Shown: positions 1-64,000 of the stretch, piece by piece
How the letters are laid out: the number at the start of each line of letters is the position of its first letter
Numbering within the stretch: position 1 is the first letter of the stretch
From: Candidatus Eiseniibacteriota bacterium
GTDB lineage: Bacteria; Eisenbacteria; RBG-16-71-46; JABDJR01
Assembly: GCA_963783375.1 (NCBI GenBank)
Contig: CAWANH010000029.1
Span: forward strand, 1,184,001 to 1,248,000
Reading direction: 5' to 3'
Length of the DNA: 64,000 nucleotides
Notes under the pieces: model-generated
Database searches by the model: none
The model's input: only the letters and a program-made list of their open reading frames with translations
Told to the model about the DNA's origin: nothing
Program-made: the position numbers and the translations under genes

Positions 1-1425
1 GTCCCGGCCGTCTTCCAGGTTGGCCTCGTTGTGCCGCTCGTTGTAGGCCGCGAGGTCGCGGAGGGTGAACCCGTCGTGGGCGGTGACGAAGTTGAGGCTG
101 GCATAGGGGCGTCGGCCGGTGGCCTCGTAGAGATCGGAGCTTCCGGTGAGCCGGTAGGCGAACTCGGCCAGGGTCTGGTCGTCCCCCCGCCAGTAGTCCC
201 GCACGCAGTCCCGGTACTTCCCGTTCCATTCCGTCCACAGCGGGGGGAAGTTTCCCACCTGATAGCCCCCCTCCCCCACGTCCCAGGGCTCGGCGATGAG
301 CTTCACCTGGCTCACCACCGGATCCTGCTGGATGAGGTCGAAGAAGGCGTTCAGCCGGTCCACGTCGTGGAGACCCCGGGCGAGGGCGGCGGCGAGATCG
401 AACCGGAAGCCGTCCACGTGCATGTCGAGAACCCAGTAGCGGAGCGAATCCATGATCAGCTGCAGCACGTGGGGATGGCGCATGTTGAGGGTATTGCCGG
501 TCCCGGTGTAGTCGGTGTAGTAGCGGGGGTCCTCCCCGGATAGACGGTAATAGGCCGCGTTGTCGATGCCCTTCATGCAGAGCATGGGGCCGAGGTGGTT
601 CCCCTCCGCAGTGTGGTTGTAGACCACGTCCAGGAGCACCTCGATCCCCGCGGCGTGCAGAGCCTTCACCATCTCCTTGAACTCGGCGGCCTGGCGCTCC
701 GGACCCTGCGTGGCGGCGTACTCGTTGTGGGGGGCGAAATAGCCGATGGTGTTGTAGCCCCAGTAGTTTCGGAGCCCCGCCTGGACCAGCCGGTGGTCGT
801 GAATGAACTGGTGCACCGGCATGAGCTCCACCGCGGTGATCCCCAGCTTCTGAAAGTGCTCGATCGCGGCGGGATGGGCCAGACCGGCGTACGTCCCCCG
901 AAGCTCCTCGGGGATCTCCGGATGCCGGCGGGTGAAGCCCTTGACGTGGAGCTCGTAGACCACGGTCTCGTGCCACGGAACCCCCGGCTTGGGATCGTGG
1001 CCCCAGTCGAAATGGGGCTGGCAGACCACCGAACGGGGCACGTGGGGCGCGCTGTCGGCGGAGTCGGCCTCGTCGGGACGGTCCGCCCGGTAGGGAAAGA
1101 CCGCCGGGTCCCAGCGCACCCCGCCCTCCACCCCTTTGGCGTAGGGATCGAGAAGGAGCTTGGCCGGGTTGTGGCGGAGCCCCCGCGCGGGATCCCACGG
1201 CCCGTGGATGCGGTACCCGTAGCGCTGCCCCGGCCCGACGTCGGGGAGATGGACGTGCCAGCAGAATCCGGTTGTCTCGGTGAGGTCGATCCGCGATTCG
1301 CCGCCGGCGGCGTCGAACAGGCAGAGATCCACCCGCTCCGCCGACTCCGAGAATATCGAGAAGTTGGTGCCGGTGCCGTCGTAGGTGGCGCCGAGGGGAT
1401 ACGGGGTGCCGGGACGAGTTTTCAC
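1..1425 (-). CDS. glgX: Glycogen debranching enzyme (GH13), partial; 3' end runs off the window start
   Basis: Absent from the ORF track because there is no stop in the window. Minus strand from GTG at 1425 (GGAGG upstream) reads [23 protein letters not shown] and later [42 protein letters not shown]. Confidence 0.93.
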
Positions 1426-1762
1426 GGAGTCCTGTCCTCCGGCGCGGGGGCGCCGCGGGCGCCAACGGAGTTCGAGCTGATCGGGTACGGAAGGTTCACC
1501 GGAACCATCATGGCGAAGAATTCGGCAGCGCGCAAGGCGCGCGGACGACCCGGGGCCGTTGCTCCTACCGGTTGCCCTCCGTCCATCGCGTGGTTAGGCT
1601 ATGGGCCGGCGGACGGCGGATTCGGCCGTCGGGGACCGGCCGCCCTCGGCCGCGCCGCCGGCCGAGGCTTCGGAGTTCGGGACCGGGTGGCCGCCGCACG
1701 GTCGAAAGACGCCCTTCGCGGGGGAGAACGGGCATGTCGAACACGTCGGCGGACCTCGGACC

Positions 1763-2599
1763 ATGACCATCGTCGAGCTCACCCTGCTCATCGCGCTCAC
1801 CGCGTTCGCCGCCGGATTCCTCGGGGCCATCACCGGGCTCGGGGGCGGCGTGGTCATCGTCCCCTCCCTGGCGCTCCTCTTCGGGGTGGACATCCGCTAC
1901 GCCATCGGGGCGTCCCTGGTCGCGGTGATCGCCACCTCTTCGGCCGCCGCCGCCGCCTACGTTCGGGAAGGGTTCACCAACATCCGGATCGGCATGTTCC
2001 TGGAGATCGCCACCACGGTGGGAGCGGTCCTGAGCGCTTCGTTGGCCTCGTACTTTCCCGCCGCCGCGATCGCAGTGATCTTCGGCGTGATGCTCCTCTA
2101 CTCCGCCTATCTCTCCATCACCGCCGCCCCACGCCAACGGGAGAGCGAAGTCCCCGATCCCCTGGCCACCCGCCTCATGATGAACGGCGAATACCCCCAT
2201 CCGGGGGGCCCCCGTTCCTACCTCGTCCGCTCGGTGCCCGCGGGCTTCGGCCTCATGTTCGTGGCCGGCGCCCTCTCCGGGCTGCTGGGCATCGGCTCGG
2301 GGGCGCTCAAGGTGATCGCCATGGACCGGATCATGGGCATCCCATTCAAGGTCTCCACCACCACCAGCAACTTCATGATCGGGGTCACCGCCGCGGCCAG
2401 CGCCGGGGTCTACCTCCACCGGGGCTACATCGACCCGGGTCTGGCCATGCCGGTCTGCCTGGGAGTCCTGGCCGGATCGCTGATCGGCACCCGGCTTCTC
2501 CTGGCCGCGCGCACCAAGGCGCTCCGGATCGTGTTCGCCCTGGTCATCACCGTGCTCGGGATCCAGATGCTGGTGCACGGACTCGCGGGGAGAATGTAG
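1763..2599 (+). CDS. TSUP/TauE-SafE family (sulfite exporter-like) membrane transporter
   Basis: Two repeats of the GxxGxGGG/GIGSG motif and many hydrophobic segments. Start moved to ATG 1763. Confidence 0.85.
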   Translation: MTIVELTLLIALTAFAAGFLGAITGLGGGVVIVPSLALLFGVDIRYAIGASLVAVIATSSAAAAAYVREGFTNIRIGMFLEIATTVGAVLSASLASYFPAAAIAVIFGVMLLYSAYLSITAAPRQRESEVPDPLATRLMMNGEYPHPGGPRSYLVRSVPAGFGLMFVAGALSGLLGIGSGALKVIAMDRIMGIPFKVSTTTSNFMIGVTAAASAGVYLHRGYIDPGLAMPVCLGVLAGSLIGTRLLLAARTKALRIVFALVITVLGIQMLVHGLAGRM

Positions 2600-3016
2600 A
2601 TGGCCGCAACCACCCCACGGATCACCGACGAGGAGATCGAACGGATCATGGGGAACCTGCTCCGCGCCGCGGTCCTGGTCTCCGCGGCGGTGGTCCTGGT
2701 CGGGGGACTCGTCTACCTATCCCGCCACGCCGGCGAAGTTCCCGCCTACCAGGTCTTCCGGGGCGAGCCGGCGTCGTTCCGGACCTTCACCGGCATCGTG
2801 CAGAGCGTGGAGAACGCCCGGGGCCGGGGGATCATCCAGGCGGGAATCCTTCTCCTCATCGCCACCCCGGTGGCCCGGGTGGCCCTGGGGGTGGCCGCTT
2901 TCGCGCTGCAGCGGGACCGGCTGTACGTGACGGTCAGCCTCATCGTGTTGACCGTGCTCCTCTACAGCATCCTCGGAGGGTACTTCCTGGAGGCCGCCTT
3001 CGCCGCCGTGCGGTGA
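2600..3016 (+). CDS. DUF1634-like membrane protein
   Basis: GILLLIATPVARV motif; directly abuts the TSUP gene, the usual partner of this family. Confidence 0.75.
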   Translation: MAATTPRITDEEIERIMGNLLRAAVLVSAAVVLVGGLVYLSRHAGEVPAYQVFRGEPASFRTFTGIVQSVENARGRGIIQAGILLLIATPVARVALGVAAFALQRDRLYVTVSLIVLTVLLYSILGGYFLEAAFAAVR

Positions 3017-3080
3017 TGTGAACGACGCCGGGCGCGCCGAGGTCCGGCGGAACAAGTGACGAGATTCCCCGGAGGAAACG

Positions 3081-4262
3081 CTAGTTCAGATCCTCCAGCT
3101 TCAGGGGGAGCTGAACCGATTTCCCTCCGCGCCGGACGGTGAGGGTCACCTTGTCCCCCGGCTGGTGGGTGTCGAGGGCCGCGAACAGGTCGTCGAAGTT
3201 GTTGATCGGTTTCCCGTCGATGGCGGTGATGTCGTCGAAGGAGCGCACCCGGCCCCACTGGTCCACCCGGATGGGTTGAAGGCCGGCTTTCGCCGCCTCG
3301 GTCTCCGCGGCCACGGAGCGGACGATCACTCCCTTCACCCCCCAGCGACGGGCGAGGGCGTCCGGGATCACCGAGATCGCGAGCCCGGCGTGCTTCACCT
3401 TCCCGTAGCGGATGAGCTGGGGGACGATCCGCTTCACCGTGTTCACCGGAACCGCGAACCCCACCCCGGCGCTGGTGCCGGAGGGGCTGAGGATGGCGGT
3501 GTTGACCCCGATCAGCCGTCCCGAGGAGTCGATCAGGGTTCCCCCGGAGTTCCCGGGGTTGATCGAGGCGTCGGTCTGGATCATCCCCTCGATGAGCGTA
3601 CCGGCCACCGAGCGAATCTCCCGACCCAGGGCGCTGATCACCCCGGTGGTCAGGGTCTGGTCGAGCCCGAAGGGATTCCCGAGGGCCAACACCTTCTGCC
3701 CCACCATCAGGTTCCCGGAGTCCCCCAGGTCCACCGCGGTGAGGCTGTCCGCCGAGACGTCGATGAGGAGAACGGCGAGATCCTTGGTGGGCTCGGTCCC
3801 GATCAGGGCGGCGGGATAGGTCATGCCGTCGGCCAGGGTGACGGTGAAGGAGTTCCCGTTCTGGACCACATGGAAGTTGGTGACCACGTGTCCCTGCTTG
3901 TCCCAGATGAAGCCCGAGCCGGTGCCGGCGGGGATCTCGGACACGTTCATGCTGAAGGGATCCCGCCGGAGCTGGCGGTTGGTGATGTAGACCACGGAGT
4001 TCGACACCCGGCGGAAGATGTCGATGGTGTTCCGTTCGTTGTCGAGCAGGCCGGCGGGAAGGGGGCCCTCCCCGGTGGTGTCGGGGGCCGATTCGAGGCC
4101 CCCCTGGGCCGGACCGGACACGGAGACCGGCGTGGAAACCGGGGCGGCGACGGACAGGGAGGCCTGCGCCGGTCGGTCCAGCCGGGTTCCGAGAACGATT
4201 CCGAACAGGATCAGCGATGTCGCGAGCGCGATTCCGAAGAGCCAATTGAGCACCGTCTTCAT
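3081..4262 (-). CDS. HtrA/DegP-family serine protease with PDZ domain
   Basis: N-terminal TM; TNFHV, DLAVL and GNSGG catalytic triad motifs; C-terminal PDZ-like region. Confidence 0.93.
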   Translation of the reverse strand: MKTVLNWLFGIALATSLILFGIVLGTRLDRPAQASLSVAAPVSTPVSVSGPAQGGLESAPDTTGEGPLPAGLLDNERNTIDIFRRVSNSVVYITNRQLRRDPFSMNVSEIPAGTGSGFIWDKQGHVVTNFHVVQNGNSFTVTLADGMTYPAALIGTEPTKDLAVLLIDVSADSLTAVDLGDSGNLMVGQKVLALGNPFGLDQTLTTGVISALGREIRSVAGTLIEGMIQTDASINPGNSGGTLIDSSGRLIGVNTAILSPSGTSAGVGFAVPVNTVKRIVPQLIRYGKVKHAGLAISVIPDALARRWGVKGVIVRSVAAETEAAKAGLQPIRVDQWGRVRSFDDITAIDGKPINNFDDLFAALDTHQPGDKVTLTVRRGGKSVQLPLKLEDLN

Positions 4263-4685
4263 GGGTCAGGATCCTCCGGGGTGACGCCACCCTCCGGAAT
4301 GCGTGCGTTGAACCGGTAACCGCTCGTATCGTAGTGGATTGTCCCGATGGGCCGACTCGGGGGAGCGGCCCTTCGGGCCGCGCCGCCGAGGCATCGGCGC
4401 GCGATGCGGGCGGCCGGAGAGGATCGCGGCCGCTCTCCCTTTCTACCCGCGCCCCCTCCCCACGCTTCCCATAGCATAGCGGGTATCGCGCCGGTTACCC
4501 AGCCCCCAACTACATACCTCATATGAAGTTATCATACGCGATGTGATATCTGGATATGGCTTTTCCCCCTCCCCGGGCCCACCGATTCCGACTAAGGTTG
4601 TCCAGTATCTTTGGGTTCTGCAGGTCGCACGCGCGCTCCGAAACCCGCCGGGGGCGGTCGGAGCCGAGGAAGCAGGAGACCACGA

Positions 4686-5363
4686 ATGGGTTGGCTGAGC
4701 ACGTTTTACCGATCGTCGATCGGGAAGAAGATCACGGTGGCGGTGACCGGAGTCATCATGGTCCTCTTCCTCATCGGGCACATGATGGGGAACCTCCTCC
4801 TCTTCGAGGGCCCCGGACAAGCCGGAGAGCCGGCCCGCCTCAATCAGTACGCGGAACTCCTCCGGTTCGAGCCGGTGATGCTCTGGATCATCCGGCTGGT
4901 GCTGCTGGCCACGGTGGTCCTACACGTGATCACCGTGATCCAGCTGAGCCTGGAGAACAACCGGGCACGGAACGTGAAGTACGCGGTGAAGAAACACCAG
5001 GCGGCGACCGTCTCCTCGCGGACCATGCTCTGGGGCGGGTTCATCGTGGCGGCGTTCATCGTCTTCCATATCCTTCACTTCACCACCGGCACGATCTACT
5101 CGGCCCACTACGAGCACCTGAAGCCGTACCACAACGTGATCACGAGCTTCCAGAACCCGATCTTCGCGGGGCTCTACATCCTCGCCATGGTCGTCATCTT
5201 TTTCCACCTGAACCACGGCATCAAGAGCGGCTTCGAGACCCTCGGAGTCACCCACCCGCGCTACGTGAACCTGGTTCGCCTGGGCGGTCCCATTCTGGCC
5301 CTCCTCATCGCCGCCGGCTTCCTGCTGGTGCCGTTGGCGGTCCTGGCCGGATGGGTGAAGTAG
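4686..5363 (+). CDS. sdhC: Succinate dehydrogenase/fumarate reductase cytochrome b558 subunit
   Basis: [20 protein letters not shown], five TM segments with conserved His, upstream of sdhA. Confidence 0.9.
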
Positions 5364-5377
5364 AGGGGAGGAACGCC

Positions 5378-7293
<1,916 letters not shown>

Positions 7294-7294
<1 letters not shown>

Positions 7295-8052
7295 TGAGGA
7301 TCAAGCTCAAGGTCTGGCGTCAGGCGGGACCGAACGCGAAGGGTCGCTTCCAGGAGATCGACGTTCCCGAGGTGAGCGAGGACTCCTCGTTCCTCGAGAT
7401 GCTGGACATGGTGAACCAGGGGCTGATCGAGAAGGGTGAGGAGCCCGTCGCCTTCGACAGCGACTGCCGGGAGGGCATCTGCGGCACCTGCGGGGTGATG
7501 ATCAACGGCGAGGCCCACGGGCCGCTCCCCGGGACCACCACCTGCCAGCACCACATGCGGCACTTCAAGGACGGCGAAACCCTGGTGGTCGAGCCCTGGC
7601 GGGCCAAGGCCTTTCCCATCATCAAGGACCTGGTGGTGAACCGGAACGCCTTCGACCGCATCATCCGGGCCGGGGGCTACGTCAGCGTGGACACCGGCGC
7701 CGCCCCCGAGGCCGGGGCGATCCTGGTGTCGAAGGACGCCTCGGACACCGCCTTCGAGAGCGCGGCCTGTATCGGCTGCGGGGCGTGCGTGGCCGCCTGC
7801 CCCAACGCCAGCGCCATGCTCTTCGTGGGGGCCAAGATCAGCCATCTGGCGGTGCTCCCCCAGGGCCAGCCCGAGCGCATGGACCGCGCGGTGCGGATGG
7901 TGGCCACCATGGACGACGAGGGCTTCGGGAACTGCACCAATCATGGCGAATGCGAGAAGGCCTGCCCCAAAGAGATCAAGATGACCAACATCTACCGGAT
8001 GAACGCCGACTACCTGAAGGCGAGCCTGGTGGAGAAGAAGGTGCCGAAGTAG
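7294..8052 (+). CDS. sdhB: Succinate dehydrogenase/fumarate reductase iron-sulfur subunit
   Basis: [21 protein letters not shown] and [12 protein letters not shown] Fe-S motifs; TGATG overlap with sdhA. Confidence 0.96.
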
Positions 8053-8240
8053 GGAGCGGGTAGCGCGGCTCGGGATACGGAACGAATCGATACGGCCCGG
8101 GGCTGGGAGCTCCGGGCCGTTTGCCGTGCTCCTCCGGGACGCGGTCGAGGCTCCGGTGTCCGGAGAACCGAGCCGGGTAATCGGTGCCACGAGAAGCGGT
8201 CAACCCGAGCGGACGGCGGGCCAGTCGCAGACTCCCGCCG

Positions 8241-8554
8241 GGCTTTATTGCGAACATTGTGTACCCGGGGAAGCACGGATGACAGCGGCCGCGCGACGGG
8301 GGCGCATGGGCCGGCCTGCTCCTGAGCGAGGCGAGAATCTGGAGGCGCGATGGGAGCGGAGCGGGTCCCGTCGCGCCGGAAGAGCGAGCGATGGATCGTC
8401 CGGCGGACGACCCGAGCGAGCGCTGAGCGCCGAGACGAAGGGGCACCGGCCCAAAGACCCCGCCGCCCGATGCCGGCGGGCTTCGAGGGAATCGTGGTTC
8501 CGGGCGCTATTGCGAACATCGCGTACCCGGGGAAGCGAAGTTCGCAATAAAGCC
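8241..8554. mobile_element. Candidate MITE / non-autonomous element with 15-bp perfect terminal inverted repeats
   Basis: GGCTTTATTGCGAAC (8241-8255) and its exact reverse complement GTTCGCAATAAAGCC (8540-8554); internal 29-bp direct repeat; intergenic between convergent operons; no transposase. Confidence 0.6.
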
Positions 8555-8649
8555 TTTGGTGCGGCGCCGCGGATGAAGCAGCCCATGCGCCGTGGCAGAT
8601 CTCAGGCGCGGGCGAGCGGCGGCCCTCGGAGGACGGTTGGCCCGAAGGT

Positions 8650-9240
8650 CTACCCGAAGCCCAGCTCCAACCGGGCGGCCTCGGTCATGCGGCTCATGTC
8701 CCACGGGGGATCCCAGACGATGTCCACCCGGACGTCGTCCACCCCGGGAAGCCGGCTGATCTTATCCTCGGCTTCGCCGCGCAGCACGTCCCCCATGCCG
8801 CAACCGGGGGCGGTCATGGTCATGGCGATCTCGACCGACGAGCCGTGCCCGGCGGGCGCGACCTTGCATTCGTAGATGAGCCCGAGGTCCACGACGTTGA
8901 CCGGGATCTCGGGGTCGAAGATCGTGCGGAGCTCGTCCCAGATCGCCTTCTCCAACTCGGCCGCGTCCACCGCGGCGGGCGAGCCGCCGTTGGCGGACTC
9001 GGCGGGCTTCGCCGCGGCCGCCGGGGCGGGGGCCGCGGTCGGTTCCTTCCCCAGGGCGTCGGCGTCGCGGCCGTCCACCCGGGCCATGTACCCCTGGGGG
9101 GTGATCACGGTGTAGGAACCGCCCAGGGACTGGGTGATGGTGACCGTCACCCCTTCCGGGATGAGGATCCGGTTCCCGGCCGGGATCACCACCGCTTCCA
9201 CGTCCCGGGTGATCTCCACGTCTTCAGAATGTCTCATCAT
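8650..9240 (-). CDS. sufT: Fe-S cluster assembly protein SufT (DUF59/PaaD-like)
   Basis: ITQSLGGSYTV N-terminal part; DPEIPVNVVDLGLIY, TMTAPGCGMG, WDPPW. Confidence 0.88.
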   Translation of the reverse strand: MMRHSEDVEITRDVEAVVIPAGNRILIPEGVTVTITQSLGGSYTVITPQGYMARVDGRDADALGKEPTAAPAPAAAAKPAESANGGSPAAVDAAELEKAIWDELRTIFDPEIPVNVVDLGLIYECKVAPAGHGSSVEIAMTMTAPGCGMGDVLRGEAEDKISRLPGVDDVRVDIVWDPPWDMSRMTEAARLELGFG

Positions 9241-9322
9241 CGATGGTCCTTCTCCGTCCGCTGCCCGCGTCCCGCGGCGGTTCCGGATCGCGGGCCGGGC
9301 GCGCCCGCCCGGGGCGGGCGAA

Positions 9323-9775
9323 CTACTCCGTGGAGGCCGTCTCGTCCTGCTGGCGCAGGGCGGAGGCCACGGTGTGCCAGCACAGGGTGGCGCATTTGAC
9401 CCGGGACGGGAACTGGTTCACCCCGGCGACCGCGGCCAGCTCGCCCAGGGCCAGGAGGTCCTCCTCTGACTGGGGCTTGCCGGTCACCATCTTCTGGAAC
9501 TGCTCGAACATCGCCTCCGCTTCGGCCCGGGTCTTTCCCTTGAGCACCGTGGTCATGACCGAGGCCGACGCCTGGGAGATCGCGCACCCCGAACCCCTGA
9601 AACCCACCTCGGCGATCCGGTCGCCGTCCATCTTCAGATACACGATGAGCTTGTCCCCGCAGAGAGGGTTGTAGCCCTCGGCCGTGTGGTTGGCGCCTTC
9701 GGGCTTTCCCTGGTTCCGGGGGTTCCTGTTGTGGTCGAGGATGACTTCCTGGTAGAGATCCGAAAGATCCGACAT
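9323..9775 (-). CDS. sufU: SufU/NifU-like Fe-S scaffold or sulfur-transfer protein
   Basis: LYQEVILDH, NPLCGD, GCAISQAS, RVKCATL. Confidence 0.92.
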   Translation of the reverse strand: MSDLSDLYQEVILDHNRNPRNQGKPEGANHTAEGYNPLCGDKLIVYLKMDGDRIAEVGFRGSGCAISQASASVMTTVLKGKTRAEAEAMFEQFQKMVTGKPQSEEDLLALGELAAVAGVNQFPSRVKCATLCWHTVASALRQQDETASTE

Positions 9776-11089
9776 CTAGAACCTCGCTTCCAGGAACGCG
9801 GCCAGCTTCTCCCGGACCGGCACGATGCCCACCCGGTCCAGCATCTCCCCCGCGAACCCCTGGATCATGATCCGCCGGGCCTCGCCGCGTTCGATCCCCC
9901 GGGAGCATAGATAGAAGAGCGCCTCCTCGTCGATCTGGCCGATGGTGGCACCGTGGCGGGCCTTGACGTCGTCGGCGAAGATCTCGAGCTCCGGGTTGGT
10001 GTTGACCAGCGCCTCGTTCGAGAGCAGAAGGTTGTTGTTGGTCTGGGAGGCGTCGATCCGCTGGGCTCCCTCGCGGATGAGGACCCGGCCGTTGAAGACC
10101 CCGGTGGCCTTCCCGTCCAGAACGCCCTTGTAGAGCTGGCGGCTGGATGTATGGGGGCTCTTGTGGTCCACGTAGGTATGGTGGTCCACGTGCTGGCGTC
10201 CCGCCACCGCATAGAGTCCGTTCAGGGCGCACTCCGAGCCCTCGCCGTCCATCATCGCGTCGACGTCGGTCCGGACCAGCCGCCCGCCGAACGAAAGCGA
10301 ATGGCTGGTGAACCGGGCGTTTCGTCCCAGCCGCGCGGCGACGGCCCCGATGTGGATGGACTTGAGCCCTTCCCGCTGAAGCTTCACGTGGTCGAGGGAG
10401 GCGTTGTCCCCCACCAGGATCTCGGTCACCGGGGCGGTGAAGACCGCCGCGTCATCGGGCCCCACGAACTCCTCGATCACCCTGGCCCGCGAACCCGGGG
10501 CCATCTCGATCACCACCCGGGGATGGACGGCCCGCGGCTCCCCGCCGCCGGCGGTCACGAATAGCAGATGGATCGGCGCCTCGATCGCGGTGTCCCGCGG
10601 AATCCGGATGACCGCGCCGTCGGTCATGAAAGCGGTGTTGAGGGCGGCGAAGGGGTGGCGTTCGAGGTCCACCGCGGTCCCGAGGAGTCCGGACGGCATG
10701 GCCTCGCGGTCCCCGAGCAGCGCGGCCAGGCCGGAGGCGACCGCACCCTCGGCGGGGAGGCGCTCCCGGGAGAGCGCGGGCGAAAACGAGCCGTTCACGA
10801 AGGTCAGCCGTACCCCGCCGGCGTCGGCCAGAACCATGGACTCGACTTCCCGGGGGGACGTCGCCGCCGCGTCGGATCCCGGGCTCCACCGGAACTCCTG
10901 TTTGCGGAGCGGCTTCAGGTTGGTGAAGCGCCAGGCCTCGACCCGGGTATCGGGGACCCCGGCCTCGCGGAACCGCTCCGCCCCGCGCCGACGAAGCCCG
11001 GCCAGCCACGGCGGACCCCCGGCGGCCGGGGCGCCGGCCAGGAGCCCTTCCACCACCGGATCCAGATCGGCCAATGCGCGGGTCGTCAT
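9776..11089 (-). CDS. sufD: Fe-S cluster assembly protein SufD
   Basis: EAWRFTNL, FAALNTAF, PELEIFADDVKARHGATIG. Confidence 0.93.
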   Translation of the reverse strand: MTTRALADLDPVVEGLLAGAPAAGGPPWLAGLRRRGAERFREAGVPDTRVEAWRFTNLKPLRKQEFRWSPGSDAAATSPREVESMVLADAGGVRLTFVNGSFSPALSRERLPAEGAVASGLAALLGDREAMPSGLLGTAVDLERHPFAALNTAFMTDGAVIRIPRDTAIEAPIHLLFVTAGGGEPRAVHPRVVIEMAPGSRARVIEEFVGPDDAAVFTAPVTEILVGDNASLDHVKLQREGLKSIHIGAVAARLGRNARFTSHSLSFGGRLVRTDVDAMMDGEGSECALNGLYAVAGRQHVDHHTYVDHKSPHTSSRQLYKGVLDGKATGVFNGRVLIREGAQRIDASQTNNNLLLSNEALVNTNPELEIFADDVKARHGATIGQIDEEALFYLCSRGIERGEARRIMIQGFAGEMLDRVGIVPVREKLAAFLEARF

Positions 11090-11877
11090 CTTCCGGAGGC
11101 TCCCGCGGTCCGGGCGACCTCGTCCTCGATCCAGCCGTAGCCCCGCTCTTCCAGCTCCAGGGCCAGCTCCTTCCCCCCGGTCTTCACGATCTGACCGTTC
11201 ACCAGGACGTGGACCCGGTCGGGGACCACGTAGCCCAGGAGCCGCTGGTAATGGGTCACCAGCACGATGGACCGGTCCTCGCGGCGGTGCAGGTTGATCC
11301 CATTGGCCACGATCTTCAGGGCGTCGATGTCCAGGCCGGAATCGGTCTCGTCCAGGATGGCCAGGGTCGGATCCAGGAGCCCGAGCTGGAGGATCTCGTT
11401 CCGCTTCTTCTCACCCCCCGAAAACCCGTCGTTCACGAAGCGGGTGAGGAGCGACTCGTCCAGCTCCACCAGCTTCGCCTTCTCCTTGAGGAGGCCCAGG
11501 AATTCCACCGCCCCGATCTCGGCCTCGCCGCGGTACTTGCGAACCGCGTTGAGCGCGGAGCGGAGAAAGTACCGGTTGCTGACCCCGGGAATCTCCACCG
11601 GATACTGGAAACCCAGAAAGATGCCCTCTCCCGCCCGCTCCTCGGGCTCCATGGCCAGGAGGTCACGACCGCGGTAGAGAACCTCCCCCTCGGTCACTTC
11701 CAGGCCGGGAGCGCCGGCCAGCACCTTGGCCAGGGTGCTCTTCCCGGAGCCGTTCGGCCCCATGATGGCGTGAACCTCCCCCGCGTTCACGGTGAGGTCG
11801 ATCCCGCGGAGGATGTCCTTCTCCTCGGCGCGGGCGTGCAGGTTCCTGACGACGAGCATCGGTCCTTCCTGGGTCAT
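11086..11877 (-). CDS. sufC: Fe-S cluster assembly ATPase SufC
   Basis: GPNGSGKST, FQYPVEIPGV, FSGGEKKRNE, LDETDSGLDIDAL. Start is uncertain (11913, 11877 or 11859). Confidence 0.95.
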   Translation of the reverse strand: MTQEGPMLVVRNLHARAEEKDILRGIDLTVNAGEVHAIMGPNGSGKSTLAKVLAGAPGLEVTEGEVLYRGRDLLAMEPEERAGEGIFLGFQYPVEIPGVSNRYFLRSALNAVRKYRGEAEIGAVEFLGLLKEKAKLVELDESLLTRFVNDGFSGGEKKRNEILQLGLLDPTLAILDETDSGLDIDALKIVANGINLHRREDRSIVLVTHYQRLLGYVVPDRVHVLVNGQIVKTGGKELALELEERGYGWIEDEVARTAGASGR

Positions 11878-12056
11878 TCCATCCGTCCCTTCAACGTCAA
11901 TCGATCGGGTCACTGACTTCCATCATTCGGGGGCCGGCGGTCGGCGCCGAAACCCGCGTCCGGCGCCGTTCGCCCCGAGGCCTCGGCGGTCGCTCAGGTG
12001 CTCGATCCGAGGGCCATCCGCTCCCCCTCGCGACACGGCTTCCTGAAGAGGTCGGG

Positions 12057-13547
<1,491 letters not shown>

Positions 13548-13685
13548 TGTTTTCGGATCATCCTTTCCCAGCTCCTTCAAGGGGCGTTCCCCCGGAGCGG
13601 GTCGCACGGGCTGGCCGGCGCCGCCCGCAGACGTCCCACCCTCCGGAGCTTCAACAGATAGGCGGTTGGCCGTGGATAGATGACA

Positions 13686-13714
13686 AGATTACTCGCTTTT
13701 CCGCCTACTGGCAA
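13686..13714 (-). promoter_or_regulatory. Candidate sigma70-type promoter for the suf operon
   Basis: Minus strand TTGCCA-17 nt-TAATCT in an AT-richer intergenic stretch about 140 nt upstream of sufB. Confidence 0.55.
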
Positions 13715-14121
13715 GCCACTGGGGCCAAACGCTCTATCCTCTTGCAATACCGCCAAGAAGCCCAATCGCATCCCTGCCCGGGCTCGGGCCCCTTTGCGGT
13801 TTATCATACGACAAAAACTATAGTGTTTCACAGCCCGCTCCGCCTCTGGCTCCGAATCGCCGGAGTGTTGAACCCATTCTGAGGAAAGACGCAAGCCGAT
13901 GGGATGAGGTTACGCCCCCCTTCCGACCGGCAACAGAGCGGATAACCCGTATTCAAATTAGACAACCTTGTCCTTAATCCAGATCGCGGGCTGTCGAGTC
14001 GCGGTTTCGGACGCCCGGTCGCCGGCGGGAGCGATTGTAGCCGCCGGGGCAGCGTCCGTCACCTCCGGCCCGACCCATTCACGACCCGCCGCGGCGGCGG
14101 GCATCCGACCGGCAGGTCGGC

Positions 14122-15018
14122 CTAGGCCGCGAGCCAGCGGGCCAGCGCGTCGAGCGCCCCCGTCCAGCCCTCGGCGAGGTCGGCCACCGCGTCCGGGCCG
14201 TCGAAGCCGAAGTGGCGGAGCTTGACCAGGGTCTCCCCCGGCGCGGCCGTCTCGAACTCCACGGTGACCGTGGTCCCGGGGGCGTGCCCGGGATTCTCCC
14301 AGGTAAAGGACAGCCGCCGGGGCGGAAGCACGGTGAGGAAACGCCCCGCGTCCCCGTCGGCGTTCCGGTAGCGCCCGCCCACCCACGGCTCCACCACCGG
14401 GTCCCGGGTGAACCAGCCCGAGAGCGCCTCGGCCGAGGTCCAGGCCGCGAACACCCGCTCGGGGGCCCCGGTCACCCGGCGGGACAGGGTCAAGCCGGCC
14501 CCCGGTTCCCCGCCCGGCCGCTCGGCGGCGTACACCGTGGCTCCCTCGATGCCGAAATAACCGCCCACTCCCTGGTAGGCCATCCCGGTCTTCTCCAGCA
14601 CCCGCCGGGAGGCCAGGTTGGCCGGATAGGTGATCCCGATCACCCGGGTGAGCCCGAGGGCGTCGAAGCCGTGGTCGAGAAGCGCCCGCGCCGCCTCGGT
14701 GGCGTAGCCCTTCCCCCACGCCGCGCGGGCGAACTGGTAGGCCACCTCGATCTCGGGTCCCTCCTCCACCACCGCCAGCGCCCCCCCGCCGATCACTTCG
14801 CCGGTTTCCCGGAGGGTGATCGCCCAGCTCCCCAGCCGGTCCGTTTCGTAGCGGCCGATCCGCCGGGCCACGAACTCGCGCATGGCCTCGAGGTTCGGGA
14901 CCGGGCGCCCGTCTCCCACGTAGCGCATGACCTCCGGATCGGAGCACATGGCGAAGGCGGCCGGAACGTCGTCCAGTCTCCAGCGGCGGATCTCGAGCCG
15001 GGGGGTGGTCAGGCGCAT
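14122..15018 (-). CDS. RimJ/RimL-type GNAT acetyltransferase fused to a C-terminal SRPBCC (AHSA1-like) domain
   Basis: LTTPRL, WGKGYATEAA, NLASRRVLEKTGM, then APERVFAAWT..LSFTW..GWTGALDAL. Confidence 0.78.
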   Translation of the reverse strand: MRLTTPRLEIRRWRLDDVPAAFAMCSDPEVMRYVGDGRPVPNLEAMREFVARRIGRYETDRLGSWAITLRETGEVIGGGALAVVEEGPEIEVAYQFARAAWGKGYATEAARALLDHGFDALGLTRVIGITYPANLASRRVLEKTGMAYQGVGGYFGIEGATVYAAERPGGEPGAGLTLSRRVTGAPERVFAAWTSAEALSGWFTRDPVVEPWVGGRYRNADGDAGRFLTVLPPRRLSFTWENPGHAPGTTVTVEFETAAPGETLVKLRHFGFDGPDAVADLAEGWTGALDALARWLAA

Positions 15019-15079
15019 GGGAACCTCCACGGTCGGCGGACCCTCCGCCCGGAAACGAGGCCCGGCCGGGGCCGGCGGT

Positions 15080-16219
15080 TCAACGGACGGAGGGGGGCGG
15101 CTCGATGATACCTCCCCCGAGCACGACCTCCCCGCGGTAGAAGACCGCGGACTGCCCCGGAGCCACCGCCCGCTGGGGTTCGCGGAAACGGACCCGCATC
15201 CGGCCGGGGCCGGCCGGCGTCACGGTGGCCGGAACCGGGCGCGTCCGGTAACGCACCTTCACCTCGGCTTCCAGAACGCCCGAGGGCGGCTCGCAGGAGA
15301 CCCAGTTCACCTCGCGCACCTCCATGGCGTCGATATGGAGATCGCGTTCGCTTCCCACCACCACGCGGTTCCGGGCCGCATCCACGCGCACCACGTAGAG
15401 GGGATCCCCGGCGGCCACTCCGAGGCCCCGGCGCTGGCCCACCGTGTAGTGGATCGCTCCCCGGTGCTCCCCCAGCACCGCCCCCGCCAGATCCACGATC
15501 TCCCCCGGCCGGGCCTGGGGCGCGCCTTCGGCCCGCGCGCTCACGAAGTCCCCGTAGTGGCCGCCCTGGACGAAGCAGATGTCCTGGCTCTCGACCTTCT
15601 CCGCCACCCGGAGTCCCGCCCGACGGGCGGCGGCCCGGGCCTCGGCCTTGGTTCTCGCGCCCAGGGGGAAGCGGCTGGCCGCGAGGTCTTTCCGCGAAAG
15701 GCCCCAGAGGACGTAGGACTGGTCCTTGGTCCGGTCCGTCGCACGGGCCAGAACCGGTCCGTCCGTAGTCTGCTCGAGCCGTGCGTAGTGGCCGGTGGCC
15801 ACCGCGTCGAAGCCCAGCCGCCGCGCCCGGGTCAACAGATTCCCGAACTTCAGGTGGGTGTTGCAGCGCACGCAGGGGTTGGGGGTCTCCCCGGCCAGAT
15901 AGGACCGGACGAAGGGCGCCACCACCTCACGGTCGAAGTCCGACTCTTCGTCCAGCACGTAGTGGCGGATCCCCAGGGCGGCGGCGGAGGCGCGCGCGTC
16001 CTCGATGTCGCGGAGCGAGCAGCAGGAGCGGGGCGAGGCCTCGGCCCCGCCGTAGCACCAGAGCTTCAGGGTCGCCCCCACCACATCGTGCCCCGCCTCC
16101 ACCAGGAACGCGGCGGCGGCGGCGCTGTCCACCCCGCCGGACATGGCGACCAGGACCCGCTCCCGGCGCGGCCCGGTCGTCGCCGGCGTTTCGGCGGGGT
16201 TCGGAGGATCCTGGGTCAT
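15080..16219 (-). CDS. mnmA: tRNA 2-thiouridylase MnmA
   Basis: AMSGGVDS, TPNPCVRCN, ATGHYA, KDQSY, SQDICF, PGQSAVFY. Confidence 0.96.
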   Translation of the reverse strand: MTQDPPNPAETPATTGPRRERVLVAMSGGVDSAAAAAFLVEAGHDVVGATLKLWCYGGAEASPRSCCSLRDIEDARASAAALGIRHYVLDEESDFDREVVAPFVRSYLAGETPNPCVRCNTHLKFGNLLTRARRLGFDAVATGHYARLEQTTDGPVLARATDRTKDQSYVLWGLSRKDLAASRFPLGARTKAEARAAARRAGLRVAEKVESQDICFVQGGHYGDFVSARAEGAPQARPGEIVDLAGAVLGEHRGAIHYTVGQRRGLGVAAGDPLYVVRVDAARNRVVVGSERDLHIDAMEVREVNWVSCEPPSGVLEAEVKVRYRTRPVPATVTPAGPGRMRVRFREPQRAVAPGQSAVFYRGEVVLGGGIIEPPPSVR

Positions 16220-16269
16220 GAAAATCGCTTCCTCCGGCCGGGGTCGGGCGGCGGTCGTTCGGCCCGGGA

Positions 16270-16303
16270 GCTACGGGCTACGGGCTACGGGCTACGGGCT
16301 ACG
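16270..16303. repeat. Heptamer tandem repeat (GCTACGG)x4 plus a partial copy
   Basis: Read directly from the sequence; overlaps the stop codon of the desulfurase gene. Confidence 0.9.
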
Positions 16304-17435
16304 AAGCCCGCGATCCTAGCAGGCGGGCCGCGGCCTCCACAAACCGCTCGATCTCGTCCCCGGTGTTCCCCGGTCCCAGGCTCACCCGCACCGCGGTCCG
16401 AGCCTCCCGCGGAGAGCGGCCCATGGCCAGGAGCACGTGGCTCGGCGCCTCGGACCCCGACTGGCAGGCCGATCCCGCCGAGACCGCGAACCCCTCCAGA
16501 TCGAAGGCGGGGACCAGATCCACCGGGGCGTCCTCGCCGAAGGTGAAGTGGGCGGTGTTGGGAAGGCGCTCGCTCTCCCCCGCAGTGAGCCGGGCTCCGG
16601 GGACGCGGCGAGCCATGTCGCGCTCCAGGCGGTTCCGAAGCTCCCTGAGGCGCGTCGCGCTCGACTCCCGGTCCCGGAGCGCCACCCGCGCCGCCGCACC
16701 GAACCCCACGATTCCGCCGACGTTCAGGGTCCCCCCGCGGAGGCCTCGTTCCTGCGAGCCGGGAACGACGGCCGCGAGCCGGAGCCCGGGGCGCTTCCAG
16801 AGCGCCCCCACTCCCATCGGTCCCCCCAGCTTGTGCGCGGCCACCGAGACCAGGTCGGCCCCCCACGCCTCCGCCGCCACCTCGATCTTGCCCGCGCTCT
16901 GAATCGCGTCGACATGGTAGAGCACGTCCCGGTCCCGGCAGAGCGACGCTATGGCCGCCGCCGGCTGGACCACCCCGGTCTCGTTGTTGGCGTGAAGCAC
17001 GGAGACCAGCACGGTGTCGGGGCGCAGAGACCCCGCCACCGCCTCCGGGGAGATCGCCCCCGAAACGGGATCCGGCATCACCCGCGTGACCTCCCACCCG
17101 GCTGCTTCCAGCAGCGCCGCCGCATCCAGGCCGGCGCGGTGTTCGATGGCCGAGACCACCAGGTGCCGCCCCCGGTCGGCGTGGGCCCGCGCCGAGCCGG
17201 CCAGAGCGGTGAACACCGCTTCGGTGCCCGAGCCGGTGAACACCAGATCCCCGTCCGGCCCCCCCACCAGCTCCCGCACCTCACCCCGGGCCCGATCCAC
17301 CGCCGCCCCCGCGGCCTGGCCGAAGGAGTGAACGCTGGAGGGGTTCCCGAACACCTCGCCGGCGAGCCGCGCCATGATCTCCCGGACCTCGGCCCTCACC
17401 GGGCTGGTGGCGTTGTGATCGAAATAGACCGGCAT
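16299..17435 (-). CDS. iscS: Cysteine desulfurase, IscS/NifS (group I) type
   Basis: YFDHNAT, GNPSSVH, HANNETG, AHKLGGP (PLP Lys), SAGSAC catalytic Cys motif; upstream of mnmA. Confidence 0.88.
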   Translation of the reverse strand: MPVYFDHNATSPVRAEVREIMARLAGEVFGNPSSVHSFGQAAGAAVDRARGEVRELVGGPDGDLVFTGSGTEAVFTALAGSARAHADRGRHLVVSAIEHRAGLDAAALLEAAGWEVTRVMPDPVSGAISPEAVAGSLRPDTVLVSVLHANNETGVVQPAAAIASLCRDRDVLYHVDAIQSAGKIEVAAEAWGADLVSVAAHKLGGPMGVGALWKRPGLRLAAVVPGSQERGLRGGTLNVGGIVGFGAAARVALRDRESSATRLRELRNRLERDMARRVPGARLTAGESERLPNTAHFTFGEDAPVDLVPAFDLEGFAVSAGSACQSGSEAPSHVLLAMGRSPREARTAVRVSLGPGNTGDEIERFVEAAARLLGSRAS

Positions 17436-17568
17436 CGAACGGATCCTCGCGGCGCGGGACGTCGGAACCGCACAGAAAGCCCGTACAAACAGAAGGGCCG
17501 TTCCCGGAGGAACGGCCCGATCCCGTATCGGGCCGGTCACCCGGCCCGGGAGGCGGAGCTGACCGGAA

Positions 17569-18261
17569 TCAGGGTTTCGTCACTTTGGCCTGGGTGATGA
17601 CCACCTTCCGGAGGGCCCGGTTGCTGTTCTCGTGACCCGCGTTCTTCACCCGGGCGATCTTGTCCACGGTGTCCATCCCCTCCACCACCTGGCCGAACAC
17701 GCTGTAGCCGTTCTGGTCCAGGCTGGGGAGGTCGGCCAGGCAGATGTAGAACTGGTTCCCGTTGGATTTCTTCTCCGGGTTCAGCGCGTCGGCCAGACGC
17801 GCCGCCGCCACCGCGCCGCGAACGTGCCTTCGCCCGATCTCCGCCGGGATGGCGTTGGCGGCTCCGCCCGTACCCACCTTGGGGCTCCTCCAATCGCTCT
17901 TGGAGATCGGGTCGCCGCCCTGGATGATGAACCCGGGGACGATTCGATGGAATGTGGTCCCGTCGTAGGCGCCCCCGCGCACCAGCTTGAGAAAGTTCTC
18001 GACGTGCTTGGGGGCGTCCTTGGGGTAGAGCTCGATCACGATGTTGCCCAGTGCGGTCGACGTCCCCGTTTCGTCCTCCACCGACACGGTCAGGGTCACA
18101 CGGTCCGGGGAGGCGGCTCCGTCGGGGGAGCCGGGTTCCTGGGCCACGGTGGTGTCTTCCGCCGCCGGCTGGTCGTCCTGGGCGGCCACGGACAGGGGGA
18201 GAGTTCCGGCCAGGAAGAGGACCCCCATGAGGAGGACCGACCTCTTTGCCGCTCGATGCAT
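17569..18261 (-). CDS. Exported cyclophilin-type peptidyl-prolyl isomerase
   Basis: Signal peptide; APKHVENF, FHRIVPGFIIQGGDP, YSVFGQVVEGMD. Confidence 0.9.
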   Translation of the reverse strand: MHRAAKRSVLLMGVLFLAGTLPLSVAAQDDQPAAEDTTVAQEPGSPDGAASPDRVTLTVSVEDETGTSTALGNIVIELYPKDAPKHVENFLKLVRGGAYDGTTFHRIVPGFIIQGGDPISKSDWRSPKVGTGGAANAIPAEIGRRHVRGAVAAARLADALNPEKKSNGNQFYICLADLPSLDQNGYSVFGQVVEGMDTVDKIARVKNAGHENSNRALRKVVITQAKVTKP

Positions 18262-18296
18262 ACGTACTCCTTCCGGCAACCCGGCCCCCTTTGCCA

Positions 18297-19571
18297 CTAG
18301 TCGCCCTGCTGCTCTTTCGCCTTCATCTGCTTGGCCCGCTCGATGAGCTGGTCCAGTCGCATGATCTCCTTGCGGCCGTAGTCCCCGAAATCCTTGTCGC
18401 TCAGGACGCTCTGGAACTTGATCTTGGCCTCGCCGTAAGTGGAGATGGATCGGTCGTAGTCGCGATTGCGAAGCTGGTCGTCCGCCCGAAGCTCCAGCCC
18501 CTTCCCCCACACCGCGTAGAGGCACCCCTGCACCGGAGCGTTCTCCGCGATCCCTCTCATGGCGGTGGAAACGGCCTTCTCCCCGTTCTTGCAGTCGAGG
18601 GCGTAGAGGAAGCCGAGGTTGCAGTAGAGCGACTTCTTGTCGGGACCGCTCTGGATGAGCAGCTCGTACTGCTGGGCTGCGTCGTCGCACCGGTCCAGTT
18701 TCTGGAGCACCTTGGCGTAGATGGCGCGGTCGTTCACCCGGGTGCTGTCGATGTCGAGGAGCCGCTTGTAGGCCGGAGCGGCGTCCTTCCAGTCCTCGGC
18801 CTTGTAGTACAGGTAGGCGAGCTTGCTGGCCACGTCCAGGTTCTTGGGATCCTGCTCCATCATCTTCTCGTAGACCCCGGCCGCCTTGTCGGGCTGGTTG
18901 GCCGAGAAGTAGATCTCTCCCAGGGTGTTGAGGGCGCCGAGATCGTCCGGGCAGAGTTCGGTCACCTTGGTGTAGGCGTCGACCGCCGCGGTCATGTGCT
19001 TCTGGGCATCCGGAGACGCAGCGGCGGCGGCGGTGCCTTTCGCCCGATCGGCCAGGAGCTTCTCCGCGCTGCCGATCTGGGACCAGATGGCGCAGTCCTT
19101 GGGGGTGATGGTGAGGATCTGCTGGTAGGTGGCGATGGCGTCGTCCAGGTCCCCGATCGCCGCCTGGACGTAGGCGATGTTCTTCCGGACGTCCACGTCA
19201 TCGGCCGGGAGCAGATCCTTGAGGTCCTGGTAGGTGTCCAGGGCGTCCTGGTAGTAGTCCGCATCGGACTTCGCCATCTCGGTGTAGGCCAGGGCCAGGC
19301 GGCGGAAGGCGTCCACATACTTGGGATTCTCGTCGATGGCCAGCTGGAACTGCTCCACCGCATCCAGATACTTGAGGTTGTTCATGAGTTCCACGCCGTG
19401 GCGGTAATAGCCTTGAGCCTTGCTCACCTCGCCCTTTCCGGCGTCGCCCTGGCTCGCGTCCTGAGCCAGGAGAACCGGGGTTGCGGCGGGAGAGGCGGCC
19501 CTCCCCGGTGACGGCACGACCAAGGCGCATACCACACTCAAGAGCACGAGCGCCTGAGCCGATCGGTTCAT
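18297..19571 (-). CDS. Exported TPR-repeat protein
   Basis: Signal peptide after ATG 19571 and multiple ~34-aa TPR-like repeats. Confidence 0.8.
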   Translation of the reverse strand: MNRSAQALVLLSVVCALVVPSPGRAASPAATPVLLAQDASQGDAGKGEVSKAQGYYRHGVELMNNLKYLDAVEQFQLAIDENPKYVDAFRRLALAYTEMAKSDADYYQDALDTYQDLKDLLPADDVDVRKNIAYVQAAIGDLDDAIATYQQILTITPKDCAIWSQIGSAEKLLADRAKGTAAAAASPDAQKHMTAAVDAYTKVTELCPDDLGALNTLGEIYFSANQPDKAAGVYEKMMEQDPKNLDVASKLAYLYYKAEDWKDAAPAYKRLLDIDSTRVNDRAIYAKVLQKLDRCDDAAQQYELLIQSGPDKKSLYCNLGFLYALDCKNGEKAVSTAMRGIAENAPVQGCLYAVWGKGLELRADDQLRNRDYDRSISTYGEAKIKFQSVLSDKDFGDYGRKEIMRLDQLIERAKQMKAKEQQGD

Positions 19572-19648
19572 GATTCGCTCCTTTCCCAAGCCATTGGGAT
19601 CCTCGCCAGCGGCACACCGCCTCGTCGGGGCGGCGCCGGAGAACGTCT

Positions 19649-20365
19649 CTACTTGCCCGACTTGCCGGTAGGGATGGAGGGGACCGGCGACTTGGTGAAT
19701 CGCTCCAGGATCTTGATGTTTTCCTTGGCGTTTTCCGCCGCGTCGGTCCCGGGAGCCACCTCCACCACCTTCTGCCACCAGTTGACCGCCTCCCGGAAGA
19801 GACCGGCGTCGGCGAAAGCCACGCCGAAGTTGTACAGCGCCGAATAGCACTTCGGGTCCTTGTCGATGGCCCGTTGGTATTCAAAGATCGCGTCCGGATA
19901 TTTTTCCTGCGCGTAATAGGCGTTTCCAAGGTTGCTGCGCGCCATGCAATCGTCGGGGTTCAGGGACAGCGCCTGCTGGAACGACTTGATGGCGTTGTCC
20001 TGGTCGCCCAGGTCCCCCTGCACGATGCCCAGGTTGACCAGCGCCTCGACGTACTTGGGGTTCAGGTCCACCGCCTTCTGGTAGGCGGCCAACGCCTTGT
20101 TGGACAGACCGCCGTCGTAGTAGGCGTTCCCCAACTGGTACTGAAGACGATAGTTGTCGGGGGAGGCCGCGACCTGGGTCTCCAGGCGGGAAATCTTGGC
20201 CTGGACCTCGTTCCCGGCCACCGTCCCCTTCTTGACGTTCCCGCCCAGAAGGCCGTCGGACTGGGCCTGGGCGGAAACCGGGCTCAAAGCCAGGATCGGC
20301 GCCAGCGCCAGAGCGGCGAGCGCGAGGAGGGAGCGTCCAGGATCCAGTTTCATCCCGAGCATCAT
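19649..20365 (-). CDS. Exported TPR-repeat protein
   Basis: Signal peptide; near-consensus TPRs (LGNAYY..ALAAYQKAVDLNP). Confidence 0.85.
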   Translation of the reverse strand: MMLGMKLDPGRSLLALAALALAPILALSPVSAQAQSDGLLGGNVKKGTVAGNEVQAKISRLETQVAASPDNYRLQYQLGNAYYDGGLSNKALAAYQKAVDLNPKYVEALVNLGIVQGDLGDQDNAIKSFQQALSLNPDDCMARSNLGNAYYAQEKYPDAIFEYQRAIDKDPKCYSALYNFGVAFADAGLFREAVNWWQKVVEVAPGTDAAENAKENIKILERFTKSPVPSIPTGKSGK

Positions 20366-20652
20366 CGTGATTCCTGTTCTGCTTCGTGACAGCGACGCGA
20401 TGGGCCGATGGAGGCGAAAAACCGCCGAAAGAAGTGCAGCCGGCAATTTTAGGGATCGGCAGGGGGGGTGTCAACCGAAGCCCCCGCCCCTCCCCGCGCC
20501 CAACCTCAAGCGGTCCAGTTTGTTATGGTCCGCTTCCATCGCTCTCCAATACCCGGCTCCGGCGGGGGCTATTCCAGAGACCGGGGCGGGCCTGGAGGGC
20601 CGGGGAGAGGGTCCCCGGGCATCCCCCGGGAGATCGGAACCGGGCCCGGAGA

Positions 20653-23208
20653 TCAGAACCAGGTGATCAGGGTGATCTCGTTGGGCACCAGAGCGTCGGG
20701 ATGGGCGGGACGCACCCGGACCGCGTACCCGTAGAGGCCGCTTTGCCGGCAGGGAAGGAGCCCCTCGTACCACCAGGCCCCGTCCTCCTGCTTCTTGGGC
20801 TCCAGGGGGGTCGCCGAGCCCTCGTTCACCTGGCGGTCCACCCCGGCGATCCCGTGGTAGAGCTCCACGCTCACCTGATCCGGCTTGATCGGCCCCAGAC
20901 GCACCTTGACCCGCACCGGGACCCGCACCCCGACGTGGAGGTGGTTCCCACCTCCTTGCTCCACCTCCTCCACCTTCACTTCCTTCCAGTTCTCGTGGAT
21001 GAACCGGTCCCAGGTCACCAGGTCCCGGACCCGCCCGAGGTCCCCGTTCAGGAAGGTGCGGCTCCGGCGGGCGGCGGGGATGTAGAACCGCTCGGCGTAC
21101 TCCCCCACCATGCGGTTGGTGTTGAAGACGGGGGCCAGGGTCTTCATCGAAGCCTTCATCTTGCCGGTCCAGCCCGCGGGCAGCCCGGCCTCGTCGCGCT
21201 GGTAGTAGAGCGGCACCACCTCGCGCTCCAGGATCTCGTAGAGGGCGTTCGCCTCGACCTCGTCCTGGTACTCGGGGTCCTCGTACTGCTCGCCGTGGCC
21301 GATGCTCCAGCCCACGTCGCTGGTGAACCCTTCCGCCCACCAGCCGTCCATGACCGAGAGGTTCAGGATCCCGTTGGCCGCGCCCTTCATGCCGCTGGTC
21401 CCGCTGGCTTCCAGGGGCCGGCGGGGCGTGTTCAGCCACACGTCCACCCCCTGCACCATGTACCGGGCCACGCTCATGTCGTAGTTTTCGAGGAAGGCGA
21501 CCGATCCTCGCACCTCGGGATCCCGCGCGAAGTGGGCGAGCTGCTTGATCAGCTCCTTCCCCGCCGAGTCGGCGGGATGAGCCTTGCCGGCGAAGATGAA
21601 CTGCACCGGTCGTTCCGGGTTCGTGATGATGCGCTTGAGCCGGGCACGGTCGCGCAACAGCAGGGTGGCCCGCTTGTAGGCGGCGAAGCGCCGGGCGAAA
21701 CCGATGGTCAGGCGGTTCGGGGAGAAGATCCGCCGCGCCTCCTCCTCGGCCATGGTGGGGCCCCCGCGGTTCCGGATCTGGGTGGCCACGTGCTCCCGGG
21801 CGAAGTTGACCAGGCGCTCCTTGGAGGCCATGTGGGTCCGCCAGAGCTCCTCGTCGGGGATCTGGTCCAGCCGTTGCCACTCCGCGGTGTCGGCCGGGTT
21901 GTCCGACCAGCCGGGGCCGAGATAGCGGTTCAGGAGTCTCCGCATCTCCACCGAGATCCAGGTGCGGGTGTGGATGCCGTTGGTGATGTGCTCCACCGGC
22001 ACCTCGCTCTCCGGGTACCCCTGCCACTCCGATTCCCACATGTGCCGGGAGACCTTGCCGTGGAGGCGGCTCACCGCGTTCCGGTAGCTGGCGTTCCGCA
22101 TGGCGAAGAGCGCCATGTTGAAGGGCTGGGTGGAATCGTCGGCCTTTTCCTGGCCCAACCGCATCAGGTCGTCGAAGCCGATACCCAGCTCCTCCGCGAA
22201 CACCGTGAAGTATTTCCGCATGAGGCTGGGGTCGAAGATGTCGAAGCCGGCGGGGACCGGGGTATGGGTGGTGAAGATCGAGGACGCGGAGACCACCCGC
22301 CGGGCGGTCTCGAACTTCAGGTCCCGTCCGGTCATGATCTGGCGGATGCGCTCGATGGCCAGGAACGCGGCGTGCCCCTCGTTGATGTGGCACACGTCGG
22401 GCTGGATCCCCAGGAGCCGGAGCGCCCGCACCCCGCCGATCCCCAGCACGATCTCGTGCTGGATGCGGGTCTCCCGGTCCCCACCGTAGAGCTGGTGAGT
22501 GATCCGCTGGTCCTCGAGGCTGTTCTCGGCCAGGTTGGAATCCAGGAGGTAGAGCGGCACCCGCCCCACCTGGGCCCGCCAGATCTGGAGCAGCACCTCG
22601 CGCCCCGGGAACGGGAGCGACACCTTGAGGCGGTGCCCCTCGGCATCCCGCATCAGCTCGAGCGGCATGTTGTAGAAATCGTTTTCGCGGTAGGCCTCCT
22701 GCTGCCAGCCGTCGGCGTTCAGGTACTGGTTCAGGTAGCCCACCTTGTAGGCCAGGCCCACCCCCACCATGGGGAGCCCCAGCTCGCTGGCCGACTTCAG
22801 ATGGTCCCCGGCCAGGACCCCGAGTCCCCCGGAGTAGAATGGCAGACACCCGGCGATCCCGAACTCCGCGCTGAAGTAGGCGATGGTGAAATCGTGGAGG
22901 TCCCGGTGATAACGCTGGAACCAGGCCGAGCGGGCCAGGAGCTCGGTGAGGTTCTCGTGGGCCCGATCCATGTGGGCGAGGAAGACCGGATCGTTGGCCG
23001 CCCACTCCAGGCGGTCCTGGGCGATGGACCCCAGCAGCCGGACGGGATTATGGCCGGTCGTCTCCCACAGGTTCCGGTCCAGGCGCACGAAGAGTTCGGC
23101 GGTCTCGGGATGCCAGACCCACCGCACGTTGAAGGCCAGGTCGCGGAGCGGGGTCAGGCGTTCGGGAAGGGCGGGCTGGACGTGGAGCAACTGGAACCTG
23201 GGCGTCAT
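20653..23208 (-). CDS. glgP: Alpha-glucan (glycogen) phosphorylase, GT35
   Basis: YSGGLGVLAGDHLKSAS, HINEGH, GFARRFAAYKRA, EASGTSGMK (PLP Lys). Confidence 0.96.
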   Translation of the reverse strand: MTPRFQLLHVQPALPERLTPLRDLAFNVRWVWHPETAELFVRLDRNLWETTGHNPVRLLGSIAQDRLEWAANDPVFLAHMDRAHENLTELLARSAWFQRYHRDLHDFTIAYFSAEFGIAGCLPFYSGGLGVLAGDHLKSASELGLPMVGVGLAYKVGYLNQYLNADGWQQEAYRENDFYNMPLELMRDAEGHRLKVSLPFPGREVLLQIWRAQVGRVPLYLLDSNLAENSLEDQRITHQLYGGDRETRIQHEIVLGIGGVRALRLLGIQPDVCHINEGHAAFLAIERIRQIMTGRDLKFETARRVVSASSIFTTHTPVPAGFDIFDPSLMRKYFTVFAEELGIGFDDLMRLGQEKADDSTQPFNMALFAMRNASYRNAVSRLHGKVSRHMWESEWQGYPESEVPVEHITNGIHTRTWISVEMRRLLNRYLGPGWSDNPADTAEWQRLDQIPDEELWRTHMASKERLVNFAREHVATQIRNRGGPTMAEEEARRIFSPNRLTIGFARRFAAYKRATLLLRDRARLKRIITNPERPVQFIFAGKAHPADSAGKELIKQLAHFARDPEVRGSVAFLENYDMSVARYMVQGVDVWLNTPRRPLEASGTSGMKGAANGILNLSVMDGWWAEGFTSDVGWSIGHGEQYEDPEYQDEVEANALYEILEREVVPLYYQRDEAGLPAGWTGKMKASMKTLAPVFNTNRMVGEYAERFYIPAARRSRTFLNGDLGRVRDLVTWDRFIHENWKEVKVEEVEQGGGNHLHVGVRVPVRVKVRLGPIKPDQVSVELYHGIAGVDRQVNEGSATPLEPKKQEDGAWWYEGLLPCRQSGLYGYAVRVRPAHPDALVPNEITLITWF

Positions 23209-23499
23209 GCGTCGTGGTTTCCTCCGGGAAGGGCGTCGTTCGGAACCGGCGCTCGGAGACCGGGCCCGGGTGCGCTCTGGATGCGCATCCGCCTAGTTTA
23301 GACCGGTCCAAACCGGCCGGGGAGCCCCCATCTCACCCGGGTTATCGGCCGGAGGCCACCGGTTTTCGCGGTAAAAGCTTTCACTGCCGAGGATTGCCGT
23401 CCGTTCACGCGGTGCCCGCATCCCCGGTGCCGAGGCCTCGGGGGGGCACAGACGGAGGCCGGTGGGACCGGACCGCCCCCGTGGTATCGTCGCCCGGTC

Positions 23500-24324
23500 A
23501 TGGCCACCTACGTGATCGGCGACGTTCAGGGCTGCTTCCGGACGCTCACGAACCTTCTGAGGCGGATCGACCATCGCCCGGGTCGCGACCGGCTGTGGCT
23601 GGCCGGGGACCTGGTGAACCGCGGCCCCGCCTCGCTCCGGGTCCTGCGCTGGGCGGCGAACCAGGGCGAGGGCATCACCGCGGTGATGGGCAATCACGAC
23701 CTGCACCTCCTCGCTCGGGCCGCCGGCGCGGCGGAGGCCGAACCCGGCGACACCCTGGACGACGTCCTCGCCGCCCCCGACCGTGACGCGCTCCTGGACT
23801 GGCTTCGCGCGCGGCCGCTCTTCTTCGTGGACGGGGCGCACGCGCTGGTCCACGCCGGGCTCCACCCGGCGTGGACGGTGGAACGCGCGGCGGAACTCGC
23901 CGCCGAAGCCTCGGAGCGGGTGCGCGGCGGGAAGGGCCTGGCACGGCTCTATACCCCCGAACCACTCCCCCCCTGGAGCGACGACCTCGACCCCGATGAA
24001 CGGTTCCGGTTCACGACCGCCGTCTTCACCCGGCTCCGCACGCTGCGCGGGGACGGCGTCCCCTGCCTGGAGTTCTCCGGCCCGCCCGGGGAGGCGCCCC
24101 CGGGATGCGCCCCCTGGTACGCGGCACCGGACCGGCGAAGCGTCGGGACCCGGGTGTTCTTCGCCCACTGGTCGGCCCTGGGCCTTCACCTGGAGCCGGA
24201 CGCGGTTGGGCTCGACACCGGATGCGTTTGGGGGGGAACGCTCACCGCGTTCCGGCTCGAGGACGGGACGGTGTTCCGGGAGCCTCTTGCCGATCCCGTC
24301 GCGCCGCGCCGCAGTCGAGGGTGA
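23500..24324 (+). CDS. apaH: Symmetrical bis(5'-nucleosyl)-tetraphosphatase (Ap4A hydrolase)
   Basis: MATYVIGDVQGC, GDLVNRGP, GNHDLHLL, HWSALG, LDTGCVWGG. Confidence 0.93.
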   Translation: MATYVIGDVQGCFRTLTNLLRRIDHRPGRDRLWLAGDLVNRGPASLRVLRWAANQGEGITAVMGNHDLHLLARAAGAAEAEPGDTLDDVLAAPDRDALLDWLRARPLFFVDGAHALVHAGLHPAWTVERAAELAAEASERVRGGKGLARLYTPEPLPPWSDDLDPDERFRFTTAVFTRLRTLRGDGVPCLEFSGPPGEAPPGCAPWYAAPDRRSVGTRVFFAHWSALGLHLEPDAVGLDTGCVWGGTLTAFRLEDGTVFREPLADPVAPRRSRG

Positions 24325-24336
24325 TGCGGACGCGGG

Positions 24337-24834
24337 TCAGGCGCCGAGCTTCCGGAGCGCCCGCGGCTCCATGAGCCATTCCAGGTGGCCTCGGCCGGCG
24401 TGGGGCTCCCAGTCGACGCAGGCCACCCCCGCCTTCCTGAGGGCAAATGGAGGCTCGGCCCGGAACCCGAGACACGCCGCGATCAACCGGTCCAGGTTGG
24501 GCGCGTGCCCCACGCAGAGGATGGCCGTCTCCGAGCGCCGCTCCAGGGTGCGGAGAAACGCGGCGGGATCGCCCTCGGGACGCAGGTCCGCGGCGACCTC
24601 CACTTCGGCCGGATCCTCCCCCAGCACCAGGGCGGCGATCTCCGCGGTCTGCCGGGCCCGCACCAGGGGGCTCGCCAGCACCGCATCGATCGCGATCCCC
24701 TGGGCGGCCAGGCCCCGGGCCGCGTAGCGGGTCCGCCGCGCCCCCTTGGGGGTGAGCGGGCGCTCGTCGTCGGGGGGGCAGGCGGGATCCATCCGATCCA
24801 CCGCGATCCCGTGCCGCATCAGGTAGAGCTTCAT
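24337..24834 (-). CDS. sixA: Phosphohistidine phosphatase SixA
   Basis: LYLMRHG, RPLT, SPLVRARQTA, VGHAP; ATGA overlap with the CHAD gene. Confidence 0.88.
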   Translation of the reverse strand: MKLYLMRHGIAVDRMDPACPPDDERPLTPKGARRTRYAARGLAAQGIAIDAVLASPLVRARQTAEIAALVLGEDPAEVEVAADLRPEGDPAAFLRTLERRSETAILCVGHAPNLDRLIAACLGFRAEPPFALRKAGVACVDWEPHAGRGHLEWLMEPRALRKLGA

Positions 24835-26363
24835 CGTTCGTCCTTCGGATGCGCCGCCGCAGCGGCGCGGGCCCGGCGGCGGAGTTTTCCGGTCAGCTTC
24901 CCGAACTCCCGCCACAGAACCTCGAACCGCTTCCGTCGGCGTTTCGCTTTCCGCTTCCGACGGTCGATCAGTGCGCCCAGAACGAGGAGCCGGTCCACGT
25001 TGGGATGGGGGTCCGACGCGATCACCCCGGCCAACCCGCGCAGGTGGTCGATGGCCACCCGGGCGTCCTGGGCCTCCCCCAGCACGTCCTGAAATCGGGC
25101 CAGCCGGCGGACCGCCTTCCGGAATCCCGCCGGCTCGATATCCGAGAAGCACTCGCTCACGTAGCGAAGCCGCTTGAGCCCGATCCGGATCCGGTGCCGG
25201 TCCTCCTCGCTCAGGCTCTCCACCGGACGCTTCCGCCACCGGCTCACCTTGGACGACGCCCGCCCGATCACCGGAACCGCGGCCTCGGCCACCGTCCGGG
25301 GGCGGGGCGCTCCGGTGGCGGGGGGTTCGGCGGGGCGGAGGGACTCGAGCCTCCCCACCAGGGCGTCGAACTCCGCCGAGGCCAGCTCACGCCGCGCGTC
25401 CTCGGCGGTGGCGGTCCGGCGCCGCGCGAAGGCCTCGAGGAGCCACGCGGCGGTCTTGGGTGGGGCCTCGACGGCGACGAGCTCCGATTCCAGGAGCGGA
25501 AGCAGGACGTCGAAGTCCCGCGCCCGCCCCAGGCGCCGCCCCAACTCTCCCAGGTCGCGCGATACCGCGGCCGCCCGCGGGGATTCCAGCTCGCCGGCGA
25601 AGACCCGGAGCACGGCGCGGGCGCGTCGGATGGCCACCCGGATCTGGTGCAGGTACTCGGGGTCGAGATCGAGCGCCGCGCCGCGGCGGTGGGCGCGAAG
25701 GACCCGGACCTGGCGGGCGAGGAGCTTCCGCGCGGCCTCTCCCGGGACGTCCTCGGGCTGTACCCGGAGCGCCTCGGGGACCGGGGCGCCGGGTTCTGGG
25801 AGCCCCAGGGCGTCGAGCCCCGCGCGCATCGGATCGAAGGCCTCGACCGCGTCCCCGGCCACCCGGCTCATCACGAAGTCCCGGATCTCCAGGTCGGCCG
25901 GACCGGCCCCGGAGGCGTGGACACGCACCGGGCCCTCGATCTCGCGGCCGTCGAGGGGGTCGATGAAGGTGAACTCCTCCACCGTCACCGCGATGTCGTG
26001 GCCGCGCCCCGCCCGATAGGTGCGGGAGCGGCAGCCCACGGTGAGGAGCGGCACCAGCCCCTCTCCCGCGGAAGCCTTCCGCACCCGCTTCGCCACCGGC
26101 CCCGGCGGCGGACCGGCGGGATCGTACTCCCCTTCCTGGGTCGCGCGCTTCTTCGCGTCGCCGGTGAGCGCCCAGCCCGCGTGGTCCCGGTGCATGAGGC
26201 GGAGTCCGCAGCGGGAGAGCCGACCGGTCACGGTCTCCAGGTAGGTCTCGGTCCACCGGCGGTCGGCGGCGGGATCGTCCGCCAGCCCGCCCTCCGCGAA
26301 GAGGAGCGGGAGCTGGGTCCTGACCCGGCCGATTTCCCGGCGATCGATGAGTTTCATGTCCAT
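24831..26363 (-). CDS. CHAD-domain polyphosphate-binding protein with a degenerate CYTH-like N-terminus
   Basis: HQIRVAIRRAR, LGRARDFDV, HRIRIGLKRLRY, QDVLGEAQD; N-terminal TYLET..RL..GLRL resembles CYTH. Confidence 0.85.
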   Translation of the reverse strand: MDMKLIDRREIGRVRTQLPLLFAEGGLADDPAADRRWTETYLETVTGRLSRCGLRLMHRDHAGWALTGDAKKRATQEGEYDPAGPPPGPVAKRVRKASAGEGLVPLLTVGCRSRTYRAGRGHDIAVTVEEFTFIDPLDGREIEGPVRVHASGAGPADLEIRDFVMSRVAGDAVEAFDPMRAGLDALGLPEPGAPVPEALRVQPEDVPGEAARKLLARQVRVLRAHRRGAALDLDPEYLHQIRVAIRRARAVLRVFAGELESPRAAAVSRDLGELGRRLGRARDFDVLLPLLESELVAVEAPPKTAAWLLEAFARRRTATAEDARRELASAEFDALVGRLESLRPAEPPATGAPRPRTVAEAAVPVIGRASSKVSRWRKRPVESLSEEDRHRIRIGLKRLRYVSECFSDIEPAGFRKAVRRLARFQDVLGEAQDARVAIDHLRGLAGVIASDPHPNVDRLLVLGALIDRRKRKAKRRRKRFEVLWREFGKLTGKLRRRARAAAAAHPKDER

Positions 26364-26431
26364 GGCATGGCCCGATGTGCGCGGCGGGTTCCCCGATCCG
26401 GTTCCCCCGCGCCCGGCCCGCGTCGAAGCGG

Positions 26432-26830
26432 TCAGCCCGCGTCGATGAGCGCGGCGATGTCTTCGGTCAACTTCTGGAGGCGGGCCAGATCCTTGGCCCG
26501 TCCCTTTTCCGGTTTGAGCTTGGTGGTACCGATCCGTCCCAGCGCCTCGCGGGATGTCGCGGTGGGGGGAACCATGGGCGAAGCCCCGTCCCCCTCCAGC
26601 CGGGCCAGAACCGCGGCGAGGTCGCCGTCCACCCGGGCGGTGTACTGCTCGAGGGTCTCCCGAAGCGCGACGCGTAGACCCTGGACTTCCCGGGCCAGGG
26701 TCTCGGCCAGAGCGCGCTTCCCGGAACCCCGGCGGGCCGCCGCTCCCGGCTTCGGTCCCGTTCCCTTCGGCGGGGCCGCGTCCCCGGATGGTTTCCGCCT
26801 ACCGGCCCGCGCCGGTTTCGCTGCTTCCAT
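26432..26830 (-). CDS. Small hypothetical protein with a basic low-complexity N-terminus and helical C-terminus
   Basis: Co-oriented ORF inside the ppx operon with a plausible RBS; no recognised family. Confidence 0.55.
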   Translation of the reverse strand: MEAAKPARAGRRKPSGDAAPPKGTGPKPGAAARRGSGKRALAETLAREVQGLRVALRETLEQYTARVDGDLAAVLARLEGDGASPMVPPTATSREALGRIGTTKLKPEKGRAKDLARLQKLTEDIAALIDAG

Positions 26831-27542
26831 GATTGCTTTCCCCCGCCGGACCCCTGCGGCCGAGGACCGCCTGGACCCGGCTCTTCAGATCCCGGTTGAG
26901 GACCGGGATCGACCGGTTGCCGTTCAGCTGCTCGAAGCCGTAGGTCGTCTCCAGGCGCTTGAACGCGGCGCGCAGGCGCCGCTGGTAGCGGACGAAGCTT
27001 TCGTGCCAGTCGCGCGAGAGTCCGAGGTCCATCCCCGATTCCCAGTAGTCGAGGCTCCCCCGGGCCCGGAGGATCCGTTCGGCCAGGTTGTTGGTGGAGA
27101 CCACGAGGTGGTAGACCGCGTCGGGGACGATGGCCATGGAGTAGAGGGAGCGGAGCCAATCCTCGTCGCCTCCGCGCACCATGTCCCGGGCCATGAGGGT
27201 GAAGATGTAGCGGTCGGCCAGCACCACGTAGCCGGCGCGAAGGGCGGGCACGATCCGGTTCTCGAGCTGATCGTAGAAATCGGAGGCGTAGAAGAGGGAC
27301 ATGGTGCGGGGGCTCAGGACGTTGCCTTCCTGGGCCTTCTCCAGGACCGGGGCGACCAGGGTGGAGCGTTTGATCCCGGCCTCGGCCACCGCATAGCCGC
27401 TCTGCTCCAGCCACTGGGAGAGGAGCCCGATCTGGGTGGAGCGGCCCGATGCGTCGGGGCCCTCGATCACGATGAGGAAGCCGCCCAACCCGGCCGGGTC
27501 CACCCCGGGGAGGGGATCGCCGAAGAACCGTTTGATGCTCAT
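26799..27542 (-). CDS. Thymidylate-kinase-like protein, copy 2 (P-loop Lys replaced by Arg); candidate PPK3 subunit
   Basis: IEGPDASGRSTQ, ADRY, ESGMDLGLS; ATGA-coupled to copy 1. Confidence 0.8.
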   Translation of the reverse strand: MSIKRFFGDPLPGVDPAGLGGFLIVIEGPDASGRSTQIGLLSQWLEQSGYAVAEAGIKRSTLVAPVLEKAQEGNVLSPRTMSLFYASDFYDQLENRIVPALRAGYVVLADRYIFTLMARDMVRGGDEDWLRSLYSMAIVPDAVYHLVVSTNNLAERILRARGSLDYWESGMDLGLSRDWHESFVRYQRRLRAAFKRLETTYGFEQLNGNRSIPVLNRDLKSRVQAVLGRRGPAGESNHGSSETGAGR

Positions 27543-28201
27543 GTGCGGGCCCTCGTCCGGAACCGCGGAAGATCGATCCGCTCCGAGATGATCTCGCGGA
27601 CGTGATGCTGCTGGTCGGGAATGGTGCGGGTGGCGTCCATGACCGTGAACCCGAACTCGTCCACCATCTCCAGGTACTGCTCCATCACCCGCCCCTGGAA
27701 GATCCGGAAGCTCTCGGCGATGTCCGGGGAGAGATTGAGATCCATCCCCGCCTCGAAGAACTTGAGCCGGGGGCGCCCGGCGAGAATCCGCCCCAGGGTG
27801 ACCTCCAGGGGGGCGTGGAAGAAGAAGGTGATGTCGGGCACCCGGGCGAATTGATACAGGTTCCGGAGCCACTCCGCATCGCAACCGCGCACCGCGTCCC
27901 GGGCGAAGGAGGTGAAGAAATAACGATCGCAGAGGACGAGGTAGCCGGCCTTGAGCATGGGGAGGATCTGTCGCTCGTAGCGATCGGTGAAATCGGTGGC
28001 GTGGATCAGGCTGAAGGTGGTGGGGGTGAGGAGCTGGCGCTTCTTCCCCTTCTTGGTGGCCGCCTTCACCAGCTCACTGGAGTTCCACTCCGAGAACGAG
28101 ACCCGGTACCCCAGGCCGGAGAGCCACTCGTGGACCAGATGAATCTGGGTGGACTTGCCCGATCCGTCGAGCCCCTCCACCGCGATCAGCTTTCCCGGCA
28201 T
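27539..28201 (-). CDS. Thymidylate-kinase-like protein, copy 1 (canonical P-loop); candidate PPK3 subunit
   Basis: VEGLDGSGKSTQ, CDRY, EAGMDLNLS. Confidence 0.82.
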   Translation of the reverse strand: MPGKLIAVEGLDGSGKSTQIHLVHEWLSGLGYRVSFSEWNSSELVKAATKKGKKRQLLTPTTFSLIHATDFTDRYERQILPMLKAGYLVLCDRYFFTSFARDAVRGCDAEWLRNLYQFARVPDITFFFHAPLEVTLGRILAGRPRLKFFEAGMDLNLSPDIAESFRIFQGRVMEQYLEMVDEFGFTVMDATRTIPDQQHHVREIISERIDLPRFRTRART

Positions 28202-28250
28202 CGTGTCTCCTCCCTCCCCGCCGGCCGATAGCCCGCGCGGTCCCCGTACC

Positions 28251-29840
28251 TCATTCCGTCTCCCGCTCCGGGCGGATCCGGACCTCCACCCCGAACGTCT
28301 TCTCGAAGAGCTGGGCCCGCTTTCCCAGGGACCACCGCTCGAGGAGAATCTCCTCCTCCACTCGGGGCTTCAGCACCACCGTCTCCCCCTTCACGTTCGC
28401 CCGCACTCCGCGGACCAGCTGCCGGTGCTCGCGATCCAGCGCGTCGGCCATCCGGAGGAGCCCCGCCATGCGCACCACCCGGGTCCGGTCCTTCTCGTCG
28501 AGGCGGGCGAAGAGCTCGTGCTCCAGGCTCGGATCGCTCTTCCGGTGGTAGCGGGCCACGTGGGCGGTGAGGAGAATCTCCCGCGGGGAGAGCCCGGCCA
28601 CCTCGGAATTGGAGATGACGTAGAAACTGTGGCGGTGGTGTTTCTTGTAGCTGATGTACCCCCCCACGTCGTGGAGGAGCGCGGCGGCGAGGAGGATCCG
28701 GCGGTACTCCGGAGCCAGCCCGTGGAGGCCGCTCAACTGGTCGAAAAGGTCGCGGGCCAGGCCGGCCACGTGGGCGGCGTGGTCCTCGTCGAAGAGGTAG
28801 CGGCGGCCGAGGTTCAACGCGGCGTCGAACACCTCCCGCTCCCGGCGCTCGTCATGGCTCACCTGGCTGGTCAGGGCGTCCACCACGTCGAGAAGGACGC
28901 CCTCCTTCACCCCCGCGTGGGGGACGGTGATGCGGCTCACCCCGACCAACTCGGCCAGCCGGGCGAAGACCAGGGCGGCCGGGAAGATCACGTCGGCCCG
29001 GTCCTCGCGGAGCCCCAGCTCATCGACCCGGCGGCGGTAGGAGAGCCGGGACAGGGTCTCGATGACCCGGCGGAGGTCGGCGACCGGGACCACGCTCACC
29101 CCGCTTCCGTCCGGCTCCGCTCCGGCCAGCTTGGCCAGGGACTCCATGTTCCCGCCGGTGGCGATCAGGCCGTAGGGCTTCCGGTGGCGGGTCACCGAGG
29201 GGACGCGAAGGGTATCCACGTACTCCGAGAGGACGCGGCGGAAGCGCCCCGGATCCTCGTCGGCGCCGGCCAGTTCCTCGAGGAGCCGCACCGAGCCCAT
29301 GGTGTGGGACTCGCTCCAGAGAATGCCCGAGTCGTCGACCAGCGAGACCTCGACGCTTCCTCCTCCCAGATCCACCAGCACCCACTGCTCGCGGCCCAGG
29401 GTAACCCGGTTCCGGATGGCCAGGTGCACCAGCCGCGCTTCCTCGGAGCCGGTGATGAGATCCACTTCCAGGCCGGATTCCTTTTTCACCCGGGCGAGGA
29501 ACGCCTCCCCGTTGGTGGCTTCGCGGACCGCGCTGGTGGCCACCGCCCGGTAGGCGGCGATCTCCTGCTCTTCCATGGTGCGGCGGAAGCCGGCCAGCGC
29601 AGCCACCGCCTCGTCCATGGCCGCCTCGGAAAGCTTTCCGGTGAGGAACACCCCGTGACCCAACCGCACCGCCACCCGTTCCGAGGCGAGGATGGTGGAG
29701 CGGTGCCGGTCGGTGAACTCGGCGGCCAGGAAGCGGATGGCGTTGGAACCCGCATCGACGCAGGCCACGCGGACCGGAAACGATGTCTTGGCCCGGCCGG
29801 TGGGCGCGGCCGAAGCCCCGGTGCTCGTGGAGTGGCTCAT
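28251..29840 (-). CDS. ppx: Exopolyphosphatase / pppGpp phosphohydrolase (Ppx/GppA) with C-terminal HD domain
   Basis: VDAGSNAIR, ATSAVREA, GSEEARL, DLGGGSVE, RADVI, LLHDVG. Confidence 0.92.
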   Translation of the reverse strand: MSHSTSTGASAAPTGRAKTSFPVRVACVDAGSNAIRFLAAEFTDRHRSTILASERVAVRLGHGVFLTGKLSEAAMDEAVAALAGFRRTMEEQEIAAYRAVATSAVREATNGEAFLARVKKESGLEVDLITGSEEARLVHLAIRNRVTLGREQWVLVDLGGGSVEVSLVDDSGILWSESHTMGSVRLLEELAGADEDPGRFRRVLSEYVDTLRVPSVTRHRKPYGLIATGGNMESLAKLAGAEPDGSGVSVVPVADLRRVIETLSRLSYRRRVDELGLREDRADVIFPAALVFARLAELVGVSRITVPHAGVKEGVLLDVVDALTSQVSHDERREREVFDAALNLGRRYLFDEDHAAHVAGLARDLFDQLSGLHGLAPEYRRILLAAALLHDVGGYISYKKHHRHSFYVISNSEVAGLSPREILLTAHVARYHRKSDPSLEHELFARLDEKDRTRVVRMAGLLRMADALDREHRQLVRGVRANVKGETVVLKPRVEEEILLERWSLGKRAQLFEKTFGVEVRIRPERETE

Positions 29841-29976
29841 GACGACCATTGTAGACAATCCGGCGCCTCTCTTGGGGATCGACGGGCGGCCCGGATTGCC
29901 GGACACCGGACCCGCGCGGTAGGCTTGAGATCCTCGTCCCGCCCCACCTCCCGATCCCCCGCCTTGAGGACGCGCC

Positions 29977-31492
29977 ATGCTTGCCCAGGTTCGAACCATC
30001 TCCCTCTGGGGGATCGACGTCGTGCCCGTCACCGTGGAAACCGACGTGGGGGACGGCCTCCCCCGCACCGTGATCGTGGGACTCCCCGACAGCACCATCC
30101 GCGAGAGCCAGGAGCGGTTGGTGGCCGCCTTCAAGCACTCGGGGCTGGAGCTTCCCGACGGCCGGGTCACCGTGAACCTCTCCCCCACCGATCTTCGGAA
30201 GAGCGGCTCGCACTACGATCTCCCCATCGCGGTGTCCCTGGGCCTGGCCGCGGGAATCGTACCCAAGGCGCGGGTGGCGGACCTGGCTTTCCTGGGCGAG
30301 CTGGCCCTGGACGGATCCCTACGCCCGGTCAGCGGGGTGCTCCCCGCGGCCCGGTGGGCGCGTTCGGCGGGGGTGCGCGCGCTGGTGGTGCCCGAGGCCA
30401 ACGGCGTCGAGGCCGCGGCGGCCGGCCTTCCGGTATGGGCGGTGCGGACCCTTGCGGATCTCTTCCGATACCTCTGGGAGGGGGGCGATGCCGCGCCCCC
30501 TCCCGCGGCGGCCGCGCCGGCAACGGCGGCCCCGGTGGGCGACCTGGCCGACGTCCGCGGGCAGCTGCCGGCCAAGCGCGCCCTCGAGGTCGCGGCGGCC
30601 GGGGGGACACAACTTGCTGTTCGTGGGCCCGCCGGGATCGGGAAAGACCATCCTGGCCCGGCGGGTGCCGGGGATCCTCCCCGAGCTTTCGGGGGAGGAC
30701 GCCATCGAGGCCACCTGCATCCACTCCGCGGCGGGACAGCTTCGCCCGGGTGAAGGGCTGCTGCGCGTGCCGCCGTTTCGGGCGCCCCATCACACGGTCT
30801 CGAGCGTGGCCCTGGTGGGCGGCGGCTCGGTTCCCCGTCCCGGCGAGGTGAGCCTGGCCCACAACGGGGTGCTCTTCCTGGACGAGTTCGCCGAGTTCCA
30901 CCGGGACGCGCTGGAGGCGTTGCGCCAGCCCCTGGAAGAGGGCCGGGCGGTCATCTCCCGCGCCCGCTACACCGTCACCTTTCCGGCCCGGTTCACGCTC
31001 ATCGCCGCGGCCAACCCGTGTCCCTGCGGCCACCACGGCGACGCCCTGCGGGTCTGCCGCTGCACCGCCCACCAGGTGGAGCAGTACCGGCGGCGGATCT
31101 CGGGGCCGCTCCTGGACCGCATGGACCTCCAGATCGAGGTGCCCCGGGTGCGGGTGGAGGATCTCTCGGGGGGGAAGCGCGGCGAGGCGTCGTCGGTGGT
31201 GGCCGCCCGGGTGGCCCGGGCGCGGGAGGTGCAGCTGGAGCGCCAGGGGCGGTTGAACGGACACCTGGGCCTGAAATCCACCGAGCGCTGGTGCCGCGCC
31301 GAGCCCGACGCCCAACGCATGCTGGAGCACGCGTTGGAGCGATTCGGGCTCTCGGCGCGGGCGTACCACCGGGTCCTGCGCGTGGCCCGGACGACGGCCG
31401 ACCTGGGGCGCTCCCCCGCCATCACCACCGCCCACATCGCCGAGGCGGTGCAGTACCGGGCGCTGGACCGGAGCGCGGTGAGGCGGGATTAG
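29977..31492 (+). pseudogene. comM: YifB/ComM Mg-chelatase-like AAA+ ATPase interrupted by a +1 frameshift in a G6 run (or a sequencing error)
   Basis: N-terminal half (IVGLPD, VTVNLSP..K.GSHYDLPIA) is in one frame; HNLLFVGPPGSGKT, FRAPHH, LFLDE and NPCPCG are in the next. Removing one G at 30601-30606 restores AAGGHNLL. Confidence 0.85.
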
Positions 31493-31559
31493 GCGCGGGA
31501 TCCAGGGTCCCGCCCGACGGATCCAACGGGATACCCCGGGGAGGAAGGCGCGTTCTTCG

Positions 31560-32243
31560 TCAGCCGGAACGCATACGCCGGGCCTCGATGACGCTTTCGA
31601 ATCCCCAGTAGTACCACGTTCCCTTGAGCACGCGGTTCCGCCGCCGGGACCGCCTCTCCTGCACCGCTCCCAGCAGGTACATCAGCCGCATCGTGCCGCG
31701 GTTCCGGCGCACCCGCCGCGTGACCGTGAATCCCCGCGATTCCACCCGGGCCAGGATCTCGTCGAAGCGCGGAAGCGATCGGTGGGTCGGATCGTCGTGG
31801 AAGTTCAACGTCCCGTCACGGGAAGGGAACTCCGTCGAGGCCTCGGACGGAAAGGCCAGGTAGAGCCTTCCTCCGGCGGCGACGACCTCGCACATCGCAT
31901 CGAGCACCGCCCGGGGGTCGTCGCAATGCTCCAGGTTGTGCGAGGACAGGACCGCGTCGAAGCCGTCCCCCACGGCCCGGATCCCCTCGGGGAATCTCCC
32001 GGGAGGACAGACGACGTACCGTTCCATGAGGCGCTTGTCCGCGGGGGTGATGTTGTAGTCGGAAACGTCGATGCCGACGTACCGGAGGTCCGAACGATAT
32101 CCCTTGTACAACGAGGCGCTGTGGTTTCCACAACCCACGTCGAGGAGCCGTGCCCCAGGTGGCAGTGTCCGGACGAAGTTGAGTTTGCCCGCGCGGTCCA
32201 GATGGGACCGCAGCGTGCGCTTGAGCCAGATAACCGCGTTCAT
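31560..32243 (-). CDS. Class I SAM-dependent methyltransferase
   Basis: LLDVGCG, YVGID, FDAVLSSHNLEH. Confidence 0.8.
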   Translation of the reverse strand: MNAVIWLKRTLRSHLDRAGKLNFVRTLPPGARLLDVGCGNHSASLYKGYRSDLRYVGIDVSDYNITPADKRLMERYVVCPPGRFPEGIRAVGDGFDAVLSSHNLEHCDDPRAVLDAMCEVVAAGGRLYLAFPSEASTEFPSRDGTLNFHDDPTHRSLPRFDEILARVESRGFTVTRRVRRNRGTMRLMYLLGAVQERRSRRRNRVLKGTWYYWGFESVIEARRMRSG

Positions 32244-32429
32244 TCTCGTCCTGTACTGACCGCCCGCCGGTTCTACCCGCGGCGCCTCCCACCGGACGGG
32301 CGCGGCGTGGCCGGTCACCCACGAACAGCACGTCCCCGGCCTTCACATTCTCGGGCGTTTAGGACGTAACATAGTGGATCCGCCGGGCGACGTCGCGCCC
32401 GGCACCAATCGAAAGCCCCGAAAGGGCAC

Positions 32430-32458
32430 TTGACGCAATCCATGATTAGACGTAGTCT
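32430..32458 (+). promoter_or_regulatory. Sigma70-type promoter of the Fur/PerR-like gene, near-leaderless
   Basis: TTGACG-17 nt-TAGTCT ending 8 nt before ATG 32467, with no Shine-Dalgarno sequence. Confidence 0.65.
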
Positions 32459-32460
32459 AA
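32446..32460. promoter_or_regulatory. Palindromic Fur/PerR-family operator, site 1
   Basis: TTAGAC-GTA-GTCTAA, a perfect 6-3-6 palindrome overlapping the -10 element. Confidence 0.7.
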
Positions 32461-32466
32461 ACATCG

Positions 32467-32886
32467 ATGCCGACACAGCACGACAAGATCCGGCTCCTCC
32501 GGGACCATGGAATCAACCCCTCCGCCCAGCGGGTGGCGGTGGCGGACTACGTGCTTCACACCCAGGACCATCCCTCGGCGGACGAGGTCTGGACCCGGGT
32601 GCGGAGCCGCTTCCCCCACATCTCGCGGGCCACGGTCTACAACACCCTCAACCTGTTCGTCGAGAAGGGGCTTCTCCGGCAATTCGTCCTCACCGAGGGG
32701 AGGATCGTCTTCGACCCGAACGTCGGGGACCACCACCACTTCATCGACGAGGACTCTGGGCAGATCTTCGACATCCCATGGGACGCGGTGAAGGTCTCGG
32801 ACGTCGGGCGGCTCCCCGGCTTCGACGTTCGCGAGTACCAGGTCGTGATGCGGGGAAGGCGGGACCGGACACGGGACCGCGATTGA
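32467..32886 (+). CDS. Fur-family regulator, probably PerR-like (no CXXC motifs)
   Basis: QRVAV, HPSADEV, SRATVYNTL, HHHF; directly upstream of catalase. Confidence 0.88.
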   Translation: MPTQHDKIRLLRDHGINPSAQRVAVADYVLHTQDHPSADEVWTRVRSRFPHISRATVYNTLNLFVEKGLLRQFVLTEGRIVFDPNVGDHHHFIDEDSGQIFDIPWDAVKVSDVGRLPGFDVREYQVVMRGRRDRTRDRD

Positions 32887-32920
32887 GCGGGATGGCCGGC
32901 GCATTCTTCTTGGCCTTGAT

Positions 32921-32935
32921 TTAGACGACATCTAA
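32921..32935. promoter_or_regulatory. Palindromic Fur/PerR-family operator, site 2 (upstream of catalase)
   Basis: TTAGA-CGACA-TCTAA, same 15-bp geometry as site 1. Confidence 0.65.
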
Positions 32936-32965
32936 CAGCGGACAGTGTCCAGAAAGGAAGACATC

Positions 32966-34423
32966 ATGGCGAAGCCAGAGAAGCTCACCACCTCCGGGGG
33001 AATCCCGGTGCCCGACAACCAGAACAGCCTCACCGCCGGCGAGCGGGGACCGCTCCTGGTGCAGGACTGGCAGCTCTTCGAGAAGCACGCCCACTTCAAC
33101 CGGGAGCGCATCCCCGAGCGCGTGGTCCATGCCAAGGGCTCGGCCGCCTTCGGAACCCTGACCGTCACCCACGACATCACCCCCTACACCAGGGCGAAAC
33201 TCTTCTCCGAGGTGGGGAAGCAGACCGAGTGCCTCCTCCGCTTCTCGACCGTGGCCGGAGAACGCGGCGCCGCCGACGCGGAGCGTGACGTCCGGGGCTT
33301 CGCGCTCAAGTTCTACACCGAGGAAGGCAACTGGGACCTGGTGGGCAACAACACCCCCGTCTTCTTCGTCCGCGATCCCTACAAGTTCCCGGACTTCATC
33401 CACACCCAGAAGCGCGATCCACGGACGAACCTCCGGAACCCCACCGCGATGTGGGACTTCTGGTCGCTTTCGCCGGAGAGCCTCCACCAGGTCACGATCC
33501 TTTTCTCCGACCGCGGGCTTCCCAAGAGCTACCGGCACATGAACGGCTACGGTTCCCACACCTACAGCCTGATCAACGCCGAGAACCGGCGGGTCTGGGT
33601 CAAGTTCCACTTCAAGACCGTGCAGGGGATCGAATGCCTCACCGACCAGGCGGCGGCGGGCCTGGTCGGCGGAGACCGGGAGAGCCACCAACGGGATCTC
33701 TATGACTCCATCGAACGCGGCGATTTCCCCAAATGGAAGGTGTACATCCAGGTCATGACCGAGGCGGATGCGGAGCGCGCCCCGTTCAACCCCTTCGACC
33801 TCACCAAGGTCTGGCCCCACGGCGAGTACCCGCTGATCGAGGTGGGGAACCTGGAGCTGAACCGGAACCCGGAGAACTACTTCGCCGAGGTGGAGCAGGC
33901 GAGTTTCTCCCCCGCCAACCTGGTGCCGGGGATCTCGCACAGTCCGGACAAGATGCTTCAGTTCCGCATCATCTCCTACGCGGACGCGCACCGGTATCGG
34001 CTGGGGGTGAACTACGAGTCCCTGCCGGTGAACCGGCCCCGGTGCCCGGTCCACACCTACCACCGGGACGGGTCCATGCGATTCGACGGGAACGGAGGCG
34101 GCGACGTGAACTACGAGCCGAACTCGATGGGCGGACCGGTCGAATCCCCCGAGGCCAAGGAGCCGTCGCTGGCGATTCACGGCGCCGCCGACCGCTACGA
34201 CCACCGGAAGGGAAACGACGACTACACCCAGGCCGGCGACCTGTTCCGCCTCATGAGCCAGGCCGAGCGGGGGCGTCTCATCCAGAACCTGGTCGCCGCC
34301 ATGAAGCCGGTTCCCCGGGAGATCCAGGAGCGCCAGATCGGCCACTTCATGAAGGCCGACCCGGAGTACGGGAAGGGGGTTGCCGAGGGCCTTGGTTTGC
34401 CCTCCCCCACCATCGGGGACTAG
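32966..34423 (+). CDS. katA: Monofunctional heme catalase, small subunit
   Basis: [38 protein letters not shown]; AAGGA RBS before ATG 32966. Confidence 0.95.
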
Positions 34424-34710
34424 CTCGATCCATCCATGAACCGGGCGCCGCGACGGGGGATTCGAGCCGGTGGGGACTTCGGGAGCGACTCGGCCCGGCG
34501 GGCGGCAGCCGGGGCGACGGGGAGCCGGTAGCGCCACCCGGCACCCAGGGTCGTCCCGTTCCAGGATTCAGCGTTCAGGGTGGCGCCCGGCATCAGGGCC
34601 CTCCGCCCGCAGCCCAGGCCTCGCTGTAGCGCCCGATGCTGATCGGTCCTCCAAGATCGGTGGTCCGGTACATGCCGGGAGGCTGGAGCCCGCGGACAAG
34701 GACCGGTCGG

Positions 34711-35223
34711 CTATTTCGACCCGCCGGCGGTCTCTTTCCCCGGCGGTGTCCCACCGCCTTCGCGGATCATCTTTTCCAGCGTCGGACGCTCGGGGTTCTC
34801 CGGATAGAGCACGAGGGCACGCTCGAGGTAGGGTGCGGCCTCGGACTTGCTGCCGACGTAATAGAGCGACGCTCCGAGATTGATGTAGGCGGGGTAGAAG
34901 GTGGAGTCGGCGGCCACCGCCTTCCGGAAGGCGTCGATCTCCTTGTCCTTCCACATCGAAGCCCTCACCACGTTGTACTTCCAGCGGTAGGCCATGCCCA
35001 GAAGGTTGTAGCCCACCGCCGAGGTCGGCTCGAGCCGGATCCCCTGCAGATAGGCCGCGATGGCCTGATCGTAGTCCTTGTCCTGGAACCGTTCCGCGCC
35101 CTGATCGAAGTACTTCTGCGCGGTCTTGGCCGACCCCCCGTGGCAGCCCGCAAGGAGGATCCCCAGCAGGACCGCGAAACCGATGGGGAAGGCGAGCCGT
35201 CGATCGGCGGATATCCACCTCAT
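34711..35223 (-). CDS. TPR-repeat lipoprotein
   Basis: LLAGC lipobox followed by about three TPRs. Confidence 0.78.
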   Translation of the reverse strand: MRWISADRRLAFPIGFAVLLGILLAGCHGGSAKTAQKYFDQGAERFQDKDYDQAIAAYLQGIRLEPTSAVGYNLLGMAYRWKYNVVRASMWKDKEIDAFRKAVAADSTFYPAYINLGASLYYVGSKSEAAPYLERALVLYPENPERPTLEKMIREGGGTPPGKETAGGSK

Positions 35224-35304
35224 GCGTGTCCCTCCATTTTCAAGCGGCGGTCAGGCCACGATGACCGGGGTGTAGGCGGTTCACGACCCGTTCCGCGCCG
35301 GGTC

Positions 35305-36231
35305 CTAGGGCAATCCGGTTTCCTGGGACCTGAAGCTCAACCGCCTCCCCAGGAGCGCCGCCACCGCCCCGAAGAGGACCGTCACCACCAGCGAAGCCTC
35401 GGGCCCGAATTTTCCGCCGGCCAGAGCCGGCGAGAGATCCCCGAAGGAGACCCGCAAGAGCGACGGCAATGAAAACCCGCTCAACTGGGCGCCCAGGATC
35501 ATCCCCACGGTGAGGTTCCATCCCGCGTGCAGGCCGAAGGGGACCTGGAGTCCCCCGGAGATTTCCCGGAGCTGGCCGATGACGATCCCCACCAGCACCA
35601 GGTTGACCCAGGGGAGGAAGCCCGCCCCGGGATTGCTGGAATGGAAGAACGCGAAGACCAGGGCGGTGAGCAGGATGGCGCGCCCCGCGGTCAGCTCCTC
35701 CCGGAGGTTCACCCACAGGTATCCCCGGAAGAGCCACTCCTCCGCGAAGGACACCAGCACCACGACCGTCGCCGACACCGCCGCCCAGATCCAACCCGAA
35801 TCTCCGAAGAGCTCCGGCTTCAGGTGCCGGCTCCCCGCCGCGCTGATGAAGAGCACGGTGACCGCGGCCAGCACCACCCCCAGCATGAATCCCCAGCCCA
35901 CGCTTCCCGTGCGGTGGCCCGACCGTTCCCCGATCCCCAGGGATCCGAGGGGACGCCGGTCGATTCCCACCGTCATCACCACCACGGTCAGAAGGGTCAT
36001 CAGCGCCTGCCCGGCCAGATAGCCGGCCCGCACCCGCGGCTCGCCCAGGATGCGGCTGATCTCCGCCGCCGCGGCGTCGGGGGCGCCCCGCCCGTTCGCC
36101 GCCGCGTCCAGGGCGCCGGTGGCTCCCAGGTAGATCACCGCAAAGACCATGGTGAGCCCGGTGAAGAGGACGAATGACAGCACCATCCTCCCCCACAACG
36201 CCCGGATCCGGGGCCCGTCGCCCGCGGTCAC
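35305..36231 (-). CDS. CPBP (CAAX/Abi) intramembrane glutamic endopeptidase
   Basis: EEWLFRG, FAFFH, HAGWN motifs. Confidence 0.9.
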   Translation of the reverse strand: MTAGDGPRIRALWGRMVLSFVLFTGLTMVFAVIYLGATGALDAAANGRGAPDAAAAEISRILGEPRVRAGYLAGQALMTLLTVVVMTVGIDRRPLGSLGIGERSGHRTGSVGWGFMLGVVLAAVTVLFISAAGSRHLKPELFGDSGWIWAAVSATVVVLVSFAEEWLFRGYLWVNLREELTAGRAILLTALVFAFFHSSNPGAGFLPWVNLVLVGIVIGQLREISGGLQVPFGLHAGWNLTVGMILGAQLSGFSLPSLLRVSFGDLSPALAGGKFGPEASLVVTVLFGAVAALLGRRLSFRSQETGLP

Positions 36232-36246
36232 GCCCCCCCCATGGGA

Positions 36247-38901
36247 TCAGGCCCCCACCTCTTCCTCGACGGAAAGGGAATCGCCCGCAGGCCGGAGCAC
36301 CGCCAGGGCCATCCGCTCCGGGTCCACGTAGGCCGCGGCGGCGTCCCGGGCCATTTCCCCGGTGACCTGCCGCACCTCGTCCACGTAGCGGAGCGCCTCC
36401 TCGTATCCCAGTCCCAGGATCTCATCGTGGGCGTAGGTGGATGCCCAGGACATCCGGGACTGCATGTCGATGAGATAGGACCCGGCCAGGTTGTTCCTGG
36501 CCCGCCGGAGTTCCTCGTCGCTGGGAATGGTCTTGACCGCCCGGTCGATCTCTTCCAGGAGCGCCTGGGTCGCCTCCTCGACCTGCTCCGGTCCCGTCCC
36601 CACGTAGGCCCCGATGGTCCCGCCGCGCGAGAGCGGCGCCACGAAGGCCCCGGTGAAGTAGCACAGGTGCCGCTCATCCCGGAGCCGCGTGAACAGCCGG
36701 TTTCCCATCCCGCTCATCACGCCGTTCCAGACGTCCAGGGCGTAGCGGTCGGGGGAATCCACCGAGGGCCCGGCGTAGCCCAGGACCACCACCGCCTGGG
36801 AGACGTCCTTGTGGAGATCCGCCCGCACGCTCCGCTCCGGCGGGGTCACGGGGAGGATGGGAAGCGGCGGCTCCTCGCTCCGGGGAAGGGCGGCCATCGT
36901 CTGCTCGAGCATCCGGAGCATGGCGTCCCGCTCGAAGTCCCCCACCACGCTCACCACCGCCCGGGCGGGGTCGTAGATCCCTCGGTGCCGCCGCCGGAGG
37001 TCGTCGGCCTTCATCCGGCCCACCGCCTCCTCGGTGCCCATGACCGGCCGCCCGTACGCGTGGCCGGGGAAGATGAGCCGGAAGAACTCGGACAGGGTGA
37101 ACTGCATGGTGTCGTCACGGAGCGACGCGATCTGGGACAGGGTGCGGTGGCGCTCCCGGTCGATCGCTTCCTCCGGAAAGTCGGGGGAACCCAGGACGGT
37201 GCGAAACAATTCCATGGCCTGGGGCATGTCGTCCCGGACCGCGCTCAGGCTGAACCCGCTCACGTCCCGGCTGGCGAAGGGACGGAGCCTGACCCCCATC
37301 CGCTCCACCGCCTCGGAGATCTCCGCCGCCGTCCGCCCCCCCGCGCCCTTCATCATGCAGGTCTGGGTGAGCTGGGTGATCCCCGCCTCCTGGGAACTCT
37401 CTCCCCCGCTCCCCACCGGAAGATACGCGGCGAGGGCGGTCAGGGGGAGCCGGCCGTCCTTCTGAAGGAACACCCGGGTGCCGGTATCGAGGGTGATCGC
37501 CTCCACCGTCTCCCGCGGCGCTCCCGACGCCTGGGGAACCTTGCTCTCGGCGGTCACCCCGTTCGCCTTCTGGGCGGGGAGCCGGAGCGACGGGGCCACC
37601 GCCTCCCGCAGCCGGTCGTAGATCGCCCGGGGAGCCGCCGGGTTCCGGTGCTGCTCCGCCGGCGCGTGAACGTAGATCGTGGCCTGCTCCAGGTTCAGGT
37701 AACGACGGGCCGCTTCCTGGACCCGCGCCGGGGTCACCCGGCTCATGCGTTCCAGATAGGTTCCGGCCAGCCGGTAGTCGCCGAGAAGGGCGTAATGGCC
37801 GAGCATGGCCGCCTGACCCTCCATGGTCTCGAGGGTATAGAGGGTGTCGCTTCGCACCGCGCTCATGGTGCGCTCCAGTTCCGCCGCGGTGGCGGTTTCC
37901 ACCTGGAAGCGAACGATCTGGGTCATCACCGCCTCCAGGGCGGCGTCGGTCTTTTCCGGCTCGGCGGTGAACTCCACCGCCAGGTATCCCGGCTCCCGCC
38001 CCGAGCTCTCGAGGAGGTGCGAGTTCAGGATCAGGTCCTGCTCCTCGCGCACCCGGTTGTAGAGGCGGCTGGACCGCCCGGCGGCCAGGATGTTGGCCAG
38101 CACCATGAGGGAGTCGGTGTCGGGGTGGAGCTGGGGCGGGATATGGAAGCCGATCTTGACGTAGGACTTCTCCACGTCCCCCGAGGTCTCGCGATACCGA
38201 AACGATCCCTGGGGCGGCTCGGGCGGAGAGACATCGAAGTCCACTTCGCGTAGCGGCCACCCTCCCAGCTTCTCCTCCACCGCGTCGAAAACGTCGTCCG
38301 CCTTCACGTCCCCCACCACCACGTAGGTGATGTTGTTCGGAACGTAGTACCTCTCCTTGTGGGCCAGGATCTGATCCCGTCCCACCCGCAGGAGATTCTC
38401 GTCGGGGCCGCCGATCGGCCGCTTGTACCGGTGGGCGGTGAACGCCTCGTCCAGGAGGTGCTCCCAGGTGAACCCGTACCCGTTGGGCCGGTCCCGGTAC
38501 ATCTCGTTCTCCTTGATGAGAACCTGGCGCTCCTTCTCCAGCTCGAACTCGTCGAAGGTGCTTCGCTGGAGCACGTCGGCGTGGATGTCGAGGGCCACCG
38601 GGAAGTTCTCGGTGGGGAGCGTGATGTAATAGTTCGTGCTCTCGTAGCCGGTCCCGGCGTTGGTCTCGCCGCCGGCATTGGTGATCTCCCGCGCGATGTC
38701 CCCGGGACCCCGCCGTTCCGTTCCCTTGAACAGCATGTGCTCGATGCCGTGAGACCACCCCGCGATGGCCTCGTCCTCGTTCAACGACCCCACCCGCACG
38801 AAGAAGTTGAGGGCCACCACCGGAGCGCTGTGGTCCTCCCTCACCAGGATCTCCAGACCGTTGTCCAATACCTTGCGTTTGACGTCTTCGAACAGAACCA
38901 T
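36247..38901 (-). CDS. M16 family zinc peptidase (two-module, pitrilysin-like)
   Basis: HGIEHMLFKGT (HXXEH) in the N-terminal module; the second module lacks the motif; SSRL/NRLF motifs. Confidence 0.92.
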   Translation of the reverse strand: MVLFEDVKRKVLDNGLEILVREDHSAPVVALNFFVRVGSLNEDEAIAGWSHGIEHMLFKGTERRGPGDIAREITNAGGETNAGTGYESTNYYITLPTENFPVALDIHADVLQRSTFDEFELEKERQVLIKENEMYRDRPNGYGFTWEHLLDEAFTAHRYKRPIGGPDENLLRVGRDQILAHKERYYVPNNITYVVVGDVKADDVFDAVEEKLGGWPLREVDFDVSPPEPPQGSFRYRETSGDVEKSYVKIGFHIPPQLHPDTDSLMVLANILAAGRSSRLYNRVREEQDLILNSHLLESSGREPGYLAVEFTAEPEKTDAALEAVMTQIVRFQVETATAAELERTMSAVRSDTLYTLETMEGQAAMLGHYALLGDYRLAGTYLERMSRVTPARVQEAARRYLNLEQATIYVHAPAEQHRNPAAPRAIYDRLREAVAPSLRLPAQKANGVTAESKVPQASGAPRETVEAITLDTGTRVFLQKDGRLPLTALAAYLPVGSGGESSQEAGITQLTQTCMMKGAGGRTAAEISEAVERMGVRLRPFASRDVSGFSLSAVRDDMPQAMELFRTVLGSPDFPEEAIDRERHRTLSQIASLRDDTMQFTLSEFFRLIFPGHAYGRPVMGTEEAVGRMKADDLRRRHRGIYDPARAVVSVVGDFERDAMLRMLEQTMAALPRSEEPPLPILPVTPPERSVRADLHKDVSQAVVVLGYAGPSVDSPDRYALDVWNGVMSGMGNRLFTRLRDERHLCYFTGAFVAPLSRGGTIGAYVGTGPEQVEEATQALLEEIDRAVKTIPSDEELRRARNNLAGSYLIDMQSRMSWASTYAHDEILGLGYEEALRYVDEVRQVTGEMARDAAAAYVDPERMALAVLRPAGDSLSVEEEVGA

Positions 38902-39016
38902 TCCGAGTCCTTTCTTTCAAGTCATACCGAGAATTTGAATCTGTCGAATGGGCCGGATTCGAGGCGCCGCCCGATGCCCGGCGCGACTGCGGCTCGGGCG
39001 GCCCCGAAGCACGGCT

Positions 39017-39535
39017 TCAAACCAACGGATAGGCGGCCATGAGCGTGAGAAACCCGATGACCGCGCCGATGACCAGCTTGACCGCGGTCGCCACCGCCCG
39101 TCCCAGGAACGCCCCCGTCCCCGCCCGCGCGCTCTCCCGGGCCTTCCGCCCCCCCAGAACCTCCCCCGCGAAAGCCCCCACGAAGGCGCCGGCGAAGGCC
39201 CCCACCAACGAACCCAAGACGGGAATCCATGCCGTGCCTACCGCCGCGCCCACCAACCCGCCCACGAAGGTCCCGATCATACCCCATCGGGTGGCTCCGA
39301 AGCCTCGGGCCACGAACACCCCCAGCACCGCCTCCACCACCTCGCCCAGGACCGCCAATCCCAACAGGATGAACCAGGTGAGGAGTCCCAGGTGCTGGAA
39401 GTGGCCGATCCAGGCCACGATCAGCGCGAGCCCCAGGAGAATGAAGTTCCCGGAGAGCCCGAGGACCACCGCGGCCATCCCTCCCACCACCGCCAGGTGG
39501 AGGAGAATCACCAGGAGGACCCGGAGGACGATCAT
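39017..39535 (-). CDS. DUF456-like membrane protein
   Basis: Gly-rich hydrophobic ORF with ARGFGATRWG..G..GAF.GAF.GE pattern. Confidence 0.75.
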   Translation of the reverse strand: MIVLRVLLVILLHLAVVGGMAAVVLGLSGNFILLGLALIVAWIGHFQHLGLLTWFILLGLAVLGEVVEAVLGVFVARGFGATRWGMIGTFVGGLVGAAVGTAWIPVLGSLVGAFAGAFVGAFAGEVLGGRKARESARAGTGAFLGRAVATAVKLVIGAVIGFLTLMAAYPLV

Positions 39536-41814
39536 CGCCCCCCGTCCGCGCCGAGGTGGCCCCTCATGGCCCCGATCAGCCGACGGGCGAGAAGTCCCAT
39601 CTCCGACGTGCTGTCCATCGCGGCGTAACGGCCGATGGTGGCCATGGCCTTGGCGGTGTCGCCCGCGGTCAGGTACATGCGTCCCAGGTTGAAGTAGGGC
39701 TCGGGCCGCCGGGGCGCCACATCGATGGCCTGCCGGAAGGCTGCCTCGGCGGCGGCATGGCTTCCCAACTGGTTCTGGGTCGTCCCGAGGTTGATCCAGG
39801 CTTCGGCATCCCGGGGCCTTTGCTTCACCACCTTGTCCAGGTAGCCCAGGGCCTCCTCCGGGCGATCGAGCTGCATGAGCAGAACGCCCAGGTTGTAGGC
39901 TGAGTTCAGGTCGTCGGGATTCAGTTCCATTGCTTCCCGGTAGGCGTCCACCGCCGACAGGTAGTCCTTTCGGGCCACCTGGAGCTGGCCGATGTTGGCC
40001 CGGACGTCGGCGTTCCCGGGGAAGAGCCGCATGGCCTCGGCCAGGGTGGTATCGGCGCCGCCGAAGTTCCCTCGGTCGCGGTCCATGGCGGCCAGGGTCA
40101 GGTACGCCTCGAGATAACCGGGGTTGAGCGCGATGGCTCGGCGGTACTCCACCGCCGCCGAGTCCGCCTTCCCGAGCGCCCGGCGGACGTTGGCCAGACG
40201 AAAGTGCAGAACCTCGTCGTCGTCGTTTCGGGCCACCGCTTCGGCCAGCACCGTCTCCGCGTCACCGGGGTGGCCGGAGTTCACCAGGATGGTGGCCAGG
40301 TTTCCCGCCGCCCGCGTATTGCCGGGATCGGCGTCTACCGCCACGCGATAGGCGGTCACCGCATTGTCGCGATCTCCGCGCCCGGTGAACCACAGGGCGA
40401 TCTGCTCGAACGCGTAGGACCGGGCGAAGGGCGTGGCCGGGCTGGCCGGACCGTAAAGGGAAGCGAAGTGGAGCATGGCCCGGTCCGGGGCCGCGTCGAC
40501 GGCGATCCAGGGGAGGGTATGGAAGAAGCTCGCGCCAAGCAGAAGCCCGGCCATGGCGCCCGCCAGTCGAGGTCTCGCCACCGCCCACTCCACCCGGGCC
40601 ACCATGACACCCGCCGCCATCACGAAGGGAACGGTGGCCACCGCGAAGAGGTCCCAGCTCCTGGCCGCCCCGATCTCCCGGCCCAGGAAGAACGAGAACA
40701 CCCACCAGGGGAAGCCGGCCCAGAGGAGGAAACGCCCCTCGCGGCCCAGACGGCCTCGGACGCCGAACAGAAGCAGCAGGATCACGAAGAGGGCACCGAA
40801 GGGGCCGAGGAGCATCTGCTCCTGGAACCAGTCGCTCCAGTGCCGGAGGCTCAGGAGCGTGTAGGGCAGATGGCCCCCCGCTTCCCCGGTGAACGGGAGG
40901 AGGCCGGAGAAGTATCGGCCGAAGACATCCTGGAGCGCGCCGGGGATGGTCCCCAGGAACACCACCCCGGCGGCGATCACCAGGATCGGCGGGACCAGGC
41001 CGAGCATCCGCCGCCCCCGGCCTCCCGCGGGGTTCGTGCCCTCCACCGGCTTCGGCCCCCTCCAGAGCGCGTAGGCCAAGGCGGGGAGAAGGAGTACGGC
41101 GGTCACGCTCACCAGGGGAGCCGCCGCGGCCAGGAGCACCGGTCCCCACATCCCGCCCCGCCCCATGAGATACGCCACGGTGAGGGCCAGGAACCACACC
41201 GTCACCAGGGCCAGGACCGGGTAGGTTTCGACGTAGCCGTAGAAGAGCCGGGTCAGGCCGGCCAATGCGAGCAGGCCCACGATGAGTACCCGGCCCCAGG
41301 TCGAAGCGGCCACCCGGCGAGCGAACACGAAGGCCCCGAGGAGATACCCCACCCCGCAGGCCACGCTCACCCCGGCGAAGGTGAGCGCCGGACTGGGGGA
41401 TCCCAGGAGACGGTTCACCGCGACGTTGGCGAATACCGCCGCGGGCTCGGCGTGCCAGGGGTAGCGTCCCATCGCCACTCCCCGAATCCAGAACTCGCCG
41501 TCCCCCAGGAAGTAGGCCCGTTCCCGGCCGACCCAGAAGAGCACCGCTCCCACCACGGCCAGGAGCGCGGCGGCCACGGGAGCGGAGAGCTTCACCGCGC
41601 GGAGCCCGGCGCCCCGGAACCAGCCGAGGAGGAAGATGAGCAACGCCCCCAGTCCCCCCGCGGTCAGCCATCCCGAGGCGAGATACCCGTAGTGGTGGAC
41701 CCCCCACGTTCCCGGGGTCGGGTGCTTCGCTCCCGCAATCTGAAGGGCGACGGTCAGGGCCGAGGCGAGAAGAACCAGGATGAATGCGCGCACCGGTGGG
41801 GGCTCCTTTCCCAT
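39532..41814 (-). CDS. Polytopic membrane protein with C-terminal TPR array (possible GT-C-fold glycosyltransferase)
   Basis: More than 10 hydrophobic segments with FLGDG and YGYVETY loops, then many TPRs. Start is uncertain. Confidence 0.65.
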   Translation of the reverse strand: MGKEPPPVRAFILVLLASALTVALQIAGAKHPTPGTWGVHHYGYLASGWLTAGGLGALLIFLLGWFRGAGLRAVKLSAPVAAALLAVVGAVLFWVGRERAYFLGDGEFWIRGVAMGRYPWHAEPAAVFANVAVNRLLGSPSPALTFAGVSVACGVGYLLGAFVFARRVAASTWGRVLIVGLLALAGLTRLFYGYVETYPVLALVTVWFLALTVAYLMGRGGMWGPVLLAAAAPLVSVTAVLLLPALAYALWRGPKPVEGTNPAGGRGRRMLGLVPPILVIAAGVVFLGTIPGALQDVFGRYFSGLLPFTGEAGGHLPYTLLSLRHWSDWFQEQMLLGPFGALFVILLLLFGVRGRLGREGRFLLWAGFPWWVFSFFLGREIGAARSWDLFAVATVPFVMAAGVMVARVEWAVARPRLAGAMAGLLLGASFFHTLPWIAVDAAPDRAMLHFASLYGPASPATPFARSYAFEQIALWFTGRGDRDNAVTAYRVAVDADPGNTRAAGNLATILVNSGHPGDAETVLAEAVARNDDDEVLHFRLANVRRALGKADSAAVEYRRAIALNPGYLEAYLTLAAMDRDRGNFGGADTTLAEAMRLFPGNADVRANIGQLQVARKDYLSAVDAYREAMELNPDDLNSAYNLGVLLMQLDRPEEALGYLDKVVKQRPRDAEAWINLGTTQNQLGSHAAAEAAFRQAIDVAPRRPEPYFNLGRMYLTAGDTAKAMATIGRYAAMDSTSEMGLLARRLIGAMRGHLGADGGR

Positions 41815-41882
41815 GGAAAAGCCCGTAGATGGTACCGGTCGGAGGAGGCCCGCCTCAAGCCCGGGCGGCAACCGCTCCCCCG

Positions 41883-43247
41883 CTAGGCACCGGACGCCTT
41901 TGGACTCCGGCGGGCCGCCCGAGCCCGGAGCAACCGGCGGAGAAGGACCAGGGTGGTGAGCTCGGCGGCGAAGGCCGCCCCCAGGAGAATCCCTCCCAGG
42001 AGCCCGCCCCGGATACCGAGGGCCAGGCCCAGGGCCCCCAGGCCGAGGATCGCCACGGTGCGGCTCGTCGAACCCAGGCCCACCGCCTTGGTGCGGGCGA
42101 ACCGGGTGAGCACCCCCTGGTTGTAGGCGATGAACCCCGCCACCAGCGGCTGCAGGGAGAGAAGCGCCAGGGGCAGGCGGGCCCGCGCCGCGAGCTCGGG
42201 GCCGAGCCCGATCACCCGGCGGAGCAGGAGGTCCGATGCCGGGGTCAGGGTGACCAGGAGCACCAGGGCGCACACCCCCCCGACGTAGATCCAGAGGAAG
42301 GACTTGAGCCGGGCGAGACCGGCCCGGTCGGTCCCGAGGGCGATGGTCACCGTCGAATACCGGAGCACCGAGCTGGCCATGAACCAGATCAAGGACGCCA
42401 CCACCGTGTAGACCGCGAGCCCGATCTTGGGATCGTCGGTGCGGGCGATGAACGCGTTGATCAGGGGGTTGGTGAGGGTGCCCAAAGCCATGGTCAGGGC
42501 CAGGGGGGCGAGGAAGGTGATCTTCCCACCAAGGCTCCGTCCCACCGCCTGAGCCGGGGAGAACCCCGTCTCCCGCTCGGGGGTCCGTCCGGTGACGATG
42601 GCCACGTAGACCATCTCCACCGCCACCGCCACCGCCAGGGCGGCCATGCCCGCCGCCGGTCCCGACCATCCCAGGTGCGGCGTCACCCCGAAGATCAGCC
42701 CGGCCAGGCACGCCAGGCGAAGGGCGGTCCCCCAGGCGATCGGCCCCGCGCTCCGCCGGCCAATGAGGACGGCCTGGTAGGCGTTTCGTACCGCCACCAG
42801 GGGCGGAAACACGACGGCCGCCTGGAGGGCGAGAACCGCGGGGTGGGTGAGCTCGTGGTCCGCCCCCATCAGCCGCTGGAGGATGAACGGGGCGGCCGGG
42901 GTGAAGACGACGAGCGCCTCGAAGGCCATCACGATCAATCCCAGGCCGAGGGCGAAGCTCAGGTAGGGACGGATCCGCCCGGTCCCTCCGTACCAGGCCA
43001 CCACCGCCTGCTGGAGGGCGAAGACCGGGCTCTCCAGGAGAATGCTCAGGGCGAAGGCCAGCCCGAAGGCGGCCAGGTTGGTCTCGGGATGCGGAAGCCG
43101 GGCCAGGCCCGCGTTGATGATCGGGGTGGAGACCGACATCATGGTGCTGGTGGCGGCCAGGGGCAGGAAGAGGACCAGAATGCCGCGATAGGTGAGGGTC
43201 GAGTGCGCGGGGACCGAGGCTCCGCCGGCCGGGGATGGATCGGACAT
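41883..43247 (-). CDS. MATE/MOP-superfamily-like membrane transporter or flippase
   Basis: Two internally repeated halves (LFLPLA..PIINAGLAR and FLAPLA..PLINAFIAR), about 12 TM segments. Confidence 0.65.
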   Translation of the reverse strand: MSDPSPAGGASVPAHSTLTYRGILVLFLPLAATSTMMSVSTPIINAGLARLPHPETNLAAFGLAFALSILLESPVFALQQAVVAWYGGTGRIRPYLSFALGLGLIVMAFEALVVFTPAAPFILQRLMGADHELTHPAVLALQAAVVFPPLVAVRNAYQAVLIGRRSAGPIAWGTALRLACLAGLIFGVTPHLGWSGPAAGMAALAVAVAVEMVYVAIVTGRTPERETGFSPAQAVGRSLGGKITFLAPLALTMALGTLTNPLINAFIARTDDPKIGLAVYTVVASLIWFMASSVLRYSTVTIALGTDRAGLARLKSFLWIYVGGVCALVLLVTLTPASDLLLRRVIGLGPELAARARLPLALLSLQPLVAGFIAYNQGVLTRFARTKAVGLGSTSRTVAILGLGALGLALGIRGGLLGGILLGAAFAAELTTLVLLRRLLRARAARRSPKASGA

Positions 43248-43318
43248 AGGGGAGGGAGTCTAGCAGCCCGCGGGCAAGCCGGCCCGGCGCGCCTTTCGGC
43301 CCCGGCCCGGCCGCGGGG

Positions 43319-44704
43319 TCAACGCAGGGCCACCCCGGTTGCGTGAAGAAGGAACGTGGCGAATCCGAAATAGATGAAGAGGCCCACCACGTCGTTGGAC
43401 ATGGAGACGAAGGGGCCGGTGGCGATGGCCGGGTCCACCTTGATGCGGTGGAAGAAGAGCGGCACCAGGGCGCCCATGGTGGCGGCCACCAGGACCGCGC
43501 AGCTCATGGCCACCCCCACCACCACCCCGTAGAACCACTGGCCCCGCCAGAAATAGGCCACCGACCCCACGATCACCCCGCACATGAGCCCAAGGAGAAG
43601 ACCCACCCGCGCCTCGCGCAACACCACGGTCACCACGTCCCGGGAACGGAGCCGCCGGATGGCCAGGCGCCGCACCATGGTGACCGCGGCCTGGCTGCCC
43701 GCGTTTCCGCCCATGGCGGTGATCACCGGCACGAAGACCACCAGGGCGATCACGACCTCCTGGAGTAGACCGGCGAAGTGGCGGAGCACCGCCCCGGCCA
43801 GGAGCCCCCCGAAAAGGCTGGTGACGAGCCAGGGGAGCCGGAGCACCGCGATCCGCTTGACCGAGGACTCGTCGAACTCCTCCCCCGCGGTCCCGGCCAT
43901 GCGGGCGATATCCTCTTCCGCCTCCTCCCGCATCACGTCCACCACGTCGTCCACGGTGATCCGTCCCAGGAGCGTGCCGTCCGCGTCCACCACCGGCGCC
44001 GAGAAGAGGTCGTAACGCCGGAAGATGTTGGCCACCTCCTCCTGGTCCATCTCCGGGTGGAGGCGGATCGGATCGGGGTCCATGGCCTCCACGACCGGGG
44101 TCGAGGAGTGGCGGAGCACCATCTCCCGCAGGGAGAGGCTGCCCCTGAGCTTTCCCTGGCCGTCCACCACGAACACGAAGAAGAACGCATCCAGTTCCTC
44201 GCTCGCCGCGCGCACCGCCTCCCGGGCGTTTCCCACCGTGCCCTCCACGTTCACGGTGACCACCTCGGTGGCCATGATGCCGCCGGCGGTGTCCTCGTCG
44301 TAGACCAGGAGCGACCGCATGGCGGCCAGCTCTTCGGGCTCGATCCCCATCAGCACCTTGCTGGCCAGTTCTTCGGGGAGGCCCTGGACCAGGTCGGCGG
44401 CGTCGTCCGAGTCCATCTCCTCCACGAGATCGGCCAGCTCGTGGTGGGGAAGGTCGGCGATCACGCGCTCCAGGATCGGCGGGGGGAGTTCGGTGAGAAC
44501 GTCCGAGGCGACCTCGGGGTCGCTGATCAGGCTGAAGAGGTAGCGCTGGTCCTCCTCGTCGTCCAGCGACGAGATGAGGACGGCGATGTCCGCGGGGTGG
44601 ATGTTCAGGAGAACGGTCTTGATCGCCGCATCGCGACGCTCCTCCACCAGCGGGAGGAGGTCGTCCTTCACACCCTCGATGAGCGGGCGGGCGACGCGAT
44701 CCAT
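43319..44704 (-). CDS. mgtE: Magnesium transporter MgtE
   Basis: HPADIA, MDSDDAAD, TAGGIM, CBS pair, RLPWL, MGGNAGSQ, DPAIATGPF. Confidence 0.95.
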   Translation of the reverse strand: MDRVARPLIEGVKDDLLPLVEERRDAAIKTVLLNIHPADIAVLISSLDDEEDQRYLFSLISDPEVASDVLTELPPPILERVIADLPHHELADLVEEMDSDDAADLVQGLPEELASKVLMGIEPEELAAMRSLLVYDEDTAGGIMATEVVTVNVEGTVGNAREAVRAASEELDAFFFVFVVDGQGKLRGSLSLREMVLRHSSTPVVEAMDPDPIRLHPEMDQEEVANIFRRYDLFSAPVVDADGTLLGRITVDDVVDVMREEAEEDIARMAGTAGEEFDESSVKRIAVLRLPWLVTSLFGGLLAGAVLRHFAGLLQEVVIALVVFVPVITAMGGNAGSQAAVTMVRRLAIRRLRSRDVVTVVLREARVGLLLGLMCGVIVGSVAYFWRGQWFYGVVVGVAMSCAVLVAATMGALVPLFFHRIKVDPAIATGPFVSMSNDVVGLFIYFGFATFLLHATGVALR

Positions 44705-44764
44705 GACGCGTCCTTTCTCCTCGCGCCCTCTCCCCGATAGGGACGGGCAGCGTGCTTGAGCGGG

Positions 44765-45898
44765 CTAGGAAAGCGCCTGCTTCACGTCCTCGATCAGATC
44801 CTCCGCGTCCTCGCATCCCACCGAGAACCGGATGAGGCCGTCGGTCAGCCCCACCTTGCGGCGCTCGGATTCGGGAACCGACGCGTGGGTCATGGAGGCG
44901 GGATGGGAAACCAGGCTCTCCACCCCGCCCAGGCTCTCGGCCAGGGAGAATATCCTGAACCGGGGGAGCACCCGGCGGGCCTCGTCGAAGCTCTCCAGGT
45001 CCACCGAGACCATCCCCCCGAAACCGCGCATCTGGCGCCGGGCCAGATCGTACTGGGGATGGGACTCGAGACCGGGATAGATCACCCGCCTCACCGAGGA
45101 GTGGTTCTCCAGGAACCGCGCCACCTGCATGGCGTTCAGGGCGTGCCGCTCCATCCGGAGGGCCAAGGTCTTGATCCCCCGAAGGGCCAGCCAGGCGTCG
45201 AAGGGGCCGGGCACCGCCCCGGCCGCGTTCTGCAGGAATCGCAGGCGCTCGGCCACCCCCGCGTCCCGGGTGACCGCGATCCCCCCCACCATGTCGCTGT
45301 GGCCGTTCAGGTACTTGGTGCTGGAGTGGACCACCACATCCGCCCCCAGCTCGAGGGGGGTCTGAAAGAACGGGCTCATGAAGGTGTTGTCCACCACCAG
45401 ACGCACCCCCCGCTGGCGGCAGATCGCGCTCACCGCGGGGATGTCGGTGAGGATCATGACCGGGTTGGAAGGGGTCTCGATCAGGAGCATGCGGGTCCCG
45501 GGGGTGATCGCCTCCGCCACCGCGGCCGGGTCGCGGGTGGAGACGGTCCGGAAGGCCATCCCGAGGGGGTTCATGACCTGGTCGAGGAGCCGGTAGGTGC
45601 CGCCGTAGAGGTTGTCCCCCAGGAGCACCTCGTCCCCGGCGGCCAGGGTCTGGACCACGGCGTGGATCGCGGCCATGCCGCTGGCGAAGGCGATCCCGTG
45701 GTCGGCCTTCTCCAGGGCGGCCACGTTTCGCTCCAGAGCCTCCCGGGTGGGGTTCTGGGTGCGCGCGTACTCGTACCCCTTGTGCTTTCCCACCCCCTCC
45801 TGGACGTAGGTCGAGGTCTGGTAGATGGGAACCATGACCGCCCCGGTGGTGGGGTCAGGATGCTGTCCGGCGTGGATGGCGTCGGTGGAGAAACCCAT
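44765..45898 (-). CDS. Cystathionine gamma-lyase/synthase (Cys/Met metabolism PLP enzyme)
   Basis: PIYQTSTY, YARTQNPTR, DNTF, HSSTKYLNGHSD, AESLGGVESL. Confidence 0.93.
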   Translation of the reverse strand: MGFSTDAIHAGQHPDPTTGAVMVPIYQTSTYVQEGVGKHKGYEYARTQNPTREALERNVAALEKADHGIAFASGMAAIHAVVQTLAAGDEVLLGDNLYGGTYRLLDQVMNPLGMAFRTVSTRDPAAVAEAITPGTRMLLIETPSNPVMILTDIPAVSAICRQRGVRLVVDNTFMSPFFQTPLELGADVVVHSSTKYLNGHSDMVGGIAVTRDAGVAERLRFLQNAAGAVPGPFDAWLALRGIKTLALRMERHALNAMQVARFLENHSSVRRVIYPGLESHPQYDLARRQMRGFGGMVSVDLESFDEARRVLPRFRIFSLAESLGGVESLVSHPASMTHASVPESERRKVGLTDGLIRFSVGCEDAEDLIEDVKQALS

Positions 45899-46096
45899 TG
45901 TGCCTCCTCGTGGGCGATGCGGAGCCCGGCCGCGCGGATGCGCGAGGCGAAGCGGCTCGAGCGTCCGGGCCGGGCGGAGCCGACCGCGCCCACGCGCGGC
46001 GGCCGGGTAACGTTACGGGGGACCCGGAGGCTGGTCAAGCGATCCGGCCGGATCGCCGGTACGGGCCCGCCCGTTCCCTCCGGACGGGGAAAGGAG

Positions 46097-46125
46097 CGCC
46101 CCCCCGGCGGTGGGCCGGAGGGGCG
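46097..46125 (-). terminator. Possible intrinsic terminator after the selenoprotein gene
   Basis: 12-bp GC stem with one mismatch and a 5-nt loop; only a weak U tract. Confidence 0.4.
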
Positions 46126-46187
46126 TGTCGGGAGCCTCGGGAATCCGGGGCCGGGAGCCCGGCCGGATCCGATCCTCTGAGCGGGGG

Positions 46188-47579
46188 TCAGTGCACCTTG
46201 GTGACGGCCTCCGCGTAGTTGAAGTTCTTGTCGAAATCCCCGGTGTGGCAGTTCCGGCAGGTGTCCTCGGTGGGAACCTTCACCATGGCCGCGGTGCCGT
46301 GAAAGGTCCCCATCCCGTGACAGCTCTCGCACTGAACGTTACGCATGGCTGGAGTGTCCACGGCGTTGGCGGTCTGCTTGGATGCGTCCGCGTTCACGGT
46401 CAACTCGTAGCCGGTGGGCTGGCCGTAGCCGGTGACGTGGCACTGGACGCACTCCGTGGAGTTCTCCTTGTGGTCCTTGGCCAGGGTGGCGAAGGCATGG
46501 GCATGGGGGGACTCGGCCCACTTGGTGTAGATCTCGCTGTGGCAACGGGCGCAGGTCTCGGCCCCGACGTATTTCTCCGTCCCCTGCATCACCGCCGCCT
46601 TGGCCGCGTTCTTCCTCTTCTCCTCCGACTTCTTGGCGTTCCAGTCGTTCTCCCACTTGGTCACCACGGCATCCATGTCGCCGTCCTTGGCGACCTTCTC
46701 GTCCAGGGGTTTCCCCTCGCCGTTGTAGTCGGCGATCTGCTTGTCGTCCCCCAGGGTGAGGTCGAGGACCGAGAGGTACTGACCCCGGGTGCCGGGACGA
46801 AGGATCAGGGTTTGACCGGTGCGGTCGGGGTTGAACATGTAGCCCGGGTTGTGACCCACCATCACCACGTCCATGCCCGGAACGTCGGTGGCCAGCTGCT
46901 TGGCGTCCCGGGGGTCCTCGTGCACCAGCGCCACCACGATGTCCGCTTTGCTCCGAAGCTCGGGGATCACCCGCTGAAGGGCGGTCTTGGGGTCCTCGAA
47001 GGTGAAGTCGTCCGCCTTCTGGATCCCCCGGGTGAGGTTGAAGTTGTAGTAGGAACCGGCGGTGACTCCGGTGATCCCCACCTTGACCCCATCCCGGTCC
47101 ACGATGACGTACTCCGGCCAGACCTCTTTCCCCGCTTTGTCCTTGATGTTGGCCGAGACCACCTTCACCTCGGGGTGGTTCTCGTACATCTTCTTCAGCG
47201 GTTCCAGGCCCGGGATCATCTCCCGCTCGCCGGGAGTGACCGCGTCATAGCCCAGCTTGGCCATCATGTCGAACTCGAAGGAGGTCTTTCCCCAGGGGTC
47301 GTAGTCGTTGTCGGCCGCGAAGTCGCCCGCGTCGACGAGGACGATGGGGTTTCCCTGTGCCCGCTCGCTCTTGATCAAGGTCGCCCTCCGGGCGAACCCG
47401 CCTAATTGCCTCTTGTGTCACCCACAGGGCGAGGTCTCGCCGTTGATCGACGAGGACCCCAGGATGGTGATGGTATTGTTCGACTTGCTCTCGCCTTGGG
47501 ATGCCGGCAAGAGCAGGAGGAACACCAGGGATAGGCCCGCCAACGAGCCCAACCACATGAGCTTACGCCTGAATTTCAT
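46188..47579 (-). CDS. Exported UshA-like selenoprotein (CGU motif) with a C-terminal tetraheme cytochrome c domain
   Basis: ATG 47579 with GAGGAG RBS and signal peptide. In-frame TGA at 47418-47420 in SPCG*HKRQLGGFARRA joins ORFs 47418..47744 and 46188..47378. DAGD/GERE/VGH motifs; CARCH, CVQCH, CESCH, CRNCH. Confidence 0.85.
47379..47398 (-). promoter_or_regulatory. Candidate bacterial SECIS hairpin
   Basis: mRNA GG-U-UCGCCC-GGA-GGGCGA-CC; the G-first apical loop starts 29 nt after the UGA. Confidence 0.6.
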
Positions 47580-47748
47580 CGTCCTCTCCTCGGGAACGGA
47601 ATCGATCTTGGCAGCCAACGACCGAAAGCATGGGGGCGCACAGTCGTAAGCGACGAGTATAGCATGGGAACCGCGCCGTCCTGCAACCTCCAGAGCTACC
47701 TCGAGTTGGCGGGGTGGATTCCCTTCCGGCCCCGGCCCGGGCAACCCC

Positions 47749-48741
47749 TTACTCGGTCCCTTCGTCCTTTTCCTTGTCCTGGGCCTTCTCCCGGGCCTTC
47801 CAGGCGGTCTCCCACCGCGTCACCACCGGACCGATGGCCGGATCCTTGGGGTAGGAATCGCTCACCGGCGTCCCCTCACCCTCGAAGTCGGCGACGGTGT
47901 TGTCCGGTCCCAGGGTGAGGTGCAGCACCGAGAGATACTGACCGCGGGTTCCGGGACTGAGCACCACCGTCTTCCCGGACTGTTCGGGGGCGAAGACGTA
48001 TTTCGGGTTGTGGCCCACCACCACGACGTCCACCCCCGGCGCGTCGGTCGCGAGTTTCTTGGCCTCGTCGGGGGACTGGTGAACGAGCGCCACCACGATG
48101 TCGACCTTGCCCTGGAGTTCCCCCTCCACGCGCCGGAGCGCCTGGGCGGGATCCTCGAAGGTGAAGTCGTCCGACGTCTGTACCTTCCGAGCCACGTTGA
48201 ACTTGTAGAAGGCGTCGCCGGTGACCCCGGTCACCCCGATCTTGATCCCGCCCTTCTCCACGATCACGTACTCCGGCCAGATCCGGTTGCCGGAGGCGTC
48301 CATCACGTTGGCCGACACCACCTTCACCTCGGGATGGGCGGCACACACCTCTTTCAGGGACGCGAGCCCGTCGACCATCTCCCGCTCGCCGGGGGTGACC
48401 GCGTCGTATCCCAGCCGGGCCATCATCTCGAAGATGAAGGCGGTCTTCTTGTGGCGCTCGAAACCCCGGTCCGCCCCGAAATCCCCCGCGTCCACCAGGA
48501 GAACCGGGTTCCCGGCGTCCCGCACCTCTTTGATCACGCTGGCCCTGCGGGGGAAGCCCCCCAGGTCCCGCTTCGCGCAGCCGCAGGAGGTGATCTCCCC
48601 CTCGATGGAGGCGGATCCGATAACCGTGAGGGTGGAGCCCGGGACCGCCTCGCCCCGCGCCGCGGGAAGGACCAGCAGCAGGGCCACGGCCAGCCCGGCG
48701 GGGAGGCTCAGTCGGCCCAAGGTGCGCGTACTAATCATCAT
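47749..48741 (-). CDS. Exported UshA-like protein, Cys paralog (CGC motif) without a heme domain
   Basis: Signal peptide; TSCGCAKRDLGGFPRRA, VDAGD, YDAVTPGERE; collinear with the downstream paralog. Confidence 0.85.
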   Translation of the reverse strand: MMISTRTLGRLSLPAGLAVALLLVLPAARGEAVPGSTLTVIGSASIEGEITSCGCAKRDLGGFPRRASVIKEVRDAGNPVLLVDAGDFGADRGFERHKKTAFIFEMMARLGYDAVTPGEREMVDGLASLKEVCAAHPEVKVVSANVMDASGNRIWPEYVIVEKGGIKIGVTGVTGDAFYKFNVARKVQTSDDFTFEDPAQALRRVEGELQGKVDIVVALVHQSPDEAKKLATDAPGVDVVVVGHNPKYVFAPEQSGKTVVLSPGTRGQYLSVLHLTLGPDNTVADFEGEGTPVSDSYPKDPAIGPVVTRWETAWKAREKAQDKEKDEGTE

Positions 48742-48897
48742 TCTCTCCTCGATCTCGAGAAACCGTCCCCACCGGCCCGGCCGGCCGCAGGAGCCGGTAA
48801 TCGTCGTCGGGGGGAGCCTCCCCCGTCAAACCCCAAAGTCTACCCTGGGTTGGCGGCGGTGATTCCCCCAAAAAAGCCTCCCGCCCCCCCGACGGGC

Positions 48898-51800
48898 TCA
48901 CGGCAGCATCCGGGTGATGCCGGAGAGCCCGCTGCCGGCGTTTCGGCCCTGCTCGTACTTCACGTCCGGCATGGCCTTGGCGTTGATCCGGAAGTAGAAC
49001 GAGGTGTCGGTTCCCAGCTGGTTCCGGCTGAACTGGGCCTCCCAGCAGTGGAGGTCCCGGCGGAGGCCGATCGACTCGCCCGACACCTTGTGGGCGGTAA
49101 GGTCCCAGGTGCTTGAATAGGTGACCGACCAGTTCTTGGTGATCTGGACCGAGGCGTTGGTGTTCAGGGTGGTGGTGGTCTTGATCCGGTCGCCGACCCG
49201 GGATCCGCTGTAGGAGAGGCTGAAGTTGCTGTTCCAGCGGAGGGCCTCGTCGGAAGCGGGGCTCGACCCCACCTGGTCCAGGGCCGAGCGCCCCAGGTTG
49301 GCCCCCAGCCGCTCCCAGGTCCCCGTGTCGCGGAACGGGTCCTCGGGGCCGGCGGTGGCCTCCCCCGCCTCCGCCCCGGGGAGGAGCCCCCCCAGCCCGA
49401 AGTTGGCCCGGAACCCGTAGTTCAGGAACCGGAACTGATGGTAGGGGTCGTGGTTCGAGTTGAAGCTCATGTTCACCCCGTACACGGTGGGGATGTCCAA
49501 GTTGGAGGACACGTTGCTCCATCCCCGGGTCCCCCGCTTCTTGGCCAGGAAATCGTATCCCGAACCCAGGGACCACTCGAGCAGGTTGATCCGTTTGATG
49601 CTCTCCCCGGAGCGGACCTTGGCCTGGAGCCCGTTCCGGAGTCCCAGGCTCACCGATTTCTGCTCGAACCCGCCGATCCCCGGGAACCGGTTGTGCCGGT
49701 TTCCGTCGGCATCCACGTAGGTGAGGCCGTTGAAGCTCGGCTGGTACCTGAACGTCGCGTTGGGCTGGAAGGTGTGGCGAAGGGCGGTGACCGGTCCGAT
49801 CCCCCCGAAGGTCCCGTAGATCGCGGTCCCCGTACCCACCGAGAGGTTCCAGACCGCGGCCCGGCGGAAGCCCTTCACGGTGTCGGTGGCCGAGTACTCG
49901 CGATCCGCCCAGTTCTCGGTGAGGTTCAGGGATGGCTGGAAGTTGAACACGTTCCAGAACCGCCGCGAGTCATTGAGGCTGATGGTGTGCCGGGCGGAGG
50001 ACGAGCGTTCCTTGTCGACGGCGTAGAGGGTGTCCGCGGCCGCACCCACGGTGGTGTCCGCGGGCACAAGGGTGGTCCGTTCCTTCTCGGTGTAGATGGA
50101 GGAGCCGCTGGAACTCAAGGTGAGGCTGGTGCTGGAAAGCCAGGGCCTCACCCCGCCCTTTCCCTCCGCGTCCGCCGGACGTCCAAGGGTGATCCGGTTC
50201 ATGGAGAACCGGTACTGGGGGAAGCTCTCGGTCAAGATCGTCTCGTCCCTCCCGTCACCGGGCACCACGGCCAGATTCTTGGTGCGGCTGGCGGTCAGGA
50301 ACAACGATGCCCTGGAAAACGACCGGCTCAGGGAGAGATCGGACTTGAGTATCCGATCCACCCGGTCGGCAAAGTCGTTGCCCAGGGGAAGCTGCTGGTT
50401 GTATTGCGCGTCCCGGAATGAGGCCCGGCCGGTGAGCCGCCAGTCCCCCAGGGTCATGTCGTGGGCCCCCTGAAGGTTCGAAAGCTTCTGTCCCGAGCCG
50501 AGGGTGCGCCCGAACTGCAGGTTGCCGTTCATGACGTACCGCTTGGCATACCGCCCCTCGACCTGTCCGATGAATTGCGAGGGCTGTTCGGTGTAGCTGG
50601 CGCTGGTGGTGAGATCCCAGTACTGGCTGGCCGCCCAGTAGTAGCCGAGGTTGGAGAAGGATCGCCCCTGGGTGCTTCCCAGCCCGAAGTCGATGTTGGG
50701 GGTGAGGAACCCGGAGTGGCGTCCCTTGCGGATCGAGAACACGTAGAACGGCAGGGCGAAGACCGGGATGTCCCGGATGTAGAGGGTCACCGGCTTCGCC
50801 ACCACCTTGTCCTTGAGGTAGATCCGCATCCGCTTGCTGGTGAAGTGGTAGTGGGGCGACTTGTCGTGATCGATGAGATCACAGGTGGTGTAGCTTCCCT
50901 CCCGGGCCAGGAACTGGTCTTCGCCGATCTTTCGGAGCGCGTCCGAATAGATGAATCCGTCCTGGGCTTCGGTCTTCCCGGCCCGGATCATCCCCTCACG
51001 GGTATTGAGGTTGTAGTTCATCCGGGTGCCGACGATCTGCTGGGCCGCCGTCCCCTCCCCGTGCTCCACCAGCACGGGCTTGTCCTCCGCCTCCATGTAG
51101 CGCCGGTCGGTGTAGAAACGCACCTTGCCCGCGGTGAGGGTGAGGCTTCCGTAGTCCGCCTTGGCCTCGCCCAGAAGATCCACCACGCGGTCGGAAACCG
51201 TGTAGTCCACGGTGGCGGCCTCGTAGACCACCTTCTCCGGCGCGGTTCCCGCCGCGGTGTCGGCGTGGGCGGGAACCGGCGCGGCCCCCGCCGCGGTGCC
51301 GGGGTGGGCCGGGCTCCCGGCCACGGTGTCGGGGGCCGCCCCCGGCGGGGTGGGGTTCCCCGGAGGTGGGGCCGCCGAATCGGGGGCGGCCGGCGTCCTC
51401 CCCGGCCCGGACGGAGCGCCGCCGGTGGTGTCCGGAGGCCCTCCGAGGATCCGGCCCAGACCCGCCGCGGCTTCGGCGGCCCGCTCCTCGGGGCTCATGG
51501 CGGTCGAGACATCCTTCCCCCCGAAGGTGTAGACCCCCTTGGCGTGTCCGGAGATCCGCACCCGGTGGATCTTCCCCTCCTCGATGAAGATGGTGATGGT
51601 GTCGCCCTGGGCGGCGTTGGTTCCCGCCCCGGCCTCCGCATCGGCCGGCGAGGGAATGTAGGCGCTGGTGGCGTGGTCGAACACCACCACCCGGTCCGCG
51701 GCGTCCTCCACGAAGTACATGGTGAGGGAGTCGCCGCGGACGATGCTCATCTCCCCCACGTGCAGGCTGTCCGTGGGGGCGTAGGTGACCTGCGCCCGGC

Positions 51801-53163
51801 CGTGAACGTCGGCCTGCTGGAGCACCCGGTCCTCGTCGAAGCGGAGAATGAGGGTGTCTCCGGTGAGCGTCCCGTCCGCCTCCTCCACCCGGGGGCTCCC
51901 GTAGAGGAAGGCGTTGTGGGTGTCGGCGAAGAACGAGGCGGAGTCGGCATAGGCGCGGACGCCGCCTCGGAGCACGCGCACCGCGCCCGAGGCGGAGGCG
52001 TTCCCCCCCGGATCCAGCCACACCCGCTCCCCCCCGATCCGGATCGGTCCCCCGCTCCCTCCGGTCAGGATCAGCATCGGGCGCTGGTCCACCCGGGCGC
52101 GGTCGGTGTCCAGGTCGTAGATCAGCCGCTCGCCGGTCAGGTTGGTGTTGTTTCCCGGCTCGCTGACCCGGACCTCCCCGAGCAGGATGATCTGGCGTCG
52201 TTCCCGGTACCAGTCCGCCTCCCGGGCCATGAACCGGCGTTCCCCGCGATGCCCCCGAGCGTTGCCGATCATGCGCATCACCCCGGTCTCCCGGTCGAAG
52301 CGCCCCTCGTCCCCCTCCAGCACCAGGGAGTCCGCGGGGACCCTCACCTCCACCTCGCCGTCGGCCACCAGGAGCCCGGTGTCGCGATGGTAGACCGCGG
52401 TCCGGCTTCTCCCGTGGGTTCCGGGATCGGTGAACACGACCCCGCCGCTCAGGTGCGCTTCGCCGGAGTCCACCAGATAGGTGCCGGTGGGCGCGGCGAT
52501 GGTGAGGTCCTTGTGGGTGATGAAGGGGTTGGTCACGTGGAGCACCTGGCCTTCGGGCCCGGTGGTGGCGATCAACGGCTCCCCGGTCAGCGTCCACTCG
52601 TCGGGACCGGTGATCGCCTCGGGGGCGGGGACGACCGAGGTTTCCGGCGGCGCGGCGGCGGTCTTCGGAACCGCCCCCGCGACGACCGAGGTTTCGGGGA
52701 CGGCGACGGCGGTCGGCGGGACGCCCGGAGCGGCGGTGGTCCCGGGCGCGGCCCCGGCGCCCGGCGGCCGAGCCCCGGCCACCACCGTGGTCCCCGGCGC
52801 CGCCGCGGCGCCCGCGAACGGGGTCCGGCCCGTGCTCTCCGGCGCGGCCTCGGCGATTCCCGGGGCCGGCCCCGCCCCGACGACGATGGCCCCGGTGGAA
52901 TCGACGCTCCATCCGCCGGTGAGCGCCCCGGTGGAATCCAGGCCCGATCCGGCGGTGGGCGCCCCGGTGGAGTCGCCCGTCCCCCCGGGTTGAACCGCCT
53001 GGGAGCCGGGAGAGCGGGACGCGGCGGTCGGGGAGGTGCCCAGGGGTTCGCGGAACCACGCGCACCCCCCCAGGACCGCGAGCAGCAGCACGATCCCCAC
53101 CCGGCCGGGAACCGGCCCGAGCCTGAAACGGCCGGCCATCGACGGCCCCGTGGTCGTGATCAT
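48898..53163 (-). CDS. lptD: Very long LPS-assembly protein LptD-like (several OstA-like beta-jellyroll regions plus beta-barrel)
   Basis: SYTTCD..PHYHF, PVFALPFY, GFLTP, LGYYWA and C-terminal RRDLHCWEA..FRINAK motifs; N-terminal LGGC; Pro/Ala-rich linkers. Confidence 0.8.
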   Translation of the reverse strand: MITTTGPSMAGRFRLGPVPGRVGIVLLLAVLGGCAWFREPLGTSPTAASRSPGSQAVQPGGTGDSTGAPTAGSGLDSTGALTGGWSVDSTGAIVVGAGPAPGIAEAAPESTGRTPFAGAAAAPGTTVVAGARPPGAGAAPGTTAAPGVPPTAVAVPETSVVAGAVPKTAAAPPETSVVPAPEAITGPDEWTLTGEPLIATTGPEGQVLHVTNPFITHKDLTIAAPTGTYLVDSGEAHLSGGVVFTDPGTHGRSRTAVYHRDTGLLVADGEVEVRVPADSLVLEGDEGRFDRETGVMRMIGNARGHRGERRFMAREADWYRERRQIILLGEVRVSEPGNNTNLTGERLIYDLDTDRARVDQRPMLILTGGSGGPIRIGGERVWLDPGGNASASGAVRVLRGGVRAYADSASFFADTHNAFLYGSPRVEEADGTLTGDTLILRFDEDRVLQQADVHGRAQVTYAPTDSLHVGEMSIVRGDSLTMYFVEDAADRVVVFDHATSAYIPSPADAEAGAGTNAAQGDTITIFIEEGKIHRVRISGHAKGVYTFGGKDVSTAMSPEERAAEAAAGLGRILGGPPDTTGGAPSGPGRTPAAPDSAAPPPGNPTPPGAAPDTVAGSPAHPGTAAGAAPVPAHADTAAGTAPEKVVYEAATVDYTVSDRVVDLLGEAKADYGSLTLTAGKVRFYTDRRYMEAEDKPVLVEHGEGTAAQQIVGTRMNYNLNTREGMIRAGKTEAQDGFIYSDALRKIGEDQFLAREGSYTTCDLIDHDKSPHYHFTSKRMRIYLKDKVVAKPVTLYIRDIPVFALPFYVFSIRKGRHSGFLTPNIDFGLGSTQGRSFSNLGYYWAASQYWDLTTSASYTEQPSQFIGQVEGRYAKRYVMNGNLQFGRTLGSGQKLSNLQGAHDMTLGDWRLTGRASFRDAQYNQQLPLGNDFADRVDRILKSDLSLSRSFSRASLFLTASRTKNLAVVPGDGRDETILTESFPQYRFSMNRITLGRPADAEGKGGVRPWLSSTSLTLSSSGSSIYTEKERTTLVPADTTVGAAADTLYAVDKERSSSARHTISLNDSRRFWNVFNFQPSLNLTENWADREYSATDTVKGFRRAAVWNLSVGTGTAIYGTFGGIGPVTALRHTFQPNATFRYQPSFNGLTYVDADGNRHNRFPGIGGFEQKSVSLGLRNGLQAKVRSGESIKRINLLEWSLGSGYDFLAKKRGTRGWSNVSSNLDIPTVYGVNMSFNSNHDPYHQFRFLNYGFRANFGLGGLLPGAEAGEATAGPEDPFRDTGTWERLGANLGRSALDQVGSSPASDEALRWNSNFSLSYSGSRVGDRIKTTTTLNTNASVQITKNWSVTYSSTWDLTAHKVSGESIGLRRDLHCWEAQFSRNQLGTDTSFYFRINAKAMPDVKYEQGRNAGSGLSGITRMLP

Positions 53164-53164
53164 G

Positions 53165-54130
53165 TCATCGCGCGGTCGTGGTGGAGTCCTCCAGGAGGAG
53201 CGCCGCCGACCCCAGAAGCCCTGCATCGGTTCCGAGTCCCGCGGGGAGAATCTCCGGGGGCGACTGCCGGGCCACCAGAGATCGCCGCATCAGGTGCTCG
53301 CGGGCGGGATCGAAGAGGAGCGCTCCCGCCTGGGCCACCCCGCCGCCGATCACCACCCGCCGGGGGTTGAATATGTTGACCAGGGTCACCAGGAGGCCGC
53401 CCAGGGCATGTCCCACGTTCTCCATCACCTCCCGGGCCACCCGGCTTCCCTGATGGGCGGCCTCGGTCAGGACCTCCGGGGTGAGGGGATCCGCCCCGGA
53501 GAGGAGCGCGTCCCGGGCGAAGCCCGGATGGCGCTTCGCCGCCTTCACGATGTCCTTGTTCCCTACATACCGCTCCGCGCAGCCCCGGTTCCCGCAGGTA
53601 CACTCGATGCCGTCCAGGACCAGGGTGGCATGGCCGGGCTCGCCGGCGAAACCGTCGGCCCCGCGCACCAGTTCCCCGTTCACGATGAATGCCCCGCCGA
53701 TGCCCGTCCCCAGGGTGAGGAACACCATGTGGGGAAGCCGCTCCCCCGCCCCCCATCGCCACTCGGCCAGGGAGAAGGTGTTGACGTCGTTGTCCACCCG
53801 GGCGGGGAGCCCGAGACGATCGCTCAGGGCCTTTCCGAGGGCGAAGTTCTCCCATTTGGGAAGGTTGGGGGAGAACTGCACAAGCCCCTGGTCGCAGTTC
53901 ACCAGCCCCGCGCACCCTGCTCCCACCCCTTCCGCCTTCTCCCATCCCGCCCGGCCGAGGAGCCCACGGAGCTTCTCCGCCACCTCGTCCAGAACCTCTT
54001 CGCGATCGCGGTCGGCGTGGTTGTGGATCGCGTCGGAGGCGGCCAGGCGGGCGGTCTCGTCGATCTCCACCGCCCCCAGCTTGATCCCCGTCCCGCCAAC
54101 GTCCACGCCGAAGATACGACGTGCGGCCAC
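53165..54130 (-). CDS. ROK-family sugar kinase (glucokinase-like)
   Basis: GVDVGGT, DNDVN, LGTGIGG, GEPGH, CTCGNRGCAE. Confidence 0.92.
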   Translation of the reverse strand: MAARRIFGVDVGGTGIKLGAVEIDETARLAASDAIHNHADRDREEVLDEVAEKLRGLLGRAGWEKAEGVGAGCAGLVNCDQGLVQFSPNLPKWENFALGKALSDRLGLPARVDNDVNTFSLAEWRWGAGERLPHMVFLTLGTGIGGAFIVNGELVRGADGFAGEPGHATLVLDGIECTCGNRGCAERYVGNKDIVKAAKRHPGFARDALLSGADPLTPEVLTEAAHQGSRVAREVMENVGHALGGLLVTLVNIFNPRRVVIGGGVAQAGALLFDPAREHLMRRSLVARQSPPEILPAGLGTDAGLLGSAALLLEDSTTTAR

Positions 54131-54132
54131 GC

Positions 54133-55248
54133 TCAGGCCTCCGCCGCGACGGGGTCGTGGTGGAGCAGGCTGGCCCCGCTCTCCGGATCGAACAGGTGGG
54201 CGCGGCCCGAGTCGAGCTTCAGCCGGTAGCGGATCCCGATCTTCGGGAGGAGCTGCGGACCGATCCGGGCCAGGAGGTAACCTCCCTCGAAATCGCTGTG
54301 GAGGAAGATCTCGTTACCCATCGGCTCCACCACCCGGGCGGACACGACCACCGTGCCCGGTCCCCCGTCGCTCCCGTCGGCTTCGCCGACCAGCTCCAGG
54401 TCCTCGGGACGGATGCCCAGGACCGCGGGGCCGGTGCGGGATCGGGCCGGGGCCAGCCGCTCGACCAGGGGGGCGGTGAAGCCCGGGCCCACGAACGCGC
54501 CGTCCTCGAGCTTCCCTTCCACGAAATTCATGGCCGGGGAACCGATGAACGAGGCCACGAAGCGGTTCACCGGGTCGTTGTAGAGGGTGAGCGGCGGGGC
54601 CACCTGCTGGAGTACCCCCTCCTTCACCACCGCGATCCGGTCGGCCATGGTCATGGCCTCCACCTGGTCGTGGGTGACGTAGATCATGGTGGCGTCGAGA
54701 TCGTGGTGGAGCTTGGAGATCTCGGTCCGCATCTGGACCCGGAGCGCCGCGTCCAGGTTCGAGAGCGGCTCGTCGAAGAGGAACACCGCGGGCTGGCGCA
54801 CGATGGCCCGGCCCAGGGCCACGCGCTGGCGCTGGCCGCCGGAGAGCGCCTTGGGCTTCCGGTCCAGGTAGGCGGTGAGCCCCAGCAGCTCCGCCGCCTG
54901 ATCCACCCGGCGGGCTATCTCGTCCTTCTTGAACTTGCGGAGCTTCAGGCCGAAACCCATGTTGTCCCGCACCGTCATGTGGGGATACAGGGCGTAGGAC
55001 TGGAAGACCATGGCGATGTCGCGGTCCTTGGGGGCGACGTCGTTCACCACCCGGTCGGCGATCAGGAGTTTCCCCGAGGTGACCTCCTCGAGTCCCGCCA
55101 CCATCCGGAGCAGCGTGGACTTGCCGCACCCCGAGGGACCCACCAGCACCATCAGCTCCTTGTCCTGGACGTCCAGGCTGGCGTCCTTCACCGCCGTCAC
55201 CCCGCCGGGGTAGACCTTGGTCACGTTCTCGAAACGCACCCCTGCCAC
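54133..55248 (-). CDS. MalK/UgpC/MsmX-type sugar ABC transporter ATPase
   Basis: [46 protein letters not shown] start at 55248 with GGAGG. Confidence 0.93.
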
Positions 55249-55256
55249 GTTGCCTC

Positions 55257-56267
55257 CTAGGAATCTCGGGAATGGGTATCGACTTCGGCCTCCGCGGCGT
55301 TCCGCCCGCCGTCGGGGGCCTCCGGGTCCGGACCCGGGGGAAGCCCGTTGCCGCCCCCCGGTCTCCGGCGCTCGACCGGAACCGGCGCCGACGGCTCGGC
55401 CAACGCGAACCCCGGCTTCGAGCGGAGCCCGTCGCCGAACGTCCTGAGAATCAGGGCGGTGGTGGCGCGAAGCTCGGAGCGCGGGGTGATCCGGTCCACG
55501 AACCCGTGCTGGAGCAGGAACTCCGACCGTTGGAATCCGGGGGGAAGCTCCTGGGCCACCGTCTCCCGGATGACCCGGGGACCGGCGAAACCGATCAACG
55601 CCCCGGGCTCGGCCAGGATCACGTCGCCGAGCTGGGCGAAGCTCGCGGTGACCCCGCCGGTGGTGGGGTCGGTGAGGATCGAGATGTAGGGGATCCGCTG
55701 GTCGAGCATGCGGGCCAGTAGAACGCTGGTCTTGGCCATCTGCATGAGGGAGAGAATCCCTTCCATCATGCGCGCGCCGCCCGAGGCCGAGACGATGATG
55801 AGGGGGGTCCTCTGCTCGAGGCACCGCCGGGCGGCCCGGGCGATCTTCTCCCCCACCGCGCTGGCCATGCTCCCCCCGATGAAGCTGAAGTCCATGGCTC
55901 CCAGCACCACCGGCAGCCCCTCCAGGGTTCCGGTCCCGGTGAGGATGGCCTCGCCCAGGCCGGTCTTCCGGCGGGCGTCGGCCAGGCGATCGGTGTAGCG
56001 CTTGGAGTCCTTGAACCCCAGGGGATCCACGGAAACCACCCCGGCGTCGATCTCCTGGAAACTTCCCTCGTCGAGGAGGATCTCGGTGTAGCGGCGGGCC
56101 CCGATCCGGAAATGGAACCCACACTTCGGACAGACGTGGAGGTTTCGCTCCAGCTCCTTGAAGTAGAGGATCTCCCCGCAGCCCTCGCACTTCACCCACA
56201 AGCCGTCGGGAACCTCGCGGGAGCCTCCGCCCTGGGGGCGCGTGTTCTCGCGTTTCAGCCAGGACAT
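55257..56267 (-). CDS. accD: Acetyl-CoA carboxylase carboxyltransferase beta subunit
   Basis: [12 protein letters not shown] zinc finger, [22 protein letters not shown]. Confidence 0.96.
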
Positions 56268-56767
56268 CAGTCGCGCTTCCCTTTCCAGGGCGGGATCCAT
56301 CCCCGCTCCTCCAGCGGCCTCACCATGACCAGGGCGTCCTCGCGGTTGTCCCGGTAATAGCCTTTTCGCACGTCAAAGGTGTAGAAACCGTTCTTGAGAT
56401 AGAGCGCCTGGGCCGCCCGGTTCGATCGTCGCACTTCCAGGAGGATCCGCACCGAGTCCCGCCGGAGCGCCTCGTCCACCAGCTCCTTGAGCATACGCTC
56501 GGCCAATCCCCGCCGACGTCCCCACGGCGCCACGGCCACGTTGGCCAGGTGGGCCTCGTCGGCCACGAACCACGCCACCATGTAGGCCATCACCTCGCCG
56601 TCGGGGCCCTCCACCGCCACCCGGGGCCAGCTCGCGCTCCCCCCTTCCACTTCGTGGCGGAAGGACGCCTCGGACCAGGGGTCGGGAAAGATCGTCCGCT
56701 CCAGGCGGGCCACCGCCTCCAGGTCCGAAAACCGCATCCGCCGGGTCAGGAGTTCGGTCGTGCTCAC
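56267..56767 (-). CDS. rimI: Ribosomal protein S18 alanine N-acetyltransferase
   Basis: [30 protein letters not shown]; GTGA-coupled to tsaB. Confidence 0.88.
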
Positions 56768-57435
56768 GTGCGTCGTGGCCGGGCGTCCGCGGCACGCGCG
56801 TACCGCGGGACCGGCGCCTCCCGGGTCCCGGCGGCCAGCGCCCGTTCGCCGAGCCTCGCCGCGGCGATCGCCCGGGCCGCGCCCCCGGGAACGCAGCGAG
56901 CCGGTCCGTCCTCCGGCCACAACCGCTCTCCGCCGTCTCCGGCGAGGAGGCTCCCCGGCGGCGGCGGCGGACCCGGCTCCGAAACCCGAACCAGATGTTC
57001 CGCCTCCTCGGGGACCGGGCCTTCCGGCCCCACCTGGTACCGCGCGAGGACGACCTCCCCGCGCCGCACGTCGGCGGCGGAAACGATGTAAGCCCCTATG
57101 GGGGGTGACGTTGCATCGTAGCAGGCACGGGCGAGGATGTCGAGACACCCCACACCCGCGGCCGGGATCCCCGAGGCGCTGGAAAGTCCCAGGGCGGCGG
57201 CCACCCCCACCCGGATCCCGGTGAACGACCCCGGACCCACGTTCACCGCCACCAGGTCCAGTTCGTCGACCCCGCGCTCCGCTTCCTGGAGCAACGCGAG
57301 CACGGCCGGAACCACCGCCTCGGCGTGCCGCCCCCGTTCGCCCAGATCGCGCGTCCGAGGCTCCGTCCCCGCCCCCAACAGCGCCACCCCCCCGTGGCCC
57401 GACGCGGTATCGACCCCCAGGATCAGGCGGCTCAC
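56764..57435 (-). CDS. tsaB: t6A biosynthesis protein TsaB
   Basis: ILGVDTA, HAE, GPGSFTGIRVG. Confidence 0.9.
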   Translation of the reverse strand: MSRLILGVDTASGHGGVALLGAGTEPRTRDLGERGRHAEAVVPAVLALLQEAERGVDELDLVAVNVGPGSFTGIRVGVAAALGLSSASGIPAAGVGCLDILARACYDATSPPIGAYIVSAADVRRGEVVLARYQVGPEGPVPEEAEHLVRVSEPGPPPPPGSLLAGDGGERLWPEDGPARCVPGGAARAIAAARLGERALAAGTREAPVPRYARAADARPRRT

Positions 57436-57896
57436 CGCGCCTCCTCCGGGGTCGCGCCCACCGCGCCGGCCAGACGTCCGAGCAGCCCGCCCGAGCCGCG
57501 GATCACCAGCCGCCGATGCTCGGGGGCCGGCTCCTCGAACCGGACGGTCACTGCAGCCTCGGGGGCCAGGGGGCCCGCCCGCTCGCCCCATTCCACCACC
57601 GTGACCCCGGGGCCGTCGAAGAGGTCGTCCACCCCCAGCTCCTCCACGTCCCGGAGCTCGCCGACCCGGTAGAGGTCGAGATGGTGGAGGAGGAGCCGGC
57701 CGGGATAGGTGAGGAGGAGGGCGAAGGTCGGGCTCTTGACCCCGTGCTCCACTCCCAGGCCCCGGGCCAACCCCCGGACCAGGGTGGTCTTTCCCGCCCC
57801 CAGATCGCCCTGGAGGAGGAGCACGTCGCCGGACGCCAGGACCCGGCCCCAGGCCTCGCCGATAGCCTCGGTGCGGTCGGGGCCGTCGCTGGTCAC
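57432..57896 (-). CDS. tsaE: t6A biosynthesis ATPase TsaE
   Basis: GDLGAGKTT, SPTF, HLDLYR, VEW. Confidence 0.94.
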   Translation of the reverse strand: MTSDGPDRTEAIGEAWGRVLASGDVLLLQGDLGAGKTTLVRGLARGLGVEHGVKSPTFALLLTYPGRLLLHHLDLYRVGELRDVEELGVDDLFDGPGVTVVEWGERAGPLAPEAAVTVRFEEPAPEHRRLVIRGSGGLLGRLAGAVGATPEEAR

Positions 57897-57913
57897 CGCG
57901 AACGACCGTCCGC

Positions 57914-59476
57914 CTAGCGCGGTCTCAGGATCACGCAGGGGAGAATCACCTCCTCCATGGTCACGCCGCCGTGCTGGAAGGAGTTCTTGTACAGGCGCTC
58001 GTACTCATGGAAGTTGGTCGGGTAGACGAAGTAGTAGTCCTCCCGGGCCAGGATGTAGTTCTTGTTGAGGAAGTCGTCGGGAAGCCCCCACTCCTCGGGC
58101 TTCCTGATCAGGATCGCTTCCTTGTCCTCGCCGCGGAGGTTCACCCCGTGCTTGTGGCGGAGGTTGGTGCTGGTCTCCCGGTTCCCGTACACCAGGGTGG
58201 AGCGGCGGGCCTGGACCGCGCCGTGATCGCTGGTGAGGATCACGGTGGCGTTCTGTCCGGACACGTGCTTCAGCACGTCGGCCAGCACCGAGTGGCTGTA
58301 CCACGACTCGAGGAGGGAGCGGAACGCGGCCTCGTCGGGGGCCAGCTCGCGGAGCACCCGGCTCTCCGAGCGGCCGTGGGTGAGCTGGTCCAGGAAGTTG
58401 AACACGAAGGTGACGAAGGGAATCCCCGAATAGGTGGAGATCTGGCGGCGAAGCGCCTGCTCTTCCTGCTCGGTGAACACCCGGTGGTACTTGAAGTTCA
58501 GCCCGCCGTGACCCAGCCGGGCCAGGTGCTCGGCCAGGAACTCCTCCTCGAAGCGGTTCCGTCCCTTCCCCGGGCCCGGGCGCTCCTCCCACCGGTCCGG
58601 GTGGCGGCGGGCCAGCTCGGCGGGAAACATTCCCGAGAACATCGCGTTCCGGGAGTAGGGCGTGGCGGAGGGGAGCACCGAGTAGTAGAGGTGCTGCTCG
58701 GCGCGGAAGAGCGGCTCCACGTGGGGCTTGAGCGCCAGCCACTGATCGAGCCGCATGCAGTCCAGGACGATCAGGTAGACCGATCGTCCGTCGGCCAGCT
58801 CCGGGGCCACGAAGCGGGGAAAGATGTTGCAGGAGAGCGCGGGGCGCTGGTCGGGCTTGGCCTCCACCCACCCCGGATAGTGGTTCTCGATGAATCGGGC
58901 GAACTCGCGATCCATCTCCCGCTTCATGTCGAGGTGGGCCTGGCGAAGCCCCACGTCCTCGATCGAAAACAGCTCCAGCTCCAGCTCGCACACCTTCCGA
59001 TAGATCTCCAGCCAATCGTCCCGGTCGAGGGGTTCCATCCGGCGCTGCTGGAGGCGGTTGAACTCGCCCACGTAGTCCCGGGTGAACCGGCCTTCCTGGA
59101 TCTTGGTCCCTTCGGTCACCCGCTTGATGGTGAGGAGTACCTGGCTCGGGTGGACCGGCTTCACCAGGTAGTCCCGGATGCGAAGCCCGATGGCCTCCTC
59201 CATCAGGGTCTCCTCCTCGCTCTTGGTGACCAGAACCACCGGAACCGCGGCGTCCACGTCCTGGATCGCCTCCAGGGTGGCCAGCCCACCCATTCCCGGC
59301 ATCATCTCGTCCAGGAGCACCACGTCGAAGGACTCCTCCTTCACCCGGGCCAGGGCGTCCTCGCCGTTGCTGACCGCAACCACCTCGTACCCCTTCCCTT
59401 CCAGGAAACGGATGTGCGGCTTCAGGAGATCGATCTCGTCGTCGGCCCAGAGAACGCGGCGTTTGGTCTCGGACAT
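57914..59476 (-). CDS. PorX-like response regulator (REC plus PglZ/alkaline-phosphatase-like domain)
   Basis: LWADDEIDLLKPHI, LDEMMPG, TKSEEE, LPSATPYSRNA, TSDHG, TNLR, FQHGG. Confidence 0.88.
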   Translation of the reverse strand: MSETKRRVLWADDEIDLLKPHIRFLEGKGYEVVAVSNGEDALARVKEESFDVVLLDEMMPGMGGLATLEAIQDVDAAVPVVLVTKSEEETLMEEAIGLRIRDYLVKPVHPSQVLLTIKRVTEGTKIQEGRFTRDYVGEFNRLQQRRMEPLDRDDWLEIYRKVCELELELFSIEDVGLRQAHLDMKREMDREFARFIENHYPGWVEAKPDQRPALSCNIFPRFVAPELADGRSVYLIVLDCMRLDQWLALKPHVEPLFRAEQHLYYSVLPSATPYSRNAMFSGMFPAELARRHPDRWEERPGPGKGRNRFEEEFLAEHLARLGHGGLNFKYHRVFTEQEEQALRRQISTYSGIPFVTFVFNFLDQLTHGRSESRVLRELAPDEAAFRSLLESWYSHSVLADVLKHVSGQNATVILTSDHGAVQARRSTLVYGNRETSTNLRHKHGVNLRGEDKEAILIRKPEEWGLPDDFLNKNYILAREDYYFVYPTNFHEYERLYKNSFQHGGVTMEEVILPCVILRPR

Positions 59477-59669
59477 CGGGTCACCACCTGACGGGTTGCG
59501 GGGAAAATGCGATGCCTGGTTCTGATCGTGCCGGACGGGGTGTATCAAGATTTCATAGGTGGAGTTCAATGATACGCGTTCGCGGGGCGCCCGGTCCACC
59601 GTGGAGGGGGCGCCGGCTCCCGCCGGCGGCCGAGCCGCGAAGATCCCTCGCGGGACCGCGCGGCGGCGG

Positions 59670-60965
59670 TCAGGCCCCGGCCGGCGCGGCGGGGAGGATC
59701 ATCGTGAACTCCGCCCCCGCCCCCGGCTCGGACCAGGTGAGATCGAGGCGGCCCCGGTGGTACTCCTCCACGATCCGGCGGGAGAGGGGAAGGCCGAGCC
59801 CCCAGCCCCGCTGGCGGGTGCTCACCCCGGGCCGGAAGATCTGGCGCTCCAGGCCGGCGCTCACCCCCCGGCCGTTGTCCCGGACGCTCAACGCGATCCC
59901 CTGGGCGCCGGGAAGCGGGTGCACCCGGACCTCGACCATCCCCGCCTCCTTGTCCGCCGCGTTCAGGGCGTTCTTGAGGAGGTTCTCCAGGACCCAGCCG
60001 ATCAGCTCGTGGTTGAGGGCGGCCTCGGGAAGGCCGGGCTCGATCTCCAGCCGAAGCTCCACCTGCCGGGGGAACCGGCGACGGAAATAGTCCACCGTGC
60101 TCTGAACCACCGGTTCGATCGAACCCCGCTCGAGCCGGGGGTGGGACCCGATCTGGCTGAAACGGGCGGCCACCCGGTTCAGCCGCTCTGCGTCGCGACC
60201 GATCTCCTTCACGATCTCCTCGTAGAGATCGCGGGGCACGATCGCCTCGGTCTCCTCCACCCGGGTCTCGTCCTTCAGCACCTCCATCCACCCCATGAGC
60301 GAGGACAGCGGCGTCCCCATCTGGTGGGCGGTCTCCTTGGCCATCCCCGCCCAGATGAACCCCTGCTCCGCCCGCTTCAGGCTCCGGAGCATGAGGAGCC
60401 CCACGATCCCGAACAGCGCGGCCACCAGGATGGTCACGATGGGGATCAGCCGGAGTTCCTCCACCAGGGGCGTCGGGCCGTAGTGGAGGTAGAGGAGCGG
60501 GATCTGGCTGCCCGGGGTGAACATGGGGACCGGGGCGTGGCGCCGATCCATGTTCCGGGTCTCGGCCAGGACGTGGGCCAGGGGCGGGCTCGGATGCTCG
60601 GGATCCTCGGTCAGGATCTGATCGATGCTCAAGGTCTCGGCCCCCACCCGTTTGTTCCAGGCCAGGGGAAGCCCGTTCACGTCGGTCACCACCACCGGAA
60701 AGTTGAGGGAGCGGATGACCGCCTGGAACTGGTCCTGGGCCAGGGAGTCGGGGGACTCCTTGACCGCCAACGTGGTGAAGGCGATGACGTGGGTGACCAG
60801 GTCGCTCATCGCCTCGGTCTGGTCCTCGACGCGCAACGCGAGGCTATGGAAGTAGAGGAGCAGGGCGACGGCGAGGACCACCGCCCCCACCAGGAGGTAC
60901 ACCCTGAGGAAGACCGGCGGGGACAGGCGGGCGGCGCCGAGGCGCTTCGGCGCGCGGGAACTCAT
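59670..60965 (-). CDS. Membrane sensor histidine kinase, PorY-like
   Basis: Two TMs; WAGMAKETAHQMGTPLSSL H-box; WVLENLLKNA, DNGRG, GWGLGL..RIVEEYH. Confidence 0.88.
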   Translation of the reverse strand: MSSRAPKRLGAARLSPPVFLRVYLLVGAVVLAVALLLYFHSLALRVEDQTEAMSDLVTHVIAFTTLAVKESPDSLAQDQFQAVIRSLNFPVVVTDVNGLPLAWNKRVGAETLSIDQILTEDPEHPSPPLAHVLAETRNMDRRHAPVPMFTPGSQIPLLYLHYGPTPLVEELRLIPIVTILVAALFGIVGLLMLRSLKRAEQGFIWAGMAKETAHQMGTPLSSLMGWMEVLKDETRVEETEAIVPRDLYEEIVKEIGRDAERLNRVAARFSQIGSHPRLERGSIEPVVQSTVDYFRRRFPRQVELRLEIEPGLPEAALNHELIGWVLENLLKNALNAADKEAGMVEVRVHPLPGAQGIALSVRDNGRGVSAGLERQIFRPGVSTRQRGWGLGLPLSRRIVEEYHRGRLDLTWSEPGAGAEFTMILPAAPAGA

Positions 60966-62233
60966 CCCAGTTCCGCGAGGCCCCCCAGGTAGGGCCGCAG
61001 GGGCTCGGGGACGGCGACCGTGCCCCGTTCGGTCTGGTGGGTTTCGAGAAGCGCGATCATCGTGCGCGGGAGCGCCAGCCCCGACCCGTTCAGGGTGTGG
61101 GGATAGACCGCCTTCCCTCCGCCGGCCGGCTTCATCCGGATCCCCGCCCGGCGGGCCTGGAAGTCCTCGAAGTTGGAGCAGGAAGAGACCTCGAGCCAAC
61201 GGCCGGCCCCGGGGGCCCAGACCTCCAGATCGCAGCACTTGGCCGCGGCGAAGGAGAGGTCGCCGCTGGCCAGAACCACCACCCGGTAGGCCAGGCCCAG
61301 GCGGCGGAGCACCTCCTCGGCGTTCGCGATCAGGATCTCCAGCTCGTCGTAGGAGCGGTCGGGAGAGACGAACCTCACCATCTCGACCTTGTCGAACTGG
61401 TGGATCCGGGTGAGGCCTTTGGTGTCCTTGCCGTAGGAGCCGGCCTCGCGCCGGAAGCAGGGCGAGTAGCCCACGTGGCGGATCGGGAGGTCCTCCTCGC
61501 GAAGGGTGTCCCCGGCGTAGAGGTTGGTGATGCTTACCTCGGCGGTGGGAATCAGGTAGAGCCCGTCCACGTCGGTCCGGTACATGTCCTCGGCCAGCTT
61601 GGGAAGCTGGCCGGTGCCCCGCGCGCTCTCCGGCTTCACCAGGTAGGGCGTCGAGACCTCGGTGTAGCCGTGCTCCGCGGCGTGGAGATCGAGCATGAAC
61701 TGGATGAGCGCCCGCTCCAGCCGGGCCCCCATGCCGGTGAACACCGCGAACCCCGAGCCGCTCATGCGGGTGGCCTTCTCGAAGTCGAAGAGGCCGAGGG
61801 ACGCGCCCAGAACGTCGTGGGGCCGCGCGGGAAAGGGGTGCTCGACCGGCTCGCCCCAGGTGCGAAGGACCTGATTGTGACTCTCGTCCCCCCGGGGCAC
61901 GCTCTCGTGGGGGAGGTTCGGGAACCACTGGGCCAGGTCGGCCATCGCCTCGTCGGTCTCCCGGATCCGGTCGTCGAGGCGGCGGATCTCCTCCCCCATC
62001 TCCCGCACCCGCTCCTGCTGGGCCGAGGCGTTTCCCCCCGCCTTCATGAGCGCCCCGATTTCCTTGCTCGCGGTGTTCCGCGCCGCCTTCAGCTCCTCGA
62101 CCAGGGTTACCCGCTCCCGGCGCTCGGCATCCAGGGCGAGCCAGCGGTCGACGTCGGCGTTCGACTGGTTCTTGGCCCGGGCCGCTTCCTTCACCCGGTC
62201 GGGTTCGTTGCGGATGAGCTTGGGATCGAGCAT
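60962..62233 (-). CDS. serS: Serine--tRNA ligase
   Basis: MLDPKLIR, GTGQLPK, LIPTAEV, CFRREAGS, HQFDKVE, EVSSCSN, HTLNGSGLA. Confidence 0.97.
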   Translation of the reverse strand: MLDPKLIRNEPDRVKEAARAKNQSNADVDRWLALDAERRERVTLVEELKAARNTASKEIGALMKAGGNASAQQERVREMGEEIRRLDDRIRETDEAMADLAQWFPNLPHESVPRGDESHNQVLRTWGEPVEHPFPARPHDVLGASLGLFDFEKATRMSGSGFAVFTGMGARLERALIQFMLDLHAAEHGYTEVSTPYLVKPESARGTGQLPKLAEDMYRTDVDGLYLIPTAEVSITNLYAGDTLREEDLPIRHVGYSPCFRREAGSYGKDTKGLTRIHQFDKVEMVRFVSPDRSYDELEILIANAEEVLRRLGLAYRVVVLASGDLSFAAAKCCDLEVWAPGAGRWLEVSSCSNFEDFQARRAGIRMKPAGGGKAVYPHTLNGSGLALPRTMIALLETHQTERGTVAVPEPLRPYLGGLAELG

Positions 62234-62354
62234 CGGTTCCTCGAAGTGGGTCGGCGTCGTCGGATCCGGATCACCCCCGGGCCCGGTCACGGTGGCCGGC
62301 CACGGTATCACAGGGCCTCCGGAGGGTCAATTTTGGGCGAGTTCCCGGGGTATG

Positions 62355-62388
62355 AAAAGGCGGGAGGGCCCGTGGGGGCCCCCCCGCC
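62355..62388 (-). terminator. Intrinsic terminator downstream of the lipoprotein gene
   Basis: Minus strand GGCGGGGGGGCCC-CCAC-GGGCCCTCCCGCC followed by TTTT. Confidence 0.7.
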
Positions 62389-62489
62389 GCTTGTCGATCT
62401 CCGACCGATCCGGTCCGGCCTTTTCCCGGACCCGCGGCGGCGGCGGGCATCTGCTCCTCCTCGCCGCGCGGTCTCATGATTTGCTCGGG

Positions 62490-63455
62490 CTAGAGTTCCG
62501 GATTCGGGACCGGCTTGAACCGGCCGAAGTCGTCGATGAGCTGGAACGCATAGGTGAACTTGATCCGGTTGAGCGGCACGGTGCCGCCTCCGGTCTTGGC
62601 CACGCTCACGTTCTTGGTGAACTCGGTCACCCGGATCTTCACCCAGTGCCCGTCGAATAGATGGAGGGCGTAGCTGTGGTCGTAGATGACGTCCACGGTC
62701 TGGGCCATGCTTGCGGTGTCGGGCGCCACCGCGGTGTTCCACGCCGTCTCCCCCGCGCCCAGGTCCTTGAACAGGGTCCGGTGCTCCACCGGCCAGGTGA
62801 TCTGGGCAAGCTGGGCCGGGCTCACGAACTGGCTTCCGTTGTCCGTGGAGTTGGGCTTCTCGGCCATGAAGAAGTCGACCTGGTTCTGGTTCGATTGGCT
62901 GGTGGTGTAGTCCAGCCCGGTCCCGTTCGACCGGTCCCAACCGAAGGCGCTGGGGGTGACGGTGAGCAGCGAGAAGTCGAACATGAGGTGGGCGGTGACC
63001 GATCCGTTGTCGCCCTCCGGGCGGGGCGAGGTCAGGAGTTCGTTGGACGCGATGCTCACCCGGTCGTCCTCGCGAACGGTGCGGACGTGGATGTAGTACT
63101 TCCGCCCCTGCGCCAGGGACGCGCCGCTGTGGAGGCGATCCACGGTGAAGCTGCGTCCGGTGACGATGCTGGAGTTGGCCTGGCGCGCCAGGAGGAACCC
63201 GCTGGTGGTGGTGTCGGTCACGCCGGCGATGGACACCGTGTCCACGTAGACGTTGTAGCCCTTGAACCGGCCCGAGGACTCGAAGGGGCTGGCGTTCCAG
63301 GTCAGCATCACCGAGGTGGCGCCGTTCACCATGGTCAGGTTGGTCGGCGGCGCCAGCTCGTCCGAAGGACGGATGGGGTTGTCCTCGCAGCCCAAGGCTG
63401 CGACGGTCATGGCGCCCACGGTGAGTATCAGAAGAAGAGGTTTCAAACCTCGCAT
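62490..63455 (-). CDS. Lipoprotein with an FN3-like N-terminal domain
   Basis: ALGC lipobox; APPTNL..LTW..GYNVY..YYIHVR FN3 pattern. Confidence 0.7.
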   Translation of the reverse strand: MRGLKPLLLILTVGAMTVAALGCEDNPIRPSDELAPPTNLTMVNGATSVMLTWNASPFESSGRFKGYNVYVDTVSIAGVTDTTTSGFLLARQANSSIVTGRSFTVDRLHSGASLAQGRKYYIHVRTVREDDRVSIASNELLTSPRPEGDNGSVTAHLMFDFSLLTVTPSAFGWDRSNGTGLDYTTSQSNQNQVDFFMAEKPNSTDNGSQFVSPAQLAQITWPVEHRTLFKDLGAGETAWNTAVAPDTASMAQTVDVIYDHSYALHLFDGHWVKIRVTEFTKNVSVAKTGGGTVPLNRIKFTYAFQLIDDFGRFKPVPNPEL

Positions 63456-63710
63456 CGGGGGGACTCCTTTCAGACAGATGATCGATTCGAATCAGAGCAC
63501 TAATGCGATTACGGCTTCGCACTCCCCCGGATGATCAGGGGGTGAATGCGGACTCGGCCCTCCGCAATTGCTGGGTCAACAGGGTCAAGGCTACCAACGG
63601 GTTGGCAAAGGGGCAAGGGGGGCGCCGAGGCCCCGGCGCGGGGGGCACGGCGGCGGGGTCTCCCGGGCGCCCTTCTCCCCCGGACGGGCGGCGGGAGGGT
63701 GGGCCCGGAA

Positions 63711-64000
63711 TCAGGCCACGTCGCGCTCGGTCAGGGGCTCGCTCTTCAGGAACACGGTGAGGAACTTCCGGGAGCGGACCGGAACCCGGGCCAGCATGAC
63801 CCCGAGGCTCGCGTAGAGGCAGACCGCCACCGCCACCAGGGTCCAGGCCACGGGGGGGGCGGAGCCCAGCGCCACCAGCCCGGCCACCCCGCAGAGGGCG
63901 TTCAGCCCGTAGACCGTCCACAGAGCGCGCTTTCCCTGGCCGAACAGCACGTGGAGCCGGTGGGTGCTGTGATCGATCCCCCCCACGTGGATGGGACGGT
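63711..64000 (-). CDS. MraY/WecA (glycosyltransferase family 4) C-terminal fragment, partial at window end
   Basis: RPIHVGGIDHSTHRL motif followed by TM segments. Confidence 0.65.
   Translation of the reverse strand, partial: RPIHVGGIDHSTHRLHVLFGQGKRALWTVYGLNALCGVAGLVALGSAPPVAWTLVAVAVCLYASLGVMLARVPVRSRKFLTVFLKSEPLTERDVA

Follow-up and report, generated by a model that had tools for sequence, protein, structure and literature searches.

We identified, in a 64,000-nucleotide stretch of a Candidatus Eiseniibacteriota contig (hereafter the window), two tandem genes of the thymidylate kinase (Tmk) fold, copy 1 and copy 2, whose products are very probably the orthologues of the two subunits of the polyphosphate (polyP) kinase PPK3, likely forming a heteromer for reversible phosphate transfer between polyP and ADP/ATP. 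This assignment, made by the original prediction with reference to a Sulfolobales study (PMC12995831), is based on the order of the genes, on orthology, on the pattern of residues, on the content of the genome and on PPK1 exclusion. Each test, whether of sequence, phylogeny, genome content or PPK1 exclusion, placed the pair with PPK3 and not with canonical Tmk. In Sulfolobus acidocaldarius, SaPPK3 is composed of Saci_2019 (cPPK3) and Saci_2020 (rPPK3) (PMC12995831); PPK3 is characterized as an alpha2-beta2 heterotetramer in which the second subunit raises the reversible transfer of phosphate between polyP and ADP. The main interpretation is correct, though it lacks novelty: bacterial two-subunit PPK3 operons were already predicted in that study, in which the bacterium Chloracidobacterium aggregatum is scored PPK3-positive, and the novelty first claimed for a bacterial PPK3 was thus overstated. 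No assay of a bacterial PPK3 was found in the literature searched.

The two genes belong to a set of six co-directional open reading frames, in the order ppx, Tmk-like 1, Tmk-like 2, small ORF, CHAD and sixA (Table 1), and the order originally proposed was confirmed by the coordinates and by Pfam and NCBIfam matches (Ppx-GppA, Thymidylate_kin twice, CHAD and SixA). The junctions had been described as overlapping, which holds for three of the five (4 nt between copies 1 and 2, 32 nt between copy 2 and the small ORF, 4 nt between CHAD and sixA) and not for ppx/copy 1 and small ORF/CHAD, separated by 49 and 68 nt, respectively. Likewise, in the gene labeled CYTH-like/CHAD only the CHAD part was recovered: the N-terminal region of about 200 residues had no CYTH match in Pfam, in the window protein or in five homologues, and no meaningful match among PDB sequences. 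The ppx product scores under the NCBIfam exopolyphosphatase cut-offs, and a further in-frame ATG is present at 29849. A search for sigma-70 promoters gave none, and the one terminator-like site is within chance expectation.

Table 1. Genes of the putative PPK3 operon, with their positions in the window.
Feature	Position	Strand	Matches and motifs
ppx, Ppx/GppA exopolyphosphatase with domain III/HD, 529 aa	28251..29840	-	Pfam PF02541 161 bits, PF21447 103 bits
Tmk-fold copy 1, probable cPPK3 orthologue, 220 aa	27539..28201	-	Pfam Thymidylate_kin PF02223; GLDGSGKST, EWNSS, KKGKK, H67, DRYER, DRY
Tmk-fold copy 2, probable rPPK3 orthologue, 247 aa	26799..27542	-	Pfam Thymidylate_kin PF02223; P-loop Arg34, DRY Arg111
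Small unnamed three-helix protein, 132 aa, conserved core at about residues 40-132, KPEKGRAKD motif	26432..26830	-	
CHAD-domain protein, 510 aa, CHAD at 214-442	24831..26363	-	PF05235 153 bits
sixA, phosphohistidine phosphatase, 165 aa	24337..24834	-	TIGR00249 97.5 bits (cut-off 74.5)

Copies 1 and 2 are adjacent, in this same order, in all 80 related loci, so the arrangement is not due to chance. ppx is present in 37 of these loci and CHAD in 24, the 43 loci without ppx in the available DNA including many short contigs; other neighbors are a ROK kinase (17), a metallophosphoesterase (11), PhoU (7) and PPK2 (5). The ROK neighbor was considered as a polyP glucokinase and rejected by NCBIfam (39 bits against a cut-off of 250).

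The archaeal side of our comparisons is represented by Sulfolobus tokodaii 5h70, called cPPK3 in PMC12995831, and by a Sulfolobales-type locus, L107, as a stand-in for Saci_2019/Saci_2020. A search of the metagenome contigs for Saci_2020 with the primer from PMC12995831 gave no matches, and a degenerate motif returned eight loci, seven without a match to the six operon proteins and one, L107, that is a PPK3 locus (34% GC, Sulfolobus order sixA-ppx-c-r-CHAD). Copy 1 of L107 scores 420 bits against 5h70, and its copy 2 fits the bacterial copy-2 profile (160 bits) better than the copy-1 profile (92 bits). As in the SaPPK3 operon, the window has a tandem pair of Tmk-fold genes, with c preceding r, accompanied by ppx, sixA and CHAD. 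It differs in its bacterial host, in having sixA last instead of first, in the additional small gene that separates copy 2 from CHAD, in the 200-residue N-terminal extension of the CHAD protein and in a longer Ppx (529 residues vs. 416 in L107).

Both P-loops originally read from the sequence, GLDGSGKST in copy 1 and GPDASGRST in copy 2, are present, as is the shared E(A/S)GMDLxLS motif (EAGMDLNLS and ESGMDLGLS). Copy 1 has S. tokodaii 2plr/5h70 as its best PDB match (E 2.1e-58, the next-best Tmk being at 3e-14), shares with the S. acidocaldarius and S. tokodaii cPPK3 the EWNSS, TFSLIHATDF and DRYER motifs, and displays the cPPK3 pattern of a P-loop lysine, a DRX arginine and a basic cleft. 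Its residues are well kept among relatives (Lys16 in 77/80, Lys53, His67 and Arg93 each in 78/80, Arg74 and Arg77 each in 80/80), and Lys53, Lys54, His67, Arg74, Arg77, Arg93 and Lys147 are common to copy 1 and L107 copy 1; the choice of those that form the polyP cleft is our inference.

Copy 2 is 41% identical to copy 1, and its predicted model resembles 5h70 (TM 0.77-0.78). The P-loop lysine is replaced by arginine (Arg34) in every copy 2 examined, L107 included, which is the likeness to the SaPPK3 second subunit seen in this stand-in. The basic cleft is not conserved, as described for rPPK3: the window protein has Gln, Glu, Tyr, Gln, Asn and Asp at the positions of copy 1 Lys53, Lys54, His67, Arg74, Arg77 and Lys147, although some relatives keep equivalents of Lys53 or Arg74. 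The third rPPK3 trait, a replaced DRX arginine, is found in L107 copy 2 (DGY) and not in the bacterial proteins, in which Arg111 of the DRY motif, Arg119 and Arg123 are invariant (80/80, 29/29 and 120/120 relatives) and Arg59 and Arg156 nearly so in the same sets. The bacterial second subunit is far better conserved than that of SaPPK3. Since rPPK3 inactivity was ascribed to the loss of the DRX arginine (PMC12995831), the published reason cannot apply to the bacterial proteins.

These arginines could mean that both subunits do chemistry. The bacterial copy 2 would then be catalytic as well, possibly with a different nucleotide or in the other direction, and decay to a scaffold would be confined to the Sulfolobales copy. 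The branch lengths would fit, the end branches of bacterial copy 2 being short (0.25-0.9) and that of L107 copy 2, which lost the equivalents of Arg111, Arg59 and Arg119, very long (7.7). P-loop Lys-to-Arg changes usually retain binding and lose transfer. We nevertheless consider a second catalytic site unlikely, given that this change, expected to cost transfer, is universal among the copy 2 proteins examined, that the cleft residues His67, Arg74, Arg77, Lys53/54 and Lys147 are replaced in the window protein, that copy 2 was never seen without copy 1 (80/80 loci) and that Saci_2020 is inactive (PMC12995831). Of the catalytic plus regulatory module originally proposed, the two-subunit PPK3 stands. 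A purely regulatory copy 2 is presumptive, and more of the active site is retained in this protein than in its archaeal counterpart.

Two further alternatives are less probable still. The first, that a gene for a kinase of thymidylate or another dNMP was duplicated and lies beside ppx by chance, draws on the canonical Tmk features of the two proteins (P-loop kinase fold, DRX motif and PF02223, as in TIGR00041 and Aquifex aeolicus 2pbr), on the score of copy 1, which barely passes the TIGR00041 dTMP-kinase cut-off (83.3 vs. 83.25 bits), and on the PDB titles of the closest structure, which say dTMP kinase; when first published, the S. tokodaii homologue was described as an unusual Tmk, with ADP formation as the sole basis. 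However, the genome has a separate canonical tmk (C3:239792-240364, 166 bits; TIGR00041 170 bits), with which the copies share 23% identity, and the EP motif, one of the dTMP-binding features that are not conserved in PPK3, is present in this true tmk as REP and replaced in both copies (EW in copy 1, GI in copy 2). In a tree of 50 proteins, comprising 44 pair members and only six canonical Tmks, the latter are separated from all pair members by a long split (100/100), the pair being placed with PPK3 (5h70 and L107). All 22 copy-2 proteins, L107 included, form one group (100/100), and the copy-1 proteins do not in the careful tree (two changes; 4% of bootstrap trees with one), the tree bootstrap not having settled. 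Moreover, no dTDP formation was seen with the orthologues from S. acidocaldarius (PMC12995831), and exclusion with PPK1 would be unexpected for a Tmk. Mislabeling of the pair as dTMP kinase, which had been anticipated, is borne out by the marginal TIGR00041 score of copy 1 and by the copy 2 relatives that have a name, nearly always dTMP or thymidylate kinase; the PPK3 reading corrects this common annotation error. The second, equally improbable, is that the pair is tied to phosphate metabolism with another substrate or as a regulator (e.g., of Ppx or the ROK kinase), as the variable neighbors and the only 44% identity of copy 1 to the Sulfolobales-type protein might suggest, but the seven shared basic residues and a gene set matching that of the characterized operon (PMC12995831) argue against it.

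As originally stated, the window encodes neither PPK1 nor PPK2. PPK1 was not found in the genome (97% complete) by two Pfam models, so that the PPK3 pair would be the main candidate for polyP synthesis and would fill the polyP-kinase gap in bacteria without PPK1; the separate true tmk and the lack of a detected PPK1 are both shared with SaPPK3. The sole PPK2, a two-domain class II (polyP:AMP) enzyme, is encoded on another contig (C28), a difference from SaPPK3; the usual absence of PPK1 and PPK2 from PPK3 genomes is a tendency, not a rule, and some are listed with PPK2 and PPK3 (PMC12995831). Class II PPK2 likewise pairs one active with one inactive P-loop unit (PMC12995831), but there these are fused in one chain, act on AMP and belong to a different family. 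Among 125 genomes of the phylum, PPK3 was found in 44 (both subunits in 42) and PPK1 in 33, with no overlap where about 11.6 would be expected, a count inflated by kinship, as 31 of the 44 belong to one family and 23 of the 33 to another; both states are present within families f1, f15 and f17. Within families, no in-place exchange of PPK1 for PPK3 next to ppx could be shown, ppx and sixA being near PPK1 in one of three regions and neither being matched in two, in a weak test whose PPK1 control query was unmatched in them.

By analogy with S. acidocaldarius, from which activity, direction, complex formation and subunit roles are taken, copy 1 would be the catalytic subunit, with its P-loop lysine, DRX arginine and a basic cleft at the position of the Tmk dTMP site, and copy 2 a non-catalytic activating subunit, having the P-loop arginine and lacking the basic cleft residues, whose invariant phosphate-site arginines suggest that a ligand is still bound. 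PPK3 and the separate PPK2 could together constitute a polyP-driven route from AMP to ADP to ATP, Ppx would degrade the polymer, and CHAD and the small protein may sit on the polyP granule.

The small ORF belongs to an unnamed helical family (487 homologues; predicted model pLDDT 92.9) that tracks CHAD, not PPK3. Its homologues directly follow copy 2 in 33 of the 80 loci. It has no match in Pfam, in the atlas or in Foldseek at E 0.001, only helical-repeat noise among PDB sequences and no profile match to CHAD. We considered whether this protein might be an obligatory third subunit of PPK3 and rejected the idea, as it was not found in 40 of the 44 PPK3-positive genomes and was present in one PPK1 genome. 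As a CHAD-linked protein, it is a candidate new polyP factor. More tentatively, and with the odds somewhat against it, we hypothesize that PPK3 is ancestral in its bacterial form, copy 2 there being a ligand-sensing pseudokinase. Its invariant P-loop and DRX arginines, together with three others, would bind a nucleotide or the end of a polyP chain and tune the catalytic subunit, and Sulfolobales would have lost this control. In the same hypothesis, the small KxxKGRxKD protein would be a new component of the polyP granule that acts alongside CHAD, whether the genome has PPK3 or PPK1.

PPK3 was described as occurring in "few bacteria" (PMC12995831); with 44 of 125 genomes of this phylum positive and relatives encoded in at least 575 GTDB stretches, it looks commoner than that in uncultured bacteria.

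The two adjacent Tmk-fold genes of the window are a bacterial variant of the recently described PPK3; the original prediction of a bacterial PPK3 was right, but the system already appears in PMC12995831. There, the S. acidocaldarius pair is shown to be a reversible polyP kinase in which one subunit is catalytic and the other regulatory, with no dTMP kinase activity, and the S. tokodaii protein of structures 2plr/5h70 is named cPPK3. This S. tokodaii protein is the best PDB match of copy 1, the candidate catalytic subunit (E 2.1e-58; the next match is a canonical Tmk, 3e-14). Copy 2, the candidate second subunit, matches this protein at E 4.1e-35 and the next entry at 6.7e-10, and 5h70 ranked first for its predicted structure too. 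A motif scan of metagenome contigs returned 8 loci. In one of them, L107, the genes are arranged as in Sulfolobus, and its copy 1 reaches 420 bits with 5h70; L107 served as stand-in for the S. acidocaldarius proteins in the tree, profile and residue comparisons.

Besides a quick tree, we computed a careful one with 50 proteins (20 of 80 related pairs, the window and L107 pairs and 6 Tmks). The careful tree placed the pair apart from Tmk, the Tmks separating at 100/100, and gathered 22/22 copy-2 proteins, that of L107 included, in a single group (100/100), with bootstrap unsettled, a very long branch for L107 copy 2 and copy-1 proteins not resolved as one group. Profile scores agree with this grouping: L107 copy 2 scored higher with the copy-2 profile (160 bits) than with that of copy 1 (92 bits), L107 copy 1 did the reverse (250 bits for copy 1, 177 for copy 2), and three Tmks scored 25-50 bits on the pair profiles. 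The EP motif of the canonical Tmk dTMP site is absent from both copies. Copy 1 retains K16, W39-N40-S41, K53, K54, H67, R74, R77, D92-R93-Y94 and K147, a set common to L107 and 72-80 of 80 relatives (2-3 rows being incomplete at locus ends).

The P-loop arginine of copy 2 was found in 80/80, 29/29 and 120/120 relatives, the 29 coming from 30 loci chosen via copy 1 (one incomplete), and the sets of 80 and 120 being chosen via copy-2 similarity and biased towards conservation. Because the relatives and L107 copy 2 both have it, this arginine appears to be common to second subunits. A P-loop Lys-to-Arg change usually blocks phosphate transfer. The basic cleft is absent in window copy 2. The DRX arginine, R119 and R123 are kept in all three sets; in the Sulfolobales-type L107 copy 2 the motif reads DGY, and R59 and R119 are missing. 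We read copy 2 as a putatively non-catalytic subunit, since its P-loop Lys is changed and its cleft lost, with the ligand site apparently kept. In PMC12995831, rPPK3 inactivity is attributed to losing the DRX arginine and the basic cleft, and the alignment legend names only two Sulfolobales r proteins.

The same source describes the PPK3 clade as mainly bacterial, predicts bacterial operons encoding both subunits, considers archaeal PPK3 likely acquired from bacteria and tabulates Chloracidobacterium aggregatum as PPK3-positive. No enzyme assay of a bacterial PPK3 was found in our literature search, most subscription journals lying outside its scope. Two further features of this bacterial variant lend themselves to testing: the site that copy 2 has kept and a CHAD-linked small protein. 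Four loci titled Thermoplasmata or Halobacteriales archaeon (L035, L039, L042, L055) carry a bacterial-type pair (59-68% identity) with DRY intact and the small gene, which may reflect a transfer independent of that to Sulfolobales.

All six operon genes lie on the minus strand, and GC content is 70.8% in the operon versus 69.0% in the genome. The motifs quoted for both Tmk-like copies were found in their translations, which share 41% identity. Of the junctions described as overlapping, three are so and two are gaps of 49 and 68 nt; the protein described as CYTH-like/CHAD has the CHAD domain, with no CYTH domain detected in Pfam and PDB searches.

Features of the window operon and its flanks
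Feature	Position	Strand	Basis
Glycogen phosphorylase	20653-23208
apaH (symmetrical Ap4A hydrolase)	23500-24324	+	283 bits
sixA	24337-24834	-
CHAD protein	24831-26363	-
Small ORF	26432-26830	-
Tmk-like copy 2	26799-27542	-
Tmk-like copy 1	27539-28201	-
ppx	28251-29840	-	Pfam
comM/YifB-like (Mg-chelatase family)	29977-31492	+
Fur/PerR-like ORF, then catalase-like ORF	32467-34423	+	by eye from translation

Judged by sequence comparison, the small ORF is a real gene, since homologues follow copy 2 (33/80 loci), belong to a family of 487 proteins in a profile search (the top 120 unnamed or hypothetical) and have a common motif, [KR]xx[KR]GRx[KR]D (121/121 homologues checked, the search profile itself containing it). 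Its model predicts three helices (pLDDT 92.9), and no known match was found in Pfam, the atlas, Foldseek at E 0.001 or PDB sequences. The small ORF tracks CHAD, being present in 23/24 loci with CHAD, while CHAD occurs in 1/47 loci without it. It was not found in 40/44 PPK3-positive genomes of the phylum. One PPK1 genome without PPK3 (G034) has the order small-CHAD-ppx, with the small-protein homologue at L153 (G034:C16:37341-37613). The product is best read as a putative CHAD or polyP-granule accessory protein.

A separate canonical tmk, sought elsewhere in the genome, is present on contig C3. The lack of ppk1 and ppk2 noted for the window extends to the genome for PPK1 (none found with two models, 97% complete genome) and not for PPK2, as a two-domain PPK2 is encoded on C28 (G000:C28:912578-914065; 608 bits versus a polyP:AMP phosphotransferase cut-off of 548). 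Since SaPPK3 does not use AMP (bioRxiv 10.1101/2024.08.28.610084, abstract), the PPK3 and PPK2 of this genome would be complementary. This class II PPK2 gene adjoins an HNH-like ORF (by eye). Three weak thymidylate-kinase-family matches (29-31 bits; G000:C1:94898-95371, C14:7761-8234, C29:45774-46244) were also seen; two of them, on separate contigs, have the same score and may be copies of one duplicated segment.

Across 125 genomes from the phylum, PPK3 is present in 44, PPK1 in 33 and both in 0, versus ~11.6 co-occurrences expected, kin among these genomes not being independent; both states are found within each of families f1, f15 and f17. We surveyed the best 80 of at least 575 GTDB loci, where copy 1 precedes copy 2 in 80/80 and, within the sequence examined per locus, ppx is present in 37 and CHAD in 24. 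Other recurring neighbours are an ABC ATPase (13/80, likely Pst), PhoU (7), PPK2 (5), a metallophosphoesterase (11) and a ROK kinase (17), nearest to ROK glucokinase and not polyP glucokinase (NCBIfam). The latter was observed at L046:5685-6722, directly after copy 2, and at 16 more loci, mostly verrucomicrobial. At L144 (G021:C1:2248800-2249475), copy 2 is apparently frameshifted near residue 147, possibly by sequencing error.

Flanking the window operon, apaH is convergent with sixA (12-nt gap) and adjoined by the glycogen phosphorylase gene, an order kept in two same-genus genomes. Upstream of ppx, the comM/YifB-like gene is split across two frames, with one additional base near 30600 relative to two same-genus genomes, both in frame there, reflecting either an assembly error or a recent break. 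Fur/PerR-like and catalase-like ORFs lie beyond it.

Follow-up and report, generated by a model that had tools for sequence, protein, structure and literature searches.

A probable exported selenoprotein with an UshA-like fold and a tetraheme cytochrome domain in an Eisenbacteria genome, and its possible role in disulfide formation

The gene and its in-frame TGA

The window analysed here is a stretch of 64,000 nucleotides from a Candidatus Eiseniibacteriota genome. On its minus strand, a gene runs from an ATG at 47579 to a stop codon at 46188 and encodes a protein of 463 amino acids if its single internal TGA is read as selenocysteine (Sec). This TGA is codon 54 (47420-47418) and lies within the segment GETSPCGUHKRQLGGFARRA, which is followed by a DAGD motif and by four CxxCH motifs. 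The open reading frame list divides the gene at this codon into a piece at 47418-47744 and a piece of 396 amino acids that has no signal-like start. A previous sequence-only reading of this DNA had held that the two parts are in frame and form one gene, with a signal peptide at its beginning and four heme motifs at its end, and that the heme protein would have no signal peptide without readthrough, all of which agrees with the translation, the signal-like start being judged by eye. A promoter scan at the locus returned no sites, and terminator-like sites were found at chance level. The features of the locus are collected in Table 1.

Table 1. Features at the locus, with positions in the window
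Feature	Position	Strand	Basis or remark
UshA-like (seleno)protein that ends in a tetraheme domain and has a single in-frame TGA	46188..47579	-	Translation; NF041198, 278.4 bits against a cut-off of 275
Shine-Dalgarno-like GAGGAG, 6 nt before the ATG	47586..47591	-	Sequence
Signal-peptide-like N-terminus, approximately residues 1-29, with basic start and hydrophobic core	47493..47579	-	Judged by eye
Cys52-Gly53-Sec54 motif (PCGU, residues 51-54; TGA at 47420-47418)	47418..47426	-	Translation, homologues, read contigs
SECIS-type hairpin, stem of 5-6 bp, GGA loop occupying +29 to +31 relative to the UGA	47381..47395	-	Fold and covariation
5'-nucleotidase/SoxB-type N-terminal domain, approximately residues 33-320, whose metal and catalytic motifs are eroded	46620..47483	-	Profiles, alignment, structure match
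Cytochrome c554-type tetraheme domain, residues 335-463; CxxCH at 343, 377, 417 and 441; spare His359, His427 and His463	46191..46577	-	Pfam, alignment, superposition on 1bvb
Heme 2 motif C377-H381, aligned to heme 2 of c554; predicted to have no distal His from its own domain	46437..46451	-	Judged from sequence
Cys paralog without hemes, 57% identical, immediately upstream (TSCGC, TGC at 48579-48577)	47749..48741	-
lptD-like gene	48898..53226	-	Lies upstream in 26 of 100 compared regions
Cys/Met-metabolism PLP enzyme, cystathionine gamma-lyase-like	44765..45898	-	Downstream neighbour in 17 of 100 regions

The hairpin downstream of the UGA had previously been described as having a G-first loop 29 nt past the codon, which is confirmed by a GGA loop at +29, with a stem that begins at +23/+24. 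It forms in a 56-nt fold but is absent from the minimum-energy fold of a 106-nt segment, whose stability is not above that of shuffled sequences (z 0.54); folding energy alone is thus no proof of the hairpin, which is supplied by its conservation. In 27 aligned orthologues, obtained from 30 loci after removing a near-copy, a locus at a contig end and one with a shorter spacer, the stem is paired throughout (135 of 135 cells, 14 of them with both sides changed), as against 34-51% pairing in slid controls. One of these double changes falls on two silent codon positions. Furthermore, all five pairs are intact in 43 of 46 TGA copies, whereas, among 10 Cys copies in which the GG-x-ARR peptide is unchanged, this is true of only 2, these counts including kin that are not independent. 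Other lineages that have a different peptide at that place do not use this hairpin.

With regard to the decoding of the TGA, the host genome (97% complete) contains tRNA-Sec, selA, selB and selD, the last of which itself carries one TGA, and selA was found in 59 of the 61 genomes of the host class. The PCG-TGA sequence is kept in all of the 30 best loci from related genomes. The codon is spanned by contigs of four out of four sequencing runs, one of which may be the source sample, with no change listed there; these contigs and the conservation in the related loci rule out an assembly error at this position. Two RNA-library runs have contigs that span the codon, these contigs giving neither transcription nor its level. 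Among 115 full-length homologues (113 distinct), a set chosen partly by the PCG(U/C) motif and in which 11 database proteins were counted as Cys without their codon being seen, the residue at this site is Sec in 65 and Cys in 50, and nothing else. Five of the 80 loci examined missed the motif pattern; three of these have the motif on inspection and two are truncated. A quick tree suggests about 15 switches between Sec and Cys. Recoding of the TGA as Trp or as another residue was rejected on account of this exclusive Sec/Cys pairing and of the presence of a dedicated tRNA-Trp(CCA) and tRNA-Sec(TCA).

The TGA is therefore very likely read as Sec, in which case the product would, on sequence evidence, be exported, contain selenocysteine and carry four heme-binding motifs, and we infer with strong confidence that Sec is inserted and that the protein is exported. 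A true stop at this codon, yielding a short peptide and a separate cytochrome, would agree with the majority of database copies, which are split at the TGA (82-88% coverage); it is nevertheless hardly credible in view of the Sec machinery of the host and its class, the conserved codon and hairpin, and the existence of full-length Cys homologues. The sequence-only reading had itself named a lack of Sec machinery, TGC or TGT in the reads, and Trp or other residues in homologues as findings that would count against it, and none of the three was encountered.

Family membership and domain anatomy

The protein passes the cut-off of the NCBIfam family NF041198 (UshA_like_PCGU) by a narrow margin, with Sec entered as Cys. 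Positions 344-519 of this model match the heme domain, so the model already includes the cytochrome half, and the heme fusion is not new. The view that UshA-like CxU proteins had been predicted before is correct: in the accessible portions of three papers, a 'COG0737 UshA-like, CxU' selenoprotein is tabulated without a function (PMC2398784, PMC9312934, PMC13188914), and the GOS table, as far as it is accessible, counts 76 copies of the family. NF041198 is common in Planctomycetota, Verrucomicrobiota and Bdellovibrionota clusters. By its sequence type, the protein is a member of this catalogued family, and the gene itself amounts to an annotation fix.

Several paralogs accompany it. The one directly upstream does have Cys (TGC) at the matching position, as had been pointed out (TSCGCAKRDLGGFPRRA), but it is a protein of 330 amino acids that is heme-less, which had gone unmentioned; it could conceivably use the tetraheme domain of its neighbour in trans. 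Comparable tandem copies are found in genomes G002, G005 and G006, and a heme-less Sec copy lies downstream in G009. When longer fusions of the heme-less paralog were sought, the matches were ordinary nucleotidases and a single family member of 584 amino acids. Elsewhere in the host genome, a full PCGU tetraheme copy of the Sec type (C25:2687-4050, minus strand) adjoins a molybdopterin oxidoreductase (PF00174) gene, and a near-identical frameshifted copy of it on another contig (C28:826258-827630, minus strand) is possibly an assembly duplicate. A heme-less paralog of the Sec type with a PCTU motif is located at C29:400886-401760 (plus strand). One Eisenbacteria region (L093) holds three full tetraheme copies, two of them with Cys and one with Sec.

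The confidently predicted structure of the 463-residue protein (pLDDT 93, pTM 0.78) places a 5'-nucleotidase/SoxB fold at residues 33-320, with Z scores of 34.9 to 2z1a and 31.7 to SoxB, and joins it by a long helix to a c554-like domain that superposes on cytochrome c554 (1bvb) with a Z score of 11.5 and an rmsd of 2.2 Å over 117 residues. A model of the heme domain predicted alone and without an alignment reached a pLDDT of 32 and was discarded. DxH, GD, GNHE, H and GHxH/Q are the dimetal and catalytic motifs of an active 5'-nucleotidase, GNHE being visible in the alignment. In the host protein, DxH and GNHE are replaced and only GD, H220 and GH243 are kept. These metal-site positions are variable among the 115 homologues, with D86 present in 60, H220 in 72 and H243 in 61. 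Moreover, no Pfam match to the 5'-nucleotidase C-terminal domain (PF02872) was found in the protein, which has PF13435 there instead. Nucleotidase chemistry looks lost, as far as such motifs can tell.

All 115 homologues agree in the CG(U/C) loop (in part because of how the set was chosen), G60, G85, the four CxxCH motifs and two spare histidines, the third spare histidine being kept in 107; Arg64 and Arg65 are conserved. The heme domain can be classed as c554-type by its four CxxCH motifs, its three distal His candidates and its fold. With three spare histidines for four hemes, one heme would be left open, and the alignment of the motifs to c554 points to heme 2, which, according to the accessible part of one report, is the active-site heme of c554, OcwA and MccA (10.1101/641308). 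The cytochrome c maturation genes that the sequence-only reading had proposed to look for are present in the host as ccmA-B-C-E-F. The host genome is very heme-rich, with 36 open reading frames that have at least three CxxCH motifs, up to 51 and 42 motifs in single frames, and several clusters. The protein has no Pfam match to DsbB, VKOR or MauE and folds as a soluble protein, which would make it only a candidate analogue of these enzymes.

DsbA-like partners and the distribution of disulfide generators

In the host class, the gene follows accD-folC-ROK-lptD and often precedes a cbs-cgl pair, which lies downstream in many class members (CBS in 13 and CGL in 17 of 100 regions). The window keeps only the cgl-like gene of this reverse transsulfuration-like pair (44765-45898), CBS-like genes being found on other contigs. 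Two cysteines recur at matching positions in the LptD-like proteins. The conserved gene order may simply have been inherited. Outside the host class, the sole recurring neighbour is a DsbA-like gene, which is adjacent in five and fused in one of 119 regions, the five adjacent cases spanning at least three lineages, and among the neighbours of 74 proteins belonging to other phyla, none was common except for the DsbA-like ones. None of the Eisenbacteria regions examined, the locus in the window included, has a dsbA neighbour.

In one clade of metagenome loci, the gene is followed by a dsbA-like one in all 14 cases that could be assessed, about 10 of them distinct; 4 of the 19 loci are too short, and one distant locus has no dsbA-like gene. 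The protein P0122 is a three-domain fusion of an UshA-like CGC domain, a tetraheme domain and a DsbA-like CxxC domain with a TP motif, and such DsbA-like fusions occur in about 25 clusters at 41-57% identity. Every DsbA fusion seen is of the Cys form, with none of the Sec form. Two extra conserved C-terminal cysteines are present in the fusion L167:5944-7875 (genome G335) and in P0122-P0148. The DsbA-like partners have CSRC, CGSC, CGGC or CDHC motifs with a TP loop. In E. coli DsbA, the classic motifs are CPHC and VP.

The distribution of known disulfide generators was compared in 301 Gammaproteobacteria genomes, taken from the class of one carrier, of which 31 carry the NF041198 family and 300 were scored. 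At E<1e-15, DsbB is found in none of the 31 carriers and in 177 of 269 non-carriers (naive p 8e-14, for a threshold chosen after seeing the data), and any match to PF02600 in 8 of 31 and 188 of 269, respectively (naive p 3e-6). These tallies include one unpublished non-carrier, G147, on which the result does not depend. Among the matches listed, full-length MauE occurs in 21 of the 300 genomes, none of them a carrier, and 19 of the 31 carriers are without PF02600, PF07884 and full MauE. The broad family PF01323 is matched in all 31 carriers, with a base rate of 267 in 300. Weak DsbB-like or VKOR-like matches are found in 12 of the carriers, and VKOR-like ones in 6; a small DsbB-like protein with a weak score, or a VKOR-like frame of 440-480 amino acids, is frequent in carriers. 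DsbB was found in none of the 61 genomes of the host class and in 4 of 50 diverse carriers, strongly in one, while VKOR is found in 11 of the 61 and in 11 of the 50, with the caveat that MAGs are incomplete. One carrier, G104, has a canonical DsbB and also an adjacent dsbA.

Correction for relatedness was made on an RpoB tree of 70 genomes (25 carriers and 45 others, from 80 searched, of which 9 had no match and 1 fragment was left out). On this tree, the trait needs 8 changes, and the test, underpowered with only 3 well-supported independent pairs, is not significant (median p 0.5); 21 of the 25 carriers fall in a group in which 12 of 15 non-carriers also have no canonical DsbB. Many DsbB-less genomes are without the NF041198 family, and a divergent member of it, sought in five DsbB-less non-carriers, was found in none. 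Many of the sampled Gammaproteobacteria have a PF01323 match with no DsbB, VKOR, full MauE (among the matches listed) or NF041198 protein, hinting, at the level of gene content, at yet another oxidase.

The host and four out of four relatives tested have a full MauE, with CGCFG in all five, so there is no clear oxidase gap in the host. The mauE gene with CGCFG (L170, host C3:127355-130720; L168; L169) lies between rhodanese-like and TauE-like genes, labelled by eye, in the host family, and adjoins thioredoxin-like genes in genomes G008 and G014. As for DsbA, the host genome has no PF13462 match, and six DsbA-like queries gave only weak matches by tblastn. DsbD is present in the host, whose reducing branch is thus in place, as are several TlpA-type proteins that are exported. 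The even-cysteine bias of its exported proteins, delimited by a crude signal-peptide rule, is not significant in the strict set (0.64 against 0.60, p 0.37); the loose set gives 0.475 against 0.43.

Possible function and comparison with known systems

The protein is probably a Sec/Cys-heme redox enzyme, whichever the direction of electron flow, and the uncharacterised exported oxidoreductase proposed by the sequence-only reading fits, as a predicted activity. More specifically, we put forward, with somewhat less than even confidence, that it is a soluble thiol:heme oxidoreductase acting as a heme-coupled disulfide generator. A dithiol of a DsbA-type protein or of a folding protein would give up two electrons to the Cys52-Gly-Sec54 loop, which would pass them from Cys52/Sec54 to heme 2 and along the four-heme chain to a cytochrome acceptor, thereby forming disulfides without a membrane quinone-linked DsbB, VKOR or MauE. 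Heme 2 would be the open site contacted by the CGU loop, possibly with Cys52 as its sixth ligand by analogy with MccSep. Since the host has no DsbA family match, the donor there would have to be either the substrate itself or some other exported protein with a thioredoxin fold. This thiol-oxidase role is suggested by the invariance of the CG(U/C) loop, G60, G85 and the heme ligands but not of the metal sites, by the DsbA-like fusions and neighbours of the homologues, by the absence of canonical DsbB from the gammaproteobacterial carriers sampled and from the host class, by the presence of DsbD in the host, and by analogy with the proven DsbB substitute MauE, which has a CGC motif and thioredoxin fusions. 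The direction of electron flow would follow from the gene pattern only. Weighing against this role are the tree-corrected test, the many DsbB-less genomes that do not carry the family, the CGC-type MauE of the host and its want of a DsbA match, and the restriction of the DsbA fusions seen to Cys forms.

A different periplasmic role, in which Cys52 would ligate heme 2 and Sec54 would attack polysulfide, persulfide or selenite while the hemes give or take electrons, is less likely and forms the main alternative. MccSep, according to the accessible part of its description, uses a His/Cys-ligated heme 2 and a Sec from another domain, which is thus a working design (PMC13510729). The heme-ligand count of the present protein fits such a small sulfur or selenium enzyme, SoxB is its next-best NCBIfam match, the conserved Arg64 and Arg65 could bind anions, and cbs-cgl lies downstream in many Eisenbacteria. 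Nonetheless, the similarity to MccSep is confined to the first heme motif (E 1e-4; E 0.6), the cbs-cgl link holds in one lineage only, where the upstream housekeeping synteny is equally conserved, and the family is common in the Planctomycetota, Verrucomicrobiota and Bdellovibrionota clusters. Searches of the host genome with MccSep and dsrA profile models gave no match, and an MccSep-like role leaves the DsbA fusions and the DsbB pattern unexplained.

Electrons could also run in reverse, leaving the hemes by way of the CGU loop for periplasmic DsbA-like proteins that serve as isomerases or repair reductases, which would account for the DsbA-like fusions and neighbours and for partner motifs that differ from the classic ones. 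Sec suits reductases. This direction seems a little less probable still than the MccSep-like chemistry; the host already has DsbD and several exported TlpA-type proteins, and reverse flow gives no reason for the absence of DsbB in carriers. That the N-terminal domain remains a metal-dependent hydrolase of phosphoesters or S-sulfonates, to which the Sec loop and the hemes would add a redox switch or an accessory, is improbable: although the predicted fold is intact by its match to 2z1a and SoxB, D86, H220 and H243 are kept in the host and about half of the homologues, and heme-less paralogs exist, the first-metal DxH and the catalytic GNHE are replaced, the C-terminal substrate domain of 5'-nucleotidases is absent, and the remaining metal ligands are also lost in many homologues.

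Extended to the family, the thiol-oxidase proposal would add NF041198 to the bacterial disulfide-generating enzymes as a fourth one, the first to be soluble and heme-coupled, in which a CGC/CGU loop on a dead nucleotidase scaffold oxidises DsbA-type proteins and a c554-type tetraheme domain passes the electrons to cytochromes and not to quinone; this broader claim is tentative, and we hold it a shade less firmly than the one for the single protein. What is new here is this functional lead and not the sequence type: the thiol-oxidase role, the DsbA link, the DsbB pattern and the heme-ligand count of the family were not found in searches of the open-access literature or in the accessible part of the MauE preprint (10.64898/2026.03.05.709764). 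The same preprint, as far as accessible, reports that 20.1% of 20,704 species are without all three known disulfide generators, such that more pathways must exist, and a new bacterial route to disulfide bonds, if true, would bear on these missing generators. The natural Cys forms and the one-gene DsbA fusion would make a test by dsbB complementation simple. Even if the sulfur-enzyme alternative were to prevail, a function would be gained for a selenoprotein family that ranks among the most abundant of the uncharacterised ones.

Compared with the NF041198 family (same cut-off passed, PCGU motif, heme domain within the model), the host protein presents no sequence difference. It shares the N-terminal metallophosphoesterase fold of UshA/CD73 and SoxB, but its motifs are eroded, its C-terminal domain is replaced by the cytochrome, and its scores are far below the respective cut-offs. 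Motif by motif, the heme domain can be aligned with and superposed on hemes 1-4 of OcwA/MccA and cytochrome c554 of Nitrosomonas europaea (1bvb), the latter an electron carrier that stands alone, whereas the host domain is fused to a dithiol/selenol domain. MccSep/ExtKL, the polysulfide reductase of Geobacter sulfurreducens, is likewise a periplasmic multiheme selenoprotein in which heme 2 has no distal His and Sec comes from a second domain, going by the accessible part of its description (PMC13510729, NF040886), but it has five hemes, an Ig-like second domain and a C-terminal Sec, while the host protein has four hemes and scores 21.1 bits against the NF040886 cut-off of 250.

The MauE/DsbB/VKOR enzymes resemble the present family in the CGC-type dithiol (in MauE), the thioredoxin-fold fusions and, before correction for relatedness, the patchy, complementary distribution. 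MauE has been shown to replace DsbB and has a CGC motif and 8% thioredoxin fusions, according to the accessible part of the preprint (10.64898/2026.03.05.709764). MauE, DsbB and VKOR are four-helix membrane proteins linked to quinone, whereas the host protein is predicted to be soluble, with an unrelated fold, c-type hemes, frequent use of Sec in its family and an activity that is predicted. The marks by which MauE was nominated, namely the CGC motif, the thioredoxin-fold fusions and, in uncorrected counts, the complementary spread, are found in a widespread family that would have a different electron sink.
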